Assembly: GCA_965238175.1 (NCBI GenBank)
Contig: CBDEGZ010000003.1
Location: forward strand, 1,248,001 to 1,312,000
Length of the DNA: 64,000 bases
DNA from: Gammaproteobacteria bacterium
GTDB lineage: Bacteria; Pseudomonadota; Gammaproteobacteria; CAJXQU01
Reading direction: 5' to 3'
Positions 1 through 64,000 of the stretch are shown piece after piece. Positions within the stretch are counted from its first letter, which is position 1; each line of letters begins with the position of its first letter. The notes under the pieces are model-generated. The model was not told where the DNA came from and searched no databases. It saw only the letters and a list, made by a program, of their open reading frames with translations. The position numbers were made by a program, and so were the translations under genes.

Positions 1-598
1 TTCAATCTTTTCAATCAAAGGTGTGATTTCATTATAAACTTCAATATATGATTTTCTCTCATCGCTAAAATCATTCATTCTGTGCTCGTTTTCCTTAGTT
101 AGTATGGAATCCCAGATCAAATCATCTATTGCAGTGAAAATTTCTTTTAAATCACGGCTTAAAAAAATACGATTATTTTGGATAAAACTATGGAATTCTC
201 TAGCTGATTGTTCTGTAACATTTAACTCATGCCAAAACATAATTTCATAATATGTCTTGTTTATATCAGTAGCATTCTTTAGTTCATCTTTTTGAGAGTC
301 TTTGAAGATACTGCCATTTAGGTGTTCTTCGAGTTGTTTTTTATTTAGTGAATCTAGATTAGGGTAAATACGTGCTGGAGAAATAAAAACTTTTAATTCA
401 TGAATTGCTTTTAGTAGTAGGCCTCAAGCCTCTGGTAGAATCTCTATTTCTTTGTTCGTGTTTATAGGATTCTAATCGTTCAACAAATTTTGCTTCCAAC
501 CATTTAATACCTACCAATTTAAAAATAGCAAAAGCTGAAGTGACTGATAGCCCTACAAGAACTACATACTCACCTATAAATTGGAAAACTTGATCCAT
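1..598 (-). pseudogene. Disrupted hypothetical membrane-anchored protein, runs off the window edge
   Basis: The 66-aa ORF (N-terminal TM) shifts frame near 450. The other frame reads EIEILPEA*GLLLKAIHELKVFISPARIYPNLD... open to position 1, with an in-frame TGA where Trp is plausible. Confidence 0.55.
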
Positions 599-646
599 AT
601 TCTTCTTGTTCCCTTACTTCTTTTTTCATAAGTAAATAAATTAGAT

Positions 647-1477
647 TTAATCAACAAACCGCATAGAAAGATCGACAGCCTTAACATGTTTGGTTAATGC
701 TCCAACCGAAATATAATCAACACCTGTTTCTGCAGCAGCACGTAGGCTTTCTTTATCATAACCACCAGAAGCTTCGAGTTTTGATCGACCGTTTGTAAAT
801 TCTACTGCTTCGCACATTTTGTCATTTGTGAAATTATCTAGCATGATAATGTCGGTTCCAGCTTCTATGGCTTCGTTTAATTGATCCATATTTTCGACTT
901 CAACTTCTACAGGAATTTCGGGGTATCTTTTTTTCGCTTCGACAACAGCAGCTGTGATTGATCCAGCAGCATCAATATGATTTTCTTTTAATAAAATTCC
1001 GTCGTATAAACCGATGCGATGGTTTTTTCCGCCGCCCGTTTTAACTGCATATTTTTGTGCATCTCGGAGTCCGGGAATGGTTTTTCGTGTATCAAGTAAT
1101 TTGGTTTTTGTGCCTTTTAAAACTTCTACGTAATTATGAGCAGCAGTTGCAGTTGCGGACAAAGTTTGCAAAAAGTTGAGAGCTGTTCGTTCGCCGGTAA
1201 GAATCGGCTTTGTTAATCCTTCCAGATTACAAAGTTCTTGATTTGCTTCCGCCATTTCTCCATCTTTAACTAACCATGAAACTTTGATATTTTCATCGAG
1301 TTGTTTGAATACACTATTGAACCAGGGAATTCCACAAATGATCGCTTTCTCACGAGTGATTACGCGTGTTTTTGATCTGGAATCATCGGGTAATAAACTG
1401 GCTGTCAGGTCGCCGCCTTGAATGTCTTCTGCTAATGCTTGCTGAACAACTTCATCAACTGTGTTTAAAAGGTGCAT
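647..1477 (-). CDS. nadC: Nicotinate-nucleotide diphosphorylase (quinolinate phosphoribosyltransferase)
   Basis: Motifs ERTALNFLQ, LLDTRKT, NHRIGLYD, LKENH, EVEVE, MLDN, EASGG, DYISVGALT. Confidence 0.97.
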   Translation of the reverse strand: MHLLNTVDEVVQQALAEDIQGGDLTASLLPDDSRSKTRVITREKAIICGIPWFNSVFKQLDENIKVSWLVKDGEMAEANQELCNLEGLTKPILTGERTALNFLQTLSATATAAHNYVEVLKGTKTKLLDTRKTIPGLRDAQKYAVKTGGGKNHRIGLYDGILLKENHIDAAGSITAAVVEAKKRYPEIPVEVEVENMDQLNEAIEAGTDIIMLDNFTNDKMCEAVEFTNGRSKLEASGGYDKESLRAAAETGVDYISVGALTKHVKAVDLSMRFVD

Positions 1478-1519
1478 ATTTAATTTCTCAATTATCTTTT
1501 GTCTTTTTGGATTTAATTT

Positions 1520-2626
1520 TTAGTTTGGAATCTGTTGATTATTTATAAATTGATCCGGGTTTATATGTAGCGTTGATGTTGGAAAAGCAGTCTCAGCGCC
1601 ATGACTTTCAATCACCGCCAAGACTTTTAGAAGTACGTCCTGCTTAATTTCGTGAAAGCGGATCCAGTTGGTTGTTTTCGTAAACGTGTAAATAAAAAAA
1701 TCTAACGAAGAGGGTGCAAAGGAATTGAAATTTACGATCAACGTTTGACCGGTGTCGATCTCTTCGTGTTCTTTAAGCATAGTTTTTACATCGGCAATAA
1801 TGTCATCCATTTTGTTGGCATCATCATAACGAATTCCTATGGTTTCTTTGATCCGACGATTGGTCATTCTGGAAGGGTTTTCCACTGAGATATTCGCGAA
1901 TATTGCATTCGGTACATAAAGTGGCCGTTTATCAAAAGTGCGGATTATTGTCAGTCTCCAACCAATTTCTTCGACAGTGCCTTCTATTTCCCGATCAGGT
2001 GAACGGATCCAGTCACCGACATTAAATGGGCGATCCAGATAGATCATCAAACCTCCAAAGAAATTGGATAATAGATCTTTAGCAGCAAAACCAATTGCTA
2101 TACCACTAATCCCTCCAAAAGCGAGCAGGCCAGAAACAGTAAAGCCTAGTGTTTGTGCGATGATGATCGCACTGATGATCAGGGTGGTGAGTTTTAATAA
2201 CTTAGAGATGGCATCAAGTGTTGTACGATCAAATGGTACACCTTTCAATTGATGTTTTTCAATAATATTATTTGTACTAATCCGAATAAAACGTACCAGA
2301 AACCAGGCAACCAGTAGGATGATCGAGACTGTGCGAAATGGTTTAATATTTTCAATGAGAGTATGGCCGGTTTGAATCTGCATGATTTTTAAGACGAAGA
2401 TTAGACCTACTAACCAGAAGAAAATGACGAGTGGTTTTCGAAAGGCTTCGACGAAGGCATGATCCCAATGGGTGCCGGTTGTTTTAAGTTTGGCGTGGAG
2501 GCGCTCAAGGAATTTATATTCAATAAATGTGGCTATTAGAATAAGAAAAATAACAATAGCGATTTGAGCGGCCCAATGGCCTTCACTGTAAAAAGTGATG
2601 AGCTGATTTAACAGGTTTTGTAACAT
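1520..2626 (-). CDS. Small-conductance mechanosensitive channel, MscS/YnaI family
   Basis: N-terminal TMs; GGISGIAIGFAAKD, RPFNVGDWI, GTVEEIGWRLT, YVPN motifs. Confidence 0.92.
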   Translation of the reverse strand: MLQNLLNQLITFYSEGHWAAQIAIVIFLILIATFIEYKFLERLHAKLKTTGTHWDHAFVEAFRKPLVIFFWLVGLIFVLKIMQIQTGHTLIENIKPFRTVSIILLVAWFLVRFIRISTNNIIEKHQLKGVPFDRTTLDAISKLLKLTTLIISAIIIAQTLGFTVSGLLAFGGISGIAIGFAAKDLLSNFFGGLMIYLDRPFNVGDWIRSPDREIEGTVEEIGWRLTIIRTFDKRPLYVPNAIFANISVENPSRMTNRRIKETIGIRYDDANKMDDIIADVKTMLKEHEEIDTGQTLIVNFNSFAPSSLDFFIYTFTKTTNWIRFHEIKQDVLLKVLAVIESHGAETAFPTSTLHINPDQFINNQQIPN

Positions 2627-2674
2627 GATTTTTCCTTAATGCTTAAATCTAAATAATCAAGAAAACAACTTGAT

Positions 2675-3607
2675 TTAAAAAATGGGCTCGATGGTGAAAC
2701 CTTGTTCTTCAAGCAAGCCGAGAATGCCTTCTTCACCAGGTAAGTGCAGCGCGCCAACTGCAATAAAAGCATTGCCTTCGATAAGACGTATTTGCATACG
2801 ATCGGCCATTTTTATATTTCTTTTAGTGATCAGATTATCCATCAAGTCATCGTATTGACCTTCCTCATTGGGTTCGTACTTTTCAGCCATGAAGGCGAGT
2901 CCGGCGAGATCCTTTTTGAGATATAGATCTTTCATTTCTAAAACATCTTTTTGGAACACTCTGTAATTACAGACGGTTTCTTTTAGAAGTTGTTTTTGTT
3001 CTTTATCTGGCATGCTATCAAAAATGCCAAGTTGTTCATCTAAAGTTTCAAGACCATGAATTTCAGCGCCGAATTTTTTGCCACGATTAAAGATCACCAT
3101 ATCTAAGGGTAGTCCGCCTTTTGAAGGTGGCATACTCAATGCCAGATAAGCGGACCAGGGTTTTAGCGAGCTTGCAAGTTCATCGGTAAAACCATAATTT
3201 TTTAGCAAGAACAGTGTGTCCTGGTATAGATCGCTTCCTACTTTTCCTTTAAGCGTTGTGCCATCAGAATAGTTCATTGTTTTCGAAATGTTTTGGAATA
3301 ATTCGGGATCGAATTTAACTTCAAGTGTGACACTGAGGGCGTTGTCCAACGCATCTAAAACAGGAAGAGGCAGTGTGGTGATTTCTTTGTCAGGTAAATG
3401 CATGGTGCCATAGAGGTAACTGGGCTGGAGTCCTATTCGGCTGATTTTCCAAAGTAATCCTTTTGCATGACGATCTGGTACGGTTTGTTTTTTTTCTGCA
3501 AGTACCAATGGTTCACAGGCTATTTCAGCTTGAACCGTCCCAATGAAAATAAAGTTGAACGATAGAAGTAGTGTTGTTGTGAAAATAAGAAATTTATTCA
3601 TAGTCAT
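2675..3607 (-). CDS. TraB/GumN family protein
   Basis: Signal peptide; LLWKI..PSYLYGTMH, GLET..EQ, RN..M and AVGALHLPG motifs. Confidence 0.9.
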   Translation of the reverse strand: MTMNKFLIFTTTLLLSFNFIFIGTVQAEIACEPLVLAEKKQTVPDRHAKGLLWKISRIGLQPSYLYGTMHLPDKEITTLPLPVLDALDNALSVTLEVKFDPELFQNISKTMNYSDGTTLKGKVGSDLYQDTLFLLKNYGFTDELASSLKPWSAYLALSMPPSKGGLPLDMVIFNRGKKFGAEIHGLETLDEQLGIFDSMPDKEQKQLLKETVCNYRVFQKDVLEMKDLYLKKDLAGLAFMAEKYEPNEEGQYDDLMDNLITKRNIKMADRMQIRLIEGNAFIAVGALHLPGEEGILGLLEEQGFTIEPIF

Positions 3608-3624
3608 TTGTATTATTTAGGTCA

Positions 3625-4680
3625 TTATAAAATTTTATCGTCACCAATATCGAGTTCTTGATCTGGACAAAGTTGATTGAGTTTTTTCACACGGTTTTTC
3701 CAATCTTTATCTGCAGATAATTGCTCTCGAGTAATCGCGTTTAGACCATGCATTCTGATCAACCTTATTTGTGAGACAGGATTGCTATATTGACCAAAAT
3801 GATCAAGCACCTGGATTACACCTTCTTGATCATTACAGATCAATACCATATCGCAACCAGCATCTAGCGCGGTTCGAGTTCTGGCAATAAAATCTCCACC
3901 GACCGCTGCGCCAGCCATACTCATGTCGTCAGAAAATAAGGCACCTTGAAAGTTCATTTTTTTGCGTAAGATTTCTTGTAACCAAACGGCCGAAAATCCA
4001 GCGGGTATTTCATCCACTTGTGGATAAATCACATGAGCTGGCATGATAGCTTCCAATCCATTATTGATCATCTTTTGGAATGGGATTAGATCACGTTTTT
4101 CTATCTCGTCTAAAGGACGATCATCAACAGGAATTTCATGATGAGAGTCTTCTGCGATGGATCCATGCCCGGGAAAATGTTTGCCAACTGCTGACATGCC
4201 CGCAGTTTTCATTCCACGACGATAGGCAAAAGCCAGTGTTGCGATAATATCGGGTTTTTTATGGAAGGCGCGATCATTAATTACCCGGCTGATGCCACCA
4301 AGATCGAGGATTGGTGCAAAGCTGATATCGACTCCAACTGTGCGTAATTCAGAGGCCATTACCCAACCCATGTCGTAGGCAAGATCTAACGCTTTTTCAG
4401 AATCTTGATCGTAGGCTTTGCCGAGTTCTGCACAGGCTGGCAGGCGGGTGAATTCTTTACGGAAGCGTTGTACGGCACCACCTTCGTGATCAACTGAGAT
4501 CAGCAAATGTGTGTGACTATTTTTTTGGATACTTTTGATCAGTTCAGAGATCTGATCGGCAGATTCGTAATTTCGAGTAAATAAAATGACACCACCCACC
4601 AGTGGATGTTGCAGCACTTCTTTCTCTTCTTCGGTTAATGCTAAACCGAGAACATCGATCATTAATGGGCCTAATGTCAT
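3625..4680 (-). CDS. nagZ: Beta-N-acetylhexosaminidase (GH3)
   Basis: GGVILFTRN, VDHEGG.VQR, KHFPGHG..DSH, MPAHV, SDDMSM motifs. Confidence 0.96.
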   Translation of the reverse strand: MTLGPLMIDVLGLALTEEEKEVLQHPLVGGVILFTRNYESADQISELIKSIQKNSHTHLLISVDHEGGAVQRFRKEFTRLPACAELGKAYDQDSEKALDLAYDMGWVMASELRTVGVDISFAPILDLGGISRVINDRAFHKKPDIIATLAFAYRRGMKTAGMSAVGKHFPGHGSIAEDSHHEIPVDDRPLDEIEKRDLIPFQKMINNGLEAIMPAHVIYPQVDEIPAGFSAVWLQEILRKKMNFQGALFSDDMSMAGAAVGGDFIARTRTALDAGCDMVLICNDQEGVIQVLDHFGQYSNPVSQIRLIRMHGLNAITREQLSADKDWKNRVKKLNQLCPDQELDIGDDKIL

Positions 4681-5222
4681 GACGCCTTAATATCCATCCA
4701 GTTGCGTAATTTATCGCCAATCATATTGACTGACAATACGACGAGACACAAGGTTAAACCAGATGCAATGATGATGTGTGGGGCGACGAGCATATAGCGG
4801 GTACCATCACGGATCATTGTTTGCCATGAGGCGGTTTCTGCGATAATCACTCCGGTAATTCCAAATGTCGTTTCTACGATCACGGGCGCCATAATCAGTG
4901 GCAAAATGTGTTTTCTCAGCGTTGTATGAGTTGGTGTTGCTAATGTTTTTGCGGCTTGAATATGTTCGTGGTTTTTTATGCTAAGTGTCTGTGCCCGTGT
5001 TAGTCGGGAAAATTCAACCCAGCCAAGGCCGATTAGCGCGATAATAATATTATTGATTCTGGGACTTAAAATTCCTGCTAGAGCAATGGCAAGGAGAATG
5101 TCAACTAACGTTACTTCGACGAGATCGCCGGGGCTTAAATGCAATAGAAAAAACACTATGCAGATCACACCGGTCATTACGAACAGTGCACTTGCGGGTT
5201 TGATGAAGATGAAACGAAGCAT
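4677..5222 (-). pseudogene. Deletion-fused remnant of peptide ABC permeases (DppB N-terminus + DppC C-terminus)
   Basis: MLRFI...FFLLHLSPGD resembles a DppB start. ILLAIALAG...W...RLTRAQTL...KHILP...WQTMIRDG...NMIGDKLR resembles DppC but lacks the LSFLGLG segment. Confidence 0.7.
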
Positions 5223-5299
5223 AGTTAGAATTATCACTATAAATCCACCAATCAGCAAAACCATCGTTAATTTATTGAGCTAAGCTTTGGTGAGATAGC

Positions 5300-5911
5300 G
5301 TGTTTCAAGGTATTATGTCGTCAATAATGATCGATCTCCACCTGGAAGAAAATCGCATGGCACAATTTCAATTTGAACCTGATGACAGAGATGATATTAG
5401 ATCGGATAGACCCGTCAGGCAGGAACAACATAGTATGAGAGAACAAAAAAGTATGCTATCTAAAGCAAACAGTTTCATGTCATTTTTTGTACGTTTAATG
5501 GGGCTTTTTACGTTACTTGCTGGGCTTTGGGTTGGTGTGATAGTTATTACGGAAGTTTTGGGGCTTTACAAAGGGCCACATAGTATTGAGCGGTTTGCAG
5601 ACGCGATAGATAAAGGATCAAATCTTGATAAGGTTCTCGCTTCTTTTTCATCGAAAAAAAGTAAAAGAGTAAAACGTCGCGAAGGTCTTATTGATGAACC
5701 TGAAGTCACAACAACTAAAAATGATGATGCACTGCGTGTTTCGTATTTTTTGGCTTGGATAATTGCTATCTTTTTGCTAATGCTGATTGGGCGGCTAGCA
5801 ATATTAGCGATAAAAACCGGAGGCGAGTTAGCGCTTTATGATCTTCAGGTTAAAAAGTTTGCAAGACAACTGGTGGCAGAAGTGCGTGAGCCCGATAAGC
5901 GTCACAAATGA
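5300..5911 (+). CDS. Hypothetical two-TM membrane protein (start may be ATG 5357)
   Basis: 203-aa ORF with two hydrophobic helices; no family recognised. Confidence 0.7.
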   Translation: MFQGIMSSIMIDLHLEENRMAQFQFEPDDRDDIRSDRPVRQEQHSMREQKSMLSKANSFMSFFVRLMGLFTLLAGLWVGVIVITEVLGLYKGPHSIERFADAIDKGSNLDKVLASFSSKKSKRVKRREGLIDEPEVTTTKNDDALRVSYFLAWIIAIFLLMLIGRLAILAIKTGGELALYDLQVKKFARQLVAEVREPDKRHK

Positions 5912-6019
5912 ACATAATCGATACAGTTCAGTATAGAAGATGAATGGAATTTTTAGCTAATTCAATAGCTTTTTTTATTTCAACAAGTAATTTCATAATT
6001 AATTAGCGATGGTTTAAAC

Positions 6020-6583
6020 GTGGAACAATTTCGAGGGACAACAATTTTATCAGTTCGGCGTAATGGCCAAGTTGTGATTGGTGGTGATGGTCAAGTCACA
6101 CTAGGTGATACTGTACTTAAGGGCAATGCACGAAAAGTCAGACGACTTAAGTGCGAAAGTAATGAAGTGCTGGCCGGGTTTGCTGGTGGGACAGCAGATG
6201 CATTTACTTTGTTTGAACGGATAGAGGCGAAGTTACAAAAACATCAGGGGAATTTATTACGTTCCGCAGTAGAACTGGCTAAAGACTGGCGATCTGATCG
6301 TGCGTTAAGAAAACTCGAAGCATTATTGATCGTGGCGGATAAAGAGACTTCTTTAATTGTATCTGGCAATGGCGATGTTATTGATCCTGAAGAAATTGAC
6401 AATGGATTGCTGGCGATTGGTTCCGGCGGTTCCTTTGCAAAATCTGCTGCAAAAGCATTATTGGAAAATACTGATTTGGATGCTCGCACCATCGTCGAAA
6501 AATCTCTGCATATAGCAGCTGATATTTGCATTTATACCAACCCGAATCTCGTCATCGAAGAGCTGGATGTCAAAAAAACATGA
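6020..6583 (+). CDS. hslV: ATP-dependent protease subunit HslV
   Basis: [37 protein letters not shown]. Confidence 0.98.
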
Positions 6584-7929
6584 CAAAAATTACGTCACAC
6601 AAAGAATTTACACCAAAGCAAATTGTTACAGAGCTTGATAAACATATCGTCGGTCAAAATGTCGCAAAACGTGCGGTTGCCGTTGCGTTAAGAAATCGCT
6701 GGCGTCGAGCACAAGTAGAGCCGCAGCTGCGGGCTGAAATCACGCCTAAAAATATTTTAATGATCGGGCCGACAGGTGTTGGTAAAACCGAAATTGCACG
6801 ACGGCTGGCAAAATTAGCTAATTCTCCATTCATTAAAATTGAAGCAACAAAATTTACTGAAGTCGGTTATGTTGGTAGAGATGTCGAGTCGATTATTCGT
6901 GATCTGGCCGATATTGCAGTGAAGATGAATCGTGAAGCCGAGATGGCAAAGGTTGAGCGTAAGGCTGAGGATGCGGTCGAAGAACGCATTTTGGATATAT
7001 TGCTTCCGAAGGCCAGAACCTTTGGTGAAGAGCAATCTGATGAACTTGAAGAGTCGGGCACTCGTCAGACATTTAGAAAAATGTTACGTGAAGGTACGTT
7101 GGATGATAAAGAGATTGAAATTGAAGTGAGTGCAGCTCCGATGGGTGTGGAGATCATGGCGCCACCGGGCATGGAAGAAATGACCAATCAGCTGCAAGGT
7201 ATGTTTCAGAACATGGGTAATAATCGTACTAATGAGCGTAAGGTTAAAGTTAAGGAAGCGGTGAAATTATTGCTCGAAGAAGAAGCGGCAAAATTGATTA
7301 ATGAAGAGGAAATAAAATCTACGGCTGTGGAATCCGTCGAGCAAAATGGGATTGTTTTCCTCGATGAATTGGACAAGGTGGCACAACGATCTGATCGAGG
7401 TGGTGGTGCAGACGTATCGCGCGAAGGTGTACAACGTGATCTTCTCCCATTAGTTGAAGGTTCTACGGTTTCAACTAAATATGGCATGGTCAAAACGGAT
7501 CATATTTTGTTTATTGCTTCCGGTGCATTCCATTTGTCTAAGCCTTCAGATCTGATCCCGGAATTGCAAGGACGGCTTCCAAATCGAGTTGAATTAGAAG
7601 CTCTAAGTAGTAACGATTTCGTTAGAATTCTAACTGAGCCAGACGCGTCGCTCACAGAACAGTATCAGGCATTAATGGCCACTGAAGGTGTTGATCTAAC
7701 GTTTGCAGAAACAGGTGTTAATCGTATTGCAGAGATTGCTTGGCAAGTAAACCAGGATAATGAGAATATTGGAGCTCGTCGGTTACATACTGTGATGGAA
7801 AGGTTGCTGGAAGACATTTCTTTTCAAGCGGATGGGGAATCGAAGACCGTTGAGATAGATGCAGAATATGTTGATAAGCAACTAGGTGAACTTGCTCAAG
7901 ATGAGGATATGGCGAAGTATATTCTTTAA
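6580..7929 (+). CDS. hslU: ATP-dependent protease ATPase subunit HslU
   Basis: ATG 6580 overlaps the hslV stop (ATGA); [36 protein letters not shown]. Confidence 0.98.
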
Positions 7930-8094
7930 GTTATTGGATCAGGTTTTGTGCGTGTTGAGGAGTGAATTAACCCTCGTTCATCAATCGAAAATAAGGCATC
8001 TTGAAGGTTGATAGAGACAGTATGTTTGAATAAGGGAAGTTATTACATAGAAAACTTGATATTCTCGTTCAACAGCTAGCTTATTTTTATACCT

Positions 8095-8344
8095 AAAAAA
8101 AGTAGTTGTACGTTTTACGAATTCTGATAATGTTCATTTCTATGTTGTAGGACAGACAGGCTTCATCAGAGATGATGTTAGAAAATCTTTTCAACTGCCC
8201 GAACAGGTAAATAATTCAGGGTTTGAACTTGTTACAAACATGCAAGGTATTCCCTTAGGAAAATATACTTTAGTCCTCATAGTTCAGTATGAGAAGGCTT
8301 CTTATATTTGTGATAATGGTCGTAACATTTTAATAATGACATAA
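8095..8344 (+). pseudogene. 5'-truncated remnant with an Ig-like R-x-DV...SGF domain of surface-glycan-associated proteins
   Basis: Open frame KVVVRF...GFIRDDVRKSF...NSGFELVTNMQGIPLGKYTL...* with no start at its 5' end, directly upstream of a GT2 gene. Confidence 0.4.
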
Positions 8345-8384
8345 CATTGAGCCTTCATAAAAAAATGTCAGCTTTTTTATACTT

Positions 8385-9344
8385 ATGCTAGCGGATGTAA
8401 CCGTTATCATTGTTACTTGGAACAGTCAGGACCAAATTAAGACGTGTTTACAGCACCTTTCTGATCAAACGGTGCAACCACATTGTGTGATAGTGGTTGA
8501 TAATGATAGCACTGATAGTTCTGCGAGCATCGTTGAAGAATTTGAAAATGTCGATTTGAAACGTATGGATTCAAACCTGGGTTTTGCAGCAGGTAATAAT
8601 ATTGCTCTAGAGCAATGCGATACGGAGTGGGTCGCCTTGTTAAACCCTGATGCTTTCCCTGAGCCACAATGGCTTGAGGCTTTATTGGCCGCCGCGACCA
8701 AGAACCCAGACATTATTGCCTTTGGTTCACGTCAATTGTGCCATGATAATCATACGGTGATAGATGGCATAGGCGATTTATTGCATTTAAGTGGTGCCGC
8801 TTGGCGTTGTAATCACGGTGAACAACAACAGGAGGATGATCTCCTTTATAAGGAAATATTTTCACCTTGTGCGGCTGCGGCACTTTACCAGCGACAAGCT
8901 ATTAGTGAAGTCGGTGGTTTTGATGAAGATTTTTTTTGTTACATGGAAGATGTCGATCTTGGGTTTCGTTTGCATCTTGCTGGTTATAGAATTGCTTATG
9001 TACCAGATGCAGTCGTTCACCATGTTGGTTCAGCATCTACTGGAGGAAGGCGTAGCGAATTTTCAGTGTATCACGGCCATCGAAATCTAGTCTGGACCTT
9101 TGTAAAGAATATGCCGGGAATATTATTCTGGCTATTATTACCTATCCACTTATTACTAAATATAGTCACAACTATTTGGTTTATATCACAAGGGAAAGGC
9201 AAAGTGATTTTGCGTTCCAAATGGGACGCTATCAAAGGTATTCCCCATATATGGGCAAAGCGTAAGCATATCCAGAGTAATAGTAAAGCGACTACTGGTG
9301 AAATTTGGCGGGTGTTAGATAAGCGCTTTTTTATGAAGCTTTGA
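8385..9344 (+). CDS. Glycosyltransferase family 2 (WbbL/rhamnosyltransferase-like)
   Basis: VIIVTWNS, VVDNDSTD, NLGFAAGNN, LLNPD, GGFDEDFFCYMEDVDL. Confidence 0.92.
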   Translation: MLADVTVIIVTWNSQDQIKTCLQHLSDQTVQPHCVIVVDNDSTDSSASIVEEFENVDLKRMDSNLGFAAGNNIALEQCDTEWVALLNPDAFPEPQWLEALLAAATKNPDIIAFGSRQLCHDNHTVIDGIGDLLHLSGAAWRCNHGEQQQEDDLLYKEIFSPCAAAALYQRQAISEVGGFDEDFFCYMEDVDLGFRLHLAGYRIAYVPDAVVHHVGSASTGGRRSEFSVYHGHRNLVWTFVKNMPGILFWLLLPIHLLLNIVTTIWFISQGKGKVILRSKWDAIKGIPHIWAKRKHIQSNSKATTGEIWRVLDKRFFMKL

Positions 9345-9632
9345 TGTTTATTGTATTTTGAGTTTAAAAACGAGTCGCCGAAGTTTTTATTGTTATGCGG
9401 CTTTAGTGAAGTACATTTGTATATCAATTAACTCAGATCATTATCACTAATAGGCCTGTTTTTTATATGAGAACGGCCAGGTTATTGTAAAACAGCATAA
9501 CTTTGAGCAATCAGCTTATCCGAACATTAGATCAAATTAATTTCTGAAGTTCACAAATATTGAGCCTATGCGTTCAGATAAGAAGATTTGAGGATAAGGT
9601 GGGCTTTTATAATTCGACGTTAGCCAGGTCGT

Positions 9633-10574
9633 TTATAAAGGATATGTCGGTTTATGTTCGCTGCGGTATTGTCTTGGTGAGCGCCCAAAGAAATGAGTGA
9701 AACGCCGACTAAAATGACTGAGGTCATTAAAGCCAACATCATAGCAAGTCTCGGTGACTGTTTTGCCTTTCTTCAGGTTATCTGCCGCAGATTTTAAGCG
9801 TCTTTGCTGTTGGTATTCGCCAGGTGAACAACCTAATTGTTTTTTGAATTCAACGTAGAGTCGGCTACGGCTCATGCAAGCCTTGCGGCAGAGCTGTTCA
9901 ATATCAAGAGGTAAAGCTATATTTTGTTCGATAAAATGTATCGTGGCGATTAATCCAGATGAGTCTGGTGCGCGATTGCAATAACTTAACAACACATCAC
10001 GACCTTGTTCTCTTAACAGTTTCGTGATGAGTTCTGAAATACCAAGATCTACCATAATTTCTTTATCTGGGTGATTCTCAGTAAATAAGGAGACCAACCT
10101 TTCCAGCAAACGTTGTGTGTCAGCCGTATGATTGCTGTGGATGATCTGTGGTTGATATTGCCAGTCATGATCAAGTTCATTTAAAGGCGTTAGATCGCGC
10201 ATACGCTCAGAAATTGTTTCGATACGTTCTTTTGGAATTTCGATGGTTAAACAAGTGGTTGGTTGTGTTTCTCTAGCTTCTGGAAAATCTATTTCGACAT
10301 GACCTCCTGGTGGCATTACATAAGATTCGTGCGGTAAAAAAACCTCTCCCTGTTTATTGTTAAAGTCATGCATGACTTTTTTACCTTGTACCATACCGCA
10401 ATACATTAATTGGTCGGCATCAAGCCCGACACCCGAAGCGGCGCGATAAGTATCATAGATACTCAACTCGGAATCAGGTCCGATAAAGGTTAGTTTGTTT
10501 TCAACTAATAACTGCCGATTTTCTCGTCGTTTTTCTATAGAGCTGTGTTCTATATGCATACTGTCTAATCTCAA
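9633..10574 (-). CDS. AraC family transcriptional regulator, divergent from aldehyde dehydrogenase
   Basis: N-terminal LVEN..F...ELSIYDT sensor; C-terminal double HTH (ACMSRSRLY...GFNDLSHFSRRF). Confidence 0.9.
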   Translation of the reverse strand: MRLDSMHIEHSSIEKRRENRQLLVENKLTFIGPDSELSIYDTYRAASGVGLDADQLMYCGMVQGKKVMHDFNNKQGEVFLPHESYVMPPGGHVEIDFPEARETQPTTCLTIEIPKERIETISERMRDLTPLNELDHDWQYQPQIIHSNHTADTQRLLERLVSLFTENHPDKEIMVDLGISELITKLLREQGRDVLLSYCNRAPDSSGLIATIHFIEQNIALPLDIEQLCRKACMSRSRLYVEFKKQLGCSPGEYQQQRRLKSAADNLKKGKTVTETCYDVGFNDLSHFSRRFTHFFGRSPRQYRSEHKPTYPL

Positions 10575-10731
10575 GTACAGTTGAGTACAATTTTTAGACC
10601 GAACAGGATTCTAAGTCAAGTTTTTTAGACTGAAAACAAAGCAATATACGTATAAATCGCATTAATCTTAAAGTTTACATACATTAGACTTTACAAACCT
10701 TAATCTATAACTACAAAAAGAGAGAAAGCTT

Positions 10732-12252
10732 ATGATCTATGCACAACCAGGAACAGAAGGCGCTGTCGTATCCGCTAAATTGCGTTACGGCAATTTTATT
10801 AACGGTGGCTGGGTTGAACCAGTAAAAGGAGAGTACTTCTCGAATGTAAGCCCTGTGAATGGAGAGAGCTTCTGTGAAATACCTCGCTCAACGGAAGAAG
10901 ATATAAACCTTGCCCTTGATGCTGCCCATGCTGCTAAAGATGCTTGGGCTACAACCTCTGTTACAGAGCGCTCAAATCTAATGCTGAAAATTGCAGATCG
11001 GATCGAAGCCAATATTGAAATGCTCGCGGTTGCTGAAACATGGGACAATGGCAAGGCTATACGTGAAACACTCAATGCTGACGTGCCACTTTGTGTTGAT
11101 CATTTCCGCTATTACGCAGGTTGTATTCGAGCTCAAGAAGGCACGATGGGTGAGATTGATAATGATACAGTCTCTTACCAGTTTCATGAGCCTCTTGGCG
11201 TCGTTGGTCAAATTATTCCATGGAACTTCCCACTGCTTATGGCAGTATGGAAAATTGCACCGGCGTTAGTCGCTGGAAATTGTATTGTGTTGAAACCTGC
11301 AGAACAAACACCATTTTCTATTTTAGTATTGGTGGAATTGATCGGTGATCTATTGCCACCAGGTGTACTAAATGTTGTTAATGGTTACGGTAAAGAAGCA
11401 GGTCAAGCACTAGCAACTAGCAAGCGAATTGCTAAGATAGCGTTTACGGGTTCTACACCTGTTGGATCACATATTTTGAAGTGTGCTGCAGAAAATATCA
11501 TTCCATCAACGGTGGAATTAGGTGGTAAATCTCCAAATATCTTTTTTGAAGATATCATGCAACAAGAAGAGGATTATATCAGTAAATGTGCCGAGGGCGC
11601 GGTGCTAGCATTTTTCAATCAAGGTGAAGTTTGTACTTGTCCATCACGCGCACTCATCCAGGAAAGCATCTATGAAGAATTTGTTGCAATAGTTATAGAA
11701 CGTTCTAAAAATATCATCCGTGGTAATCCATTAGATACGGACGTCATGGTTGGTGCACAAGCCTCAAAAGAACAATTTGATAAGATTTTAAGTTATATGG
11801 AAATTGGTAAGAATGAGGGCGCAGAAGTGCTTCTCGGCGGTAAAGTTGCACAAGTTGGGAATGATTATGATAGTGGTTTTTATATAGAACCAACCTTGCT
11901 TAAAGGAACGAATGATATGCGCATCTTCCAGGAAGAGATTTTTGGTCCGGTTGTATCAATCACTACGTTTAAAGATGAAGCGGAAGCATTGGCTATTGCG
12001 AATGATACCGAGTTTGGACTGGGTGCTGGCGTTTGGACGCGAGATACAAACCGGGCTTATCGTATGGGCCGTGGTATTCAGGCTGGTAGAGTTTGGACTA
12101 ATTGTTATCACTTGTATCCTGCACATGCAGCATTTGGTGGTTATAAAAAATCAGGTGTGGGTCGAGAAACTCATAAGATGATGTTGGATCATTACCAACA
12201 AACTAAAAACCTGTTGGTTAGTTACAGTACTAGCCCACTTGGTTTCTTCTAA
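10732..12252 (+). CDS. aldB: NAD+-dependent (acet)aldehyde dehydrogenase, AldB/ExaC type
   Basis: [50 protein letters not shown]. Confidence 0.9.
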
Positions 12253-12270
12253 ATATAAATAAAAAAAACT

Positions 12271-12305
12271 AAAACTTCTCATCATTATTGATGAGGAGTT
12301 TTTTA
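12271..12305 (+). terminator. Rho-independent terminator after aldehyde dehydrogenase
   Basis: AAAACTTCTCATCA-TTAT-TGATGAGGAGTTTT stem followed by a T run. Confidence 0.8.
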
Positions 12306-12627
12306 TTAGTGATAATTGAAATTCAAAACGAACTGAGTTAAATGAGAATAAGCTGAAATTTGAGTGCTATATTCTTTGAGTAAAAAAGTTAGTGCAAATT
12401 GATAAGCGAAGCTAGTAATAATGCCCGGAGTTTTGATCTAGCAAACATGTATGCGTCTTGTTCTGCGGCGTGGGTACTGACATTCAGTCAATAACTGTTG
12501 CTTTCAGAGTTCCCTAAGGGTGGAAAAAAGTCTTCGATATCACAGACAATCTTTTTCGTTTACTAATAATTGTTTTCAGGTTTTTAGATAGAGCAAATCC
12601 TTTAATCATAGAGTAGTGTGTACCTGG

Positions 12628-13602
12628 TCAGAAATTCCACCCATCAATTGGCAGTTTCACAGTAAATGTAGTTCCTTTACCTAGCTCACTTTCAACTTCG
12701 ATAGTGCCACCATGTTCTTCAATAATGCCATGAGAAATAGAGAGACCCAGGCCAGTACCTTCACCAACAGGTTTTGTAGTAAAAAAAGGTGTGAACAGAT
12801 TTTCTAAGTTTTCTTCGCTAATACCTGATCCTGTATCACTAAAGCTAGCAACAACATAGCTATCCAATTTTTTTGTTTCTATTGTGATTGTACCTTGTTC
12901 TTTTATTGCTTGACTCGCATTGACGATCAAGTTCATAAATACCTGATTTAGTTTTCCGACATGACAATGTATATCAGGTAGAACACCATAGTTTTCTACT
13001 AGTTCACAATGATATTTAAGTTGATTACTGAGTAACCTAAGTGTTGATTGGATCGACTCATTAATATTTGTGCTTTCTTTTTTTCCTTGATCTTCACGCA
13101 CAAAATCTTTTAAGCCTGCTACAATTTCTTTAACTCGTTCAATGCCTTCTTTGGTTTCTTCGATTAGGTCATCAGTATCTTCTAGTATGTACTCTACTTC
13201 TTCGTTTTCAATATAATCCGAAGTCGAGCTAATTATTTTGGGTAGATCTTCGAGATTATTTGCATGTTCAATAATATTCAAAAGTTTCGAATGTGAATTT
13301 TTAAAGATTCCGATATATGAACTGAAAGTATTGATATTGCTGAGAACAAATCCAATGGGATTATTAATTTCGTGAGCAACACCCGCCGATAAAACACCTA
13401 AAGAAGCCATCTTTTCGGATTGCACTAACTGCCGCTGTTTGTGTTTTAATTCTTTATGAGCACTGCTCAAACTACTGTGTGCTTCTTTGAGTTCTTCATA
13501 AGAGAGGAACAGTTCGCGTGACTTATTTTCTAGCAGTTTTTCAGCTTGTTTTCGTTGTTTTCTTTCGCGCTCAAAAGCACGTTCTAAAACGGCGATGTCC
13601 AT
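12628..13602 (-). CDS. Soluble histidine kinase, H-NOX-associated
   Basis: Coiled-coil N-terminus (RERKQRKQAEKLLE.KSRELF), H-box AHEINNP, N-box NQVFMNLIVNA, DTGSG, PFFTTK, GTGLGL. Confidence 0.92.
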   Translation of the reverse strand: MDIAVLERAFERERKQRKQAEKLLENKSRELFLSYEELKEAHSSLSSAHKELKHKQRQLVQSEKMASLGVLSAGVAHEINNPIGFVLSNINTFSSYIGIFKNSHSKLLNIIEHANNLEDLPKIISSTSDYIENEEVEYILEDTDDLIEETKEGIERVKEIVAGLKDFVREDQGKKESTNINESIQSTLRLLSNQLKYHCELVENYGVLPDIHCHVGKLNQVFMNLIVNASQAIKEQGTITIETKKLDSYVVASFSDTGSGISEENLENLFTPFFTTKPVGEGTGLGLSISHGIIEEHGGTIEVESELGKGTTFTVKLPIDGWNF

Positions 13603-13610
13603 AGGTGATG

Positions 13611-14147
13611 TTACTGCATAGTGATGTGCAGGTGACAGGAATTTTCGCCATCATGCATACACACATCATGCGTCAAAGAATATTGTGTATTGAAATGTTT
13701 TGCTGAGCCGGCTATTAACCCTTCAGCTAACATGCATAGTTTTCGTGGAGAGCTGTAAACCATTGTGAGCTCATTATCTTCCTCATCCACGTAATTAAAT
13801 TCGGGTAAACCTGCTTCAGGAAAAAGTTTTTTGACTTCCACATGAATTACTCGATCAACGGTTAGTAAAAAGCTTTTAAGATCCATACCCTCTTTAAAAA
13901 AAGTAGGATAGTTACTGTGGAAGTGAGGCAGCATAAATTCACCAAAACTTCGCACTAGATCATTGGTAGCAATTCCGGTTAATTTGCTTGCTTCCCCTAC
14001 AAGTTTAAATAGTTCTTCATCGGGGTAGGTTTCGGTGGCAATATAGCAGCCTTCTAAGCCAGTCTTAGTTAGTAGTGTATCCATGGCTTCCAGACCAAAT
14101 TTTTCTTCAACCATTTCGTTCAATAAAGTAAAAACTACACCTTTCAT
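13611..14147 (-). CDS. Heme NO-binding (H-NOX/HNOB) protein
   Basis: MKG start, Y..Y.D.E, proximal His in VIHVEV, YxSxR heme motif (YSSPR). Confidence 0.9.
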   Translation of the reverse strand: MKGVVFTLLNEMVEEKFGLEAMDTLLTKTGLEGCYIATETYPDEELFKLVGEASKLTGIATNDLVRSFGEFMLPHFHSNYPTFFKEGMDLKSFLLTVDRVIHVEVKKLFPEAGLPEFNYVDEEDNELTMVYSSPRKLCMLAEGLIAGSAKHFNTQYSLTHDVCMHDGENSCHLHITMQ

Positions 14148-14310
14148 ACTATTTCTCCTATTGGATAGAAAAGATCATGGATTCTCTTCTATGGCGAAAT
14201 TTATAAATCATCAGATTAGTCTTCCAAAAAGTTGGTAGATTATTTTTTGATAAAGAAAGTTAATATCACATAGTTAATCAGGCAATTACCGTGCCCAAGA
14301 AAAGGATATT

Positions 14311-14638
14311 TATACCTGTGCCACTTGGAACTGCAGATTTCAGCGATTCCAAGCATCTACACAGGAAGGCTGCGTACGCCGAGAGTAGCCTAGTGTGTAA
14401 TTTGGCCATTCTAACGCCGTTGTGTGGACGCTTGAACTCGCCCTTGATGCATGTTCCAGACAGCATTCTATCTCCTGTGTTCATGCAGTCGTTTGGGTGA
14501 CGCTATTATTCTCGCTGGGCAGCGTTGTGTTTCTTGAAAAGAGCCAAGTAACTAACAAGGCCCTTTCCGACGCAACATGCCTTGCCAGCAAGAATGATAG
14601 AGCCACTGATACCTGTATTTCCAGGTGGCACGGGTATA
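14311..14638. mobile_element. 328-bp non-autonomous MITE, ERIC/IRU-like
   Basis: Termini TATACCTGTGCCACTTGGAACTGCAGATTTCAG and (rc) TATACCCGTGCCACCTGGAAATACAGGTATCAG (27/33 identical); TA ends; internal hairpins; GC-richer than flanks. Confidence 0.75.
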
Positions 14639-15039
14639 TATCTATGTATATGGTTTATAGATTTATCATGATCCTTTGATAGGTTTCTAATATTCCCAAA
14701 TCTTTTTTGGTCAGCATACATTTTGATAACTCCATATAAATTTAGTAATAACATGGCAAAGGTGCTTCCTAGTGTTTACAGATATATTGGATGAATTAAA
14801 AGCATGAATTAAAAAGTCAAATACTTCTATCAAACATTTCTTTTTTAATATATTGAGTTCTATACCTTATTTGAGATTTGTATTTTCATTCTTTTGGGAC
14901 TGGTGTAATTATTTGTGTAGCTATCGGGAAAATTAGTGAGTAATTATCAAACTAAAATATCTTTGGCAAATAAAATTTGAAGTTTATTTATTTTCACAAA
15001 AACTGACTTGAGTCTTCAAGTATTTTTAGTAAATATTTA

Positions 15040-15828
15040 TTATTTTCGACTCCTTTCGATCACATCATATGCAGCCTGAATTTCTTTAGCTTGTTCTGTT
15101 GCGACAGCGATCATATCTTCAGGTAGACCTTGGCCGATGAGTTTGTCGGGGTGATATTTACTCATCAATTTACGATACGCACGTTTGATTTCTTTATCGG
15201 TATTATCTTTAGTCACACCCAGAGCCTTGTATGCCTCTTCGATTGCTGAAGCAGAAGTGGGGCGTTGGGCAGAACCTGAACCATCACCAGAAAAATGAGC
15301 CTGGTTTAGCGCCATATCCAGCATCTGTTGAAAGTCGGTTGAGCTAAAACCAAGTTGTTCCGCAGTTTGTCGTAAAAATGTTTCTTCAGCTGAATGAAGA
15401 TGACCATCGACAACAGACATCACGATCAAATAAAGCATTAACATTTGCGGTAAGTTATTCGTATGGCCGCAAATGGAAATAAACTTTTTTAACTGTTCTT
15501 GCGAATCATAGTTATCTGCTGAACCCTGTCTAAAATAATTGATTGCCGTTTGCCTGTGTTCAGCAGACATGCCCATTTGCTTGATAAAATTTTCGGTATG
15601 ATTGATCTCCTCTGGCGAGATATGACCGTCAGCTTTTGCCAGCTTGCCCATCAAACAAAAGACCGTTTCAACAAATATAGCTTGTCGCTGTCCGTGGCTA
15701 AATGGATTAACACCACCAAGCCCATAGTCGCGAGATCTATCTATAGTGCTACCAATAAAGTAACCAAAGATTGCACCGGGAAAATTAAACGCGAAATAGC
15801 CTAAAACAGCACCAATAATTTTAAACAA
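15040..15828 (-). CDS. djlA: Co-chaperone DjlA
   Basis: N-terminal Gly-rich TM, TerB-like AKADG domain, C-terminal J domain with HPD. Confidence 0.93.
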   Translation of the reverse strand: MFKIIGAVLGYFAFNFPGAIFGYFIGSTIDRSRDYGLGGVNPFSHGQRQAIFVETVFCLMGKLAKADGHISPEEINHTENFIKQMGMSAEHRQTAINYFRQGSADNYDSQEQLKKFISICGHTNNLPQMLMLYLIVMSVVDGHLHSAEETFLRQTAEQLGFSSTDFQQMLDMALNQAHFSGDGSGSAQRPTSASAIEEAYKALGVTKDNTDKEIKRAYRKLMSKYHPDKLIGQGLPEDMIAVATEQAKEIQAAYDVIERSRK

Positions 15829-15999
15829 GTGAACCCCTGTTGTTGATAGGTAGCATGATTACTACTCAATGTTTCATTACTAATAATATCAGATCTGAAG
15901 AGTAATACTGACTAACCTGAAACGAAAAATGAAGAAATTCAACGTTAGAATAACAATTTCTATTAAGTAGAGGTTCTACTGAAGTAGGACAAAAACGAC

Positions 16000-16250
16000 A
16001 TGGATAGCAGCTCATTATTATACACCCTGATGATGCCGCATAACGTAATATAAAGGATGGTGATTAAGTAATGGTTCAAAATGATCGTGGATCTTTTGAA
16101 GTACTTGCAGAAGTAAGCGAAAGTGTTATGCGGGTATTCTTCAGACTAATGTCGGATACTGGATTGAATCGCACGGGTACAGCTGTTAATTCAACAACAC
16201 CTGATGGACACTGCAACTTAGGGCAGGCTGGGCTCTATATCTGACAACTT
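16000..16250 (+). pseudogene. Remnant of a molybdopterin oxidoreductase C-terminal dinucleotide-binding domain
   Basis: Translates IIIHPDDAA*RNIKDGD*VMVQNDRGSF...AVNSTTPD..NLGQAG with two stops and frameshifts. Confidence 0.7.
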
Positions 16251-16581
16251 TACCTATTATTATCAGTGCCGCCAGAAACCAATGAATCATGAAGAGTGTG
16301 CCATGATGGAGTCGATCAAAACCATTGCTGTTGAGACTGTAATGGTCTAAATAAAGTTGAATAAATTTATAGTGATTAAATCACTACATAGGAACGAATA
16401 CCAAGAAGCTTGGTATTCTGTAGCAAGCGCAAGTGCAGGTTAGGTTTGGAGTGGAACAACTCTTTAGTATTTAGAAGCTATTGGCACTTGGAAACAATTA
16501 GCGATTGGTACTATATAGATTACGTACTGTAAGGGTAAACTCCTTACATATATAATTTTTTAAAACATAGGATATTTGACT

Positions 16582-16887
16582 ATGGGACATATAGTGACTG
16601 ATAAATGCGTAGATTGCCGTTTCACCGACTGTGTAGAGACATGCCCTGTTGCCTGTTTCCATAGCGATAATGATCGGCTTTATATCAACCAAGACCTTTG
16701 TGTAGATTGCGGCGCATGTATACCTGCCTGTCCCGTCCACGCCATTTACGACATTGTGGATATGCCTGACGAATATGAACCCTGGATTGCCATAAATAAA
16801 GAACGGTCAGAGGCACTCCCTTCTATAACCGCTAAAGAAGAACCTAAATCTACCGCCGAGGCGAGAAAAGTCGAACTGGGTTATTGA
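16582..16887 (+). CDS. Ferredoxin (FdxA-like dicluster)
   Basis: CVDCRFTDCVETCPV and CVDCGACIPACPVHAI; ATG at 16582. Confidence 0.93.
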   Translation: MGHIVTDKCVDCRFTDCVETCPVACFHSDNDRLYINQDLCVDCGACIPACPVHAIYDIVDMPDEYEPWIAINKERSEALPSITAKEEPKSTAEARKVELGY

Positions 16888-16923
16888 TAAAAAAACAGGT
16901 TTTTAAATCCAGGCTATTAAATA

Positions 16924-18309
16924 ATGGGATCATTAGGAACAGAAGAAAGGCCTCTTAAGGTTGCCGTTGTAGGAAGTGGGCCAAGTGGATTTTATGCTGC
17001 TGAGGCGTTGATTAAATCTGCCTATCGCGTTCAAGTAAACATGGTAGAAAAGCTGCCTGTTCCTTTTGGTTTGGTGCGCTACGGTATTGCGCCTGATCAC
17101 CCAAAACTGAAACTGGTTAATTTGTTATTTCACAAGATTGCACAGGATCCGAATATTCATTTTTATGGCAATGTAGAAGTAGGAAAAGATCTAACAATAG
17201 AGGAATTAAAAGCCACACATCATGCGGTAATTATTTGTTCCGGTGCTGAAACGGATCGGCGTCTAGGTATTCCGGGTGAGGATCTTACAGGTTCACATAC
17301 GGCGACAGAATTTGTTGCCTGGTATAACGGACATCCAGCTCACTGCGATACTCAATTCGATTTGGCAAATGAAACAGCAGTGATTATAGGTCAGGGCAAC
17401 GTTGCTGCGGATGTCTGCCGCATACTTGCCAAACCCGTTGATGAGCTTCGCAAAACGGATATAACAGAACATGCGCTGGATCTTCTTGCCACTAGCCAGG
17501 TGCGCCAGATCCACGTGATCGGCAGGCGTGGTCCTGCACAGGCAAAATTCACCAACCGTGAGCTGAAAGAACTCGGCGAAATATCCGATTGTACTACTAT
17601 CACCAATCCTGAAGGTTTAGTATTAAACACTCAAGATGCAATTGAACTAGCAGACAAAAGTAATGACAACGCCGCGAGATTATACGAGACCTTCCAGAGA
17701 TTCAGCCAGAATACAGTCGGTACTGCATCACGCGAGATCCACTTTCACTTTTTGTTAAGCCCAACGGATTTTAATGGTACACAACATCTTGAGAGTCTTT
17801 CATTGGTTAGAAATGAATTGATCGGAGACGTTTTTAAACAATCTGCTCAGGCAACGGAATCGACAACTCAAATCGATTGCGGACTATGCTTTCGTAGCAT
17901 CGGTTATCTTGGACAAGGCATAAGAGGCGTACCTCTAAATTCAAAACGAGGTGTTATTCCGAACGATAAAGGCCGAGTCACTAACAATAGCGGAAAGATT
18001 GAAAATAAGATCTACGCTTCTGGCTGGATTAAGCGCGGACCTTCTGGAATTATTGGAACCAACCGCGCAGATAGTGTCGAAACTATCGCCACATTACTAG
18101 AAGATCTACCTATCTTGGATGACGTTAATGTTTCATCAAAACTGGATCAGTTTATGGAGTTGGTGGAACAGAAGAACATTAACTTCGTAAATTACGATGA
18201 TTGGTGCAAAATTGATGCTGCTGAAATTGAGCGAGGTAACAATTTGGGTAAACCACGGGAAAAATTTATTGATGTTGCTGAGATGCTGGCTGTTACACAA
18301 CAGAGCTAG
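16924..18309 (+). CDS. Ferredoxin-NADP+ reductase, adrenodoxin-reductase/FprA type
   Basis: VVGSGPSGFY, PFGLVRYG.APDH, GQGNVA.D, GRRGP.QAKFT, GWIKRGPSG.IG. Confidence 0.93.
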   Translation: MGSLGTEERPLKVAVVGSGPSGFYAAEALIKSAYRVQVNMVEKLPVPFGLVRYGIAPDHPKLKLVNLLFHKIAQDPNIHFYGNVEVGKDLTIEELKATHHAVIICSGAETDRRLGIPGEDLTGSHTATEFVAWYNGHPAHCDTQFDLANETAVIIGQGNVAADVCRILAKPVDELRKTDITEHALDLLATSQVRQIHVIGRRGPAQAKFTNRELKELGEISDCTTITNPEGLVLNTQDAIELADKSNDNAARLYETFQRFSQNTVGTASREIHFHFLLSPTDFNGTQHLESLSLVRNELIGDVFKQSAQATESTTQIDCGLCFRSIGYLGQGIRGVPLNSKRGVIPNDKGRVTNNSGKIENKIYASGWIKRGPSGIIGTNRADSVETIATLLEDLPILDDVNVSSKLDQFMELVEQKNINFVNYDDWCKIDAAEIERGNNLGKPREKFIDVAEMLAVTQQS

Positions 18310-18338
18310 TATTTGAACTTCAGAAAATAATAAATAAC

Positions 18339-18641
18339 GCAGCAGATTCTCAATCAGGCCGTTTCTGGCAGAATCGAGGAGATGATGGTCTCGTCAGAGA
18401 AAAGCAGCTTTTGATTGATTATTTGTCTGCTAACGCAGGAAGCCCAATGTATTACATAGGCCGGGATATGAAGACATCGCATAAGGGCATGAAAATCAGT
18501 GAAAGAGATTGGTCAATATCTTTAGGACATGCAGGTGAAACCATGACCGGATTGAATGTTCCTAGGCAGAAATGTGATGAAATTGTTGCCTTCGTATTGA
18601 GTTTAAAAAGCGATATGGTCGAAGCTTACTACCTCTCGTAA
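18339..18641 (+). pseudogene. 5'-truncated group I truncated hemoglobin
   Basis: In-frame ADSQSGRFWQNRGDDGLVREKQLLIDYL..AG.PMYYIGRDMKTSHKGM.I...DW; N-terminal helices and start missing. Confidence 0.75.
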
Positions 18642-18720
18642 TTCAGTGCATCATCCACTTCCTTTATACAAAAATATGCTGGAGAGTATTGCCTGTGAAC
18701 GACAGGTTTGGGTAATGTCT

Positions 18721-20225
18721 TCAACTCAGTTTTCTAAACAGAAAACGAACTGGCCATGTCAGAATCATAAAGAAGGAGGCTACAATTTTGCATCCCAAAT
18801 ACAATGCGCTAATTATGAAAAATACGCTACCTAAAATGCCAAGATAAATGAAGATGAAAATTATTGTTCGACAGAGATTCAACAGGATGAAAGATATCCA
18901 GGAACCATCATTTTCTTTCGATTTTTTAGGCCAGATTTTCGCCACAGCTTTAGCCAAAAACCATCGGGTAAAAAGAGTGCTAGAACACCAAATATAATAT
19001 TACTTAAAAGTAAGGTATGAATCCAAGAGGGTATACCTTCAATAATTCGACTATCCAATTCTTTTTGATGAGACTGATTATGTGTATAAAGAGATATTGA
19101 TCGCACGACTATATGTGCTGTTAGGTTGGTTACGGTATTACTTTTAGAGATTACATTTTTATTATCGATCACATTTGATGGTGAGCTACGAAATGCGACA
19201 TAATTTTCTGAGTTGTTGGTTAGATTCAGTGAAATTGGATTTTTTTTCTGACTAAAGTTTGATAAAAAATCACCAAAGGTTGTTGTGGAAAAGGCTTCTT
19301 CAAGTTGTTTCTCTTTTAAAACATTTTTCCAGGGTAGACGACTACTGCCTAGCTGTGCAGCATTTTCTGTTTCTAAAATTATCAAATTAACATTATTTTC
19401 TTTAGCGTGATTCTGTAGCTGGTTAATATCAAGCGATTCTGGTTTTATTTCCAACAGATCACCTTTACGTTTGCCAGTGACAATTAATGTCTGGTTTCGC
19501 AAGATATTGAAACTGGTTTCAATACTTTCTGGATTAATTCGTGTTAGATCGGGTACAGCCTTTTCTGTAACAGCTTGTATTGATGAAGGCATTCCATCAA
19601 AATCTGATGAGAAAGAAACAAGTCGCATATTCCCCGTATTAAAAGAAGTTGATAATCGCCAGAGCCCTTCTTTTAGTGCTTCAGGTGTTTTTGCATCAAC
19701 AAAAAGATTATTGCTTGTTTCTACTCGCCAATGTTCTGAGCGATTATTTTTCACCCATTTTAGTGGGAACGATTTATCGTTCCGAACAAGATGAAGTTGA
19801 TCCAGATCCTTTAATAAAGACAGTTCGTTTGATCGAAATAATTGGTCCTCAGAAACAAAAATCTTAAATGTTTTTGCCTTCTTGCCATTAGGAAGAAGAC
19901 TGTTGGTTTTAATATCTCGCAACACTGAGGCAACTTCATCAGGTGAATTAACCGACCAAGAACGGCCTGAATCAGAGATGAAATTTAGTTTCCCATCTGG
20001 TGTCACATCGACACCAACTCGAGAAATCCCGGGCTCATCTGGTAGATACCTAAGGCTACTTAAACCATCAAGTTGTCGTGCGGTCTTACCACCAACATCA
20101 GCGGCATTATCAACAGACTTCATCAAAAAGCTCAGTATTCCTGCATTAGCAGAAGTTACGAAAAGTACTAATACAAAGAAGCTGACAATTAAAAGGTAGA
20201 TCGTTCGCTGATTAATTATTTTCAT
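18721..20225 (-). pseudogene. Hypothetical exported/membrane protein with a frameshift near the C-terminus
   Basis: 448-aa ORF ends ...FWLKLWRK|SGL. Adding one A in the A-run at ~18936-18939 joins it to the hydrophobic 18721-18957 frame (IWPKKSK...TM...RKLS). Confidence 0.6.
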
Positions 20226-20392
20226 ACGTAAATATATTTTTGGTTTAAGTTATGTAATAGGGTGATCGGAAATAGTTAGCGGCGTTTAATGATTTTAGTA
20301 CAGAATTTTTATATATTCACTTTAGAATCCTTTCATCGCAAATAAATTTAAATGGTGGAACGATTAAAGCTAATTGGAGAACTCAGGAATCC

Positions 20393-20428
20393 TTGATTTT
20401 ATTGATTTTATTGATTTTATTGGTTTTA
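20393..20428. repeat. 9-bp tandem repeat
   Basis: TTGATTTTA x3 followed by TTGGTTTTA. Confidence 0.85.
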
Positions 20429-20570
20429 GCCTTTTTTGCCTTTCAGGAAGACTTTGATAAAGTGAATGCAACATTTAAAGGATATCCTATTATTTAGACA
20501 ATACTATTAACCAACATACCTATCGACTAGAATACTTAATAATTACAAAATAGCTTAGGCTCGCTAAATA

Positions 20571-22134
20571 ATGAAAACACTAACCATTCTTATTCCTTAT
20601 GACCACAACGCTTGCTACTTTTGCACAAACAAACTACCAGCACCAAACCATCACCATTTTTAAAAATGGTTTGGTTTATCTTGAAAAAACAGCAGAAATT
20701 GAGGTGAAAAACCAGCAAGCAGTGCTCTACCCTTTGCCTTTTTCTTCTGACCACGGTGCGCCCATTGTAATGGGGAGTTTACAACTCAAGGCTGAGGAAA
20801 ACACCATCAATGAACTTAACTACACTCGGTAGAATGTAGGGAAAAATAAGGAGCAGTATTACGACAATCTCTCGGATCTTTTTAAAAACAACATCGGCGA
20901 TAAAATAAGTATAAGCACAGAACAGAAAACCGTAGAAGGCGATTTGAAAAACATAATCTATGAACATGGAGAGCAAGGAAAACTGATGCTTGTATCTGGA
21001 AAGAAAATTCATTTCATTCCTATTCACAGTGTGCTTGCTGTCAATTTTATTGGTAAACCTCAAGCGGCTGTTGATAAAGAAAAAGAAGGTGATTGGGTTT
21101 ATGCCCTACAATTTGCGAAAAACAAAAAGCAACAAGAACTTACTATTACGTATATACAAAAAGGCATGTCATGGCTACCTAATTACTACTTAGATTTTGA
21201 AGATGACAATACTGCCACCCTCAAACTAGAAGCAACGCTCATCAATGATATTGAAGATTTTGAAAATGCAGCAGTCAATTTAGCAGTTGGGTTTCCTTCT
21301 TTTCATTTTGAAAATATTGAGTCTCCCCTAACCAATCAACAAGAACTAGAGTATGTTTTACAGGGTATTAGGCTAGGTGAGGAAAATTATGGTTTAGGAA
21401 GTAATTCCCGGCTTAGTCAAAGCCTTGGTTTAAACGTCTCTCAAGCGGATACGTCTTATGCACCCGATGCTTTGCCAGAAAATGTCAATCAGGAGGATTT
21501 ATATTTCTTTAAAAAAGAATCTATTTCAACTAAAAAAGGCAGTCGTATAGCCGTTCCTATTTTTGAAACTAAAATTAAGTATGAAGATCTCTATAAAGTT
21601 AGGCTTCAATCCAATTTGGATCGCCATGGAAAATGGAACCAACAAGATCAGCAGAAAAATCTAGTAGCTCACCATATTGGATTTAAAAATGAAACGGGTT
21701 TTCCTTTCACCACGGGGTCTATTCTTTATAGAAAAAAAGAGCACAACAAACTGAATTTTTTAGCGCAAGGAGAACTTAAATATACAGCGGCTGCTGGGAA
21801 AACTAAGCCTAAAATGACGGTTTCTGCAGATGTTCGTGTGATTGAAAAAGACAAGGAAACATCCCGTAAGGAAATGCATGACCAATACAATCGGTCGTAT
21901 TATTTGATCAATGTGGAAAGTACTATTGAGATCACCAATTATAAACCTGAGCCTATTGCTGTGGAAATCAACAAACTTGTTGCTGGAACACTTAAGAAAA
22001 GCACCATAAACTGGAATACTCAAACAGAAATTGCACAAGACAACAATCCACAAAATGAAGTGACGTGGAAGCTAAACGCTACGGCTGGAAAAACAACTAC
22101 GATAGTGTATAGCTACCAGTACTTTTCGAAGTGA
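20571..22134 (+). pseudogene. DUF4139-like secreted protein, disrupted
   Basis: ATG 20571 is out of frame with the signal-peptide end (ATFAQ). In-frame TAG 20830-20832, then the same frame continues into 20944-22134. Motifs ITIFKNG, Y...GMSWLPNY, A.LIND.ED, N.TGFPFTTG. Confidence 0.7.
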
Positions 22135-22996
22135 AGCAAATACCACATATTTTTGCAGTCGTTCTTTTTTTTTTGGGGAATCTGTGTGATGCACAAACAA
22201 CAGGAACTGTGAATACGCAAGTATTGAAACAACGCTGCATCATACTACCGGTATCGCCACACAAGGTAACCTAAGCACCTACTATACGTTTATAACATTA
22301 GATACTGATGCTCCAAAAGTTTGGATGCAGCTCCTTGAAGGAAGTCGAATTCTAAAGGAGGAAGAACTTGAACTGCATATTCAAAACGACGATACCCTAT
22401 CGATTGGTGATATCTCCTATGTGTATGGAAAAGACACTGCGGGACCACCAGGTATCAACGGCAAACGCACTCAGGAATATTTGCGAGCCTTGAATAGCCT
22501 AGGGCAAACCAAAGAGCTTATTGTTTTGACCCAGAAATTTCTTGTGTTTGACGAAAAAGGTAAAGCGTATCGTTCTTTGGAAGAAATCGAACAACAGACC
22601 CTTCCTCAATTCAAAAACTTTGAAAAGACCCTTTCTATAGTGCTCAACGGCATGCAAAAGCATGAGACAGAAACGCCTGAGGTAAACATTCAATTTATAG
22701 GAACCCTACAAAGCACGAGAGGCCCTTGTCAGTTTCTTCCTGGGGGAGGTAGGCGTTGGGAGCAAATTACTTATTTTGAAGTAGATAAGGTTGTATTGGG
22801 AACTGTTGCCGTTAATTCCATTAAAATAAACTTATGGCGACAAGATGTTAAAGATCTAATAGAAGGAAGTTCTTATTTGGTTTCCCTCCATGTAAACGAA
22901 CAAAGAAAACTTCAGCTACAGCGAAAAGGAAAAGAATTTTGGGAATTGGATGAACTGCTGTTTGATGAAATTAATGCTATAGAAAAAAGTGAATAA
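22131..22996 (+). pseudogene. Hypothetical secreted protein, 5' part disrupted
   Basis: GTG 22131 gives a signal-like MKQIPHIF...; frame broken before the 223-aa ORF 22325-22996. Confidence 0.45.
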
Positions 22997-23600
22997 TCGC
23001 CAAAAACCAACCTGTTCATTTGCAGCTCCTGAAAATCTTCATGAAATATTGAGCAGCGATGGCTCTTGGGAAGAAGAAACTTTTGCCCCCTTTCAATTTT
23101 GATTGAATCCCGGTAGAAGGATCTGGTATAAGACCCAGAATCACTCAGGTTAGAAGTTGCCGCACCTAAACCGATCAGACATGCCGAAGTAATCGTACCG
23201 GCTTCGAAGCCTGACGGTCATCGTCAAACCATATAATCATTATTATGTGCGGAAGCGTATTTTATTTAGACGAAGAACAAGAAACGCGGGTTTACTTTCC
23301 CAATCTGAAAGTGTGCTTGCCAGTAAAACTAAATACTAATAAAAAACGCTGCCACCTTGGGGACGCCGTAAAGAACAGCAAGGCATTTTATCGATGGGCG
23401 GTTGGATACGACTCAATTTTATCTACGCCGGCAGGTGGGATAAATGGGGTGCAAAACCAGTGAAGCTGCTCATCATGGGTTTATAGAAAAAGATATTGAA
23501 GACAATAGCCATCGGTTCGGCATCACCGAAGGAAAATGGATACAGGGAGTAGATAAACTACATGTTTTTTGTTGACGAATAAGTGGAGACTTATCCCATT

Positions 23601-24125
23601 TTATTTCGATTCTTTATAATTACAATTTTTATCTAAATTCAGATACATTCTGTCGATAATGTTACTCAAAGCACGTACGAATGAGTTTTTGATTTCACTA
23701 TCTGCAGCTAACCACAAGACGCTCGTATCCACACCTCTAAAGTGCGTTGTTTTGTTATTATTCTTATTGTGAAGAGCTAAGACAATATTTGTTTTCATGA
23801 TTCCATCTGTTGTTCTGATGTGTGCTAGCTTGATAGAAACATCAGCGAACAAATATTTTTTACTTGATGGGATATTATTCAAAAAAGAGCTTTTAATCTT
23901 AAGCGTATCACTTATCCAGCTTATCAATTCTTCACTATTAATTGGATACTTACCAATAGTTCCCAAGCTCTTTTTATCCTTACGAGCATCTGTTATTCCA
24001 TTTATTACAATAGGACAATCTCTATCGTTTTTGTCTGAACTGTGAGCAGGTTTGTTTTGCACCTGATCAAAGGTGACGTTGACTGGGGTTGTAGTACAGC
24101 CGATAGAGAAAAGCAAAACCAGCAT
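23601..24125 (-). CDS. Hypothetical lipoprotein
   Basis: Lipobox-like LFSIGC; 174-aa ORF in tandem with the upstream lipoprotein. Confidence 0.65.
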   Translation of the reverse strand: MLVLLFSIGCTTTPVNVTFDQVQNKPAHSSDKNDRDCPIVINGITDARKDKKSLGTIGKYPINSEELISWISDTLKIKSSFLNNIPSSKKYLFADVSIKLAHIRTTDGIMKTNIVLALHNKNNNKTTHFRGVDTSVLWLAADSEIKNSFVRALSNIIDRMYLNLDKNCNYKESK

Positions 24126-24190
24126 GGAGCTGGTTTTGCTTATTAAACCTAATAAAGTTCGAATAGGATGGTACCTGACAGCAATAATAT

Positions 24191-24943
24191 TTATTTTTCT
24201 AAGTCTATTTTTATTTGACTTGCTATAAAGACGGCATTAGCTTCTAGTGCAACTTTTACCTTTTCTGGATCATTATTGATATCAGAAATATTTTTTTCCT
24301 TGCTACCTGAGTTACTGAGTGTTTCGTGAGCAAGGAATGTGTTGTGATAAATATTGTCTTTCATATCTACGAAGGATTCATTCGAATCACCTATTTCTCG
24401 ATAGACTTTTAACGCATCATTTATAGGAAACATATATGCTTCAACGATTGTTTGAACTGAGTCAAATTCCGGTGACAGCTTATATGAGGCCGTTAAAAAT
24501 AGAATGGCTGACGCACCAGATTCATTATATTTCTCACTAAGAATATTTTGATTGGTCGCTCGTTCAAGATTGACTTTATTCACTTTAAAGTTAGAAATAT
24601 TCGAAATTTCACTATTGATTTTTTCATGGAGCACGGATGCATAGTCGTAATCAATAAGATGATTTCTTACTGGTACAATCGAAGATTCAGCAGTATTTGT
24701 TTGTGAACTCTCCACCATTATGTCAATTAGAGCAAAGAGGAGTCCCCCTCCAGCCGCAGCAGCCGAGTTTGAACCTTTGATATCTGCATAAATTTCATCC
24801 TGATCAACGATTAAGTGGGCATCCAATTCTTGTATAAGAGTTACAGCATTTGGGTCAAGTTGGTGAACGGGTTTTATGCTAGTACAACCTGATAGAAAAA
24901 ATGAAATGGTAATAAGGACTAATATTTTTTTCAAAGATAACAT
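24191..24943 (-). CDS. Hypothetical lipoprotein with glycine-zipper-like segment
   Basis: MLSLKKILVLITISFFLSGC lipobox; AAAAGGGLLFALID. Confidence 0.75.
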   Translation of the reverse strand: MLSLKKILVLITISFFLSGCTSIKPVHQLDPNAVTLIQELDAHLIVDQDEIYADIKGSNSAAAAGGGLLFALIDIMVESSQTNTAESSIVPVRNHLIDYDYASVLHEKINSEISNISNFKVNKVNLERATNQNILSEKYNESGASAILFLTASYKLSPEFDSVQTIVEAYMFPINDALKVYREIGDSNESFVDMKDNIYHNTFLAHETLSNSGSKEKNISDINNDPEKVKVALEANAVFIASQIKIDLEK

Positions 24944-25737
24944 GTTTTCCGATCCTAAAAATAAGTTTAAAAAATGAGAATAGAACATATAAATAGATAC
25001 TTTGATGAAAAAGTAAAATATTTAGACCATTGGTAAATGGGTTTTAAGATAAACAAAGATCCTTCTTGTTGCTTAGATATACTCTGCCGTATCGAAGTAG
25101 TACTCTCTCGATAAATTCACCATTTTGCGAATTCTGGAGTCAAGGCTGCCATTCAAGATGGTAATACTCAAGTTAATGATTGCAATATCACGTAAAGACC
25201 TATTGGAAGATCCTTGTCAAGAGTCAGACAAAATAAAAGAGGGCAAGTTTTCCTAAATTCAGAGAACAGGTTTTCAATATCATGTTCTTTCGTAGGATTG
25301 TTTAAGATCATGCTACATTACCTACATTTACAAACTAGAGTTTTTCGTAAGATTTTAAATAGACATAAAGATTTTATATTTTACAGGGGAGACCAGTTTC
25401 TCCTGACGTTAACTAGAGGTAATAGAACATAATTTCTCCAGTTGGAGTGTTTCAGCTTCCATATAATTAGATTGGTTTTGTATGATGTAATTACATTCAT
25501 GGAGAATAAAAGATGAAGAAAAAAGTTGTGAAAAAAACACCTAAATATTTCATTCGGAAAGGTAATCATTAGCGGTACAGGTTTTTGGTTATTTCCACTT
25601 CTGAAGATTTTAAAGTTATTACTGGATGGATAATTATTTAATTCAATCCAAAGTTCATCAGTATTGATATTACCTCATATTTCCCAGAGGATGGTTTGAA
25701 ATCTGAGCACTGTAGATAGTGGTAATAGGGGTAGGCT

Positions 25738-27074
25738 CTGAGGGATCCCCACGAATCTGCAAGAATAATCAAACATACAGTGGCTCCCACATGAGCTGTT
25801 GAATATGTTCAAAAGCCCGCGTCCAATCTTTTTTCTTGAGTTTTAAGGTTCTATCTTTAAACGCTCTCAAACCAACAAACTGATAGGACAATACGACTTT
25901 ATCTTTGACAGAATTGGCTTGATAACGGCGATGTAAATTCGCCATCGTCACTACCACTCCAAACAGGTATAAAACAAACTGAGCTAACGCAGCAATCACC
26001 AATAACACTGTCAGACGTTTCAATATTCGTGTATTACCAAGGTTCATCTTCAACCCTGTTTTCAAGTCTCTAAAACTCTCTTCAATTTGCATCCGTGTCT
26101 GATAAAGTTTGGTCACTCGTTTAGCAAACCCTTTTTCTGGTATTAATGAGGTGACCAACAACCAAGGCTCTGCTTCCCGTTCAGCCTGTTTGCGCGAATG
26201 ACTATTACGACGGTTCTTATGACCCAGTGCCGTTTTATCTTTTCGCCCTTGTGGTTTTTTACGCACCACCACTAATTGACCTGTCATCGGCGTGTTACGA
26301 CAGAGTTGATAAGCCCCTAACCGTTTTGGTTTTATTGTCGCTTTCGTATATAAATCTTTAACTGGAAACCAACCGGGTACGGAGGTTGTCTGGCACAAAG
26401 TCCGGTTCCTTACTCTTCCCACAAAGTCCCAACCCAATGAACGGACTAACTCAAACCAGGGCGTGCGAAAACCGGCATCGGTCACAATAATCGGACGACA
26501 TGTTTCTGGAAGCATGGCCTTTAGTCTACCCATAAACTGTTTATGGGTGTTCAGTTTTTCTTTGGTTGTGACGGGATGAACTTCTTCATAAAGCGTCAGA
26601 GCACGGCCATCTACTGCGACAGAAGCACGTAATAAAAAGTGTTGCTTTCGCGGGTCACAATCTGACCAGTCTACGAGAATAACAGGGTGAGATTGTTGTT
26701 CAATTAATGCCACGCTTAAGCGTGAATAAATACCCTGACTCTCTTGCTGTAAATGGGCGTTACTGCACAGCCTATCCGCTCGTTTTATTTGATGCTTTTC
26801 ACTGGTATCACTGTCCAGAGTACGCCCTAAACTGGTCACGGATAATGCCGCGCCGGAGAGCGTGCTCAAGATCATGTCATTCAGACTTTGGCGTCGGACT
26901 TTATGCATGTTGGGCGTGACTCTTCTTAGAAGATCCTTCAGTATGGTTTGTGCTTTCATGGTGTTCACCGATTTGTGATGTTTGCTGATTGATCAGATCA
27001 ACTTATACCATGAAAGTTCAGACTTTTATATCTTAACTACTGATTCTATTAACTATTTTGTGGGGATTGCTCAG
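25738..27074 (-). mobile_element. Complete IS4-family (IS10-like) insertion sequence, 1337 bp
   Basis: IRs CTGAGGGATCCCCAC / rc CTGAGCAATCCCCAC; 9-bp TSD GGGTAGGCT at 25729-25737 and 27075-27083. Confidence 0.95.
25769..26968 (-). CDS. IS4 family transposase
   Basis: KHQIKRADR, VDWS, TDAGF, Y..RMQIEESFRDLK (YREK) motifs. Confidence 0.96.
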   Translation of the reverse strand: MNTMKAQTILKDLLRRVTPNMHKVRRQSLNDMILSTLSGAALSVTSLGRTLDSDTSEKHQIKRADRLCSNAHLQQESQGIYSRLSVALIEQQSHPVILVDWSDCDPRKQHFLLRASVAVDGRALTLYEEVHPVTTKEKLNTHKQFMGRLKAMLPETCRPIIVTDAGFRTPWFELVRSLGWDFVGRVRNRTLCQTTSVPGWFPVKDLYTKATIKPKRLGAYQLCRNTPMTGQLVVVRKKPQGRKDKTALGHKNRRNSHSRKQAEREAEPWLLVTSLIPEKGFAKRVTKLYQTRMQIEESFRDLKTGLKMNLGNTRILKRLTVLLVIAALAQFVLYLFGVVVTMANLHRRYQANSVKDKVVLSYQFVGLRAFKDRTLKLKKKDWTRAFEHIQQLMWEPLYV

Positions 27075-27265
27075 GGGTAGGCTCCACTTAATTTCAAAAG
27101 TATGGTTTTGGGTAACGAATATATTAAGCAACAAGATTAAAAATCTATGCTGCGGATTTTTCCACATAACTCTAAAATAAAGGTGATTAGTTAGATGGAT
27201 TATTTTAAGAATAAAAGTAATAGATAGTCTTAATATATAAGATTTTCTGATCGGGTAATGCGAAC

Positions 27266-27526
27266 TTAGCGACGCCCGCGGCCAGGCTTTACGACTTCTA
27301 AATTAACTTTCATTTGTTTACCGTGGAGTTCTTTTCCATTTAACCCGGCAATGGCTGCACGTGCTTCGTGACCTTCCATTTCGATAAACCCGAAACCTTT
27401 GCATTGCCCTGACATGACGTCGGTTACTAGATTGAGGGAACGTACCTTTCCAAATCCAGAGAATAGATTCTCAAGTTCGTGTTCTTTCGTTGATGGAGCT
27501 AAGTTGCCTACAAATAGTTTTTTCAC
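27266..27526 (-). CDS. RRM-domain RNA-binding protein
   Basis: RNP2 LFVGNL, RNP1 KGFGFIEM. Confidence 0.93.
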   Translation of the reverse strand: MKKLFVGNLAPSTKEHELENLFSGFGKVRSLNLVTDVMSGQCKGFGFIEMEGHEARAAIAGLNGKELHGKQMKVNLEVVKPGRGRR

Positions 27527-27721
27527 GTTTTTCCCCTTTCAGAGTTTTGATGTTGTTATTGTATATAAATTAAAAAATAGAAACCCTTCATAGAAATTTT
27601 TTGTAAGAGGATCAAAATCGTAAAACTTTTTCTTAACAATAAATAGTATTTGTTTCTTATCGAAACTAGATCATATCTACAAATAAAATAAGGCCGCCCA
27701 GTTGGACAGCCTAATTCTGTT

Positions 27722-27836
27722 TGGTGGAGACGGTGGGAGTTTAACCCATCTGCAAATTCTCCAGCTTTGGATCTATATGTTTAACCGACCTTTTTTAATT
27801 TAACTGCATGTTACCCGAACGGTAGGATGCGCGCAC
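27722..27836 (-). repeat. Degenerate duplicate of the tmRNA 3' end (att-site scar)
   Basis: Aligns by eye (~80%) to 29705-29820, starting TGGTGGAGACGG; own terminator-like hairpin at 27691-27712. Confidence 0.9.
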
Positions 27837-27874
27837 TTTTATAGTGCATTTGATACATGTTAATAGCTCAAACA

Positions 27875-28744
27875 CTATTGCGAGGTTTCTGATAGGAGGT
27901 CTGGGTTCATTACGAGGTTTCTTACTCCGTGAGCATGATCCTCATTGAATATATTGCTCTTACACCATTTTCCAACCGATTCAATATTTACTTTGGCAAC
28001 CTTAGTACGAACGCTCCAGGTTACCTGAAACGGAGAACCTTGTTCATTGTAACTTGGCCCTGTGGTTGAGCCTGCGTATTGAACTGGAATTCCTGTATCA
28101 TTTGGAATGTTCATTGCCTGGTGTAAACCATTTTTCATTCCATGTTGGGTAAGCTCGCCAAAGTCTCTAGCATTCTCATCATTCACCAAGACATACACTT
28201 GAGTCTCTACTCGCAACTGTGGGTTTTTGATCGAGTCATTAAGGCATGAACCTAATGTTGGGCCGGGCTTTACCTGAGCACTCGAATGAACGTAGTGAAC
28301 CTCAATTGTATCGCCAGGAGTAAGGCCGCCGTGTTTACTTGGGCAAACCTCTTGGTTGACAGGGGACAACTCCTCATTCGATAAACTCCCTGAATATTGA
28401 TAGCCGGTCTGATACCCATGACCATTGCCATGCCCCGCATATTTTGTGAATTCTCCACCTTTGTGCTCCGCATTCTTATGAAAGTGAATATTACAAAGAC
28501 TCATTTGTGAAGATGACGGGGCGGTGTTAAAGGCAATGTTGTTATTACCTGAAACTAAATCAATATCACGTGGTGATTGAGGGCCAAATCCCTTGTTTTC
28601 TGTGTTTATTGCCAGATTTCTGCGTTGTTGGGTAATCGTTTCGTCTGAAACTGGGATGAGCAGATCAGAGTTAATATCCCTTGCAACTAAGTTATAGGGC
28701 ATCCCAACTGTTGTGACTAAGAAAAAAATTATTTTTGTTTTCAT
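27875..28744 (-). CDS. Delta-class carbonic anhydrase (TWCA1-like), exported
   Basis: GPQSPRDI, LCNIHFH.NAEH, PGDTIEVHYVH, GPTLGSC, NPQLRVE.QV, Y.GSTTG, SP.QVTW, HAHGVR motifs. Confidence 0.85.
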   Translation of the reverse strand: MKTKIIFFLVTTVGMPYNLVARDINSDLLIPVSDETITQQRRNLAINTENKGFGPQSPRDIDLVSGNNNIAFNTAPSSSQMSLCNIHFHKNAEHKGGEFTKYAGHGNGHGYQTGYQYSGSLSNEELSPVNQEVCPSKHGGLTPGDTIEVHYVHSSAQVKPGPTLGSCLNDSIKNPQLRVETQVYVLVNDENARDFGELTQHGMKNGLHQAMNIPNDTGIPVQYAGSTTGPSYNEQGSPFQVTWSVRTKVAKVNIESVGKWCKSNIFNEDHAHGVRNLVMNPDLLSETSQ

Positions 28745-29116
28745 GGCAATTTCCTCTAAACATGTGTGGCGAGGTAATCAATGGATACCCCAAGTTTCAA
28801 ATATTAAGACGATAAAATACATGATGAATTTGGAGGCTGCAAATTACAATTAAATTGCTCCAGCGAAAGAATCGCTGTTGCTGAATCAGTGGCCCGAAGC
28901 CATCTACATATTTTTAGAATAAGATGCTGAAAATAAGCTGGAATATCATTAGTTACTCTCAGAATATCAGGAGCAATAATTTAATTGTAAAGTGTAGATT
29001 ATTCATGTGCTTACCCTTAGTTAAAGTTTTTTACAGTATGGTCGATATAGAAGGAACTATGTTCTATCTTCTGACTGGTTTGCTTCAAACAAACCTTTAA
29101 ATAAAGGATTATTGCT

Positions 29117-29557
29117 ATGAAGACATTACCTCTTCTCTTTTTATTTACTCTTTTTGTATCTAATCATGCATTTGCATGTCAAAAAATGACGATGTCTTAT
29201 GATGAAATTGCATTAGCTTCTAAGGCAGTTTATGTCGGTGGAATTATGAGTGTGTCTATTCCTGACTTAGCAGAAGAACAAATGAATGAAGATTTAAACT
29301 ATCCAAATGCAACTCACAGAAGTGATAGAGTCATCACGATGAATGTGTTTCAAACACTTAATGGAGAAGTAAAAGAAAGACTGGATGTCACTCTTGACTG
29401 GTGTAATGGTAAAGATGCAAAACTCGGTAAAATGGCAATACTTTATAAAATCGAGGGCGGATGGGTTTTAAAACACGATGAATTTGCCATTTCTGAAACT
29501 ATGGCAATACTCTCAACCCGATCTAAGGCAAATATTCACAATATCGCACTTTATTAG
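29117..29557 (+). CDS. Hypothetical secreted protein
   Basis: Signal peptide ending AFA-C; RBS AAGGA; 146 aa. Confidence 0.7.
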   Translation: MKTLPLLFLFTLFVSNHAFACQKMTMSYDEIALASKAVYVGGIMSVSIPDLAEEQMNEDLNYPNATHRSDRVITMNVFQTLNGEVKERLDVTLDWCNGKDAKLGKMAILYKIEGGWVLKHDEFAISETMAILSTRSKANIHNIALY

Positions 29558-29667
29558 TCAGATTAACTATGAGGAAGAAAGTTGACTTTTGATTGAACAA
29601 GTTCAGAAGAACAAAAATGAGTTTTTAAAATTTTTGATTGATCATTCTCAAAAACTATTTCAAGTAT

Positions 29668-29699
29668 AAAAAAAGGGCTACCCGATGGATAGCCCTTTT
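29668..29699 (-). terminator. tmRNA terminator
   Basis: AAAAGGGCTA..TAGCCCTTTT hairpin just beyond the ssrA 3' end. Confidence 0.85.
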
Positions 29700-29704
29700 G
29701 TATT

Positions 29705-30080
29705 TGGTGGAGACGGCGGGAATTGAACCCGCGTCCGCAAATCCTCCGCCTTTGGATCTACATGTTTAGCCGACTCTTTTAATTTAACTGGCCACTACCC
29801 GAACGGCAGGATGCGTGTACAGCGATTCCGGTAAAGTTTTAGGGAATCCACGCCGGACGCATTTCATCACGATCTTATGAGAGTCGACGCCTGAGTGTTC
29901 CGAAGAACCTGGACGCATAAGCACGGCTCCAGTCAGACGGCAATCTACCGGTTATTAAGCGGCGAGTGCGTAGTTGTCGTCGTTGGCAACTAAAAGTTTG
30001 CAACAATGATTTACGAGGAATGCTGCCTCCTCGACATGCACCTAAGGTTTTGTAACCCGCGTCGAAGCCAAGTCGTCCCC
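29705..30080 (-). ncRNA. ssrA: tmRNA; tag peptide ANDDNYALAA (29987-29955)
   Basis: 5' GGGGACGAC, 3' T-arm and ...GTCTCCACCA; resume codon GCC then AAC GAC GAC AAC TAC GCA CTC GCC GCT TAA. Confidence 0.98.
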
Positions 30081-30156
30081 TAACTTGGATAGTATATCCA
30101 ATGTGGAGTTCATCGGCCAGGGATAAGAAGTCTGAAGTGATTAGATCAGATTAAGA

Positions 30157-30339
30157 TTATTTTTTAAAGCGGCTGAGGAGGATGGTGACTAGGCCAAGCA
30201 GGAGCTCATCCACAAATGGGATAACATCAGGGATGATCAAATCAAAAACAAATAAACCCAGCGCTATTAAGAACAGGTTTTTGAACCTCAACCCTTGGGA
30301 ATAGGTGAGAAGTAACGCGATTATTGATCTGGGATTCAT
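30157..30339 (-). CDS. Small membrane protein (DUF6116-like); start codon lies in the IS481 TSD
   Basis: MNPRS...LRF..LF......F.FDLIIPD.IPFVDELLLGL; the longer ORF call extends into the IS end. Confidence 0.7.
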   Translation of the reverse strand: MNPRSIIALLLTYSQGLRFKNLFLIALGLFVFDLIIPDVIPFVDELLLGLVTILLSRFKK

Positions 30340-30340
30340 A

Positions 30341-31566
30341 TGTAGAAATTCAGATTTGATCTGACAGTTACCCAATTATCAGTAACCGACTGTCAGGTTA
30401 AGTTTAATTCACAAACTTTTCCTTCCAGATAGCTTGTCCGTCGATGAGTGTTTCCATCGGCGTCCTCCCGCAGCACATTTTGCCTTGGTGAGTTCGTTGA
30501 GTATTGTATTTGAGCAACCATTCGTCAAGGTCGAGTTGCAGTTCATCAATCGATTGGTAAATTTTCTTACGCAAAGCGACTTGATAAAACTCATTGAGGA
30601 TCGTCTTATGGAATCGCTCACAAATACCATTCGTCTGAGGTGATTTGACCTTGGTTTTGGTGTGTTCGATATTGTTCAACGCCATATAAAGCTGATAATC
30701 ATGCTGGTCAGCTCGCCCACAATACTCCGTCCCTCTATCTGTCAAAATGCGCAACATAGGCAAACGTTGTTCTTCGTAGAATGGGAGGACGCGGTCATTG
30801 AGCATGTCAGCTGCCGTAATCGGTGTTTTAGTCGGGTACAGTTTCGCGTGAGCGACCTTGCTGTAAGTATCAACAAACGTTTGTTGATAAACCCGACCAA
30901 TGCCTTTGAAAGTACCGACATAGTAAGTATCTTGCGAGCCAAGATAACCAGGGTGTGCCGTCTCTATCTCGCCACAAGCCTCATCGTCGTCTTTCTTGCG
31001 TTCCATCGCCGCGACTTGAGACTCAGTGAGGATCAAGCCTTCACCAGCTACCTTATCAGACAATGCCTTCAGGCGATCTTTAAAGCAAGCAAGACCATGA
31101 CGAAGCCAGATACAACGAACGCCACTGGGTGAGACAAATGTTCCCCGTTTGCGCAGCTCGTTACTGGTGCGCGTTTGACCATGTGCGGGCTCTTCCAGTG
31201 CATACTCGAGCACAACGGTTTCAATAGCCGGGTCGATTCTGTTTTTAAGATTTGGGGTACGCCGATTACGATCAAACAAGGCTTCTACACCGCCTTCATC
31301 AGCCGCTTCTTTGTAGCGATAAAATGTATCTCTGGACAAACCCATCATCTTGCAGGCTTTTGAGACATTGCCGAGTTCTTCAGCGAGATTGAGTAGACCA
31401 ACTTTATGTTTTATAACTTTGTCATTAGTATGAATCATGAGAGTTACCTCTTTGTGTTTTGATGTTTACGTTGCAGTTACATCAAAGCGGGTAACTCTCA
31501 CTAAATCAAGCGTCGCTACGCTCCGCTTGATTTAGTGATGTGTCAGATTGGGTCTAAACTTCTACA
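30341..31566 (-). mobile_element. Complete IS481-family insertion sequence
   Basis: TGT...ACA ends; IRs TGTAGAAATTCAGATTTGATCTGACA / rc TGTAGAAGTTTAGACCCAATCTGACA; TSD ATTCATA at 30334-30340 and 31567-31573. Confidence 0.95.
30404..31438 (-). CDS. IS481 family transposase
   Basis: LAEELGNVSKAC HTH; QDT, TDRGTEY, PQTNGICERFHKT DDE core. Confidence 0.96.
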   Translation of the reverse strand: MIHTNDKVIKHKVGLLNLAEELGNVSKACKMMGLSRDTFYRYKEAADEGGVEALFDRNRRTPNLKNRIDPAIETVVLEYALEEPAHGQTRTSNELRKRGTFVSPSGVRCIWLRHGLACFKDRLKALSDKVAGEGLILTESQVAAMERKKDDDEACGEIETAHPGYLGSQDTYYVGTFKGIGRVYQQTFVDTYSKVAHAKLYPTKTPITAADMLNDRVLPFYEEQRLPMLRILTDRGTEYCGRADQHDYQLYMALNNIEHTKTKVKSPQTNGICERFHKTILNEFYQVALRKKIYQSIDELQLDLDEWLLKYNTQRTHQGKMCCGRTPMETLIDGQAIWKEKFVN

Positions 31567-31643
31567 ATTCATATTATATTTTCCACATAACTAATACTTC
31601 TGATCGTCTATTTGTTATCTCTCAGTTAGCTCTCTGGATTATA

Positions 31644-32123
31644 TCAACGACCTTTCAGGATCCTTTGTTGTTCTCGACCCCAATCGCGCTCTTTTGACGC
31701 AGCGCGTTTGTCATGTGCTTGTTTACCTTTAGCTAGTCCAACTTCGATCTTGGCGCGACCTTTTACCCAATACATTGCGGTAGGCACTATGGTGTAGCCC
31801 TTTCTGTCGACGGCTGAAGAAAGTTTTGCAAGTTCATAAGTGTGTAATAGTAACTTTCGTACTCGTGTTTTATTGGGAGTGATGTGTGTGGAGGCTGTTT
31901 GTAGAGGCGTGATGACGCAGCCATGTAACCAGGCTTCTCCTTTATGCATCTGAATGTGGCTGTCGAGGATCTGTATTTTCCCAGCGCGCAGGCTTTTGAC
32001 TTCCCAGCCTTCAAGCACAAGCCCAGCTTCAAAACGATCTTCAATATGGTAGTCGTGTCGTGCTTTTTTGTTCCGGACGATAGTGCTGGATGGAGCTTTT
32101 GGTTTTTTCTTTGTTTTAGCCAT
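31644..32123 (-). CDS. smpB: SsrA-binding protein
   Basis: NKKARHDY..E..EAG.VL.GWEVKSLR, RKLLLH, AKGK..HDKR. Confidence 0.98.
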   Translation of the reverse strand: MAKTKKKPKAPSSTIVRNKKARHDYHIEDRFEAGLVLEGWEVKSLRAGKIQILDSHIQMHKGEAWLHGCVITPLQTASTHITPNKTRVRKLLLHTYELAKLSSAVDRKGYTIVPTAMYWVKGRAKIEVGLAKGKQAHDKRAASKERDWGREQQRILKGR

Positions 32124-32199
32124 AACGAGATATTATATCAAATCCAGATTTTTCAAATTGGAAAATTAATATCAGTCGCGGCATACTTCACAATAAAAA

Positions 32200-33630
32200 G
32201 TGTTTCCTAAAAAAGTAGATAAGAAAAGTGGACAAAAAAGATGGGTAACAATAGTGGGTAAGCGAGAATCAATTCATGGGCAGTGGTCTTCCCGCTGGGC
32301 ATTTATTTTAGCAGCCACAGGATCGGCTGTCGGATTAGGAAATATCTGGAAGTTTCCCTACATTGCCGGTGAGAATGGCGGCGGTGCATTTGTTTTAATC
32401 TACCTTGTTTGTATCTGCTTGATCGGCGTTCCAATTATGATGGCGGAAATTATGCTCGGTCGTCGTGGTCGACAAAACCCGATCATGTCTATGGAAACCT
32501 TGGCAAGAGAAGAGAACACCTCACCGAAATGGAAAGTGCTTGGTCTGATGGGCGTGCTTGCCGGTTTTATTATTCTGTCTTACTACAGCGTCATTGCGGG
32601 TTGGGCAATGTCCTATGTTTTCAAATCAGCTGCCGGGCTTTTTGTTGCAAGTGATGCAGAAACAGTGGGGAATATTTTTGCAGGACTAGTTTTATCACCA
32701 CAGCAATTAACGATCTGGCATAGCCTTTTTATGCTGTTCACGATGTTTGTGGTTGCACATGGCGTGCGTTCTGGTTTAGAAAAGGCTGTTTTTTGGTTGA
32801 TGCCGGGGATGTTTATTATTCTAATATTGTTAGTTGGTTTTGCAATAGCGAAAGGTAATTTCGCGCAAGGTTTTGCTTTTCTTTTCTCACCTGATTTTAG
32901 CAAAGTGGAATGGGGAACAGTTTTGACGGCGATGGGGCATGCTTTTTTTACGCTGTCTCTTGGTATGGGCGCGATCATGATTTATGGGTCCTATCTGCCG
33001 GACAGTGTCTCGATCGCAAAAACCAGCTTTATGGTCGCCGCCGCTGATACGTTAGTTGCTTTGCTTGCTGGGTTGGCTATTTTCCCGATTGTCTTTGTCA
33101 ATAATCTTGAACCGGGTGCCGGTCCTGGTCTGGTTTTTCAAACCTTGCCGATCGCTTTTGGCCAAATGCCGGGTGGTGTGATCGTTGCGACTTTATTTTT
33201 TGTTATGTTGGTTTTTGCCGCCTGGTCTTCAGCAATTTCTTTGATCGAACCAGCCGTCACGTGGTTAGTTGAGAAAAAGGAAATGACGCGCAAAAAAGCC
33301 TGTGTGGTTTCAGGGTTGGTTACATGGCTTTTAGGAATAGGAACGGTTTTATCGTTTAACGAATGGTCGTTTTCTTTCACGTTTGCAGGGCAAGAAAAGA
33401 CGACTGGTTTGTTTGATATCCTTGATATTTTAACTGCAAATATTATGTTGCCGTTGGGTGGATTATTAATTGCCATTTTTGCTGGTTGGAAAATGGCGAA
33501 AAGTTCGACTTTGGATGAGCTTGGAATGACGGCTTCTGATCTTGGCTATAAATCGTGGCGTTTTCTAGTCCGTTTCGTTACACCGGTTGTGGTGATCATT
33601 ATCATGATGAAAGCACTGGCTATTTTCTAA
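32200..33630 (+). CDS. Sodium-dependent transporter, NSS/SNF family (true start may be GTG 32254)
   Basis: W.SR..FILAA.GSAVGLGNIWKFPY..GENGGGAF; GHAFFTLSLG; GPGL.F. Confidence 0.93.
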   Translation: MFPKKVDKKSGQKRWVTIVGKRESIHGQWSSRWAFILAATGSAVGLGNIWKFPYIAGENGGGAFVLIYLVCICLIGVPIMMAEIMLGRRGRQNPIMSMETLAREENTSPKWKVLGLMGVLAGFIILSYYSVIAGWAMSYVFKSAAGLFVASDAETVGNIFAGLVLSPQQLTIWHSLFMLFTMFVVAHGVRSGLEKAVFWLMPGMFIILILLVGFAIAKGNFAQGFAFLFSPDFSKVEWGTVLTAMGHAFFTLSLGMGAIMIYGSYLPDSVSIAKTSFMVAAADTLVALLAGLAIFPIVFVNNLEPGAGPGLVFQTLPIAFGQMPGGVIVATLFFVMLVFAAWSSAISLIEPAVTWLVEKKEMTRKKACVVSGLVTWLLGIGTVLSFNEWSFSFTFAGQEKTTGLFDILDILTANIMLPLGGLLIAIFAGWKMAKSSTLDELGMTASDLGYKSWRFLVRFVTPVVVIIIMMKALAIF

Positions 33631-33663
33631 TTAAAAGTCTAAAAAGGAACAGATCGATTAAGT

Positions 33664-34095
33664 ATGAGCAAAATTAATAAGCGCGTTCTGGTACCGTATA
33701 CTGCCGAGCAAATGTATGGATTAGTCAACGATTCCAGCCACTATCCTGAATTCTTGCCCTGGTGCGAAAGTGTACGTGTGATTGAACAAAGTGAGACGGC
33801 AATAAAGGCAGAAGTGAGTGTCAGCAAAGGCAAGATCCGGCAGTCGTTTATTACCCAAAATAATATGGTTCCGGGTGAACGAATCGAAATGAATCTGATT
33901 GAAGGATCTTTCAAAAGCTTGCATGGTGTATGGCAATTTTCGTCACGAGGAGAAGTGGGTTGTGAAGTGACTTTGGAAATGGAATTTGAATTTGCAAAGG
34001 GCTTGCTCGGATTGGGTTTCAACAAAGTTTTTAGTGGCATAGCTGGTTCTTTGATGGATGCATTTTGCCAACGAGCAAGACAACAGTATGGATAA
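33664..34095 (+). CDS. ratA: RatA/PasT START-domain protein
   Basis: VPYTAEQMY.LV.D...YPEFLPWC; F..RA end; context next to smpB. Confidence 0.92.
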   Translation: MSKINKRVLVPYTAEQMYGLVNDSSHYPEFLPWCESVRVIEQSETAIKAEVSVSKGKIRQSFITQNNMVPGERIEMNLIEGSFKSLHGVWQFSSRGEVGCEVTLEMEFEFAKGLLGLGFNKVFSGIAGSLMDAFCQRARQQYG

Positions 34096-34360
34096 AGTCC
34101 TCGTGGCCTATGGTACGGTTAAAGAACAAGTTGAGCTTGAACTGTGTTGGCTGCGGGGAGAAACGGTTGAGGGTTTGATCATACGATCAAATATTCTCAA
34201 AAGTTTTCCTGAAATTGATCTTAAGAATAATAAGGTAGGAATATTCGGAAACTTATGTGAATTAGATGATGAACCCGAGTTGGGTGATCGCGTTGAAATT
34301 TATAGACCTTTAAGAATCGAACCTAAAGAGTCCCGACGACTCAAGGCTAAGAAAACATAG
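34088..34360 (+). CDS. ratB: RnfH/RatB ubiquitin-like protein
   Basis: VGIFG...GDRVEIYRPL..PKE.RR; overlaps the ratA stop. Confidence 0.88.
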   Translation: MDKVLVAYGTVKEQVELELCWLRGETVEGLIIRSNILKSFPEIDLKNNKVGIFGNLCELDDEPELGDRVEIYRPLRIEPKESRRLKAKKT

Positions 34361-34510
34361 TTCTGAATTTTGCAAGAGTTCGGAAACCAAGAAATGATCA
34401 TATCGAAATTAATCTGAAACCCATAAGCTGACGCCAAAATTCTGATTACCATTTGAACCTACAGCGGCTTTTTTCATTCGAGACAACAGCAATCGACGTT
34501 AATAATTGAG

Positions 34511-34843
34511 ATGAAAAAGGCCAATCCTGGTTATATCGTTACAAAACGCACTGAATATCACTCAAAGTATGAGCTGGAGGGGTTGTGTTGGGAGAACTTG
34601 CCCACGAAATGCTTTGGGCATAACAGTGTCATGGAAAGATTCTTTAGGAGTTTAAAAACAGAACGACTGAATCTATTAAGTTTTATCAATCATATTGTGG
34701 CCGTTATTGTCGTAGAGAGTTACATCTATTTTTATAACTACAGACGATTACATTCTTCTTTGGGTGATATCACGTTTGCGCAGAGGACAGCAGAAATGAA
34801 AAAAGTGGCTTAAAGTTCGTTCAAAATTACTTGACTATCACAC
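34511..34843 (+). pseudogene. IS3-family transposase C-terminal remnant with right end
   Basis: NSVMERFFRSLKTE...YI.FYNYRRLHSSLG; followed by IR-like TTACTTGACTATCACA. Confidence 0.8.
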
Positions 34844-35093
34844 TTTGATTTGCCCCGATTTATTGAGTGCTAATCTTTAATCAGATTTTCTTTTTGCAAT
34901 ATTTTTTACCTGGGTACGAATAAAACGGGGAGAATTCAGTTTCAAAAAAGCCTGGTCAGTTTGATTGGATAACCTCTATAATTTATAGATAAACAAGCTG
35001 ATTTTTACACAGGCACTGAATTTAGTTATAAAGGCACATCACCTGTTTTTGTCATGTTACTAATGCTCTCCTTGTATAGGGCTCTTTTCGATT

Positions 35094-35135
35094 AAAAAAT
35101 ACCCGACAGCACAAGAAATACTGTCGGGTAAAAAA
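35094..35135 (-). terminator. Terminator of the PHP-like gene (bidirectional form)
   Basis: TACCCGACAG / CTGTCGGGTA perfect 10-bp stem flanked by A runs. Confidence 0.8.
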
Positions 35136-35169
35136 TAAATTATTCATCTTTTATTTTTACTCTTACTCT

Positions 35170-36414
35170 TTAATTCTGTGCATCTACCCACAGAGGCCCT
35201 TTTATAGCCTGTGGCCAGGCCCGTTTGCGTGTATCTATTGGATCCAGAGCCTGGAAACGGATCCAATAGAAATCTTCCCAACCTGTATCAAGTGAAAAAG
35301 TAGTTTCGCCCTTGCTCTTGGGCATAACACCATTAACACGAACCTTATCCGTTGCAGAATCTTCCGGCTTGATCCCTTTACGTGCAATCGCCTCCATAGA
35401 ATATTGCCAAATGACCTCACTGTCTCCTGAATTGAGTGTTACCGTCCTGTTCGCTGCGTTATATACGACAGCACGTTTTGACTCATGAAGACTTAGCCCG
35501 CTACTTGCGTAAAAATCACCTGCTCGTAACGCGAGAAGAATCCCCGACCCATTAATTTCATCGTTTTCACTCGATGCCGGCCCCTCAAACTCCTCCACCC
35601 ACACATGAACAGAACCTATTGGATTATTCTTGAGCTCATCGAAGCTGTAGTCAGGACTCCAAAAAGAATCATTACCGGCAATGGCATGAAGATAGGTGCC
35701 ACGACTCAATAACTCATCAATAAGCCACTCACCATATTCAAACTGATAAGGCGTAGGTTTTCCTTTAATCGCTGCTAACTGACTGAAGCTATTAAAAATT
35801 TCCACACCCATCACGTCGAAATTAGTATAGAGTGGCTCCTTCGATTGGATGCTCCAAAGCATATTTTCCCACGTGTTATTGTCCTTATAAACAGGGACAC
35901 TTTCATTCTCACGTTCGAAAATATTGTAATACAGGGGGTGTACGATATAGGAATAAGTCGAAAACGTATCACTATGTGACTTTATCTGATTAACATGGAT
36001 AAACTGGCCACGTCTGTTTTCTGTAGAAAAGTAGCCCTTCCAATCGGCTTCTGGATCAATATCAAGATCCGGATCTGCCAGTTGCTGGGGGGTCCAGTCC
36101 CATAAATTATTTTGTAGTTCACGTGCCACCATTCCTACCATAGGAGATTTATGTGTATCAGCTTCCCAAAGACCAAAATTACCATCTTTTAATTTTCCGC
36201 TGCTGTCTGCATGTTGCGGTTTATATACATGTGGTCCACATGCAATAAAATCATATTTAGTAGGATAATCAGGATCATCTGCCAGTGTATGCGCAGCTTT
36301 AAAAACATCTGACATTGAATCTGCACCATATATATCTTTATAGGTTCCAGTTTCATACACTATTGAATGGCAGTGAATTGCGCCTACAACGGTTTTGGTT
36401 TTAAGAGCTACCAT
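35170..36414 (-). CDS. Divergent PHP-fold (CehA/McbA-like) metallohydrolase
   Basis: GAIHCHS (HxH), YDFIA..PH, VHP, GVEIFNS, AIAGNDS, ILLALRAGDFYASSG; RBS GAGGGG. Confidence 0.65.
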   Translation of the reverse strand: MVALKTKTVVGAIHCHSIVYETGTYKDIYGADSMSDVFKAAHTLADDPDYPTKYDFIACGPHVYKPQHADSSGKLKDGNFGLWEADTHKSPMVGMVARELQNNLWDWTPQQLADPDLDIDPEADWKGYFSTENRRGQFIHVNQIKSHSDTFSTYSYIVHPLYYNIFERENESVPVYKDNNTWENMLWSIQSKEPLYTNFDVMGVEIFNSFSQLAAIKGKPTPYQFEYGEWLIDELLSRGTYLHAIAGNDSFWSPDYSFDELKNNPIGSVHVWVEEFEGPASSENDEINGSGILLALRAGDFYASSGLSLHESKRAVVYNAANRTVTLNSGDSEVIWQYSMEAIARKGIKPEDSATDKVRVNGVMPKSKGETTFSLDTGWEDFYWIRFQALDPIDTRKRAWPQAIKGPLWVDAQN

Positions 36415-36589
36415 AATAAATTCCCCTCACTTAATGTAATGTTGTTGTCATTATCGAGATTGACAATGTCATGATAAAGATTATGTGATTTTAATACTGT
36501 GGGACACGGCAAACCTGTAGGCAAAAGTGTACTTAAAACTGTTGGCAAAAGAGAGGTGGTGGTGCGAAAATCATATATGGTCTCCTCCC

Positions 36590-36819
36590 GTATTGCAAGA
36601 TAAAACATTCAGATAACAGGGACAGGATTGCTGTCATATATACGGCCTTCAATGAAGTTTTCAACTTCTGACCTGGATGTATTACGCGCCTATTTTCCTT
36701 ATCAGGTTATCGGTATTAGTTACCCCTGAGCTCGACAGGTTTTCAATAGGCTGGTTTGACCTGTTATGCCATCTTTAGTTTTACCTTCGCAATTCGTTGA
36801 AATGATTTGTTCTCTCTAT
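36590..36819 (-). ncRNA. Predicted bridge/seek RNA region of the IS1111-type element
   Basis: Position typical of IS1111. Contains TAACCTGAT matching the target flank and ATATATGA matching the circle junction; stem GCCTATT/AATAGGC. Exact ends unknown. Confidence 0.7.
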
Positions 36820-37833
36820 TTAGGCCGGTGAGTAGTCATCACCAGAAACCGTTATAGCCCAGGCCATTCTTGCCATTTTGTTGGCATACGCCACACACGC
36901 TCGATTATGCCCCCGCGTCTCAACTAAACGATTAATCCATTGACTCAGTTTATCGCCTTTCGTTTTGGCTCTTGATACCACGGCCTTCGCGCCTAGAATT
37001 AACAAACAACGAAGGTATTTATTGCCGCGTTTACTGATCCCCAGTAGCACCTCTTTACCACCACTACTGTACTGTCGTGGAACAAGTCCTAATGAGGCGG
37101 ACACATCGCGCCCTTTGTGATAATGAGCGCCGTTTCCCACTTCATTAAAATACGCGCTCGAGACCATCGGCCCAAACCCTGGAATAGTTTGTAAGCGTTG
37201 GCAAATCGCATTGTTTTTTGCCGATTGAATGATCAATTGGTCAAATGTCGCAATACAGGCATCAAGTGATTGCCATTGTTCCTTTAGCTGGCGCAGTATC
37301 CTTTTGAAAGTAACGGACAACCGTTCGTTCTCATCACTTAATAGCAACGGGATAGATTGACGTAGGGTATTTAGGCCGGGACGAAGGCTAATGCCATATT
37401 CTGCAACAAGCGCTCTCATTTGGTTACATAATGCGGTTCTTTGTCTGACCGCTAAGTCTCTTGCTTTATGTTGTGCCTGGTTGTCTTGTTGCTCAACTGA
37501 TTTAATGCCCACACTTTTTAAATGAGGTTGTTTCGCAGCAACGGCGATGGCCAAGGCATCGTTATAATCATTCTTATTGCCGATTAGAAATGCGTTAACA
37601 TGCTGAGGTGGTAGTAATTTCACCTGATGTCCCTGTTGTTGTATCGCTCGGGCCCAATACTGTGACGTTGCACAAGATTCTATTGCGACTAAACAAGGAG
37701 GTTGAGATTGAAAAAAGGAGAGTACCTGCGCTCGCTTTAACATTTTCTTTTTGATTATACGCCCTTGTTGATTACAGCAGACAGCATGAAATACGTTTTT
37801 TGCTATGTCTAACCCGATTGTTGTAGTCTTCAT
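36820..37833 (-). CDS. IS110 family DEDD recombinase/transposase
   Basis: IGLDIAK, AIESC, NKNDYNDA, L.TIPGFG, GLVPRQYSSGGK, SKRGN.YLR, ANK.AR. Confidence 0.96.
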   Translation of the reverse strand: MKTTTIGLDIAKNVFHAVCCNQQGRIIKKKMLKRAQVLSFFQSQPPCLVAIESCATSQYWARAIQQQGHQVKLLPPQHVNAFLIGNKNDYNDALAIAVAAKQPHLKSVGIKSVEQQDNQAQHKARDLAVRQRTALCNQMRALVAEYGISLRPGLNTLRQSIPLLLSDENERLSVTFKRILRQLKEQWQSLDACIATFDQLIIQSAKNNAICQRLQTIPGFGPMVSSAYFNEVGNGAHYHKGRDVSASLGLVPRQYSSGGKEVLLGISKRGNKYLRCLLILGAKAVVSRAKTKGDKLSQWINRLVETRGHNRACVAYANKMARMAWAITVSGDDYSPA

Positions 37834-38019
37834 TTTGGTCTTCTCCTCTTTTGATTGTGTGTATGTCAGTTCAATCATGGCACCTAGATGCCGTTAGGGG
37901 GAGGAGACCATCACATCAGGTTAGCTCATCAGGGGCTGTTGATCGTTCATTTTTGTCACTAATTCTATCGAACCTGCCTTGGCAGAATACATAGTGTTGT
38001 GCGAAGTAATTGATACAAT

Positions 38020-38982
38020 TTAATGATGTAAAATCCAGGGAACGATTTCAGCAAGATCGTCATTCTCAACGACAACATCGGATAAATCTTTATGTGTAAC
38101 ATAATTCGGTTGGCAGGCAATGGTGAGTCCTGCTGAATTAACGACTGATTTGCCAGCAAAAGCTGCGCCTACGAATGCACAGTTGCTAGAGGAGATCCCT
38201 TGATCCCTGCAAATATATTCAATACCCCGTGACTTCTCATCAAGATCGTAGGGTGTTGGCGTAATAGACTGAAGAGATCCCCTGTTATCATATTTAAATC
38301 TATTGATGAATATATAATCGAATAGCCAGTAACAGTCCGGGATCATTATTTCCAGCAACGTATCTATACCTCCGGAAATAATAGCAGTTCGTACTCCTGA
38401 TAATTTTAACTGGTCCAGTGTTTTATAGAGATTATTTGTTACGTGGGTAGTCTGGGAAATAAGGTGAAAGTCTTTTTTTGATAATCCATAATCGATAAAG
38501 TATTTTCCGCAATATACACACCATTCCTCATAGTTAATCTTGCCGGTATAAAAAAGTTTAAGCCCCCTTTTCCTGAGTTCTCCGTTGTCACCAATAAATT
38601 CCCAAACCAATCGCCAGGAGAAATCAAACCCTTTTAACAATGTTCCATCTAAATCAAAAATAACCAACTTTATTTTATCTGTTGTTTGTTCAAATTTTAT
38701 TGCTTCTTTCTTAATTGGGCCGTCAGTTTTTTTATACAGAGACAGGAAAATTTCACCGATACTTTCAGATGGACTCAGTATGATGTCATTCCAACTTTCA
38801 AGCCCGAATCCCTTTGCAATTAATTCTAAACTTCGTTTTTGAGGTCTGAGCGTTTTGCCTGATTCCCAGAGATGATATTGTTTTCTATCAACGCCGCCAC
38901 AAGCAGTACCTGCTTCTTCCTGAGACCACCCATTTTTACAACGCAGCCAATATAACTTTTCTTTATATAATCTCCATTTCAT
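38020..38982 (-). CDS. XRE-type HTH fused to a HAD (phosphoserine-phosphatase-like) domain
   Basis: LR...GWSQEEAG...Y..WESGK..P HTH; FDLDGTL motif I, ISGG motif II, K motif III; motif IV reads GAAFAG instead of GDxxxD. Confidence 0.85.
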   Translation of the reverse strand: MKWRLYKEKLYWLRCKNGWSQEEAGTACGGVDRKQYHLWESGKTLRPQKRSLELIAKGFGLESWNDIILSPSESIGEIFLSLYKKTDGPIKKEAIKFEQTTDKIKLVIFDLDGTLLKGFDFSWRLVWEFIGDNGELRKRGLKLFYTGKINYEEWCVYCGKYFIDYGLSKKDFHLISQTTHVTNNLYKTLDQLKLSGVRTAIISGGIDTLLEIMIPDCYWLFDYIFINRFKYDNRGSLQSITPTPYDLDEKSRGIEYICRDQGISSSNCAFVGAAFAGKSVVNSAGLTIACQPNYVTHKDLSDVVVENDDLAEIVPWILHH

Positions 38983-39113
38983 TTTTCAGTGTCCTGTTTT
39001 CCAATAGATGGATCAAGTAGATCAATATAGCTGGAGTGACTGAGTTATTATGGTTGTTTTGGAAAGAATCTTCCTTAAGATGGTTAACTCACCAAAATTC
39101 AATCACCCTGATC

Positions 39114-39512
39114 CTATTGATTTTTGATCCTGCTAATTTTATTCATTTTCACCATACCGGATAAAAACTCTTGGTACAGTAATTTATAGAAGCCCCATGT
39201 TGTTAAGATTAATATCACCAAATAAGGTAATCTGGCGATAATCAATGCGGTTTGTAATGTTTTGAGTCCGGCTGCGAGTAGTAAAACTCCGACAACAGCA
39301 CCTGCAGCAATCCCTAAAAATGTACGATAGCGTGCGAAAGGATGTTCGCTACTCATCGATAACAATGTACAAATAACCAGGGTTGCTGAATCAGTCGGGG
39401 TTATAAAGTAAGTCACCAGAAGAATGGTATAAACTGATGTGGCAATTATCGTCAGAATCGTGTCCACTTCCATCAATTCAATGGTGGTGAATAGTGCTGT
39501 TTCAATACCCAT
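39114..39512 (-). pseudogene. C-terminal fragment of a BCCT (betaine/choline/carnitine) transporter
   Basis: ALF...LLVTYFIT..DSATLVI...GL..LQTA.II..LP; only ~130 aa of a ~500-aa family. Confidence 0.75.
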
Positions 39513-39847
39513 TAGTGTGCCGCTTTAAGGCTTAAAGCGGTCAGTGTAACCCGTCATTATGACAAACAGATTACAACCACTTGATTGGATACGATCTTTC
39601 AAGGCAGCTGGATATAAAATTATTCATACGCCACCTCAACAGGAGAGGTACAAATGAAACAAATAGTCGTATTTATTGCACTTAGTTTTTTTATTTTTTC
39701 TCTTCTGAGTGATGTCGAAACAAAATTAATTCAAGACCTATTCAAAGATCGGCTAAAAGCATTTTCTGACAAGGTCGTGACGGAAGGTTTGATTTTGACC
39801 AAGTCTTAAGTAGTTGCCATGGAACGTAAGCAACAGGATGAGATGAT

Positions 39848-40141
39848 GGGACGAAAGAACATAAAAAAATTGGATGGTATTGGGTGTTGCTTATGATGTT
39901 CCTCGCATTAACATCTTTATATGACTTGATTGGTAATGGTTGGCTTAGCTTACCAGCACATATATTTACATTAACAACATTTATTCTTTTGCCTTTGGCG
40001 ATTTGGTCTGCGAGAAATGGAAAAATTCAGTTCCATAAGTATTGTATGTGCATATTATTTGGTGTTTTAATAGTAGCACTTATCGCCTTCCTTCTCGTTC
40101 CCGGTAGATTATTGAATGTCTGGTTTCTTGGCGGCGCTTAA
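39848..40141 (+). pseudogene. 5'-truncated DUF2306-like membrane protein (first cassette)
   Basis: In-frame GTKEHKKIGWYWV...H.F....I..H...M...PGRLL; upstream in-frame stop, no start. Confidence 0.6.
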
Positions 40142-40147
40142 CCTAAC

Positions 40148-40207
40148 AGCTAACAAGGTGCTCAATCAAGGACGCGCTAACGCGCGCCGCTTAACTTGGC
40201 GTTAGCT
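40148..40207 (+). repeat. Integron attC site 1
   Basis: R'' AGCTAAC ... R' GTTAGCT (complementary), 60 bp, internal GCGCG.AA.CGCGC hairpin. Confidence 0.8.
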
Positions 40208-40229
40208 CTATAAGAGGAATAGTAACCAA

Positions 40230-40847
40230 ATGAATGATTTATATACGCAAGTGATCACCGTTTTTTTAGGCTTTTTTGCGATCATGAATCCTATTGCCAA
40301 TACCGCAGCCTTTGCTGGTCTGGCAGGAGACAAAAACAAAGCAGAACAAATTAAAATTGCAGCTAAAGCACTGATTATTACATTTTTTGTGATTCTATCT
40401 TTTGCGCTACTTGGAAAAGCGATCTTTCACTTATTTGGTATTACTATTTCTGCATTGAGGATAACAGGAGGTATTTTAGTATTTCTTGTCGGCTATCACA
40501 TGCTCAATGGACATGCTTCCAAGTTACATTCAGCTGAAAATAAAGAAGGATCTGATATAGCGGTATCGCCTTTAGCTGTTCCGCTTCTTGCTGGCCCTGG
40601 AACCATTGCAACTGCAATGAATTATTCTTCGTCAGGAGAAATAACAGGGATACTAATAACTGTATTTGTATTTGCAGTTTTATGTCTTATAACGTTCGTC
40701 TGCTTTATTTTCAGCTCAAATATTCTGGCGGTAATAGGTAAAAGTGGCCTTAGCATTGTTACTCGACTGATGGGGCTAATTCTTGCTGTTATAGGGACGC
40801 AAATGGTGATTATTGGGGTAACTGCTGTTGTCAGTACAATGAGCTAA
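40230..40847 (+). CDS. MarC family membrane protein (gene cassette)
   Basis: FFAIMNPI, ALRITGGIL, IAVSPLAVPLLAGPGTI, TRLMGLILA; stop lies inside the R'' of the next attC. Confidence 0.92.
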   Translation: MNDLYTQVITVFLGFFAIMNPIANTAAFAGLAGDKNKAEQIKIAAKALIITFFVILSFALLGKAIFHLFGITISALRITGGILVFLVGYHMLNGHASKLHSAENKEGSDIAVSPLAVPLLAGPGTIATAMNYSSSGEITGILITVFVFAVLCLITFVCFIFSSNILAVIGKSGLSIVTRLMGLILAVIGTQMVIIGVTAVVSTMS

Positions 40848-40922
40848 CAAGGCAATGAAAAATTACCCATAAAAAACGTGGGCTGGACTCGCTAACGCTC
40901 GCTTTTTATTGCAGCGTTGGTT
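40842..40922 (+). repeat. Integron attC site 2
   Basis: AGCTAACAAGGCAATGAAAA...TTTTTATTGCAGCGTTGGTT, 81 bp imperfect palindrome. Confidence 0.75.
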
Positions 40923-40940
40923 TCATTTGGAATTCATAGC

Positions 40941-41426
40941 ATGGATTATGAGACATTAGATAACATCGCGGATTCGTATATTCCTGTGTTGGCGATTACA
41001 GCGTTTCTTACAAGTGTTCTCGTGTCTTCAGGTTCGCACAGTCGTGTAAAAATAACTTTCTTCCGTCTGGCATGCCTAAGTATTTTACTGGGGGTTGCCT
41101 ATGGTTTTATGTTTTTGGATAATGCCTACCCTATATGGCCTAACCTAGGGCTAGATTATAGTACTCACACAGCCGTTTCATTAGTCTTGGTATTATTTTT
41201 GGGGCTGCTAATTCCAAAGTTGCTTTTGCTTTGGTCTTCCTCACTAGTAGTTTATTGTGGCTTGATGCTTTATCAGGAGTATCACAGTGTGGCCGATATC
41301 TTTTCTACAGCTTTTGTATTATTTGTAGCTATGGCTGTAATTTTTTTACCAATATTAGCCGGTGGCAAAGCTAACAAGTTGCTGCACTCGAAAAAACTGG
41401 TCGCTGTGCTCCCATTTTTCCGGTAA
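40941..41426 (+). CDS. Hypothetical multi-TM protein (gene cassette), PAP2-like C-terminal motifs
   Basis: LDYSTHTA and YH...DI motifs; lies between attC 2 and 3. Confidence 0.65.
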   Translation: MDYETLDNIADSYIPVLAITAFLTSVLVSSGSHSRVKITFFRLACLSILLGVAYGFMFLDNAYPIWPNLGLDYSTHTAVSLVLVLFLGLLIPKLLLLWSSSLVVYCGLMLYQEYHSVADIFSTAFVLFVAMAVIFLPILAGGKANKLLHSKKLVAVLPFFR

Positions 41427-41440
41427 GCAAGGCGTTAGGC
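41369..41440 (+). repeat. Integron attC site 3
   Basis: AGCTAACAAGTTGCTGCAC...GTAAGCAAGGCGTTAGGC, 72 bp. Confidence 0.75.
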
Positions 41441-41453
41441 AACCAAGTTACCC

Positions 41454-42086
41454 ATGAATAACTATTTATTTGTTTTTCTTCCACTTATATTGACCGTAAA
41501 TGGTTGTGAATCAAGAAAATATGAGGATAAAACGTTGAAGTTGAAAGGAATAGTAATTTCTGAATAAAGCTATAATGGCGAAGATGAGTATGAAATTGTC
41601 TACTCAAATATTGACTATTTAAACTCTCTATTCCAAGAATATATCCTTGCCAAAGAAGTGTCTGATGATGCTCTCACAAGCTATTATGTCGATTACTACT
41701 TGGCTCAAGTGAATGAAGATCTTATCCATTTAAATTCATAGTGGTTAAAGCAACACCAAAAATTGGAAATACTAAATAAGGAGAAAATTTTAGGAAAAAT
41801 CAGATCAATTAGTCTTTCAATTCCAGATCGTGGATCGCGCATGCAAACAGCCTTAGAGGCAGAGCCTAGATATATGAAACTGATTAGGGCTCTTTGTAAA
41901 GAGGTGGGTCAAAGATTCGACAGAGTTACTGCTGGAGATCTAACAAATAGGTACAAAGATACTCAAATTTTAGCTTGGCACTTCTTAACCAACTTAGGGC
42001 ATCACTATATGATTGACTACAATGGACAGGCTATTATGTTCAGTGGAGAATCAAAAGAATTTGTCGTTACAATTTCGGTCGATTGA
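41454..42086 (+). pseudogene. Disrupted DMP19/DUF4375-like cassette gene
   Basis: MNNYLF...ISE*...YSNIDYLN...SYYVDYYLAQVN with stops/deletion; continues as ORF 41763-42086. Confidence 0.55.
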
Positions 42087-42301
42087 TGAGTATGGGATCC
42101 AGTAAAATACTAACAAATTTTGTCTGGTTGATTTTGGTCTACGTTCCTTTTTGTGCGTGGTCTGTTGGACAAAACAGTCACCGTGTTTTCATCTAATTTA
42201 TTGTATTTTGCTGAGTAATTTGAGATTTATAATATTTCAAATTGTGAGGCCAAACATAACTAAATTTTCAGACTCTCAGTTTCAACTTGAGTTAGTTTAA
42301 A

Positions 42302-43084
42302 TTAAGGATCAACAGTAGGGTTTAGTTCAGGATCATTAATGATGGCAGCATCTGGATTGACTTCTGCCTCATCATCACCGCCTAATTTGTCCCACATTTT
42401 ACCAAAGAAACCTTTTTCTTTTTCAGCGTTTTGATCAGCTTCTGGATTATTTTCTGCTTGTTTCTCAGCAGCTTCTTTAGTTGCCATTGCAGCGTCGACA
42501 TTCGTTTCAGGAAGAGTATCCTCAGTCAGTTCATTATCAATACTAGTTTGAGTGGCTTTAACAGCTTTGTCTGTATCCTTTTTCGCTTTGTCAAGATTCT
42601 TTTCTATATTAGGCGAATCATCATCTCCAAAGCTCAGTTTCTCTTTAATACGTGAAAACAAACCCGGTGGTTCTGCTGGAGGTACGTTTACACTTTCAAC
42701 AATACGTGATTCTGTCTTAATTTCACCGCGTGCAGCTTTAACATCGCCTTCGACTCGTGCTAACAATTCATCTTCAAAAAAGAGCGTTACTCGGCGTTGT
42801 TCACGTTGTTCACGACCTTCCTTAAAAGTATAGACATAATCCCAGCGATCACTGTGGAAAGTATCTGTGATCAAAGGTGTTCCCATAATGAAACGAACCT
42901 TCTTTTTATTCATACCGAATTCAAGTTGAGCCAGCATTTCTTGAGTAATAACATTTCCCTGCTGGATATCGATTGTATGGACGTAGGGGAGGTTATCTTT
43001 TGCAAGAAAACTACTGTTATCCGAGCATCCTTGGATGAACAAAAGGGATAGGCAAATTGTAAGAGTTAGGTGTTTAATTGGCAT
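42302..43084 (-). CDS. bamE: Outer membrane protein assembly factor BamE with long acidic C-terminal extension
   Basis: Lipobox IQGC; IDIQQGN..T...L..GM....V..IMGTP...D.F...RWDYVY; divergent from fur. Confidence 0.92.
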   Translation of the reverse strand: MPIKHLTLTICLSLLFIQGCSDNSSFLAKDNLPYVHTIDIQQGNVITQEMLAQLEFGMNKKKVRFIMGTPLITDTFHSDRWDYVYTFKEGREQREQRRVTLFFEDELLARVEGDVKAARGEIKTESRIVESVNVPPAEPPGLFSRIKEKLSFGDDDSPNIEKNLDKAKKDTDKAVKATQTSIDNELTEDTLPETNVDAAMATKEAAEKQAENNPEADQNAEKEKGFFGKMWDKLGGDDEAEVNPDAAIINDPELNPTVDP

Positions 43085-43196
43085 ATTATTCGTTACTTGA
43101 TCTATATTGAACAGGGTATAGTATGGCAAAAGCCCAATCAATGTTAAAATCCTTAAAGTTAAATTTACTAATAGACCCGAGATAAAAACAAACCTT

Positions 43197-43601
43197 ATGG
43201 AAACTCAAGACATAAAAAAAGCAGGGTTAAAAGTTACGTTGCCAAGGATCCGCATTTTACAGATACTTGAGAACAGTGAACAGCGGCATATGAGTGCAGA
43301 GGATGTTTATAAGGCGCTGATTGAAGCTGATGAAGATGTTGGGCTGGCAACGATTTATCGTGTTTTGACTCAATTTGAAGCCGCTGGCCTGGTTGTTCGA
43401 CATAATTTCGAGGAAGGACATTCCGTTTTTGAGTTGGCTCAAGGCGAACACCATGATCATATGATCTGTCTCGAAACGGGTAAAATCATCGAATTCCATG
43501 ACGAAGCCATTGAAGAAAGGCAGCGCGAAATTGCTGATGTTAATGGCTATGAGCTACACGAGCACAGTCTCGTACTCTACGTTAAACCTAAACGATCCTG
43601 A
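43197..43601 (+). CDS. fur: Ferric uptake regulator
   Basis: [33 protein letters not shown]. Confidence 0.97.
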
Positions 43602-43609
43602 CATTTCCT

Positions 43610-44353
43610 ATGACAGGTACCACCCACTTCGGTTTTGAAGATGTTCCCGTTGAGGAAAAACAACAACGAGTTGCACAAGTCTTTAGCTCGGTTGCCTCCA
43701 AATATGATCTAATGAATGATGTGATGTCTATGGGTATGCACCGTTTATGGAAGCCATTTGCAGTTGCTGTATCAGGTGTAAAGAAAGGTCATTCGGTACT
43801 TGATCTGGCTGGTGGAACAGGAGATATTGCTGCTTTGTTGGCAAAACGTATCGGTACAGAAGGTGAGATCACGCTGGCCGATATTAATGGTGAAATGCTC
43901 AATGTGGGTCGTGATCGGCTAACTAATAAAGGTTTGTTCTCAAACATTAACTACGTACAAGCAAATGCAGAAACGCTACCTTTTCCAGAAAATTCGTTTG
44001 ACGTTGTAACTATTGCTTTTGGTTTGCGTAATGTGACCCATAAAGACAGAGCTCTGGCTTCTATATACAGAAGTCTAAAACCCGGTGGGAAGTTGATGAT
44101 CCTGGAATTCTCCAAGCTGGTTATTCCAACGCTTGATAAACTATATGAGCAATATTCCTTCAAACTTATTCCTGAGTTTGGAAAGTTATTGACGGGTGAT
44201 AGAGATAGTTATCAATATCTAGTCGAGTCCATTCGTAAACATCCTGATCAAGAAACGTTAATCGGAATGCTGGAAGATGCTGGTTTTGAGATGAATATCT
44301 ATAACAATTTAACCGGTGGGATTGTTGCGGTTCATCGTGGTGTGAAATTGTGA
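43610..44353 (+). CDS. ubiE: Ubiquinone/menaquinone C-methyltransferase
   Basis: [41 protein letters not shown]. Confidence 0.97.
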
Positions 44354-44970
44354 GCCTGATTGTTGATCAGGTTTTTCAACGCGCTGAAGAGATCGTCAAT
44401 GACGTCCTGCGGACTGATCTTGATCTGCTAAAAGACATTGCAAAGATGGCAGGAAAAGTCATGGCGGTGGAATTGATCGGGCTAGACAAAACAATCTATA
44501 TTTTGCCGCAAATTGAGGGTATTCAAATACAACAGGAATACGAGGGTGATGTTCATGTTTTGGTCAAAGGATCTCCTTTTGCGCTGTTGAAAATGGCCAG
44601 GAACAAAAATGATAAACCGACAAGTTTTAATGGTGACGTTGAGATCAGTGGTGATTTAGCACTGGGTCAACATTTGCAGCAAATGGTCTCAAGACTGGAT
44701 TTGGACTGGGAAGAATTACTCTCACACAAAGTGGGTGATGTCGCCGCTCATCAGATCGGGAATATTATTCGGTCATTTACTGGCTGGGCAAAAGAATCCC
44801 ATACCAGTTTGGAACAGAACATTAGTGAATATTTACGGATTGAAGCTGAGCTTACACCTGAGCGAGTTGAAATTGATCATTTTATGGATGATGTTGATGA
44901 ACTACGCAATGGTGTAGATCGTCTTGAACAAAGGATAGCTCGCATACAAAAATCACGGATAACCTCATGA
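44350..44970 (+). CDS. ubiJ: Ubiquinone biosynthesis accessory factor (SCP2 domain)
   Basis: I.GD..L, DWEE.LS...GD..A, EYL..E, C-terminal coiled coil; between ubiE and ubiB. Confidence 0.88.
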
Positions 44971-46637
44971 TCACACCAGGTCAGTTTATTCGATTAATCG
45001 GAATTCAACGCGTTTTGATTCGTCATGGTTTGGACGAAATCATTCTCACTACCCATCTGTTTAGACCGATCAGATACTTAATGTATCTTTTACCCTGGAA
45101 TTGGCACCGTCGGAATTATGCTTCGAAAGAAGAGCGTGTCTTACATGCCCTGGAAGATCTGGGTCCTATTTTCGTTAAATTTGGCCAGCTTTTATCGACC
45201 CGTCGGGATTTATTACCCGAAGGTTTAGCCGATCAACTTGCGAAATTGCAAGACAGTGTCCCACCGTTTCCTGTTGAGGAAGCAAAGCGTATTATCGAGC
45301 AAGCCTACGATCAATCTGTTGATAAGGTCTTTTTGGAGTTTGATGAGCAGCCACTAGCTTCTGCTTCCATTGCTCAAGTTCATGCAGCTCGTCTTGCAGA
45401 TGGTCGTGAAGTTGTCGTTAAGGTAGTCCGTCCCGATATTGAAACTGTGATCAAACGAGATATGGGTTTGATTATGACACTAGCAGAACTGGCGGAAAAA
45501 TATTCTGAACATGGCCGACGTATGCGACCTGTTGGTGTCGTTGAAGAATATCGAAAAGTTATTTTAGACGAGCTTGATTTAATGCGTGAAGCTGCTAATG
45601 CATCACAATTAAAACGTAATTTTAAAGATTCTGATCAACTATATATTCCAGAAATCGAGTGGGATCTTTCTCGTAAGAACGTGATGGTAATGGAGCGTAT
45701 ATATGGGATCCATATCGATGAAACTGATGCTTTAGAAGTTGCAGATATTGATCGGAAAGAAATTGCAGAACTTGGTATTGAAATTTTTTTCACTCAGGTA
45801 TTTCGAGATCGATATTTTCATGCTGATCTGCATCCAGGTAATCTTTTTGTAATACCCGAGAAAGATCAAAAGCCATTGCAATTGGCTTTGATCGATTTTG
45901 GGATTATGGGCAGTCTCAGTGAGGAAGATCAGCATTATCTGGCAAATAATTTTATTGCCTTTTTAAGTCGAGATTACAAGAGAGTTGCAGAGCTGCATAT
46001 CGAGTCAGGTTGGGTTCCTGCAGGAACGCGTGTTGATGATTTTGAGTTTGCGATTCGCAGTGTTTGTGAACCTATTTTTGAAAAACCATTACGTGAAATT
46101 TCTTTTGGTCATTTATTACTACGACTTTTCCAGACTGCTCAGCGTTTCCATATGGTTGTTTTACCACAACTTTTACTATTACAAAAAACACTGGTTAATA
46201 TAGAAGGTGTTGGTCGACAACTCTACCCTGATATTGATATGTGGGAAACTGCACGACCGATTATGAAACGATGGATGAGCGAACAAACCGGTGTTCGACA
46301 CCTTTTTGATGCTGCGCGTGAGAATTTACCTGGTTGGATAGAGAAGCTACCTGAGATACCCAATAATGTGATTGATCTGCTGGAAAAAATGCATAAAGGT
46401 GAGTTGCAAGTACGATCAGATAAAGCGTCCTTAGAAAGTCTGAAGCAAGAGATTAAGCTCACTAACGAGCGGAATAATTTAACAACGATCGCATCAGCAT
46501 TAATCATTGCAGCGGCATTGTTATTTGGTCTTGGTGATGGAGAACAAAAATTTATTTCCTTAGGACAGATCTCCCTCCCTATTTGGTTATTATTTGCCAG
46601 TATAGTGTTGTTGTTGAAAACTTGGTCAAAAAAGTAA
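44967..46637 (+). CDS. ubiB: Ubiquinone biosynthesis kinase-like protein
   Basis: LGPIFVKFGQ.LSTRRD, ASASIAQVH, FHADLHPGN, DFGI. Confidence 0.96.
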   Translation: MITPGQFIRLIGIQRVLIRHGLDEIILTTHLFRPIRYLMYLLPWNWHRRNYASKEERVLHALEDLGPIFVKFGQLLSTRRDLLPEGLADQLAKLQDSVPPFPVEEAKRIIEQAYDQSVDKVFLEFDEQPLASASIAQVHAARLADGREVVVKVVRPDIETVIKRDMGLIMTLAELAEKYSEHGRRMRPVGVVEEYRKVILDELDLMREAANASQLKRNFKDSDQLYIPEIEWDLSRKNVMVMERIYGIHIDETDALEVADIDRKEIAELGIEIFFTQVFRDRYFHADLHPGNLFVIPEKDQKPLQLALIDFGIMGSLSEEDQHYLANNFIAFLSRDYKRVAELHIESGWVPAGTRVDDFEFAIRSVCEPIFEKPLREISFGHLLLRLFQTAQRFHMVVLPQLLLLQKTLVNIEGVGRQLYPDIDMWETARPIMKRWMSEQTGVRHLFDAARENLPGWIEKLPEIPNNVIDLLEKMHKGELQVRSDKASLESLKQEIKLTNERNNLTTIASALIIAAALLFGLGDGEQKFISLGQISLPIWLLFASIVLLLKTWSKK

Positions 46638-46823
46638 ATTTTTTTTGTCTTTTGCCGCTACTTCTTTAATACATGTACTGGAACTGACAGAATTTTTCTG
46701 ATCAGATTGTTTTATAGTGTTCAAACTTCAAGGTTGATACAAGGACTGATTTGGCAATATTTCTATATTAATCAAATAGATAAATGTTAATATTTTTCAT
46801 AAAAAGTTAAATTTGAGAATGAG

Positions 46824-47384
46824 TTGGATATGGATGAGTTTCCGGAATTAGACGTTTTTTCTGAAATCGATGAGGTTTCTGAAATAGATCTCGATAAGCC
46901 CATTGAGGAACATATCGAGATGGAGTCTATCACAGGACGTTTTCGGCGTGAGGCTGTCAAGGTAGCCCAAAGTAGGGCTGAGGCTGAAGCGCTAGCTAAT
47001 AAACGTCGACATATGCGAATATCTGCAGAATTTTTTGTTGCAAAATATCTTCTTGGAGATGATCCGAATAAGTTCAGTCTGTTTGGTCATAAAGAGTGTG
47101 TTGTAGTTGATGCAAGCAATACAGGTTTGGGGATTGTAGCAAAAAAGGGATTACGTAAAGGGGATAGACTGGTTTTGACCATCTCTGATGGTGAAAATGG
47201 TGAAATTCCAGAATTTGAGATTATTGCAACGGTTATGTATGCGGGTAATGATGGGGACAAAAAAATCAGCTATGGTCTGCAATTTGATGAAAAGCCTAGT
47301 CGAGCATATATAAACTTTATCACCGCTGAAACCTTAAAACTTAAAATGGCTAAGGCAAAAGACAAGGAAAATCCTGAAGTTTAA
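46824..47384 (+). CDS. PilZ-domain protein
   Basis: RRHMR (RxxxR) and DASNTG (DxSxxG) motifs, YGLQF. Confidence 0.75.
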   Translation: MDMDEFPELDVFSEIDEVSEIDLDKPIEEHIEMESITGRFRREAVKVAQSRAEAEALANKRRHMRISAEFFVAKYLLGDDPNKFSLFGHKECVVVDASNTGLGIVAKKGLRKGDRLVLTISDGENGEIPEFEIIATVMYAGNDGDKKISYGLQFDEKPSRAYINFITAETLKLKMAKAKDKENPEV

Positions 47385-47532
47385 ACGGGTTTTTACTCCT
47401 TAGATCCACCCACTTCCAGTTCGACTCAATATTTAGCACACCATTTGTGTTTTTTTCTGTAAAATCCTGAACTTTACCTAATCGTAGTAATCAATATTGC
47501 CTAATGTTATCTAAATTGAGTCGCTCATTGTT

Positions 47533-48501
47533 ATGCAACACGAAAAAATTAAAAAGTTAGAAAGTTTGATTGGCCAACAAATTGTTGGTCAGAAGAAACT
47601 GATCAACCGGTTATTAATTGCGCTTTTGGCTGATGGGCACCTCTTGGTTGAGGGAGCACCCGGACTTGCGAAAACCAAGGCCGTAAAGGTTCTTGGAAAC
47701 AGTATCGATGGAAGTTTTCACCGAGTCCAGTTTACACCAGATCTTTTACCGGCAGATCTAACAGGAACAGAAATTTATCGTCCTCAGGAAGGTAGGTTTG
47801 AATTTCAAAAAGGGCCGTTATTTCATAATCTTGTGTTGGCGGATGAAATTAATCGTGCTCCCGCAAAAGTACAATCCGCTTTACTTGAGGCCATGGCAGA
47901 AAGGCAGATCACTGTTGGAAAAGAGACTTATGATTTACCCAAGCTATTTCTTGTAATGGCGACTCAGAACCCGATTGAACAAGAGGGTACTTACCCATTG
48001 CCTGAAGCGCAGCTCGATCGATTTTTAATGCATGTCACAGTAGATTATCCAGATGGAGATGCAGAGTTAGCTATTTTGAGGTTGGCTCGAAAAGAAGCAG
48101 AATCTGAGCTTATTACAGATCAAAAATATGTCCAACAACAAATTTTGCAGCAAACTATTTTTGATGCTCGAAAGGAAGTGCTGGAAATTCATATGGCAGA
48201 AAATATTGAAAAATATCTTTTGCAGATTGTCCTTGCAACTCGGCAACCTGAAAAATATGGTGATGATTTAAAACGATGGTTACAGTGGGGGGGAAGTCCT
48301 CGCGCCACTATCAGTCTTGATCGATGCTCGCGTGCACATGCCTGGATTGCTGGCAGAGATTATGTTGGACCAGAAGATGTGCAGGCAGTCGCACCAGATG
48401 TACTTCGCCATAGACTCATTCTCGATTATGAGGCAGAAGCTGAAGGGATCAACACAGAGAAAGTCGTTGGTGAATTGATCGCTCGAATTGCCGTCCCGTA
48501 A
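47533..48501 (+). CDS. moxR: MoxR family AAA ATPase
   Basis: HLLVEGAPGLAKT, RVQFTPDLLPAD, DEINRAPAKVQSALLEAM, ATQNPIEQEGTYPLPEAQLDRF. Confidence 0.95.
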   Translation: MQHEKIKKLESLIGQQIVGQKKLINRLLIALLADGHLLVEGAPGLAKTKAVKVLGNSIDGSFHRVQFTPDLLPADLTGTEIYRPQEGRFEFQKGPLFHNLVLADEINRAPAKVQSALLEAMAERQITVGKETYDLPKLFLVMATQNPIEQEGTYPLPEAQLDRFLMHVTVDYPDGDAELAILRLARKEAESELITDQKYVQQQILQQTIFDARKEVLEIHMAENIEKYLLQIVLATRQPEKYGDDLKRWLQWGGSPRATISLDRCSRAHAWIAGRDYVGPEDVQAVAPDVLRHRLILDYEAEAEGINTEKVVGELIARIAVP

Positions 48502-48513
48502 GCTCTTTATAAA

Positions 48514-49422
48514 ATGACTTCTCCAATACAAGTCAGCGTTTCCGAATTGATTGCGCTTAATCGTAGTGTCGCGCTGTTGCGTAAACGTCCTCGTCGACCA
48601 AAAGCAACCCTGAGTGGTGACTACACCTCTGCCATTAGAGGTCGTGGTATGGAGTTTGACGAGTCGCGACTCTATCAACCTGGTGATGACATTCGTAATA
48701 TGGATTGGCGGGTGACGGCACGAACTGGTAAGCCTCACACTAAGCTATTTCGTGAAGAACGCGAGCGGCCTGTTTTTGTTTGGGTGGATTATCGGGATCC
48801 TATGTTTTTTGCGACAAAAGGTGTTTTTAAATCAGTTTTTGCTGCAAAAACTGCCGCACTTATTGCATGGGATGCCACTCAACAAGGTGACCGAATTGGT
48901 GGACTTATTTTTTCTGAACAAGAGCATCACGAGCTGAAGCCAGAATCAGGAAAAAAAGGTGTGCTCCGTTTGATAAACAGATTGGTAAAAGATCCAGCTT
49001 GGAACCAAAACGCTAAAACAAAAATATTAGAAAATGATCAAGGACAAACGAGCATTAGAAAAGCGATGATGCGGCTAAATCGTTTAGTTCGTCCGGGTAG
49101 TCTTGTTTATATGTTGAGTGATTTTCGAGAGTTAGAAAATTTGCATTCGGAAATTTCTAAACTTGCTAAACATTGCGAAATTATTTTATTACCGATTCAT
49201 GATCCGATAGAAGAACATTTGCCTGCAAATGGAACATTTCGTTTAAGTCATAATGATCAAGAATTGATCATAAATACGCACAACCAATCAAATCTGCAAA
49301 ACTACCAGCAGCATTACCAACAGCATATCGAGTTTTTAGAACAACTTGCTGCGCGATATCGAATGCGAATGATTTCTTGTTTAACGACGGATGATCCGAT
49401 CAAAATGTTAGGGAACCTTTAA
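48514..49422 (+). CDS. DUF58 domain protein
   Basis: GRGMEFDE.R.YQPGDDIR.MDW.VTAR...K.F.EERE; SDF. Confidence 0.92.
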   Translation: MTSPIQVSVSELIALNRSVALLRKRPRRPKATLSGDYTSAIRGRGMEFDESRLYQPGDDIRNMDWRVTARTGKPHTKLFREERERPVFVWVDYRDPMFFATKGVFKSVFAAKTAALIAWDATQQGDRIGGLIFSEQEHHELKPESGKKGVLRLINRLVKDPAWNQNAKTKILENDQGQTSIRKAMMRLNRLVRPGSLVYMLSDFRELENLHSEISKLAKHCEIILLPIHDPIEEHLPANGTFRLSHNDQELIINTHNQSNLQNYQQHYQQHIEFLEQLAARYRMRMISCLTTDDPIKMLGNL

Positions 49423-49572
49423 CTAAATCATGAACGGTCAGATTGAGTCCAAAATAATCAAATCCAGCGTTGCAAAATTGAGCAATAGAACCGCTATTGT
49501 TTATATTTTTCGTTTTGACTTTGGTTCTAAAACTGTTTCGCCCAGAAGTAATCAGAGGCCTCTTAAATAGCT

Positions 49573-50043
49573 ATGGCGCTTGATAATCTTGAGTTGAGAG
49601 ATATTCAATTACCAGATCCTGTTTCATGGTGGCCACCGGCAATGGGTTGGTGGTTTGTATTAGTGGGGATTATTTTATTTTTTATCGCGGCTATTTTTTT
49701 GTTTAAAAAATGGCAAGGAAAACGTCGTTCTGCGAAAGTACTGGCACGAATAGAGTTACAAAAAATAGAACAGGAATTTTCTGACAAACCTGATCAAAAA
49801 TATCTAATTAAAAATCTTTCAACCTTGTTAAGAAGAAGTAGTTTGAGTAGTTTTCCACGGGAAGACTGTGCAGGCTTGACGGGTGAAGAGTGGCTATCTT
49901 TTCTTGACCAAGTTATGCAAGGTGAACATTTTACCAGGGGCGTGGGTAGATCTCTTATTACCGCGCCTTACGAAAAAGAAATGAATATTAATGCAGAACA
50001 ATTATTGACGCTTTGTAAAGACTGGATCGAGGCACTTCCGTGA
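49573..50043 (+). CDS. DUF4381 domain protein
   Basis: LRDI.LP.PVSWWPPA.GWW; A.LTG..WL.FLD. Confidence 0.9.
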   Translation: MALDNLELRDIQLPDPVSWWPPAMGWWFVLVGIILFFIAAIFLFKKWQGKRRSAKVLARIELQKIEQEFSDKPDQKYLIKNLSTLLRRSSLSSFPREDCAGLTGEEWLSFLDQVMQGEHFTRGVGRSLITAPYEKEMNINAEQLLTLCKDWIEALP

Positions 50044-51050
50044 TGGAGTCTAGCATCAATTTTTTTAGCGACTTACACTTTCAATGGGCTTGGGCATTCT
50101 TTTTTTTACCGCTTCCATGGCTAGTTAGAATACTATTTTCACCAGTTGAGCAGGCTCGTGATGCTGCATTACGGGTGCCTTTTCTTGAAGACTTTAAATC
50201 ATTGTCTGGTGGTAGAGTAGGTGAAAAATATAGCAAACTAAAGTTTTGGTTAGCATCATTCGCATGGATATTATTGATCATTTCGGCGGCTAGACCGCAG
50301 TGGGTTGGTGAAGCAGTAGACATTCCTGTAAGTGGTCGAGATTTAATGATGGCGGTAGATCTGTCATTGAGTATGGAGCAAGAAGATTTCCAACTAAGTG
50401 GACAACTGATTAATCGTTTACAAGCCAGCAAAGTTGTTGCGGGTGATTTCATTGAACGAAGGGTAGGCGATCGGATTGGCTTAATATTATTTGGAGAACG
50501 AGCTTACTTACAAACACCTTTGACGTTTGATCGAAAAACCGTCAGAACGTTGTTGGATGAAGCAGCATTGGGTTTAGCTGGCAAATCCACCGCTATTGGT
50601 GATGCGATTGGGCTTGCGGTTAAACGTTTAAGAGAAGTCGAAAAAGAAGTGGAAGAAATCGATAAGGTTCTTATCCTACTTACTGATGGTGCAAATACCG
50701 CAGGCGTGATTGAACCATTACATGCAGCCGAACTTGCTGCACGTGAAGGTCTTAAAATCTACACGATTGGGATTGGTGCAGATGAAATGATCGTTCGTAG
50801 TTTATTTGGATCGAGACGCGTTAACCCTTCGCGCGATCTGGATGAAAAAACATTAACCGCTATTGCAGAAAAAACCGGTGGAAAATATTTCAGAGCTCGA
50901 GATACACAAGAGCTGACAAAAATATATTCAATACTTGATGAGCTTGAACCCGTTGAACACGATCCAGAACAATTTCGTCCGAAGAAAGCACTTTTTTATT
51001 GGCCTGCAGGCATTGCATTATTATTAGCTATGGTTGTTTTACTATTATGA
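50040..51050 (+). CDS. batA: BatA-type VWA domain protein
   Basis: ARPQW, D.SLSM MIDAS, GDRIGLI.FG, TAIGDA, LLTDG. Confidence 0.9.
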   Translation: MMESSINFFSDLHFQWAWAFFFLPLPWLVRILFSPVEQARDAALRVPFLEDFKSLSGGRVGEKYSKLKFWLASFAWILLIISAARPQWVGEAVDIPVSGRDLMMAVDLSLSMEQEDFQLSGQLINRLQASKVVAGDFIERRVGDRIGLILFGERAYLQTPLTFDRKTVRTLLDEAALGLAGKSTAIGDAIGLAVKRLREVEKEVEEIDKVLILLTDGANTAGVIEPLHAAELAAREGLKIYTIGIGADEMIVRSLFGSRRVNPSRDLDEKTLTAIAEKTGGKYFRARDTQELTKIYSILDELEPVEHDPEQFRPKKALFYWPAGIALLLAMVVLLL

Positions 51051-52909
51051 ATTTTGCGGATTATTCCTGGGTAACATTTTCATGGACTGAATTTCACTTC
51101 CTCAGACCTTGGTGGTTTTTAGTCTTAATTCCCCTGATTCTATTTGTCTGGAGAATGACGACGCATGTTTTAAATCCAAAGAATTGGACAGGTATTATCG
51201 ATGAAGCATTACTACCCTATGTTTTGGTTGATAGAGATGTTGGTTTAAGAAGTTGGCCGAAATGGTTGCTCGGTTTTGTTGGTTTGTTATCAATTACGGC
51301 GCTTGCAGGGCCAGTTTGGGAGCAGTTACCACAACCAGTTTATCGTAATGAATCAGCCTTAGTTATTGCACTTGATCTTTCGCGATCTATGGATGCGGCA
51401 GATCTAAAACCAAGTCGACTTACTCGAGCGCGATTCAAAATTGCTGATTTATTGAGGCAACGAAAAGAAGGACAAACAGCGCTCATAGCTTTTGCCAGTG
51501 AAGCTTACGCAGTTACGCCATTGACGGATGATACAGATACAATTTTGTCCCAAATGAAAGCCCTCACAACCGACATTATGCCGCAACAAGGTAGTCGCGT
51601 TGACAGAGCAATGTTAAAAGCGAATGAGTTGTTAAAGCAAGCAGGTGTTCGTTCTGGTGATATTTTATTGATCACCGATGCGGTGAATTCTGAAGAGGAT
51701 TTTACTGTTGCTGCTTATATAAAAAAATCTGGGCATCGTGTTTTTGTTTTTGGAATTGGAACAAAGGAAGGTGCTCCAATTCCTGATCGGAAAGGTGGTT
51801 TTTTTACAGATGATTCAGGGAATATTGTATTACCGGGTTTAGAAGAATCATCCTTACAAAGAATTGCTGAAAAAGGAAATGGGTTTTACCAGAGATATAC
51901 CGAAGATGATCAAGATGTGAATCGTTTGATACAACGTTTAGAAAAAATATCGGTTTCTAGTAAACAGGCAAAAACAGAAGTAGAAGAATCAGAATTAAAG
52001 TCTGATCAATGGATTGAACAAGGTCCCTGGTTGTTGTTATTAATTATACCCTTTGCGGCTTTGATTTTTCGTAAAGGATATTTATTGATTCTGGTTTTCT
52101 GTATGACCGGTTTTCCGACTACACAGGAGGCGATGGCAGAAGATGCGCCTGATCGAGATTTATGGAAACGTCCTGATCAAAAAGCCGAAGAGTTTTTTCA
52201 AGCAGGTGAAAATAAAAAAGCCGCTGAACTTTTTGAGGATAAAAAATGGAAGGGAAGTGCGCAATATAAAGCTGGTGAATATGAAGCTGCGTTAGAAAGC
52301 TGGCAAGATTTTGAAACGGCTGATGATTTATATAATAAAGGTAATGCCTTGGCGAAAATGGGCCAGCTTGAACAAGCGTTAGAGTCTTACAAAAAAGCCA
52401 TACAGCAACTGCCTAATTTTGAGAATGCACAATATAATTATGATCAGGTTAAAAAAGCATTAGAAGAACAGCAGAAACAACAAAAAGATCAAAATGGAGA
52501 TCAAGAGAGCGATCAAAAGAAAGAATCTGAAGAGGGTGGTGGTAGTGAAGAAGAAAAAGGTGAAAGCTCAGAACCAGAAAGCGACTCAGAAAAAGATCAA
52601 AAAGATTCGTCTGAGAATGAAAAAAATGATGAGGAATCTGATCAGAAAAAAGATCCCGGTGAGCAAGAGGGTGAACAATCAGGCCAAGATAAGTCTGGTG
52701 GACAACAGCAAGGTGACGATCAAACTAATAGCGATCTAGAACAAATGCAACAAGGTCAGGAAAATGACTCGATGGACAGTGAACAGCAGCAGGCGGCAGA
52801 AGCAGCTTTGAGAGCTATCCCGGATGATCCTGGTGGTTTGTTGCGCCGGAAATTCAAGTATCAATATCAGCAGCAAGAGGTTCAAAGCGAAGAGGCACAG
52901 CAATGGTGA
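51047..52909 (+). CDS. batB: BatB/C-type VWA + TPR protein with Q/E-rich tail
   Basis: ATG 51047 overlaps the batA stop; FHFLRPWW, DLSRSM, TPR YNKGNALA, IPDDPGGLLRRKF. Confidence 0.88.
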   Translation: MNFADYSWVTFSWTEFHFLRPWWFLVLIPLILFVWRMTTHVLNPKNWTGIIDEALLPYVLVDRDVGLRSWPKWLLGFVGLLSITALAGPVWEQLPQPVYRNESALVIALDLSRSMDAADLKPSRLTRARFKIADLLRQRKEGQTALIAFASEAYAVTPLTDDTDTILSQMKALTTDIMPQQGSRVDRAMLKANELLKQAGVRSGDILLITDAVNSEEDFTVAAYIKKSGHRVFVFGIGTKEGAPIPDRKGGFFTDDSGNIVLPGLEESSLQRIAEKGNGFYQRYTEDDQDVNRLIQRLEKISVSSKQAKTEVEESELKSDQWIEQGPWLLLLIIPFAALIFRKGYLLILVFCMTGFPTTQEAMAEDAPDRDLWKRPDQKAEEFFQAGENKKAAELFEDKKWKGSAQYKAGEYEAALESWQDFETADDLYNKGNALAKMGQLEQALESYKKAIQQLPNFENAQYNYDQVKKALEEQQKQQKDQNGDQESDQKKESEEGGGSEEEKGESSEPESDSEKDQKDSSENEKNDEESDQKKDPGEQEGEQSGQDKSGGQQQGDDQTNSDLEQMQQGQENDSMDSEQQQAAEAALRAIPDDPGGLLRRKFKYQYQQQEVQSEEAQQW

Positions 52910-54672
52910 GACGATTATATAAAACGATAGCAATCTTCCTGATGTTTGCAGGAATGTTCAGCGTTGTCCATGCAGCGAATATTAAACTGACAGTTGATCG
53001 CGATGTTGTTTCACTTAGCGATTCGGTGACATTATTTTTCCAAGCAACGGGTGCAGTTGATGATGATCCCGATCTTGCACCGTTAGAGAAAAATTTTACT
53101 ATCTTAGGCAAACAGCAACGTAGCAATCTTTCTATTATTAACGGTAAGCGCAGCAGTAGTAAGGAATGGCTGGTCGAGGTTGTTGCAAAACGGGAAGGTG
53201 AATTAATTATCCCTGCAATTAATTTTGGGAAAGACCAAAGCCCTGCTGCAAAAGTGGTTGTAACCAGTGAAGCTGTAGCGACGAATCAAGGCAAAGATGA
53301 TCAAGAAGTATTTATTGAAGTGGAGATTTCTTCTCAACAAACATGGGTACAGTCGCAGGTTATTTTTACGATCAAATTATTCCGCGCAGTGAATACATTT
53401 AATTCAAGTTTGTCTGAAGCAAAAATTAATGGTGGACAAGTTATTGTCGAAAAACTCGAAGATCGCCAGTTTGAGACATCTCGAAATAATAAGCGCTATG
53501 CGGTTTTACAACGACGCTACGCATTGTTTCCACAGGCAAGTGGCAAATTTACCATAGATCCTATTGTTTTTAGCGGTCAGATTAGCCAACGTTCTCGACA
53601 ACTTTTTGATGCATTTGGACGCAGCGGTCAGACTATAAAACGTTTTTCACGCGCGATTGAATTGGACATCAAGCCTGTTCCTAAAGCTTTTTCGGGTGAT
53701 ACCTGGTTGCCTGCCCAGAAATTAGAAATTAATGAAAAATGGATGAAGGACAACCTTGAACTTATCGCCGGTGAACCCGTTACCCGAGTAATAATTGTTA
53801 AGGCGAAAGGGTTGACCTCAGAGCAATTACCCGAAATTAATGTAAAAGATCTTGATGATTTTAAAATCTATCCCGACCAACCGGAATTACATAACCAGAC
53901 TAGCCGCGATGGTGTGCTAGGTATCCGTCAGGAAAAAAGTGCTGTCATTCCAAATACAGCGGGTGAGTATGTTCTACCCGCGATCAAGCTTCCATGGTGG
54001 AATACACAAACAGGTGAAATGGAACTGGCAGAGTTACCTGAACGTGTGATCAATGTACTTCCTGCAGAGAACCAAGTTGGGGAACAGGCGACAAATGCTG
54101 TAACACAAAACGCCACAACAAATGTTGAACAATCTGAACATAAAAATGAATTTGATCATCCTACGACAGAATCTTCAACTATAAGTATTGAAGAAACAGA
54201 TAGTTCATTGACGAATCGAGGATATTGGCCCTGGATTTCCTTATTTCTTGTAATAGGATGGCTGATAACGATATTCGTGTGGTGGAATCGCAGTCGTAGT
54301 ACTACTGCGTCGGATATTGAAATAGCTTCGCTGAATCGATCAAAAGGTTCTGATGCGACACCTCGTAGTATTCTTAGAACGCTTAGAGAAGCTGTCCATA
54401 GCAATGATTCTGTTGCCACTAAAAATGCAATTTTAATTTGGGCAGAAACAATCTGGAAAGAAAATACTCCCAAAAACCTGGCCGATCTTGCTGCTCTTTG
54501 TGAACAGCCGCTTTCTGATCAATTAATGTTACTGAGTCGTCACATATATGGTGGTGGCGAACAGAATTGGGATGGAGAACAACTGTTAATTGCTATCGAG
54601 AATTTTGCTGGATCAAAACAGCAATCCTCTTCAAACGATCAAATTCAACTACAACCACTACACAATATTTAA
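52903..54672 (+). CDS. batD: BatD family protein
   Basis: Signal peptide, VDR, Y.LFP...G, WLPA, GEP.TR, YPD.P, LP.I..PWWN, C-terminal TM. Confidence 0.88.
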   Translation: MVRRLYKTIAIFLMFAGMFSVVHAANIKLTVDRDVVSLSDSVTLFFQATGAVDDDPDLAPLEKNFTILGKQQRSNLSIINGKRSSSKEWLVEVVAKREGELIIPAINFGKDQSPAAKVVVTSEAVATNQGKDDQEVFIEVEISSQQTWVQSQVIFTIKLFRAVNTFNSSLSEAKINGGQVIVEKLEDRQFETSRNNKRYAVLQRRYALFPQASGKFTIDPIVFSGQISQRSRQLFDAFGRSGQTIKRFSRAIELDIKPVPKAFSGDTWLPAQKLEINEKWMKDNLELIAGEPVTRVIIVKAKGLTSEQLPEINVKDLDDFKIYPDQPELHNQTSRDGVLGIRQEKSAVIPNTAGEYVLPAIKLPWWNTQTGEMELAELPERVINVLPAENQVGEQATNAVTQNATTNVEQSEHKNEFDHPTTESSTISIEETDSSLTNRGYWPWISLFLVIGWLITIFVWWNRSRSTTASDIEIASLNRSKGSDATPRSILRTLREAVHSNDSVATKNAILIWAETIWKENTPKNLADLAALCEQPLSDQLMLLSRHIYGGGEQNWDGEQLLIAIENFAGSKQQSSSNDQIQLQPLHNI

Positions 54673-54753
54673 GGTTTAAAGGGCAGTGAACGACATATAC
54701 TGACGATAGTGTTGTAGACTAGAACTGTGTATTTAAACAGCTGGTGAGTACCG

Positions 54754-54942
54754 ATGAGTAAATGTAATTTTAGTTTTATAGCGTTGTTGTATTTGATCGC
54801 TTTATCGGGTTGTCAGTCGATTCCGGCAACAGAAAAAGCGGACATTGATAGCGACGTTTGTGTTGGTGATCCTGTTGTTGTGGATGATCCTGATAATTCG
54901 GTTGATTTGGAAGAAATGGCGAAACAGGCGGATTGTCCTTAA
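54754..54942 (+). CDS. Small lipoprotein
   Basis: Lipobox ALSGC; RBS GGTGAG. Confidence 0.55.
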   Translation: MSKCNFSFIALLYLIALSGCQSIPATEKADIDSDVCVGDPVVVDDPDNSVDLEEMAKQADCP

Positions 54943-55030
54943 GGATTGATCTTGAATAAACAATTGGCATTGTTTAACCATGTTTTTCGGGCCCATGTTA
55001 TATAAAACTATGTATTGCTTTTTTACTATT

Positions 55031-55601
55031 TTAGGTACTTGATTTTGATCGTCTGATCCCAACTAGTCCCAAAACTGCTGAACCGAACAACCAAATTGCT
55101 GCGGGGACGGGGACTGCTGATGGTGCAATATCAACTGATAGGGCTGATAGGCCACTCACACCATTCGTTGTATTATTACCATTATCTGTACCACCCTTCG
55201 TTAAATCATAAGTGAAGTTGTAGATGGTATTTTCAGTCAATGTTAGTGCCTGTGATACTGAAGATGTCTCCTGCGATGGTTTCATTCCCTGCTGAGTAAC
55301 CCAGCAACTGGGCATCTCCACCAGTAACAACAAGGTTAAAAGAAGTCAGGTTGAATTGGCTATTCGCATTGCCCGTTGTTCTGGCGCCAAAAAGTAGCTG
55401 ACCACTTTCAAAACGAAAAAAGTTGGAAGTACTCGGTGCTGAAAGTGTGTATGTAATCCCTGAATCCGAAAATGATAGTACTGGATCCCCTACAGTATAA
55501 TTACCGTCAGTAACGCCTGAAAAATCAAATAAAATTGCATTTGCTGAAAAAGAGATTACAAATAGCATTGGAGTTATGAAAATTTTCATTAGTTTGTACA
55601 T
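55031..55601 (-). pseudogene. VPLPA-CTERM (PEP-CTERM-like) surface protein split by a frameshift
   Basis: Signal peptide SANA-I in 55233-55601; VPVPAAIWLFGSAVLGLVGIRR sorting signal in the other frame; shift near 55240. Confidence 0.8.
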
Positions 55602-55693
55602 TGTTTGATATCTCCTTGTTAAGATTTTCTGAAATTTATAAATGATCTTAAATCACTTCTAAAGCCTGTTATATTTTCTTCGTATATTATACA

Positions 55694-55709
55694 AGCAATT
55701 ATTATGCCA
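55694..55709 (-). promoter_or_regulatory. Sigma-54 promoter
   Basis: Minus strand TGGCAT-AATAA-TTGCT (-24/-12), ~90 bp upstream of the VPLPA-CTERM gene. Confidence 0.75.
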
Positions 55710-55873
55710 TTCATGTTAATTGTATGTAAATCAATAGCATGCATATTTTCTGTTGGTTTTTTACTCTGAAAAAGGCTAAATTATGCTACCTTTCAACGAC
55801 ACTTTTTTTATTTTTTGTTGCGAAAATAAATATAACTATTTGATAAATAAAGTAATATTTAGAATTTGAAGAT

Positions 55874-56875
55874 TTAGCTTTCTTGTCTCGGTTCTCTTGA
55901 AAGTAATGTTTCTACCGCTTCTCTTGGGGTGCACTTACCTTTTAGTAAACGGGTAACCTGGTTTGTGATGGGCATTTCAATATGATTCTTTTTCGCAAGC
56001 TCTGCAACTTCATTAGCGGTTCTAGCACCTTCGACGACTTGCCCAATCGCGTCGACTGCTTCTTCAATAGATTTGCCTTCAGCTAACAATAATCCAAAGC
56101 GGCGATTTCGTGATTGGTTATCGGTGCAGGTCAGAACGAGATCACCAAATCCTGCAAGACCCATAAAGGTTTCTGGCTGACCACCCATTGAGACACCTAA
56201 CCTTGTCATTTCAGCCAGGCCACGTGTTATAAGGGCTGCACGGGTATTTGCGCCAAAGCCAAGGCCATCTGTAATGCCTGCGGCAATCGCCATCACGTTT
56301 TTTACCGCACCACCAATCTCAACCCCGATCAGATCCTGGCTTGCATAGGCGCGAAAGGATTTACGATGAAAGCGGTTGATCAAATCATCAAGAAATTTCT
56401 GATTTTTCGAAGCAATGGTAACTGCTGTGGGGAGATTTGATCCAACTTCTGCGGCAAAACTGGGGCCCGATAAAACGGCGATCGGTACATCTTTCCCAAG
56501 GATTTCTTCAATGATTTCATGCACCAGCATTTGAGTTTCTGGTTCAATTCCTTTACATGCCCAAACAATTCTTTTGTCGTTAACTGACGACAGATCTACA
56601 ATTTTTTTAAGGAAAGGTCTAAGTGCTTTGCAAGGCAGGCCGATCAAAATATCCTTAGTATCTTGCAGATAGGGATCTATATTGACAACGGGGGTTAAAT
56701 CAGTGGGGAAGACTACATCCGGAAGGTATCGATTATTTTTGTGATCATCGATCAACTCTTTCATGTGGGTAGCATCACGCCCCCAGAGGAATGTGGTTTG
56801 ATCATTTCGTGCCGATGCAATAGCGAGTGCGGTTCCCCACGAACCGGCACCGGCGACCAAGATTGGCTCAGACAT
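55874..56875 (-). CDS. gpsA: NAD(P)H-dependent glycerol-3-phosphate dehydrogenase
   Basis: GAGSWGTALA, KGIE, SGPSFA, GGAVKNVMAIAAG, GDLVLTCTDNQSRNRRFG. Confidence 0.97.
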   Translation of the reverse strand: MSEPILVAGAGSWGTALAIASARNDQTTFLWGRDATHMKELIDDHKNNRYLPDVVFPTDLTPVVNIDPYLQDTKDILIGLPCKALRPFLKKIVDLSSVNDKRIVWACKGIEPETQMLVHEIIEEILGKDVPIAVLSGPSFAAEVGSNLPTAVTIASKNQKFLDDLINRFHRKSFRAYASQDLIGVEIGGAVKNVMAIAAGITDGLGFGANTRAALITRGLAEMTRLGVSMGGQPETFMGLAGFGDLVLTCTDNQSRNRRFGLLLAEGKSIEEAVDAIGQVVEGARTANEVAELAKKNHIEMPITNQVTRLLKGKCTPREAVETLLSREPRQES

Positions 56876-57328
56876 TTACTGAATATTTTGTTGTCGACGA
56901 GCTAATTCTTGCTGGTAGACAGCATCAAAATTAACCGGGTTAAGCAATAGTGGCGGGAAGCCGCCACGGATAACTAGATCAGAAACTGTTTCTCTAGCAT
57001 AAGGGAACAGGATGTTAGGGCAAGCGGTGGCTGCAACTTGTGCTAATTGTTCTTCTGTAAATCCGTCAAGTAGGAAGATACCGGCTTGTTTAACTTCTAC
57101 AAGATAGACTGTTTTTTCTTCGAGTTTGACGGTAACCGTAATTGTCAAAGTGATTTCATGCATGCCTTTTTCTAAATTCTTAGATTCATTGTGCATTTGT
57201 AAATCGACTTGTGGTTGAGCTTGTTCCATGAAGATTTCTGGCGTATTTGGAGCTTCAAAAGACAGATCTTTCACATAGATTTTTTGCATTGCCAGTTGTG
57301 GTCCCTGGGATTGTTTTTCATCGACCAT
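56876..57328 (-). CDS. secB: Protein-export chaperone SecB
   Basis: QKIYVKDLSFEAP, EV.QAGIF, CPNILFPYARE, GGFPPL.L.PVNF. Confidence 0.97.
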   Translation of the reverse strand: MVDEKQSQGPQLAMQKIYVKDLSFEAPNTPEIFMEQAQPQVDLQMHNESKNLEKGMHEITLTITVTVKLEEKTVYLVEVKQAGIFLLDGFTEEQLAQVAATACPNILFPYARETVSDLVIRGGFPPLLLNPVNFDAVYQQELARRQQNIQ

Positions 57329-57441
57329 AATTTAGTTTTCCTTGTTATTTCGTATTTTTTATTTACTTAACCGAGATTATCTTACCGGGTTTAACATCCT
57401 CCAAAGGATTTTAGTCTAATAAATTCAGGATATTTATGCGA

Positions 57442-57864
57442 TCATGTTGCCAGTGGTAAGCTTGCGTGTTTCCAGTTATCTATACCGCCTTTTAAACGGT
57501 ACAGATTTTCGAAACCCATTTTTTTAAGACTCGCAATAGCGACATTAGTCGCGGTGCCCGTTTTACAGCATATGATAATGGGTCGATCACGGAGCTTTTC
57601 TAACTCAGCAGTTCGAATTTCGAACTCTGAGTAGGGAATATTTGAGGCATTAAGAATATGGCCTTCCGAGAATTCATCTGAAGATCGGATATCAACAACG
57701 ACGGCGTTTTCGCGATTTAATAAGCGGGTTGCTTCAGATGGATCGACGGAGCTTGCACCTTGTGCAACATCGTCAAGCAAGTTTTTAATCAACAAGGTTA
57801 AGATGACAACAAAGAGTACTGAAAGTACCATATGGTTTGTCACAAATTCAGAGAATTGTTCCAT
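57442..57864 (-). CDS. yibN: Rhodanese-like membrane protein (YibN)
   Basis: MEQ..EF..NH TM; VVDIR...F..GHI; L.GGI..W; upstream of secB. Confidence 0.85.
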   Translation of the reverse strand: MEQFSEFVTNHMVLSVLFVVILTLLIKNLLDDVAQGASSVDPSEATRLLNRENAVVVDIRSSDEFSEGHILNASNIPYSEFEIRTAELEKLRDRPIIICCKTGTATNVAIASLKKMGFENLYRLKGGIDNWKHASLPLAT

Positions 57865-58034
57865 TAATGTAATATTCCTTTGGAAAAATTTAAATTTATT
57901 TTTGAACGAGCAGCGTGATATTGACTCGGATATACTAAAAATAGCAAATGCCCAAGCGCCAAACACGTAAGCCCTACATGATACACTAGAGACAGTGCCT
58001 AATTATATAACGAGTTCATTTTTAATTTAACTGC

Positions 58035-59657
58035 ATGCAGATCAAAAACAGGCCTATTATTCTCATAATTATGGACGGATGGGGTTATAGTGAATCGACC
58101 ACCTATAACGCCGTTCATAGTGCTAATAAACCAGCTTGGGATGACTTTTGGTCCATCTATCCACATATGCTTTTGCGATGTTCTGGTGTTGACGTTGGGC
58201 TACCCGAAGGGCAAATGGGTAACTCAGAAGTGGGTCATATGCATATGGGGGCAGGTCGGATTATTGAGCAGGACTTTACCCGGATCAAAAACGCGATCGA
58301 AGATGAAAGTTTTTTTGAAAATGAAACGCTGATCAAAACTTTCGATCAACTCAAAAAAGATGGCAAGGCACTGCATCTGCTTGGTCTACTATCATCCGGT
58401 GGTGTTCATAGTCATGAAGATCATATTCTAGCGATGATCGAACTTGCGGCTTCGCGTGGTCTGGAAAAGATCTATCTACATGGTTTTCTTGATGGGCGTG
58501 ATACTGCACCTAAAAGTGCGGCTGATTCTATACGTCTCGTCCACACAAAATTCACTGAGCTGGGAGTCGGGCGCATCGCTTCTTTAGTGGGCCGTTCTTT
58601 CGCAATGGATCGGAATAACAATTGGGATAAAACAAAAATTGCCTATGAGCTAATTGTAGATGGTGAATCGGAGTATATAAGTGCTGATCCTTTTATCGCA
58701 CTTGATATGGCGTATGAGCGTGGTGAAACTGATGAGTTTGTCGAAGCGACTGCTATTATTCCAAGACGTAGCAAACTGGCTCGAGTTGAAAACGGTGATG
58801 CCGTTGTCTATCTTAATTATCGTGCTGATCGCGCAAGACAATTGACAAGGCCTTTTATCGATAAAAAATTCAAATTTTTTGAGCGGCAACGACAACCGCA
58901 ACTATCTTCATTTGTTTCATTAACGCAGTACAGCGCGGATTTTGATATCCCAGCTGCATTTCCACCACACGAGCTGAAAAATAGTTTCGGAGAATATATT
59001 TCCGAACTTGGGTTAAGACAATTGCGTATCGCTGAAACGGAAAAATACGCACACGTCACTTTCTTTTTTAATGGTGGTGAAGAGCGAGTTTATGAAGGTG
59101 AAGATCGTGTCCTAGTTCCTTCGCCTCATGTTGCAACCTATGATGAGAAACCGGAGATGAGCGCTCAAGCAGTGACTGATCGAATGGTTGAGGCGATTTA
59201 TGGGCTCAAATATGACGCGATTATTTGTAATTTTGCTAACTCAGATATGGTAGGTCATACCGGTAATTTTGAGGCTGCAGTAAAAGCAGTTGAAACAGTG
59301 GATTCTTGTATTGATCGCGTAGTAGCTGCTGCACAGTCTATTGGTGGTGAGATTTTGATCACAGCCGATCATGGTAATGCCGAACAGATGCGTAGCGTTG
59401 CGACTAAAATGGATCGCGGGATCCCGTATACCTCACATACGACGAATGTTGTACCTTTGGTTTATATAGGTCGTCCCGCCTCAATGATAAACTCAGGTTC
59501 TTTAACTGATTTGACTCCAACGATGTTGTATTTAATGGGCATTGATATTCCATCAGAAATGACAGGGACACCGTTGGTAAAACTTGAATCGGACTCAGAT
59601 TCACAGATGAAAGAATCAGGTGTGAAACGTGGTCGTTTAGCCAGGTTGATGAGATAA
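58035..59657 (+). CDS. gpmI: 2,3-bisphosphoglycerate-independent phosphoglycerate mutase
   Basis: MDGWG, GQMGNSEVGH, GGVHSH, AETEKYAHVTFFFNGG, DMVGHTG, TADHGNAE. Confidence 0.97.
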   Translation: MQIKNRPIILIIMDGWGYSESTTYNAVHSANKPAWDDFWSIYPHMLLRCSGVDVGLPEGQMGNSEVGHMHMGAGRIIEQDFTRIKNAIEDESFFENETLIKTFDQLKKDGKALHLLGLLSSGGVHSHEDHILAMIELAASRGLEKIYLHGFLDGRDTAPKSAADSIRLVHTKFTELGVGRIASLVGRSFAMDRNNNWDKTKIAYELIVDGESEYISADPFIALDMAYERGETDEFVEATAIIPRRSKLARVENGDAVVYLNYRADRARQLTRPFIDKKFKFFERQRQPQLSSFVSLTQYSADFDIPAAFPPHELKNSFGEYISELGLRQLRIAETEKYAHVTFFFNGGEERVYEGEDRVLVPSPHVATYDEKPEMSAQAVTDRMVEAIYGLKYDAIICNFANSDMVGHTGNFEAAVKAVETVDSCIDRVVAAAQSIGGEILITADHGNAEQMRSVATKMDRGIPYTSHTTNVVPLVYIGRPASMINSGSLTDLTPTMLYLMGIDIPSEMTGTPLVKLESDSDSQMKESGVKRGRLARLMR

Positions 59658-59758
59658 ATTAATAAACCCGATCGATTTAGTCGCTCTGTTAAACTGCTTT
59701 GGCAAATCTATAGATGAAGGATCGGTTATACTTAAAACTCTAATAATTAATAGTATTT

Positions 59759-60973
59759 ATGAAAATTTCCCAAATAAAAGAAAGTTCTTTTCAAAAAGGG
59801 TTAGCTGTACTCTTTTCTGTAGTAATTTTTATGCCATTAGCTCTTACGCCATTAGTTCAGGCAGAGCCAATAGCTGAACCTTCTGTAAAAGCGAAAAAAA
59901 GCACCGCTGAATTAGAGGCTTTGCTTGAACAAATTCAAAAGATTAAAAAAGAAATTGATCAGGGGCGTAGTCAGTCAAGCGAGTTGAGAAAACAACTCGA
60001 AAAAAGTGAGGTTGAGATCGAAAAGGCGATTAAGGCTAACAAGGAACTGGATGAACAGATCCGAAAAAAAAATGAAGCTTTAGAAGCACTGGAAAAAGAA
60101 CAAGAAGTTAAAGTCGATATTTTTAATCAACACAAGGTTTTTTTGAGTGAGCAGATACGTGTTGCGTATATAAATCAAAATCAGAGTGTGATGAAACTGG
60201 TTCTAAATAATGAGGATCCAGCAATACGAAGTAGAAACCAGGTTTACCATCAGTATTTTTCAAAGGCAGGATCAGAAAAGATTGAACAGATCGGTAAGCA
60301 ACTCGAAGAGATTGAAAATTTAAAAAAGATAGCTGCCTATGAGACAGAGCAGTTGCGTATTTTAAAAGTATCTCAGCAACAAAGTCTGCAAGCAGTTGAA
60401 CAGAAAAAACAACAGCGAGAATTGATTATAGCCAACCTGGATACAGAACTTTCTGGTAAGGATGCAAGATTAAATCGAATGAAACAGGATAGTGCTAATT
60501 TAAGTGAACTGATCGTATCACTTAATAAAGCAGCCAGATTAGTAAAGCTGGAAAAATTGAAACTTAGTCGGTCATTTTCCAACTTGAAAGGAAAGTTAAA
60601 ATGGCCATCTTCTGGAGCGATTGCTCATCGTTATGGAACCTCTCGTAACGGAAGCTCTCTAAACTGGAAGGGAATGCTGATCAATTCACCCTTTGGCTCA
60701 GATGTAAGAGTGATTAGCAACGGGCAAGTTATCTTTTCGGGATGGTTCCAAAATCTCGGTAAATTGATCATTGTAGATCACGGCCAGAATTATATGAGTT
60801 TGTATGGTCATAATAGTGAACTGTTCAGATCGGTAGGTGATAAAGTGAAAACTGGCGAACTTATTGCAAGTGTTGGAGACAGTGGTGGCCGAAAAAACAG
60901 TGGTTTGTATTTCGAAATACGTCAAAAAGGCATCGCTGTGAATCCGTCCATATGGTGTAAAAGGCCAATTTAA
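59759..60973 (+). CDS. envC: Murein hydrolase activator EnvC
   Basis: Long coiled coil plus degenerate M23 domain (WKG, IVDHG..YMSLYGH, LYFEIR); follows gpmI. Confidence 0.9.
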   Translation: MKISQIKESSFQKGLAVLFSVVIFMPLALTPLVQAEPIAEPSVKAKKSTAELEALLEQIQKIKKEIDQGRSQSSELRKQLEKSEVEIEKAIKANKELDEQIRKKNEALEALEKEQEVKVDIFNQHKVFLSEQIRVAYINQNQSVMKLVLNNEDPAIRSRNQVYHQYFSKAGSEKIEQIGKQLEEIENLKKIAAYETEQLRILKVSQQQSLQAVEQKKQQRELIIANLDTELSGKDARLNRMKQDSANLSELIVSLNKAARLVKLEKLKLSRSFSNLKGKLKWPSSGAIAHRYGTSRNGSSLNWKGMLINSPFGSDVRVISNGQVIFSGWFQNLGKLIIVDHGQNYMSLYGHNSELFRSVGDKVKTGELIASVGDSGGRKNSGLYFEIRQKGIAVNPSIWCKRPI

Positions 60974-60990
60974 ACAAGCATCTTCTTGAG

Positions 60991-62310
60991 ATGCGGAGTA
61001 TACGAATGACTAAATCAGTACTTATAAAAGCATTATTACTTTCTTTGTTAGTGAGTTTTACTTCTGTACATGCAGCAGGGTCCACAGAACAAGCTCAGTC
61101 ACAAAATGTAGGTGGCAAGTCTAGTCTTCCCCTAGATGAAATCAGAACATTTACTGAAGTTTTCCAAAAAATCAAAGACGATTACGTCGAAGAAGTTGAT
61201 GAGAAAACACTGTTGAAAAATGCCATAAAGGGCATGCTGGCAGGGCTTGATCCGCATTCAAACTATCTTGATACCAAGGCTTATGAAGGTCTGCAAGAAG
61301 GAACGACGGGCGAGTTTGGTGGGTTAGGGATAGAAGTTGGGATGGAGAATGGCTACGTTAAAGTGATTTCACCCATCGATGATACGCCAGCTTATCGTGC
61401 CGGACTGCAAGCCGGTGATCTGATCATTAAGATGGACAACGCGCCGGTTAAAGGTATGGATCTCAATGATGCGATCAAGTTGATGCGCGGCAAAGTGGGA
61501 ACCAAAATCAATTTAACGATTGTAAGAGAAGGAACAAATGGTCCTTTCGACGTGATTGTCATCAGAGATATTATTACCGTTAAAAGTGTTAGAAGTAGAA
61601 CATTAGAAGACGAATTTGGTTATGTGAGGATCTCAAGTTTTCAATCACACACAGGTGATGATTTGATTAAAGCTTTGGAAAAATTGAAAAAAGAAAATGG
61701 AAATAAATTAAAAGGAATTGTGCTAGATCTGCGTAATAATCCTGGTGGATTATTAGGCGCAGCAGTTTCGGTCTCAGATAGCTTTTTAACCAATGGTTTG
61801 ATCGTATATACACAAGGTCGTTTAGAGAATTCGGAACTTCGATTTAATGCAAAACCATCTGCTATCCTAGGTGAGACACCGTTGGTAGTGTTAGTGAATG
61901 GTGGTTCAGCATCAGCTTCGGAAATTGTGGCAGGTGCTTTGCAAGATCATCGACGTGCTGTGATTATGGGTTCGCCTACTTTTGGTAAAGGTTCTGTTCA
62001 AACAGTTCTGCCAATGAAAAATGACACTGCAGTAAAACTGACTACTGCTCGATATTACACACCATCAGGTCGATCGATTCAGGCGGAAGGAATTCAGCCA
62101 GATGTTGTGATTGAGCGTTTGCGTCTCGAAGAAGTATCCGGCCCAAATTTACAGATAAAAGAAAAAGATCTTACAGGTCATCTTACACAAGGTGATAATG
62201 AAGGTGAACAAAAAACGATGAAAGAGAAAAAGCAATCTTTGGCTAAAGAAGATTATGAATTATATGAAGCTTTAAACATGTTAAAAGGTCTAGCCTTATT
62301 GAAAAAATGA
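60991..62310 (+). CDS. ctpA: Carboxy-terminal processing protease, S41
   Basis: LDPHS, GGLGIEV PDZ, DLRNNPGG, SASASEI, TFGKGSVQ. Confidence 0.95.
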   Translation: MRSIRMTKSVLIKALLLSLLVSFTSVHAAGSTEQAQSQNVGGKSSLPLDEIRTFTEVFQKIKDDYVEEVDEKTLLKNAIKGMLAGLDPHSNYLDTKAYEGLQEGTTGEFGGLGIEVGMENGYVKVISPIDDTPAYRAGLQAGDLIIKMDNAPVKGMDLNDAIKLMRGKVGTKINLTIVREGTNGPFDVIVIRDIITVKSVRSRTLEDEFGYVRISSFQSHTGDDLIKALEKLKKENGNKLKGIVLDLRNNPGGLLGAAVSVSDSFLTNGLIVYTQGRLENSELRFNAKPSAILGETPLVVLVNGGSASASEIVAGALQDHRRAVIMGSPTFGKGSVQTVLPMKNDTAVKLTTARYYTPSGRSIQAEGIQPDVVIERLRLEEVSGPNLQIKEKDLTGHLTQGDNEGEQKTMKEKKQSLAKEDYELYEALNMLKGLALLKK

Positions 62311-63110
62311 ATCGATTTTTATCAAGAATACTTTTTAGCCTGATCTTCGGATCAGGCTTTTTTATAAGTGCAGAGTTATTTGCAGAGGAACCTGTGATTG
62401 CGATAATCATTGATGATATTGGCTGGCGAAAACAGGATGATTTACGTGCATTGGAACTTCCTGGTGCGGTAACTTACTCAGTACTTCCACAAACGTCGAA
62501 TACAGCTTTTATGTCTGAAAAAGCACGTGAAAAAGGTAAGGAAATTATGTTACATATTCCGATGGAAGCAAATAAAGATAATCATTTATTAGGTCCTGGT
62601 GCTTTGACTTCGGATATGAGTAAAGAGGAATTTATTGCAACGCTAGAAACGAATTTTCAATCCGTACCTGATGCGATCGGGATTAATAATCATATGGGCA
62701 GTTTGTTAACCAATCACAAACTTTCCATGCATAGATTAATGAATGCGATGAAGCGTCCAAACACACCTTTTTTCGTTGATAGTAAAACCACAGGATCTAC
62801 TTTGGCTGGTGATGTTGCCGAAATATATGGCATTGCAAGTACGAGAAGAGATGTATTTCTCGATAATGAAAAAGATGAAAAAAGTATTCGTGATCAGTTT
62901 CAAAAACTGGTGAAAATTGCTAAGCAAAAAGGTTCTGCTTTGGCGATTGCACATCCTCATAAAGAAACAACAGAAGCATTAAAAACATTATTAACTGATC
63001 TGAAAAGTTTTGGTGTTAAATTAATCCCAATGTCAGAATTTATGCATTATAGAGATGCAAAGAACTATGAATGGCATGAATCATCTCCGTTAACAAAGAT
63101 AAAGAATTGA
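62307..63110 (+). CDS. Divergent polysaccharide deacetylase (YibQ family)
   Basis: IAIIIDDIG, LHIPME, GINNHMGS, FVDSKT, RDVFLD, AIAHP. Confidence 0.92.
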   Translation: MNRFLSRILFSLIFGSGFFISAELFAEEPVIAIIIDDIGWRKQDDLRALELPGAVTYSVLPQTSNTAFMSEKAREKGKEIMLHIPMEANKDNHLLGPGALTSDMSKEEFIATLETNFQSVPDAIGINNHMGSLLTNHKLSMHRLMNAMKRPNTPFFVDSKTTGSTLAGDVAEIYGIASTRRDVFLDNEKDEKSIRDQFQKLVKIAKQKGSALAIAHPHKETTEALKTLLTDLKSFGVKLIPMSEFMHYRDAKNYEWHESSPLTKIKN

Positions 63111-63140
63111 TCGTTTGGATATGTTTAAAGTGGGCGCTGA

Positions 63141-63731
63141 TTGATATTGCTTGCAGATGAAGGAAAAGAGTTATTTTTAGTAGAAGGTAAATCTGCAGGA
63201 AGTACGTTACGACGAGTAATTGAATATTATAATCAGAAGAGTGTTCAAGAAGTTCTAGCTTTGCAGGGTAAGCTGATTAATGTACCTAAAGCTTCGCCAG
63301 AAAAAGTAGTTGTAGATTTAGAGTGTAAAAAGATCATTGAAATACTTTCATGTGGTGTGAAAGATAGTTGTCATCCTGAAAAAATAAAATACTCTTGTAT
63401 TTTGATCTTATCTGATCCAGATTTAGATGGTACTCATTCACGCGCTTTGCTTCTAACACTGTTTAATATTTACTTTCGACCCTTGGTCGATGTTGGGTTG
63501 ATTTCAGTTATTATTCCACCACTTTTCCGTCTTACTCTAAAGCCGGCACTAAGTAAATCAGAAGAGCACTATCATTATGCGTGGAATGAGCAAGAACGTG
63601 ATCAAATAAAAAAAGATAGTGAGGGTATAGTTTCAGTTACGCGGTTTAAGGGTATCGCACAGTTTTCGCAACAAGAATGTTTACGATTATTTTTGGATCC
63701 TGAGACGCGAAAGAAAATTAATTTAAGCTGA
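63141..63731 (+). CDS. Stand-alone GyrB/ParE-type TOPRIM domain protein
   Basis: ELFLVEGKSA, LQGKLINV, DPDLDG.H, PPLF, RFKG, DPETR; only 196 aa, no ATPase domain. Confidence 0.75.
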   Translation: MILLADEGKELFLVEGKSAGSTLRRVIEYYNQKSVQEVLALQGKLINVPKASPEKVVVDLECKKIIEILSCGVKDSCHPEKIKYSCILILSDPDLDGTHSRALLLTLFNIYFRPLVDVGLISVIIPPLFRLTLKPALSKSEEHYHYAWNEQERDQIKKDSEGIVSVTRFKGIAQFSQQECLRLFLDPETRKKINLS

Positions 63732-63763
63732 AAATCAAAAAAACAGAACATAATAAAAATAGA

Positions 63764-64000
63764 ATGGAGAAAAAATAATTAAAAAACTCTCTCAAAAATC
63801 ATTTGTATTATTAGCTGGAATCATGAGTCTTATCTTAACGATGGGCATAGCGCGTTTTTCTTATACGCCGCTGATACCTGTGATGCTAGAACAAACTTTG
63901 CTTTCAGATTTTAGTGCAGGGTTACTCGCTATGTTTAATTATCTTGGTTATTTCTGTGGCGTGCTGATTGTCGCGTCAGTGAGTGATCTTGTGTTCAAAG
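63764..64000 (+). CDS. YbfB/YjiJ-family MFS transporter, partial; ATG is out of frame by one base in an A run
   Basis: LAGIMSLILTMGIARFSYTPLIP.M...AGLLA..NYLGY..G. Confidence 0.7.

Follow-up and report, generated by a model that had tools for sequence, protein, structure and literature searches.

A candidate one-component regulator with a catalytically eroded HAD-IB domain and phased boxes upstream of a PHP-like hydrolase gene in a gammaproteobacterial genomic island

The PurR protein of Bacillus subtilis is a one-component regulator whose sensor is an enzyme fold that no longer catalyzes, a PRPP-binding domain of the phosphoribosyltransferase type. PurR-type regulators resemble the protein described here in that a helix-turn-helix (HTH) is joined to an enzyme-derived, in our case putative, ligand-binding domain in which the catalytic residues are dispensable. 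To our knowledge, the HAD-IB fold has not been described as a sensor in one-component regulators, and a literature search found no paper on this subject. The phosphoserine phosphatase of Methanocaldococcus jannaschii and SerB (HAD subfamily IB; 1f5s, 1l7o) have the same Rossmann-like core and helical C1 cap as our protein, which adds an N-terminal XRE-type HTH and has GAAFAG in place of the motif IV GDGAND. Derived, probably inactive HAD domains are contained in the vWA-MoxR conflict systems (Kaur et al. 2020, PMC7159879); according to that paper, their origin is in HADs of actinobacteria that are coupled to APH kinases, the lysine is absent, and the fusion partners are kinase, cyclase or Band-7 domains. 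The predicted-inactive HAD as a non-catalytic module is common to both cases, whereas the protein analyzed here is phosphoserine-phosphatase-like, has the lysine, and has an HTH as its fusion partner.

The gene encoding this 320-aa protein, hereafter HTH-HAD, was found in a window of 64 kb (64,000 nucleotides) from a 3.35-Mb gammaproteobacterial genome (Table 1). A first-pass annotation made from the sequence alone had noted that removal of an insertion sequence (IS) would leave HTH-HAD and a gene for a 414-aa protein as intact, co-oriented neighbors about 260 bp apart, ending in a strong terminator and lying in an insertion hotspot, and all of this holds. Without the IS the genes are 252 bp apart (96 + 156); the terminator, 40 bp past the stop codon of the 414-aa gene, has a T-run and six G-C among its 13 pairs, and the terminator scan listed no similar site in the spacer that separates the end of HTH-HAD from the IS. 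The locus belongs to 7.9 kb of inserted DNA bounded by rnfH and bamE, flanks that are contiguous in all five congeners, none of which has the island; in the nearest of them (84% identical) the gap is 347 bp. The island holds both genes, and we propose that the regulator gene arrived within it by horizontal transfer. The IS transposase matches the IS110 family (NF033542, 302.6 bits, cut-off 140), as well as PF01548 and PF02371 (IS110-type DEDD). The extent of the element was set by 25 near-identical genomic BLAST matches longer than 1300 bp, this copy included, and its flanks at the locus are unlike the flank common to most other copies. The island is a mosaic with IS3 and BCCT transporter fragments.

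Table 1. Features of the locus (positions in the window; residues of the HTH-HAD protein)
Feature	Position	Residues	Strand	Remark
Genome-specific island	34380..42277			7.9 kb, between rnfH and bamE-fur
IS3 fragment	34511-34813			domain match, in island
Intrinsic terminator	35100..35130		-	3' of 414-aa gene; 13-pair stem, 5-nt loop, T-run
PHP-like gene	35170..36414		-	414 aa, open and full length
-10-like hexamer CATAAT	36480..36485		-	inferred promoter of 414-aa gene
Array of three phased boxes	36505..36552		+	candidate HTH-HAD operator; points away from 414-aa gene
IS110-family insertion sequence	36571..37923		-	1353 bp; transposase ORF 36820-37878
Spacer, HTH-HAD stop codon to IS	37924..38019			96 bp; IS boundary from BLAST
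HTH-HAD gene	38020..38982		-	320 aa, open and full length; XRE-HTH/HAD-IB fusion
HAD-IB (phosphoserine-phosphatase-like) domain	38023-38673	104-320	-	
Motif IV codons	38152..38169	G272-A-A-F-A-G277	-	both acidic positions missing
Low-confidence linker		87-100		AF2 model
XRE-type HTH	38782-38982	1-67	-	Pfam HTH_3
BCCT transporter C-terminal fragment	39114-39512			domain match, in island
marC gene	40230-40847			domain match, in island

The fusion of an HTH to a HAD domain, proposed in the same annotation, is real. The matches to Pfam HTH_3 (residues 10-61, 26.9 bits against a cut-off of 23) and Hydrolase PF00702 (31.6 against 26.4) both exceed their thresholds, and the scores of the TIGR01491 (E 2.5e-20, 73.1 bits), TIGR01488 (35.6 bits) and TIGR00338 models are under their cut-offs (151.9 and 45 for the first two). 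In the AF2 model (pLDDT 84.7) the HTH half is formed by four to five short helices, and the best Foldseek match is 1f5s (E 5.3e-15, TMt 0.77; the range for 1f5s/1l7o is 0.77-0.82), with the C1 cap between motifs I and II represented by helices 122-176. The protein can be aligned over 98-100% of its length to 13 orthologs of 318-359 aa. Within the family the HTH half is better conserved (53-71% identity) than the HAD domain (34-49%). A cap motif, FSW..VW..RK.G..Y..G..Y.EWC, is common to the HTH-HAD proteins and to catalytically intact homologs. The cap stretch of phosphoserine phosphatase around Arg56, which we take to be the phosphoserine-binding residue, aligns to hydrophobic columns of the HTH-HAD family.

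Motifs I, II and III are present in the HTH-HAD protein: the DxD aspartates D110 and D112 (F109-D-L-D-G-T114), S203 in IISGGI, and K250, which is invariant in the family alignment. In a profile alignment with 1f5s (E 2.5e-21), the motif IV residues A273 and G277 fall opposite D167 and D171 of GDGAND, the Mg-binding residues of the M. jannaschii enzyme. The motifs read earlier from this sequence (DxD, SGG and Lys kept, GAAFAG without both acids) were thus confirmed. We then compared 66 homologs, comprising 20 distinct HTH-HAD sequences and 46 proteins without the HTH (P0015-P0060), many of the latter fused to TIR, CHAT, PNP or lipase-like domains. Among the HTH-HAD sequences, six retain the two acids of motif IV, nine lack the first and five lack both, so that the first acid is missing in 14 of 20 orthologs; in six of 20 the nucleophile Asp is changed to Ser. 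In contrast, G[DE]xxND with both acids is kept in 42 of the 46 proteins without the HTH, and DxD in every one of them that covers motif I. Comparison of these sequences supports the loss of catalytic residues as a trait of the HTH-fused clade and not a one-off event.

The proposal of a crippled phosphatase is thereby strengthened at the level of the clade, but for the window protein the loss is its own: since its nearest relatives (P0002-P0005 and P0009) retain G[ED]xFND, motif IV was lost independently on the terminal branch. According to the tree, losses occurred independently at least twice, once on this branch and once on the stem of a 13-row clade (support 100/99). With motif IV kept in the nearest relatives, the loss could also be recent decay in an IS-rich genome. 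As judged from the alignment, the protein as a whole is not in general decay: of the 72 columns with conservation of at least 85% among the other 19 sequences, it retains 64 (family range 0.83-1.0), and its terminal branch is 0.76 long versus 0.79-0.97 for its peers. We consider it quite unlikely that the HAD domain is still an enzyme, that is, part of a bifunctional regulator-phosphatase rescued by another arrangement of residues or metal, which would both hydrolyze and sense its substrate. The retained DxD, Ser203 and Lys250 and the intact motif IV of the closest relatives are in line with such activity, whereas the Ala and Gly at both motif IV positions argue against it, as do the motif IV mutants of Mycobacterium avium SerB2 in the PDB (D343N, D343G and D343N/D347N), which we assume to be inactive. 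Moreover, the lack of the nucleophile Asp in six orthologs implies that catalysis is dispensable in the HTH-HAD family. On the reading proposed below, the label 'phosphoserine phosphatase' on HTH-HAD genes is probably wrong.

The 414-aa protein is PHP-like, probably a divergent PHP-fold metallohydrolase, with a CehA/McbA-like domain at residues ~4-310 and a C-terminal Ig/FN3-like beta-sandwich at ~305-408. No Pfam family matched it at E<=0.1, Pfam PHP included, and the match to the CehA/McbA model NF038032 is weak (E 2.9e-4, 20.4 bits, cut-off 80). A search of 1.84 billion representative proteins gave only 17 relatives at E<=1e-3; six of 16 remote ones match NF038032 at E 1e-7 to 2e-14, and a single full-length relative (P0072) aligns over residues 7-410. 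The best structural matches of the model, ranked on top by two aligners, are the predicted PHP-family phosphoesterases BVU_3505 (3e38) and TM0559 (2anu), the former with the same two-domain make-up of a PHP-like barrel and a beta-sandwich. The similarity is remote (12-14% identity, TM-scores 0.32-0.39), and the long insertions are modeled with low confidence: the Foldseek match to 3e38 (E 6e-5) was obtained with a model of pLDDT only 59.9, and the VIA-align Z-scores of 8.0 (3e38) and 7.5 (2anu) are of a size that unrelated folds can reach. The HxH, GPH and DSF motifs noted earlier are all present, as H14-x-H16, G60-P-H62 and N248-D-S-F251, their equivalence to PHP motifs being suggested by the family alignment and fold match. 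The N-terminal HxH is kept, and H14, H16, E99, H159, E205, N208 and D249 are conserved in the small family; its last motif differs from the PHP DxH, being NDSF (D249-S-F251), with the His absent throughout.

The suggestion that the two genes form a conserved pair fails. No relative of the 414-aa protein was detected by tblastn in 16 loci of HTH-HAD orthologs, nor by profile search in five ortholog-bearing genomes, so that, starting from HTH-HAD, the pair was seen in none of the other loci and genomes covered, an outcome that the first-pass annotation had named as refuting its proposal. The usual neighbor of HTH-HAD is instead a divergent csrA paralog (11 of 16 loci), in housekeeping surroundings that include csrA, metG/ffh, rpiA and an AmpG-like MFS transporter gene. 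The only csrA of the genome studied here lies 1.2 Mb from the locus.

The earlier proposal that the regulator controls the hydrolase gene is, by contrast, favored in part by the upstream DNA. The promoters of HTH-HAD genes carry GGCAAA boxes phased by 12 bp in 12 of 16 ortholog loci, 30-110 bp upstream of the gene; the two closest ortholog loci (L007 and L014) have no box array. In a survey of 61 relatives of one ortholog-bearing genome, the exact box-pair pattern was observed in all four genomes with a full-length HTH-HAD versus two of 56 without it, and the reversed pattern, used as a control, in none of the 61. Indirectly, this co-occurrence with the gene family makes the boxes candidate binding sites for the HTH-HAD proteins. 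In one genome with HTH-HAD located elsewhere, a perfect box pair adjoins csrA, which fits a regulator acting in trans.

In the window, three GGCAAA boxes lie at positions 36508, 36520 and 36544, with spacing of 12 and 24, and the 13-mer CTGTWGGCAAAAG, found nowhere else in the genome, occurs twice. The array aligns with the ortholog arrays and is located ~100 bp upstream of the 414-aa gene, which stands where csrA would in the ortholog loci; it has the same polarity toward the 414-aa gene as the ortholog array has toward csrA, and points the 'wrong' way relative to HTH-HAD. It holds the sole GGCA[AT][AT]-N6-GGCA[AT][AT] pair of the window, with 47 such pairs in the genome. Going downstream from the innermost box, the CATAAT hexamer follows after 22 nt and the ATG of the 414-aa gene after ~65 nt more; in the orthologs a constant 24 nt separates the innermost box from a T-N-TAAT hexamer ahead of csrA; a consensus promoter scan did not list the CATAAT site, reporting instead 36477-36450 and 36440-36413. 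By sequence the window boxes fit the family motif moderately well. With the PWM, the sum over three boxes takes rank 12 among 6.67 million genome positions, and simple arithmetic gives a chance of ~0.001-0.005 for a top-12 site to fall in the 384-bp non-coding stretch next to the 414-aa gene. At the same time, the adjacent two-box sum ranks only 1315 genome-wide, and of the single boxes, with scores of -0.36, 7.6 and 11.5, two lie below every training box (lowest 8.6). A family-typical array upstream of the PHP-like gene points to a local link between regulator and target.

An alternative, which we rate only somewhat below the reading proposed further on, is that the two genes are chance neighbors in a junk-rich island. 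HTH-HAD would then stand alone, its csrA-paralog target missing at the locus, the boxes would be a displaced or decaying promoter remnant, and the 414-aa gene unrelated cargo with its own constitutive promoter; the array could also have reached its place by rearrangement, as what is left of an ancestral promoter. The missing co-occurrence, the prevalence of csrA as neighbor with the only csrA so distant, the weakness of the boxes as motif copies, the IS3 and BCCT fragments, and the atypical flanks of the IS copy are all as this reading would have them, but the promoter-like distance, csrA-like polarity and spacing (22 versus 24 nt) of the array, its unique 13-mer and status as sole phased pair in 64 kb, and the low probability of such a site arising here by chance speak against it.

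Tentatively, and with slightly less than even confidence, we propose that an acquired ligand-sensing regulator controls the hydrolase gene via the phased boxes. The 320-aa protein would be a one-component transcription regulator that binds DNA by its XRE HTH and whose HAD-IB domain, having lost both motif IV acids and with them presumably the phosphatase function, would instead offer a pocket for a small phosphorylated ligand. Regulator and family-typical array would have come together in the island, and the IS110-family element would later have separated the regulator gene from the boxes; as both genes and the array are uninterrupted, the regulator could still act in trans. The boxes overlap the -35 region of the inferred hydrolase promoter, and by binding there the regulator may switch the gene in response to the ligand. 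The gene product would be a PHP-fold metal-dependent hydrolase of a rare kind, cytoplasmic and with a beta-sandwich at its C-terminus. We would guess that the hydrolase substrate is a phosphoester related to the sensed ligand. If this is true, the HAD-IB phosphatase fold joins the enzyme-derived sensor domains of bacterial one-component regulators, as a clear case of catalytic residues eroding stepwise only after fusion to an HTH. The phased GGCAAA boxes would then be a testable operator and a first clue to the transcriptional control of some csrA paralogs, and the candidate inducer pathway would open a way into a PHP-like subfamily that has hardly any relatives.

The hotspot location had also led to the suggestion of a defense or stress module, in which the HAD-IB cap would sense a phosphorylated alarm molecule and the regulator would induce a PHP-type nuclease or phosphodiesterase harming the invader or the cell. 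This now seems very unlikely: PADLOC-DB 2.0 assigned no family to the 320-aa and 414-aa proteins or P0072, a search of viral contigs found no relative, domain searches found no other defense gene in the island, and the orthologs reside among housekeeping genes. In favor of such a role are the insertion hotspot itself and the company of sister HAD domains, which at ~40% identity are fused to TIR, SEFIR, CHAT, PNP, alpha/beta-hydrolase and nitrilase domains, with fused parts matching the PADLOC models ThsB, RT-TIR, chat and PDC-M60C. A broader scheme, speculative and in our opinion unlikely, would have the HAD-IB cap and core as a reusable sensor of one phosphorylated signal, gating in many bacteria suicide-type effectors (TIR, SEFIR, CHAT, PNP, lipase-like and nitrilase, with the HAD at their C-terminal side). 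The HTH branch without catalysis would be a pure receptor that rewires transcription, in most lineages of csrA paralogs and here of the rare PHP-type hydrolase, the window cassette would be an inducible stress or defense module, and through the family the Csr post-transcriptional network would be coupled to an alarm given by a metabolite.

The gene of the 320-aa XRE-HTH/HAD-IB fusion protein (HTH-HAD), a putative one-component regulator, is separated from that of a divergent 414-aa PHP-like protein by an IS element, whose boundaries were set by comparison with its other copies (see table). Once the element is removed, 252 bp remain between the HTH-HAD stop codon and the 414-aa start codon; the terminator scan listed no terminator-like site between the HTH-HAD gene and the element, and downstream of the 414-aa gene there is a hairpin of 13 pairs with a T-run. 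This confirms the arrangement described in the first-pass annotation, namely two co-oriented genes that become neighbors upon removal of the element and end in a terminator. Its assignment of the element to IS1111 is borne out only as far as the IS110 family. The genome (3.35 Mb) contains 25 near-identical copies, including the window copy (BLAST matches over 1300 bp), and the element appears to target a repeated sequence. Most IS110-family copies in contig C3 of this genome share one flanking sequence (ACTCGGGATAAGAATG.CCATAAAAACATTAAAAG-like), and both flanks of the window copy are atypical compared with the others. A common insertion site with the HTH-HAD orthologue locus L008 was rejected, the IS110 gene there being unrelated (20% identity). 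A promoter-like sequence, TTGCAA-17-TATGAT (consensus match only), spans the end of the element and points outward to the 414-aa gene.

Features of the HTH-HAD locus and its surroundings (window coordinates)
Feature	Position	Strand	Remark
tmRNA gene	29705-30080	-	tag ANDDNYALAA
smpB, SNF symporter, ratA, rnfH	~31567-34379		left flank of the island
Island	34380-42277
IS3-family transposase, C-terminal end (rve_3)	34511-34813		gene remnant
Hairpin with T-run	35130..35100		downstream of the 414-aa gene
414-aa gene	35170..36414	-	ORF
GGCAAA boxes	36508, 36520, 36544	+	loose regular expression
Promoter-like sequence	36570-36598	-	across the IS end
IS element, 1353 bp	36571..37923		part common to its other copies
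IS110-family transposase, 352 aa	36820..37878	-	ORF; NF033542, 302.6 bits
HTH-HAD gene, 320 aa	38020..38982	-	ORF
Inverted repeats	38983-39113		upstream of the HTH-HAD gene
BCCT betaine/choline transporter, last 132 residues	39114-39512		gene remnant
bamE, fur	~42278-44000		right flank of the island

The left and right flanks adjoin each other in 5/5 congeners, and therefore the intervening DNA is a 7.9-kb insertion; the closest congener (84% identity) has a 347-bp gap at the island site. The island also holds the IS3 and BCCT fragments, marC, and small ORFs without a known match. Searches for the HTH-HAD gene in 40 related genomes gave no match, and neither did searches for the 414-aa gene in six congeners (the order has seven genomes in all) or in a sample of 400 genomes from the class. 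The distance from the tmRNA gene to smpB is 1.6 kb, and that to the left edge of the island about 4.3 kb. In the 132-bp upstream region of HTH-HAD, two copies of GGATCA and two of the complement TGATC(C) form inverted repeats.

Pfam families HTH_3 (residues 10-61) and HAD hydrolase (104-273) are both detected above their cut-offs in HTH-HAD, whose HAD part is nearest, below the curated NCBIfam cut-offs, to archaeal phosphoserine-phosphatase-like HAD-IB proteins. The AlphaFold2 model (pLDDT 84.7, built on 14 orthologues) combines a small N-terminal domain of helices with a helically capped HAD core, the two being joined by a disordered linker (87-100). Its best matches are the phosphoserine phosphatase of M. 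jannaschii by both structure (Foldseek E 5.3e-15, TMt 0.77) and profile (E 2.5e-21). The profile alignment places the window motif GAAFAG on GDGAND of this enzyme, and thus both acidic positions of motif IV have been lost, with D110, D112, S203, and K250 kept. The earlier observation of a HAD domain retaining the DxD of motif I, Ser, and Lys without the motif IV acids is corroborated by this alignment and by the motif counts below.

A search of 5.8 billion proteins yielded 70 homologues, 13 of which are full-length HTH-HAD orthologues (39-52% identity). The remainder share the HAD domain only (~40% identity); many of these carry N-terminal TIR, SEFIR, CHAT, nucleoside phosphorylase, alpha/beta-hydrolase, or nitrilase domains, and others are stand-alone or have different N-terminal regions. 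Among 20 distinct HTH-HAD sequences, comprising the orthologues and loci from genome and metagenome scans, both motif IV acids are kept in six, the first is lost and the second kept in nine, and both are lost in five, including the window protein; the nucleophile Asp has changed to Ser in six. In the 46 homologues without HTH (P0015-P0060), 42 keep both acids (G[DE]xxND), none has the Ser substitution, and DxD is found in all that cover motif I. In the maximum-likelihood tree, 13 eroded HTH-HAD sequences form one clade (support 100/99), and the window protein belongs to an unresolved basal group that includes P0002-P0005, whose motifs are intact; the motif loss of the window protein is therefore independent and occurred on its own terminal branch. 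This branch is not unusually long (0.76, versus 0.79-0.97 in its neighbors), and of 72 columns with at least 85% conservation among the other 19 sequences, the protein keeps 64 (family range 0.83-1.0). Thus the proposal of a pseudo-HAD sensor is supported at the family level, since 14 of 20 HTH-HAD proteins lack the first motif IV acid, with the reservation that the window protein did not inherit its loss from the eroded clade; a normal GDxxxD, which had been associated with purely local decay, is seen among HTH-HAD proteins in its nearest relatives only. Within the family, the HTH half is 53-71% identical versus 34-49% for the HAD half, and the HAD cap motif is common to HTH-HAD and the catalytically intact homologues. 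In our reading of these sequences, fusion to the HTH domain may have relaxed selection on catalysis while the fold and the cap stayed constrained, a conservation pattern expected of a receptor that binds a ligand. PurR-type pseudo-enzyme sensors are the comparison case for such a protein.

The 414-aa protein contains no Pfam family, and NF038032, the CehA/McbA metallohydrolase domain, matches it weakly (E 2.9e-4). Exhaustive searching of 1.84 billion representative proteins with HMMER gave 17 relatives at E<=1e-3, with P0072 (433 aa, 49% identity) as the sole full-length one; six of the 16 others match NF038032 (E 1e-7 to 2e-14). A shorter copy without HxH, P0073, is recorded on an ENA contig that equals that of P0072 in length (28,864 bp) and source, and the two are probably neighbors and tandem copies. 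Across eight aligned family members H14 and H16 (HxH), E99 (REIQN), H159 (HP), E205 and N208 (GxEIxN), and D249 (GND) are conserved. The position after D249, where His is expected, is filled by Phe or Tyr in all of them, so that the previously noted DSF in place of DxH, verified here together with the retained HxH, is a family trait and not local decay. Although the AlphaFold2 model is of low confidence (pLDDT 59.9) and poor in long insertions, two independent aligners gave the PHP-family structures 3e38 (Foldseek E 6e-5; VIA Z 8.0 over 223 residues) and 2anu (Z 7.5) as its top matches. Residues 305-408 form an Ig/FN3-like sandwich, an added domain in which the protein resembles the likewise two-domain 3e38. 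A language-model atlas returned unnamed clusters, some with PHP, PHP_C, or DUF3604, and a PDB sequence search with A3, the profile of this family, gave no match at E<0.27. In our view, the protein is probably a divergent PHP-fold metal hydrolase, predicted to be active, and a putative, not a formal, member of PHP.

The suggestion that the two genes form a conserved module did not hold: tblastn with the 414-aa protein gave no match in 16 HTH-HAD orthologue loci, nor did the A3 profile in five orthologue-bearing genomes, the completeness of which is not known. The neighbors of HTH-HAD orthologues are variable; a divergent csrA paralogue lies directly upstream in 11 of the 16 loci (L002, L003, L005, L006, L009, L010, L012, L013, and L015-L017), and a twelfth is interrupted by a contig end. 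L020:2670-3060 is listed with these loci. The window has no csrA, the single csrA of the genome being 1.2 Mb away. GGA motifs abound in the csrA leader of the paired loci; a search for a leader RNA in three orthologue loci gave no Rfam match. In several loci of Pseudomonadales/Cellvibrionales the csrA/HTH-HAD pair is located between a PF10136 'site-specific recombinase' gene (upstream of csrA in L003, L006, and L013) and an AmpG-like MFS transporter gene (downstream of HTH-HAD in L003, L010, and L013).

In the orthologue loci, two to four GATGGCAAA-like boxes are directly repeated every 12 bp in the intergenic DNA, 30-110 bp ahead of the HTH-HAD start codon and, where csrA is paired with HTH-HAD, between the two genes. 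The pattern GGCA[AT][AT]-N6-GGCA[AT][AT] matches arrays in 12/16 loci, which include near-identical ones and represent about seven distinct lineages; in L002 the box is GGTAAA, in L004 the array is degenerate, and L007 and L014 have none. On the csrA side, a constant 24 nt separates the innermost box from a T-N-TAAT hexamer in six loci, and on the HTH-HAD side the last box is followed after 9 nt by a TACAAT-like hexamer. From these distances, the array covers the -35 regions of a divergent promoter pair. A sigma-54 promoter was rejected by eye, as the -12 GC is displaced by one base and the arrays reach four repeats.

The association of the boxes with the regulator was assessed in 61 relatives of one carrier genome, which are interrelated, so that the counts overstate independence. 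The exact two-box pattern occurs in all four genomes with full-length HTH-HAD (seven sites in all), not in the one with a partial copy at a contig edge, and in two of 56 where no HTH-HAD was found; one of these two sites looks coding and the other is a real-looking three-box array. The reversed pattern gave no match in the 61. One carrier genome has its HTH-HAD between metG and ffh and, at another place, a perfect box pair beside csrA-rnr, which fits action of HTH-HAD in trans. More perfect arrays away from HTH-HAD were seen in genome G044 (L018:3023 and L019:3041), and L025:3068 (genome G073) is among the further arrays. One such distant array is near a radical-SAM/SPASM gene and small ORFs without a known match, and another is between a MerR-family gene and an 84-aa ORF with a 7TMR-DISM histidine kinase.

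Near the window genes, the strict two-box pattern with 12-bp spacing finds nothing (four matches elsewhere, versus 2.2 expected), and the 132 bp upstream of HTH-HAD contain no GGCAAA box. The looser, phased regular expression used above for the orthologue loci has a single site in the 64-kb window, located in the 156 bp that separate the IS element from the 414-aa start codon. With 47 sites in 3.35 Mb, the expectation for the 384 non-coding bp that flank the regulator gene is about 0.005. The 13-mer CTGTWGGCAAAAG occurs twice in this array and nowhere else in the genome, and one window box has an 11-mer in common with a box of L005. The array is oriented away from the 414-aa gene, and the orthologue arrays are likewise oriented away from csrA; from the innermost window box there are 22 nt to CATAAT and 101 nt to the ATG. 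Scored with a positional weight matrix of 24 orthologue boxes, window excluded, the three boxes reach -0.36, 7.6, and 11.5 (training minimum 8.6, median 15.1). Among 6.67 million positions, the array ranks 1315th by adjacent two-box sum, 12th by three-box sum, ninth by 24-bp pair, and third in a core-only version; the full matrix makes it a moderate match, and its standing as the top genome match was rejected. The boxes were also rejected as part of the IS target, because most copies have another flank and the 13-mer is unique.

Taken at its sequence level, the array moderately favors a local regulator-target link over pure chance. We tentatively suggest that HTH-HAD regulates the 414-aa gene locally through this cis-element, with no conserved gene pair, a reading that we consider nearly as probable as its opposite. 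That the two genes are chance neighbors, as the lack of 414-aa matches in the orthologue loci would allow, is in our estimation only somewhat less probable, and the array itself may be a displaced relic of an ancestral promoter. The proposed local regulation builds on observed features: the protein architecture and motif state, the acquisition of the island, the association of the boxes with the family, and their position upstream of the hydrolase gene. The HAD domain would bind a phosphorylated small molecule without turnover, the HTH domain would bind the phased boxes as a multimer, their occupancy at the -35 region would switch the 414-aa gene, and the hydrolase would act on a phosphoester related to the ligand. 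The IS insertion leaves both genes and the array intact.

HTH-HAD would represent a one-component regulator in which both the sensor fold and the candidate operator are undescribed; the literature listings and abstracts contained no description of HTH-HAD-IB regulators, their boxes, or a link to csrA. A different HAD domain, derived from actinobacteria and probably inactive, is described in vWA-MoxR conflict systems by Kaur et al. 2020 (PMC7159879). The earlier idea of a defense module is unsupported, as no PADLOC model matches either window protein and no relative of either was present in viral contigs. A stress or defense role of the HAD-IB domain is kept as an improbable alternative on the strength of the striking effector fusions in the sister HAD clade, whereas the HTH-HAD orthologues adjoin housekeeping genes.

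These fusions join N-terminal effector-type domains to phosphoserine-phosphatase-like HAD-IB domains with intact catalytic motifs (P0015-P0048, ~40% identity). The partners are TIR (PF01582, nine proteins), SEFIR with TIR_2 (P0016), CHAT (P0015 and P0023), nucleoside phosphorylase (P0017), alpha/beta-hydrolase (at least six), and nitrilase (P0033). We know of no description of HAD-IB fusions to TIR, SEFIR, CHAT, phosphorylase, hydrolase, or nitrilase domains. Their effector parts match the PADLOC models ThsB, RT-TIR, chat, and PDC-M60C.

Follow-up and report, generated by a model that had tools for sequence, protein, structure and literature searches.

The 64,000-nt window analysed in this study, a stretch of one gammaproteobacterial contig, carries on its minus strand an insertion sequence of 1,345 bp (36574..37918), a span that follows the IS1111 convention of counting one copy of the TGA shared with the target, at the left end. 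The genome holds ~25 copies, 24 of which are complete, with the same ends and the same length throughout (24/24), and one of which is truncated by a contig end; the 25 copies of this one genome are 99.85-100% identical to one another. The transposase (recombinase) gene occupies 36820..37833 on the minus strand (stop codon 36820-36822) and encodes, in an open frame, a protein of 337 aa in which PF01548 DEDD_Tnp_IS110 (E 3e-16) and PF02371 Transposase_20 (E 6e-20) were identified using Pfam, each above its cut-off, in agreement with the RuvC-like DEDD domain (N-terminal) and the C-terminal domain of the IS1111 group. The protein displays the motifs GLDIAK (D9), AIESC (E52), NDYND (D89, D92) and GLVPRQYSSG (residues 249-258; S257-G258), the last of which, together with its length, agrees with the GL-P----S(t)G and the 330-350 aa of the IS1111 group. 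Its C-terminal part could be aligned with the IS621 transposase (8wt6), with SSG opposite ESG, in a marginal match (E 2e-4) confined to that part, and a sequence search for a solved structure of an IS1111-type recombinase returned none. Non-coding DNA amounts to 246 nt downstream of the gene (36819-36574) compared to 85 nt upstream (37918-37834).

The element is bounded by subterminal inverted repeats, the left copy ATGGTCTCCTCCC (37899..37911, minus strand) being a perfect 13-bp reverse complement of the right copy GGGAGGAGACCAT (36577..36589, minus strand), and both are kept in relatives. Outside them lie a left extension TGATGTG (37912..37918, minus strand), the first two or three bases of which are the core shared with the target, and a right extension ATA (36574..36576, minus strand). 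Comparison of the flanks of the 24 copies with unoccupied sites set the ends 7 nt and 3 nt beyond the repeats when one TGA is assigned to the element, and this is the extension rule described for IS1111 elements (PMC11187229). Of 386 confirmed relatives from other genomes, the best 80 were retained and gave 61 to 66 usable sequences depending on the analysis; it was the 7/3 rule that defined their ends, and not a comparison with empty sites. Among 66 elements examined from this set, ATA followed the right repeat in all 66 and a 7-nt YGATGNN preceded the left repeat in 64 (window copy and relatives, from the best 80 of 386). A sequence-only reading made before our analysis had proposed an intact IS1111-type element with a guide RNA downstream of its gene, and had quoted the minus-strand junctions GCTAACC-TGAT-GTG-ATGGTCTCCTCCC on the left and GGGAGGAGACCAT-ATA-TGAT-TTTCGC on the right, both of which are in the sequence. 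That classification holds, as every sequence-level feature of the group was recovered in the element (domains, repeats, extensions, non-coding side, motif, insertion pattern and guide order). The RNA lies in the right end, downstream of the gene, which makes the element IS1111-type and not IS110/IS621-type.

We regard this as a real IS1111-type insertion sequence that is probably active and recently expanded. A very improbable alternative takes two forms, namely that the element is a recent but inert fossil, or that the protein alone chooses the site and the RNA-target matches are by-products. Stops in the gene of four relatives (L057, L085, L088 and L090) are what the first form would lead one to expect, but the near-identity of the 25 copies, the exact 1,345 bp of the complete ones and the open 337-aa frame of the window copy all count against it. 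The element was not found in five genomes of the same genus, in a search that had no positive control within them, and this absence argues for a recent burst. The left flank was absent from all 20 of the related genomes searched for an empty site. Neither the joints, nor the circle junction, nor an empty site was found in the DNA contigs of three runs from one sample, which may be the source sample itself; in those contigs the depth of the element contig was 139 compared to 6-7 for the flanks, a ratio that restates the copy number. As side observations on the host, nothing pointed to a listed pathogen: its 16S is 86-89% identical to that of marine gammaproteobacteria, and DotH and DotI were not found in its 97.7%-complete genome, by a search that had no positive control.

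Target sites and the guides predicted to read them

The flanks of the 24 complete copies define the target closely. TAACC, which in the window lies at 37919..37923 (minus strand) and is target DNA outside the element, forms the left flank in 23/24 copies and is replaced by AAACC in one, while TGA directly follows the element in 24/24; this TGA leads into A in 19 copies, into G in 3, and into C and T in one copy each. The consensus of the right flank reads ACTCGGGATAAG. The usual target, TAACC|TGAACTCGGGATAAG, belongs to a ~210-bp MITE-like element, whose terminal repeat it forms. The lone T after TGA belongs to the window copy, an outlier whose TTTTC flank occurs in none of the other copies and which has only TAACCTGA in common with the consensus. 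The common core is TG(A), and not the TGAT that had been read from the window copy by itself; the left arm and the TGA predicted from it were borne out by the other copies, whereas the predicted right arm TTTTC proved peculiar to that single insertion. All 24 copies are inserted in one orientation relative to TAACC|TGA, and unoccupied sites contain a single TGA, with no target duplication. Uninterrupted sites of the form TAACCTGA-ACTCGGGATAAG are present in the genome, 7 of the full sites being unoccupied and 14 occupied.

Two segments of the non-coding region, read from alignment columns, match this target. The top-strand guide UCGAGCUCAG (36726..36735, minus strand) pairs with the target over positions -1 to +9 (C|TGA(G/A)CUCG), and the same 10 columns are complementary to the right flank of each relative's own insertion (best 80 of 386). 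Against the commonest flank in the genome it makes eight Watson-Crick pairs and one G-U pair out of 10, with one C-A mismatch; against the right flank of the window copy it makes five Watson-Crick and three G-U pairs out of 10, which places this flank among the two poorest of the 24. The bottom-strand guide AUAACCUGA (36702..36710, minus strand), with a programmable part of approximately UAACCUG covering target positions -5 to +2, differs from the top strand of the target at no more than one of its 9 positions in 23/24 copies, and its columns follow the left flank of each relative (from the best 80 of 386). The top-strand match (36735-36726) lies 5' of the bottom-strand match (36710-36702) and the two overlap on C|TGA, an order and overlap that have been described for IS1111-type seekRNAs (PMC11187229).

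Guide-target covariation was quantified over 12 variable positions and 53 distinct guide pairs, in relatives taken from the best 80 of 386. Cognate combinations gave a mean of 9.55 matches compared to 3.66 for non-cognate ones, and none of 10,000 permutations reached the observed value. Recognition by the protein alone, the second form of the improbable alternative above, cannot produce such covariation. Occupancy of TAACCTGA sites within the genome also rose with the complementarity score of the top-strand guide, at 1/83, 1/60, 2/36, 9/22 and 10/12 for scores of 0 to 4, against which trend stands 0/2 at the best score of 5; these occupied sites are not independent, since many lie within copies of one repeat.

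The sequence-only reading had assigned the right half of the target to another word. In that version, which we now find scarcely credible, the loop reads GAAAA (for a right arm TTTTC) together with UAACCUGAU, the core is TGAT and the specificity is approximately TAACCTGATTTTC. The GCCTATT/AATAGGC stem on which it drew is present, as are its four words, GAAAA (36744-36740), TAACCTGAT (36709-36701), ACATC (36680-36676) and ATATATGA (36641-36634); they are complementary or identical to the flanks of the window copy, and one stem encloses both GAAAA and the left-arm guide. Against this version, GAAAA (36740..36744, minus strand) lies within GAAAACCUG, a word shared unchanged by 50/62 relatives having unrelated targets (from the best 80 of 386), T follows TGA in just one of the 24 copies, and a different segment fits both the family register and most flanks. 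When the mononucleotides of the 230-nt non-coding region were shuffled 20,000 times, TAACCTGAT occurred in 0.0008 and ATATATGA in 0.012 of the shuffles, as compared to 0.24 for ACATC and 0.57 for GAAAA, which indicates that two of the four quoted words rise above chance alone and two do not. GAAAA is found three times in the real non-coding region, and 0.94 of the shuffles contained a 5-nt word complementary to a stretch within the first 10 nt of the window copy's right flank. GAAAA was thus rejected as the right-target guide and is read as scaffold, whereas the left-target guide had been placed correctly, UAACCUG within 36709-36703 being upheld by the family-wide covariation. With GAAAA as scaffold and UCGAGCUCAG as the guide to the right half, the specificity becomes approximately TAACC|TGA(G/A)CTCG instead of TAACCTGATTTTC. 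For a mini-element flanked by TAACC and TGAACTCGG, the sites TAACCTGAGCTCG and TAACCTGAACTCG are predicted to be at least as good as TAACCTGATTTTC as targets, and probably far better.

Predicted RNA structure and the second loop

The predicted bridge/seek RNA has a core of ~143 nt (36622..36764, minus strand) closed by an outer stem, ACAGG (36764-36760) with CCUGU (36626-36622), the ends of which pair with each other when the non-coding region as a whole is folded to its minimum free energy. Each of the five pairs is kept in 57 to 62 of 62 relatives, with changes from C-G to U-A in six sequences and from A-U to U-A in one (best 80 of 386). A terminator-like hairpin at 36635-36621 was also considered and set aside, as relatives do not conserve its 5' arm, and its bases are read as the outer stem, P0, instead. 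Inside the outer stem, a target-binding stem-loop (36688..36751, minus strand) is formed by P1 (36751-36744/36695-36688), P1b (CCU/AGG, 36739-36737 with 36699-36697) and, as inner hairpin, P2 (36724-36721 with 36715-36712), and a donor-binding stem-loop (36630..36687, minus strand) by closing GC/GC pairs (36687-36686/36631-36630), P3 (GGUC/GGCC, 36673-36670 with 36647-36644) and the terminal hairpin P4 (36668-36665 with 36658-36654).

Pair counts and RNAalifold applied to 61 sequences (from the best 80 of 386) revealed compensatory changes in 6/8 pairs of P1, 4/4 of P2 and 1/3 of P1b in the target stem-loop, and in 2/4 of P3 and 5/5 of P4 in the donor stem-loop, where the closing GC pairs are invariant. 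Across the 26 pairs of the two-loop structure, 97.7% of cells were paired and 18/26 pairs had changed on both sides, in relatives from the best 80 of 386; none of 500 shuffles reached the observed value, and slid controls paired in only 33-39% of cells. A two-loop RNA structure is supported by this family-wide covariation. Rfam 15 gave no matches to 36400-38100 on either strand at E up to 10.

The second loop contains two segments that would read the element's two ends, and these had been located correctly before our analysis. The left-end donor guide UACAUCC (36675..36681, minus strand) includes ACAUC (36680-36676), which pairs with GATGT of TGATGTG and makes just five contiguous Watson-Crick pairs in the window element. 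The right-end donor guide AUAUAUGA (36634..36641, minus strand) is identical to the right end plus core at 8/8 positions. Left-end position 6 is paired with its RNA base in 59/61 relatives (T:A in 12, A:U in 47), and in 58/61 the core letter of AUAUAUGA (U or C) is the same as the base immediately following the right end (both from the best 80 of 386). In a quick tree, one relative, L074, represents a clearly independent switch at position 6, nested in the clade of the other state. The donor guides are supported by this family-wide covariation, which, with ends that vary little in the family, comes from two columns in which perhaps two or three switches arose independently.

It is possible, if unlikely, that only the first stem-loop guides, in the manner of a short seekRNA, with the second being a processed-off part of a precursor or a protein-binding scaffold, and with the protein, not RNA pairing, recognizing the ends by means of the 13-bp subterminal repeats. 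For ISEc11, an 82-nt RNA limited to the target matches is described as sufficient for transposition and as more effective in supporting movement than the long form, with a donor that had to be flanked by the target (PMC11187229), and on that account the second loop may be dispensable; the ends are, moreover, nearly invariant in the family, and the RNA words that match them could be kept for other reasons. Opposing this are the joint switching of left-end position 6 and its RNA partner, including the nested case of L074, the core letter that follows the right junction, and an internal-loop layout that the second module shares with the first. Potential donor-binding nucleotides in IS1111 members are also described by Durrant et al. 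(PMC11208160). We favour the reading in which both loops would guide.

Proposed mechanism and comparison with known systems

Building on the observed anatomy, copy number, target consensus, RNA structure covariation and guide-target covariation, the best explanation, which we hold to be very likely, is an expanded IS1111-type element with a 337-aa DEDD recombinase and a downstream two-loop guide RNA of ~143 nt. In loop 1, the 10 nt of UCGAGCUCAG would pair with the target top strand from one base left to nine right of the crossover, and the 7 nt of UAACCUG, ~25 nt further on, would pair with the bottom strand at the core and at the five bases to the left of the crossover, so that the two guides would jointly specify TAACC|TGA(G/A)CTCG. 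Loop 2, in the same layout, would read the joined element ends, with UACAUC pairing with the left end TGATGTG and AUAUAUGA matching the right-end ATA plus core. The RNA-guided recombinase would excise the element as a circle, a promoter would be rebuilt across its joined ends, and insertion would take place at the core TG(A), in a single orientation and with no duplication. Production of the RNA, the circle, catalysis and programmability are expected here by analogy with the mechanism published for the family. A promoter-like site, TTGCAA-17 nt-TATGAT (36570..36598, minus strand), spans the right end with a promoter scan score of 9/12, and the TTGC of its -35 is unchanged in 61/61 relatives (from the best 80 of 386). 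The concept of a junction promoter formed in the circle comes from PMC11187229 and PMC12288879; in this element, circularization would restore the same -10 hexamer from the right-end TA and the left-end TGAT, and we infer a corresponding function.

A fuller joint reading would have a complete two-loop bridge RNA in the IS1111 subfamily, with one geometry in both loops (a 10-nt top-strand guide on the 5' side of the internal loop, a 7-nt bottom-strand guide on the 3' side and a small hairpin between), four readable guides that predict real insertion sites, and an element that is currently active, tolerates a mismatched right arm and lives mainly by insertion into terminal repeats that belong to a different small mobile element. 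Taken as a whole, we consider this reading evenly poised between holding and failing.

RNA-guided IS110/IS1111 recombinases are under development as genome-writing tools and, to our knowledge, mechanistic work has mostly concerned IS621-type elements. The element studied here provides a clean natural IS1111-type case, with ~25 insertions in one genome, unoccupied sites and ~60 relatives (from the best 80 of 386) whose guides track their targets, and the combined data fix the register of each guide and reveal which conserved words belong to the scaffold. In the genome of the host, the element accounts for a recent burst of identical insertions as well as for some small palindromic relics. If the fuller reading is true, it would yield simple rules for designing a compact programmable recombinase of the IS1111 type, made up of a 337-aa protein and ~143 nt of RNA.

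No new mechanism is revealed; this is a fresh example of the recently described RNA-guided recombinases, whose mechanism in IS110/IS1111 elements was published in 2024 (PMC11187229, PMC11208160). Compared by description with ISEc11, ISPa11, ISKpn4 and ISPst6 (Siddiquee et al. 2024, PMC11187229), the element has in common a DEDD transposase of ~340 aa, subterminal repeats 11-13 bp in length that carry extensions of 7 nt (left) and 3 nt (right), a gene followed by a long non-coding region, and the same guide order and overlap. Like ISPa11, it inserts into repeated palindromic sequences (PMC11187229). It differs from all four in its guides and in its target, the terminal repeat of the ~210-bp MITE-like element, and whereas target matches are what is described for those elements (PMC11187229), a second, donor-reading loop is also supported here.

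With IS621 (Durrant et al. 2024, PMC11208160; structures 8wt6-8wt9) the element shares a single RNA with target and donor loops, each of which reads both strands around a short common core, as well as DEDD and Tnp domains with serine motifs that align. However, its RNA lies downstream of the gene in the right end, whereas that of IS621 lies upstream in the left end (PMC11208160), its subterminal repeats are 13 bp long compared to only 2-3 bp in IS621, and the strand matches come in the opposite order (as described in PMC11187229). By description, insertion into another mobile element's terminal repeats recalls IS4321/IS5075, and the choice of repeats recalls ISPpu9/ISPpu10, of which ISPpu9 inserts into REP sequences; these members of the IS110/IS1111 superfamily differ from the present element in both their hosts and their targets.

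Target guides and predicted structure of the RNA

The junctions and four candidate guide words (TAACCTGAT, ATATATGA, ACATC and GAAAA) that a sequence-only reading had proposed for the IS1111-type element were all found in place on the minus strand when the sequence was read again. When the non-coding region was shuffled 20 000 times, TAACCTGAT occurred in 0.0008 of shuffles and ATATATGA in 0.012, compared to 0.24 for ACATC and 0.57 for GAAAA, of which the actual region has three occurrences. Independent evidence was therefore required for the two short words.

Our contig scan of other genomes confirmed 386 relatives, from which the best 80 were used. Two with truncated contigs (loci L039 and L095) were left out, and 65 of the remaining 78 carried both repeat anchors, the other 13 having short contigs or diverged repeats. 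Inclusion of the window copy gave 66 non-coding regions, which the removal of identical regions reduced to 62 rows; 57 of these were scorable after five with short flanks (L054, L074, L087, L089 and L102) were dropped. The regions aligned nearly gap-free. Almost all relatives have, directly after the invariant GAAAACCUG, 10 nt complementary to positions −1 to +9 of their own target (numbered outwards from the crossover, negative to the left) and, ~25 nt downstream and just before an invariant AUAAGG, 7 nt equal to positions −5 to +2. With scoring restricted to the 12 positions that lie beyond the nearly constant core, cognate guide–target pairs averaged 9.55 and non-cognate pairs 3.66 (sd 2.01) among 53 distinct guide pairs, and 0 of 10 000 permutations reached the observed cognate mean.

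This covariation fixes the register of the window element's guides, as the columns tracking the relatives' own flanks are the top-strand guide UCGAGCUCAG (36735–36726, minus strand) and the bottom-strand guide AUAACCUGA (36710–36702, minus strand). The proposed TAACCTGAT corresponds to the bottom-strand guide; its last two bases, A and U, occupy scaffold columns that are conserved and also equal positions 3–4 of every left end, so covariation cannot tell whether these two bases pair. GAAAA cannot be a programmable guide, since it forms part of GAAAACCUG, identical in 50 of 62 rows. The right-arm guide is thus correctly assigned to UCGAGCUCAG, and the nearby GAAAACCUG is established as scaffold. 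Four relatives (L057, L085, L088 and L090) have a transposase gene with in-frame stops or a frameshift and a still well-conserved RNA region.

RNAalifold, run on 61 sequences (L065 was omitted for an internal deletion), returned a consensus of two stem-loops, each with its guides on opposite sides of an internal loop that a small hairpin closes distally. Pairing held in 97.7 % of 1574 cells (26 pairs, 61 sequences), with two-sided change in 18 of the 26 pairs. No shuffle of 500 reached any of five structure measures, and pairing fell to 33–39 % once the 3′ partners were shifted 1 to 3 columns out of register. An outer stem, ACAGG/CCUGU, surrounds both loops and bounds a predicted RNA core of ~143 nt (36764–36622, minus strand); each of its pairs held in 57 to 62 of 62 rows, and one C-G was replaced by U-A in 6 rows. 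The fold of the single sequence beat those of its shuffles by no more than a modest margin (z −2.6 over the whole region, −1.0 over the core), so the structural support comes from covariation.

Target sites and copies in the genome

The genome holding the window (3.35 Mb, 40 % G+C) carries 25 copies of the element at 99.85–100 % identity, 24 complete at exactly 1345 bp and one cut by a contig end. This natural data set of ~25 insertions in one genome allowed the target to be corrected. Among the 24 complete copies the left flank was TAACC in 23 and AAACC in one, and TGA directly followed the element in all, the next base being A (19), G (3), C (1) or T (1). The resulting consensus is TTA-n-n-TAACC to the left of the crossover and TGAACTCGGGATAAGAA to the right, and was also found uninterrupted elsewhere in the genome; among sites whose right half had ≤2 mismatches, 14 were occupied and 7 were full and unoccupied. 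The unoccupied sites indicate that TAACC is target DNA and that a single TGA was present before insertion, which, with the 24 copies, places the element's ends 7 nt and 3 nt outside its repeats. The window copy shares only TAACCTGA with this consensus, and the 'TGAT core' and 'TTTTC arm' read from it earlier are therefore peculiar to one atypical insertion.

The commonest flank formed 8 Watson–Crick pairs and 1 G-U with the top-strand guide over 10 positions; its one C-A mismatch lies at +4, a position at which G would suit the guide better. The window copy's flank formed 5 Watson–Crick pairs and 3 G-U, and only the copy at position 589238 of contig C3 scored lower. All chromosomal TAACCTGA sites, minus 25 inside the element's own RNA gene, were scored for complementarity from +4 to +9. 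Occupied sites numbered 1 of 83 at score 0, 1 of 60 at score 1, 2 of 36 at score 2, 9 of 22 at score 3, 10 of 12 at score 4 and 0 of 2 at score 5, although many belong to one repeat family and the counts are not independent events. Another repeat, with ~60 copies genome-wide, has the left target half, TAACCTGA, followed by a non-complementary right arm, and is occupied only at C3:589238. It contains AAACTTAACCTGACAGTCGGTTAC, a small palindrome, and has a copy in the window at ~30400 (minus strand).

A ~210-bp repeat, with 9 long matches counting the query, has the consensus site as its terminal inverted repeat. This MITE-like repeat lies at C3:123561–123768 (L021:1294–1501) and also at C3:2509870–2510135; its terminal inverted repeats read TAACCTGAACTCGGGATAAG, the preferred target, and in several copies one terminus is occupied by the element, so that one mobile element parasitises another. 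Two small palindromic relics, at C3:1393269–1393344 (L029:1501–1576) and C3:1154710–1154815 (L027:1501–1606), consist of two left ends of the element face to face, each flanked by TAACC. A possible, unproven origin is the collapse of two head-to-head elements in both terminal repeats of one MITE-like copy.

The element was not found in five same-genus genomes by a search with no positive control within those genomes, and among the best 80 of 386 relatives the closest were in marine Gammaproteobacteria (68–78 % protein identity). The element seems to have been acquired recently and then to have multiplied in a burst. The empty form of the window site was found in none of 20 related genomes by left-flank search, and neither circle junction nor empty site was seen in the DNA contigs examined from three runs of one sample; no RNA run containing the sequence was found. 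A fragment at C3:2357906–2358383 (L026), 79 % identical to the element's first ~390 nt, is left over from a second, related insertion sequence. Contigs C1 and C2 of this genome are 10 967 and 8481 bp; C1, at 56 % G+C compared to 40 % for the chromosome, could be a plasmid of foreign origin or a stray contig.

Proposed donor loop and possible junction promoter

Joined, the element's ends would read CCAT-ATA before the crossover and TGATGTG-ATGG after it. One proposed donor guide, AUAUAUGA (36641–36634, minus strand), equals the right end plus core, and the other, ACAUC (36680–36676, minus strand), complements the left-end GATGT. Across the family the left end is YGATG plus two variable bases. 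The RNA base facing left-end position 6 pairs in 59 of 61 rows (T:A in 12, A:U in 47), and in 58 of 61 the core letter of the second donor word is the same as the base that immediately follows the right end. Placed on a quick tree, T:A characterises the 9-row clade of the window copy; it recurs in L074, nested in the A:U clade, and in L079 and L099, which sit at an unresolved base. These data support a donor loop sharing the target loop's geometry. We accept the donor guides of the earlier reading, less firmly than the target guides because position 6 switched independently only about two or three times; the core letter switched many times. For ISEc11, a short RNA with the target matches alone is described as sufficient (Siddiquee et al., PMC11187229 section 10).

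In 13 relatives (L056, L058, L059, L065, L077, L083, L086, L088, L090, L093, L094, L100 and L108) the left end has TG and the right junction and donor guide have CG, so the first core base is unequal at the two junctions; in L071, L076 and L081 it is the second core base that differs. Such differences may bear on the strand-cut position.

A promoter scan returned a promoter-like site, TTGCAA-17-TATGAT, at 36598–36570 (minus strand), the TTGC of its −35 being invariant in 61 of 61 relatives. Circularisation would recreate the −10 by joining TA of the right end to TGAT of the left end. Published work on this family describes junction promoters (PMC11187229 section 4, PMC12288879), and the site here is inferred to function. 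At the window copy alone, a flanking T completes an outward-facing TATGAT aimed at the downstream 414-aa gene (ORF 35170–36414), which this insertion may drive.

Anatomy and comparison with known elements

Read directly on the minus strand, the left junction runs from TAACC through TGATGTG into a 13-bp repeat, ATGGTCTCCTCCC, followed by an open frame, 246 nt of non-coding sequence, the repeat's reverse complement GGGAGGAGACCAT, ATA, TGA and TTTTCGC. The transposase frame (36820–37833, minus strand), starting at the second ATG, encodes 337 aa, with matches to each of the two Pfam families for IS110-type transposases. It contains the motif GLVPRQYSSG, whose SSG aligns to ESG of the IS621 transposase in PDB 8wt6 and 9t56 (E ~2e-4), the protein's only PDB matches. 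The non-coding region matched no Rfam model. By analogy to IS621, the SSG serine and D9/E52/D89/D92 are probably catalytic.

Ends set 7 nt and 3 nt beyond the repeats, as here, are what PMC11187229 (section 4) states for the IS1111 family. IS1111 seekRNAs are described as having the top-strand match ahead of the bottom-strand match, with an overlap between the two (PMC11187229 sections 4, 9), and the present guides show this order and overlap on C/TGA (the slash marking the crossover). On all sequence-level criteria that were testable, the element is a member of the IS1111 group. Of the features tested for the IS621 type, the one from which it departs is the position of the RNA, precisely the feature dividing the two groups. 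As the mechanism, programmability and placement of the RNA downstream of the gene in IS1111 elements were published in 2024 (PMC11187229, PMC11208160), the element adds a member to a known group.
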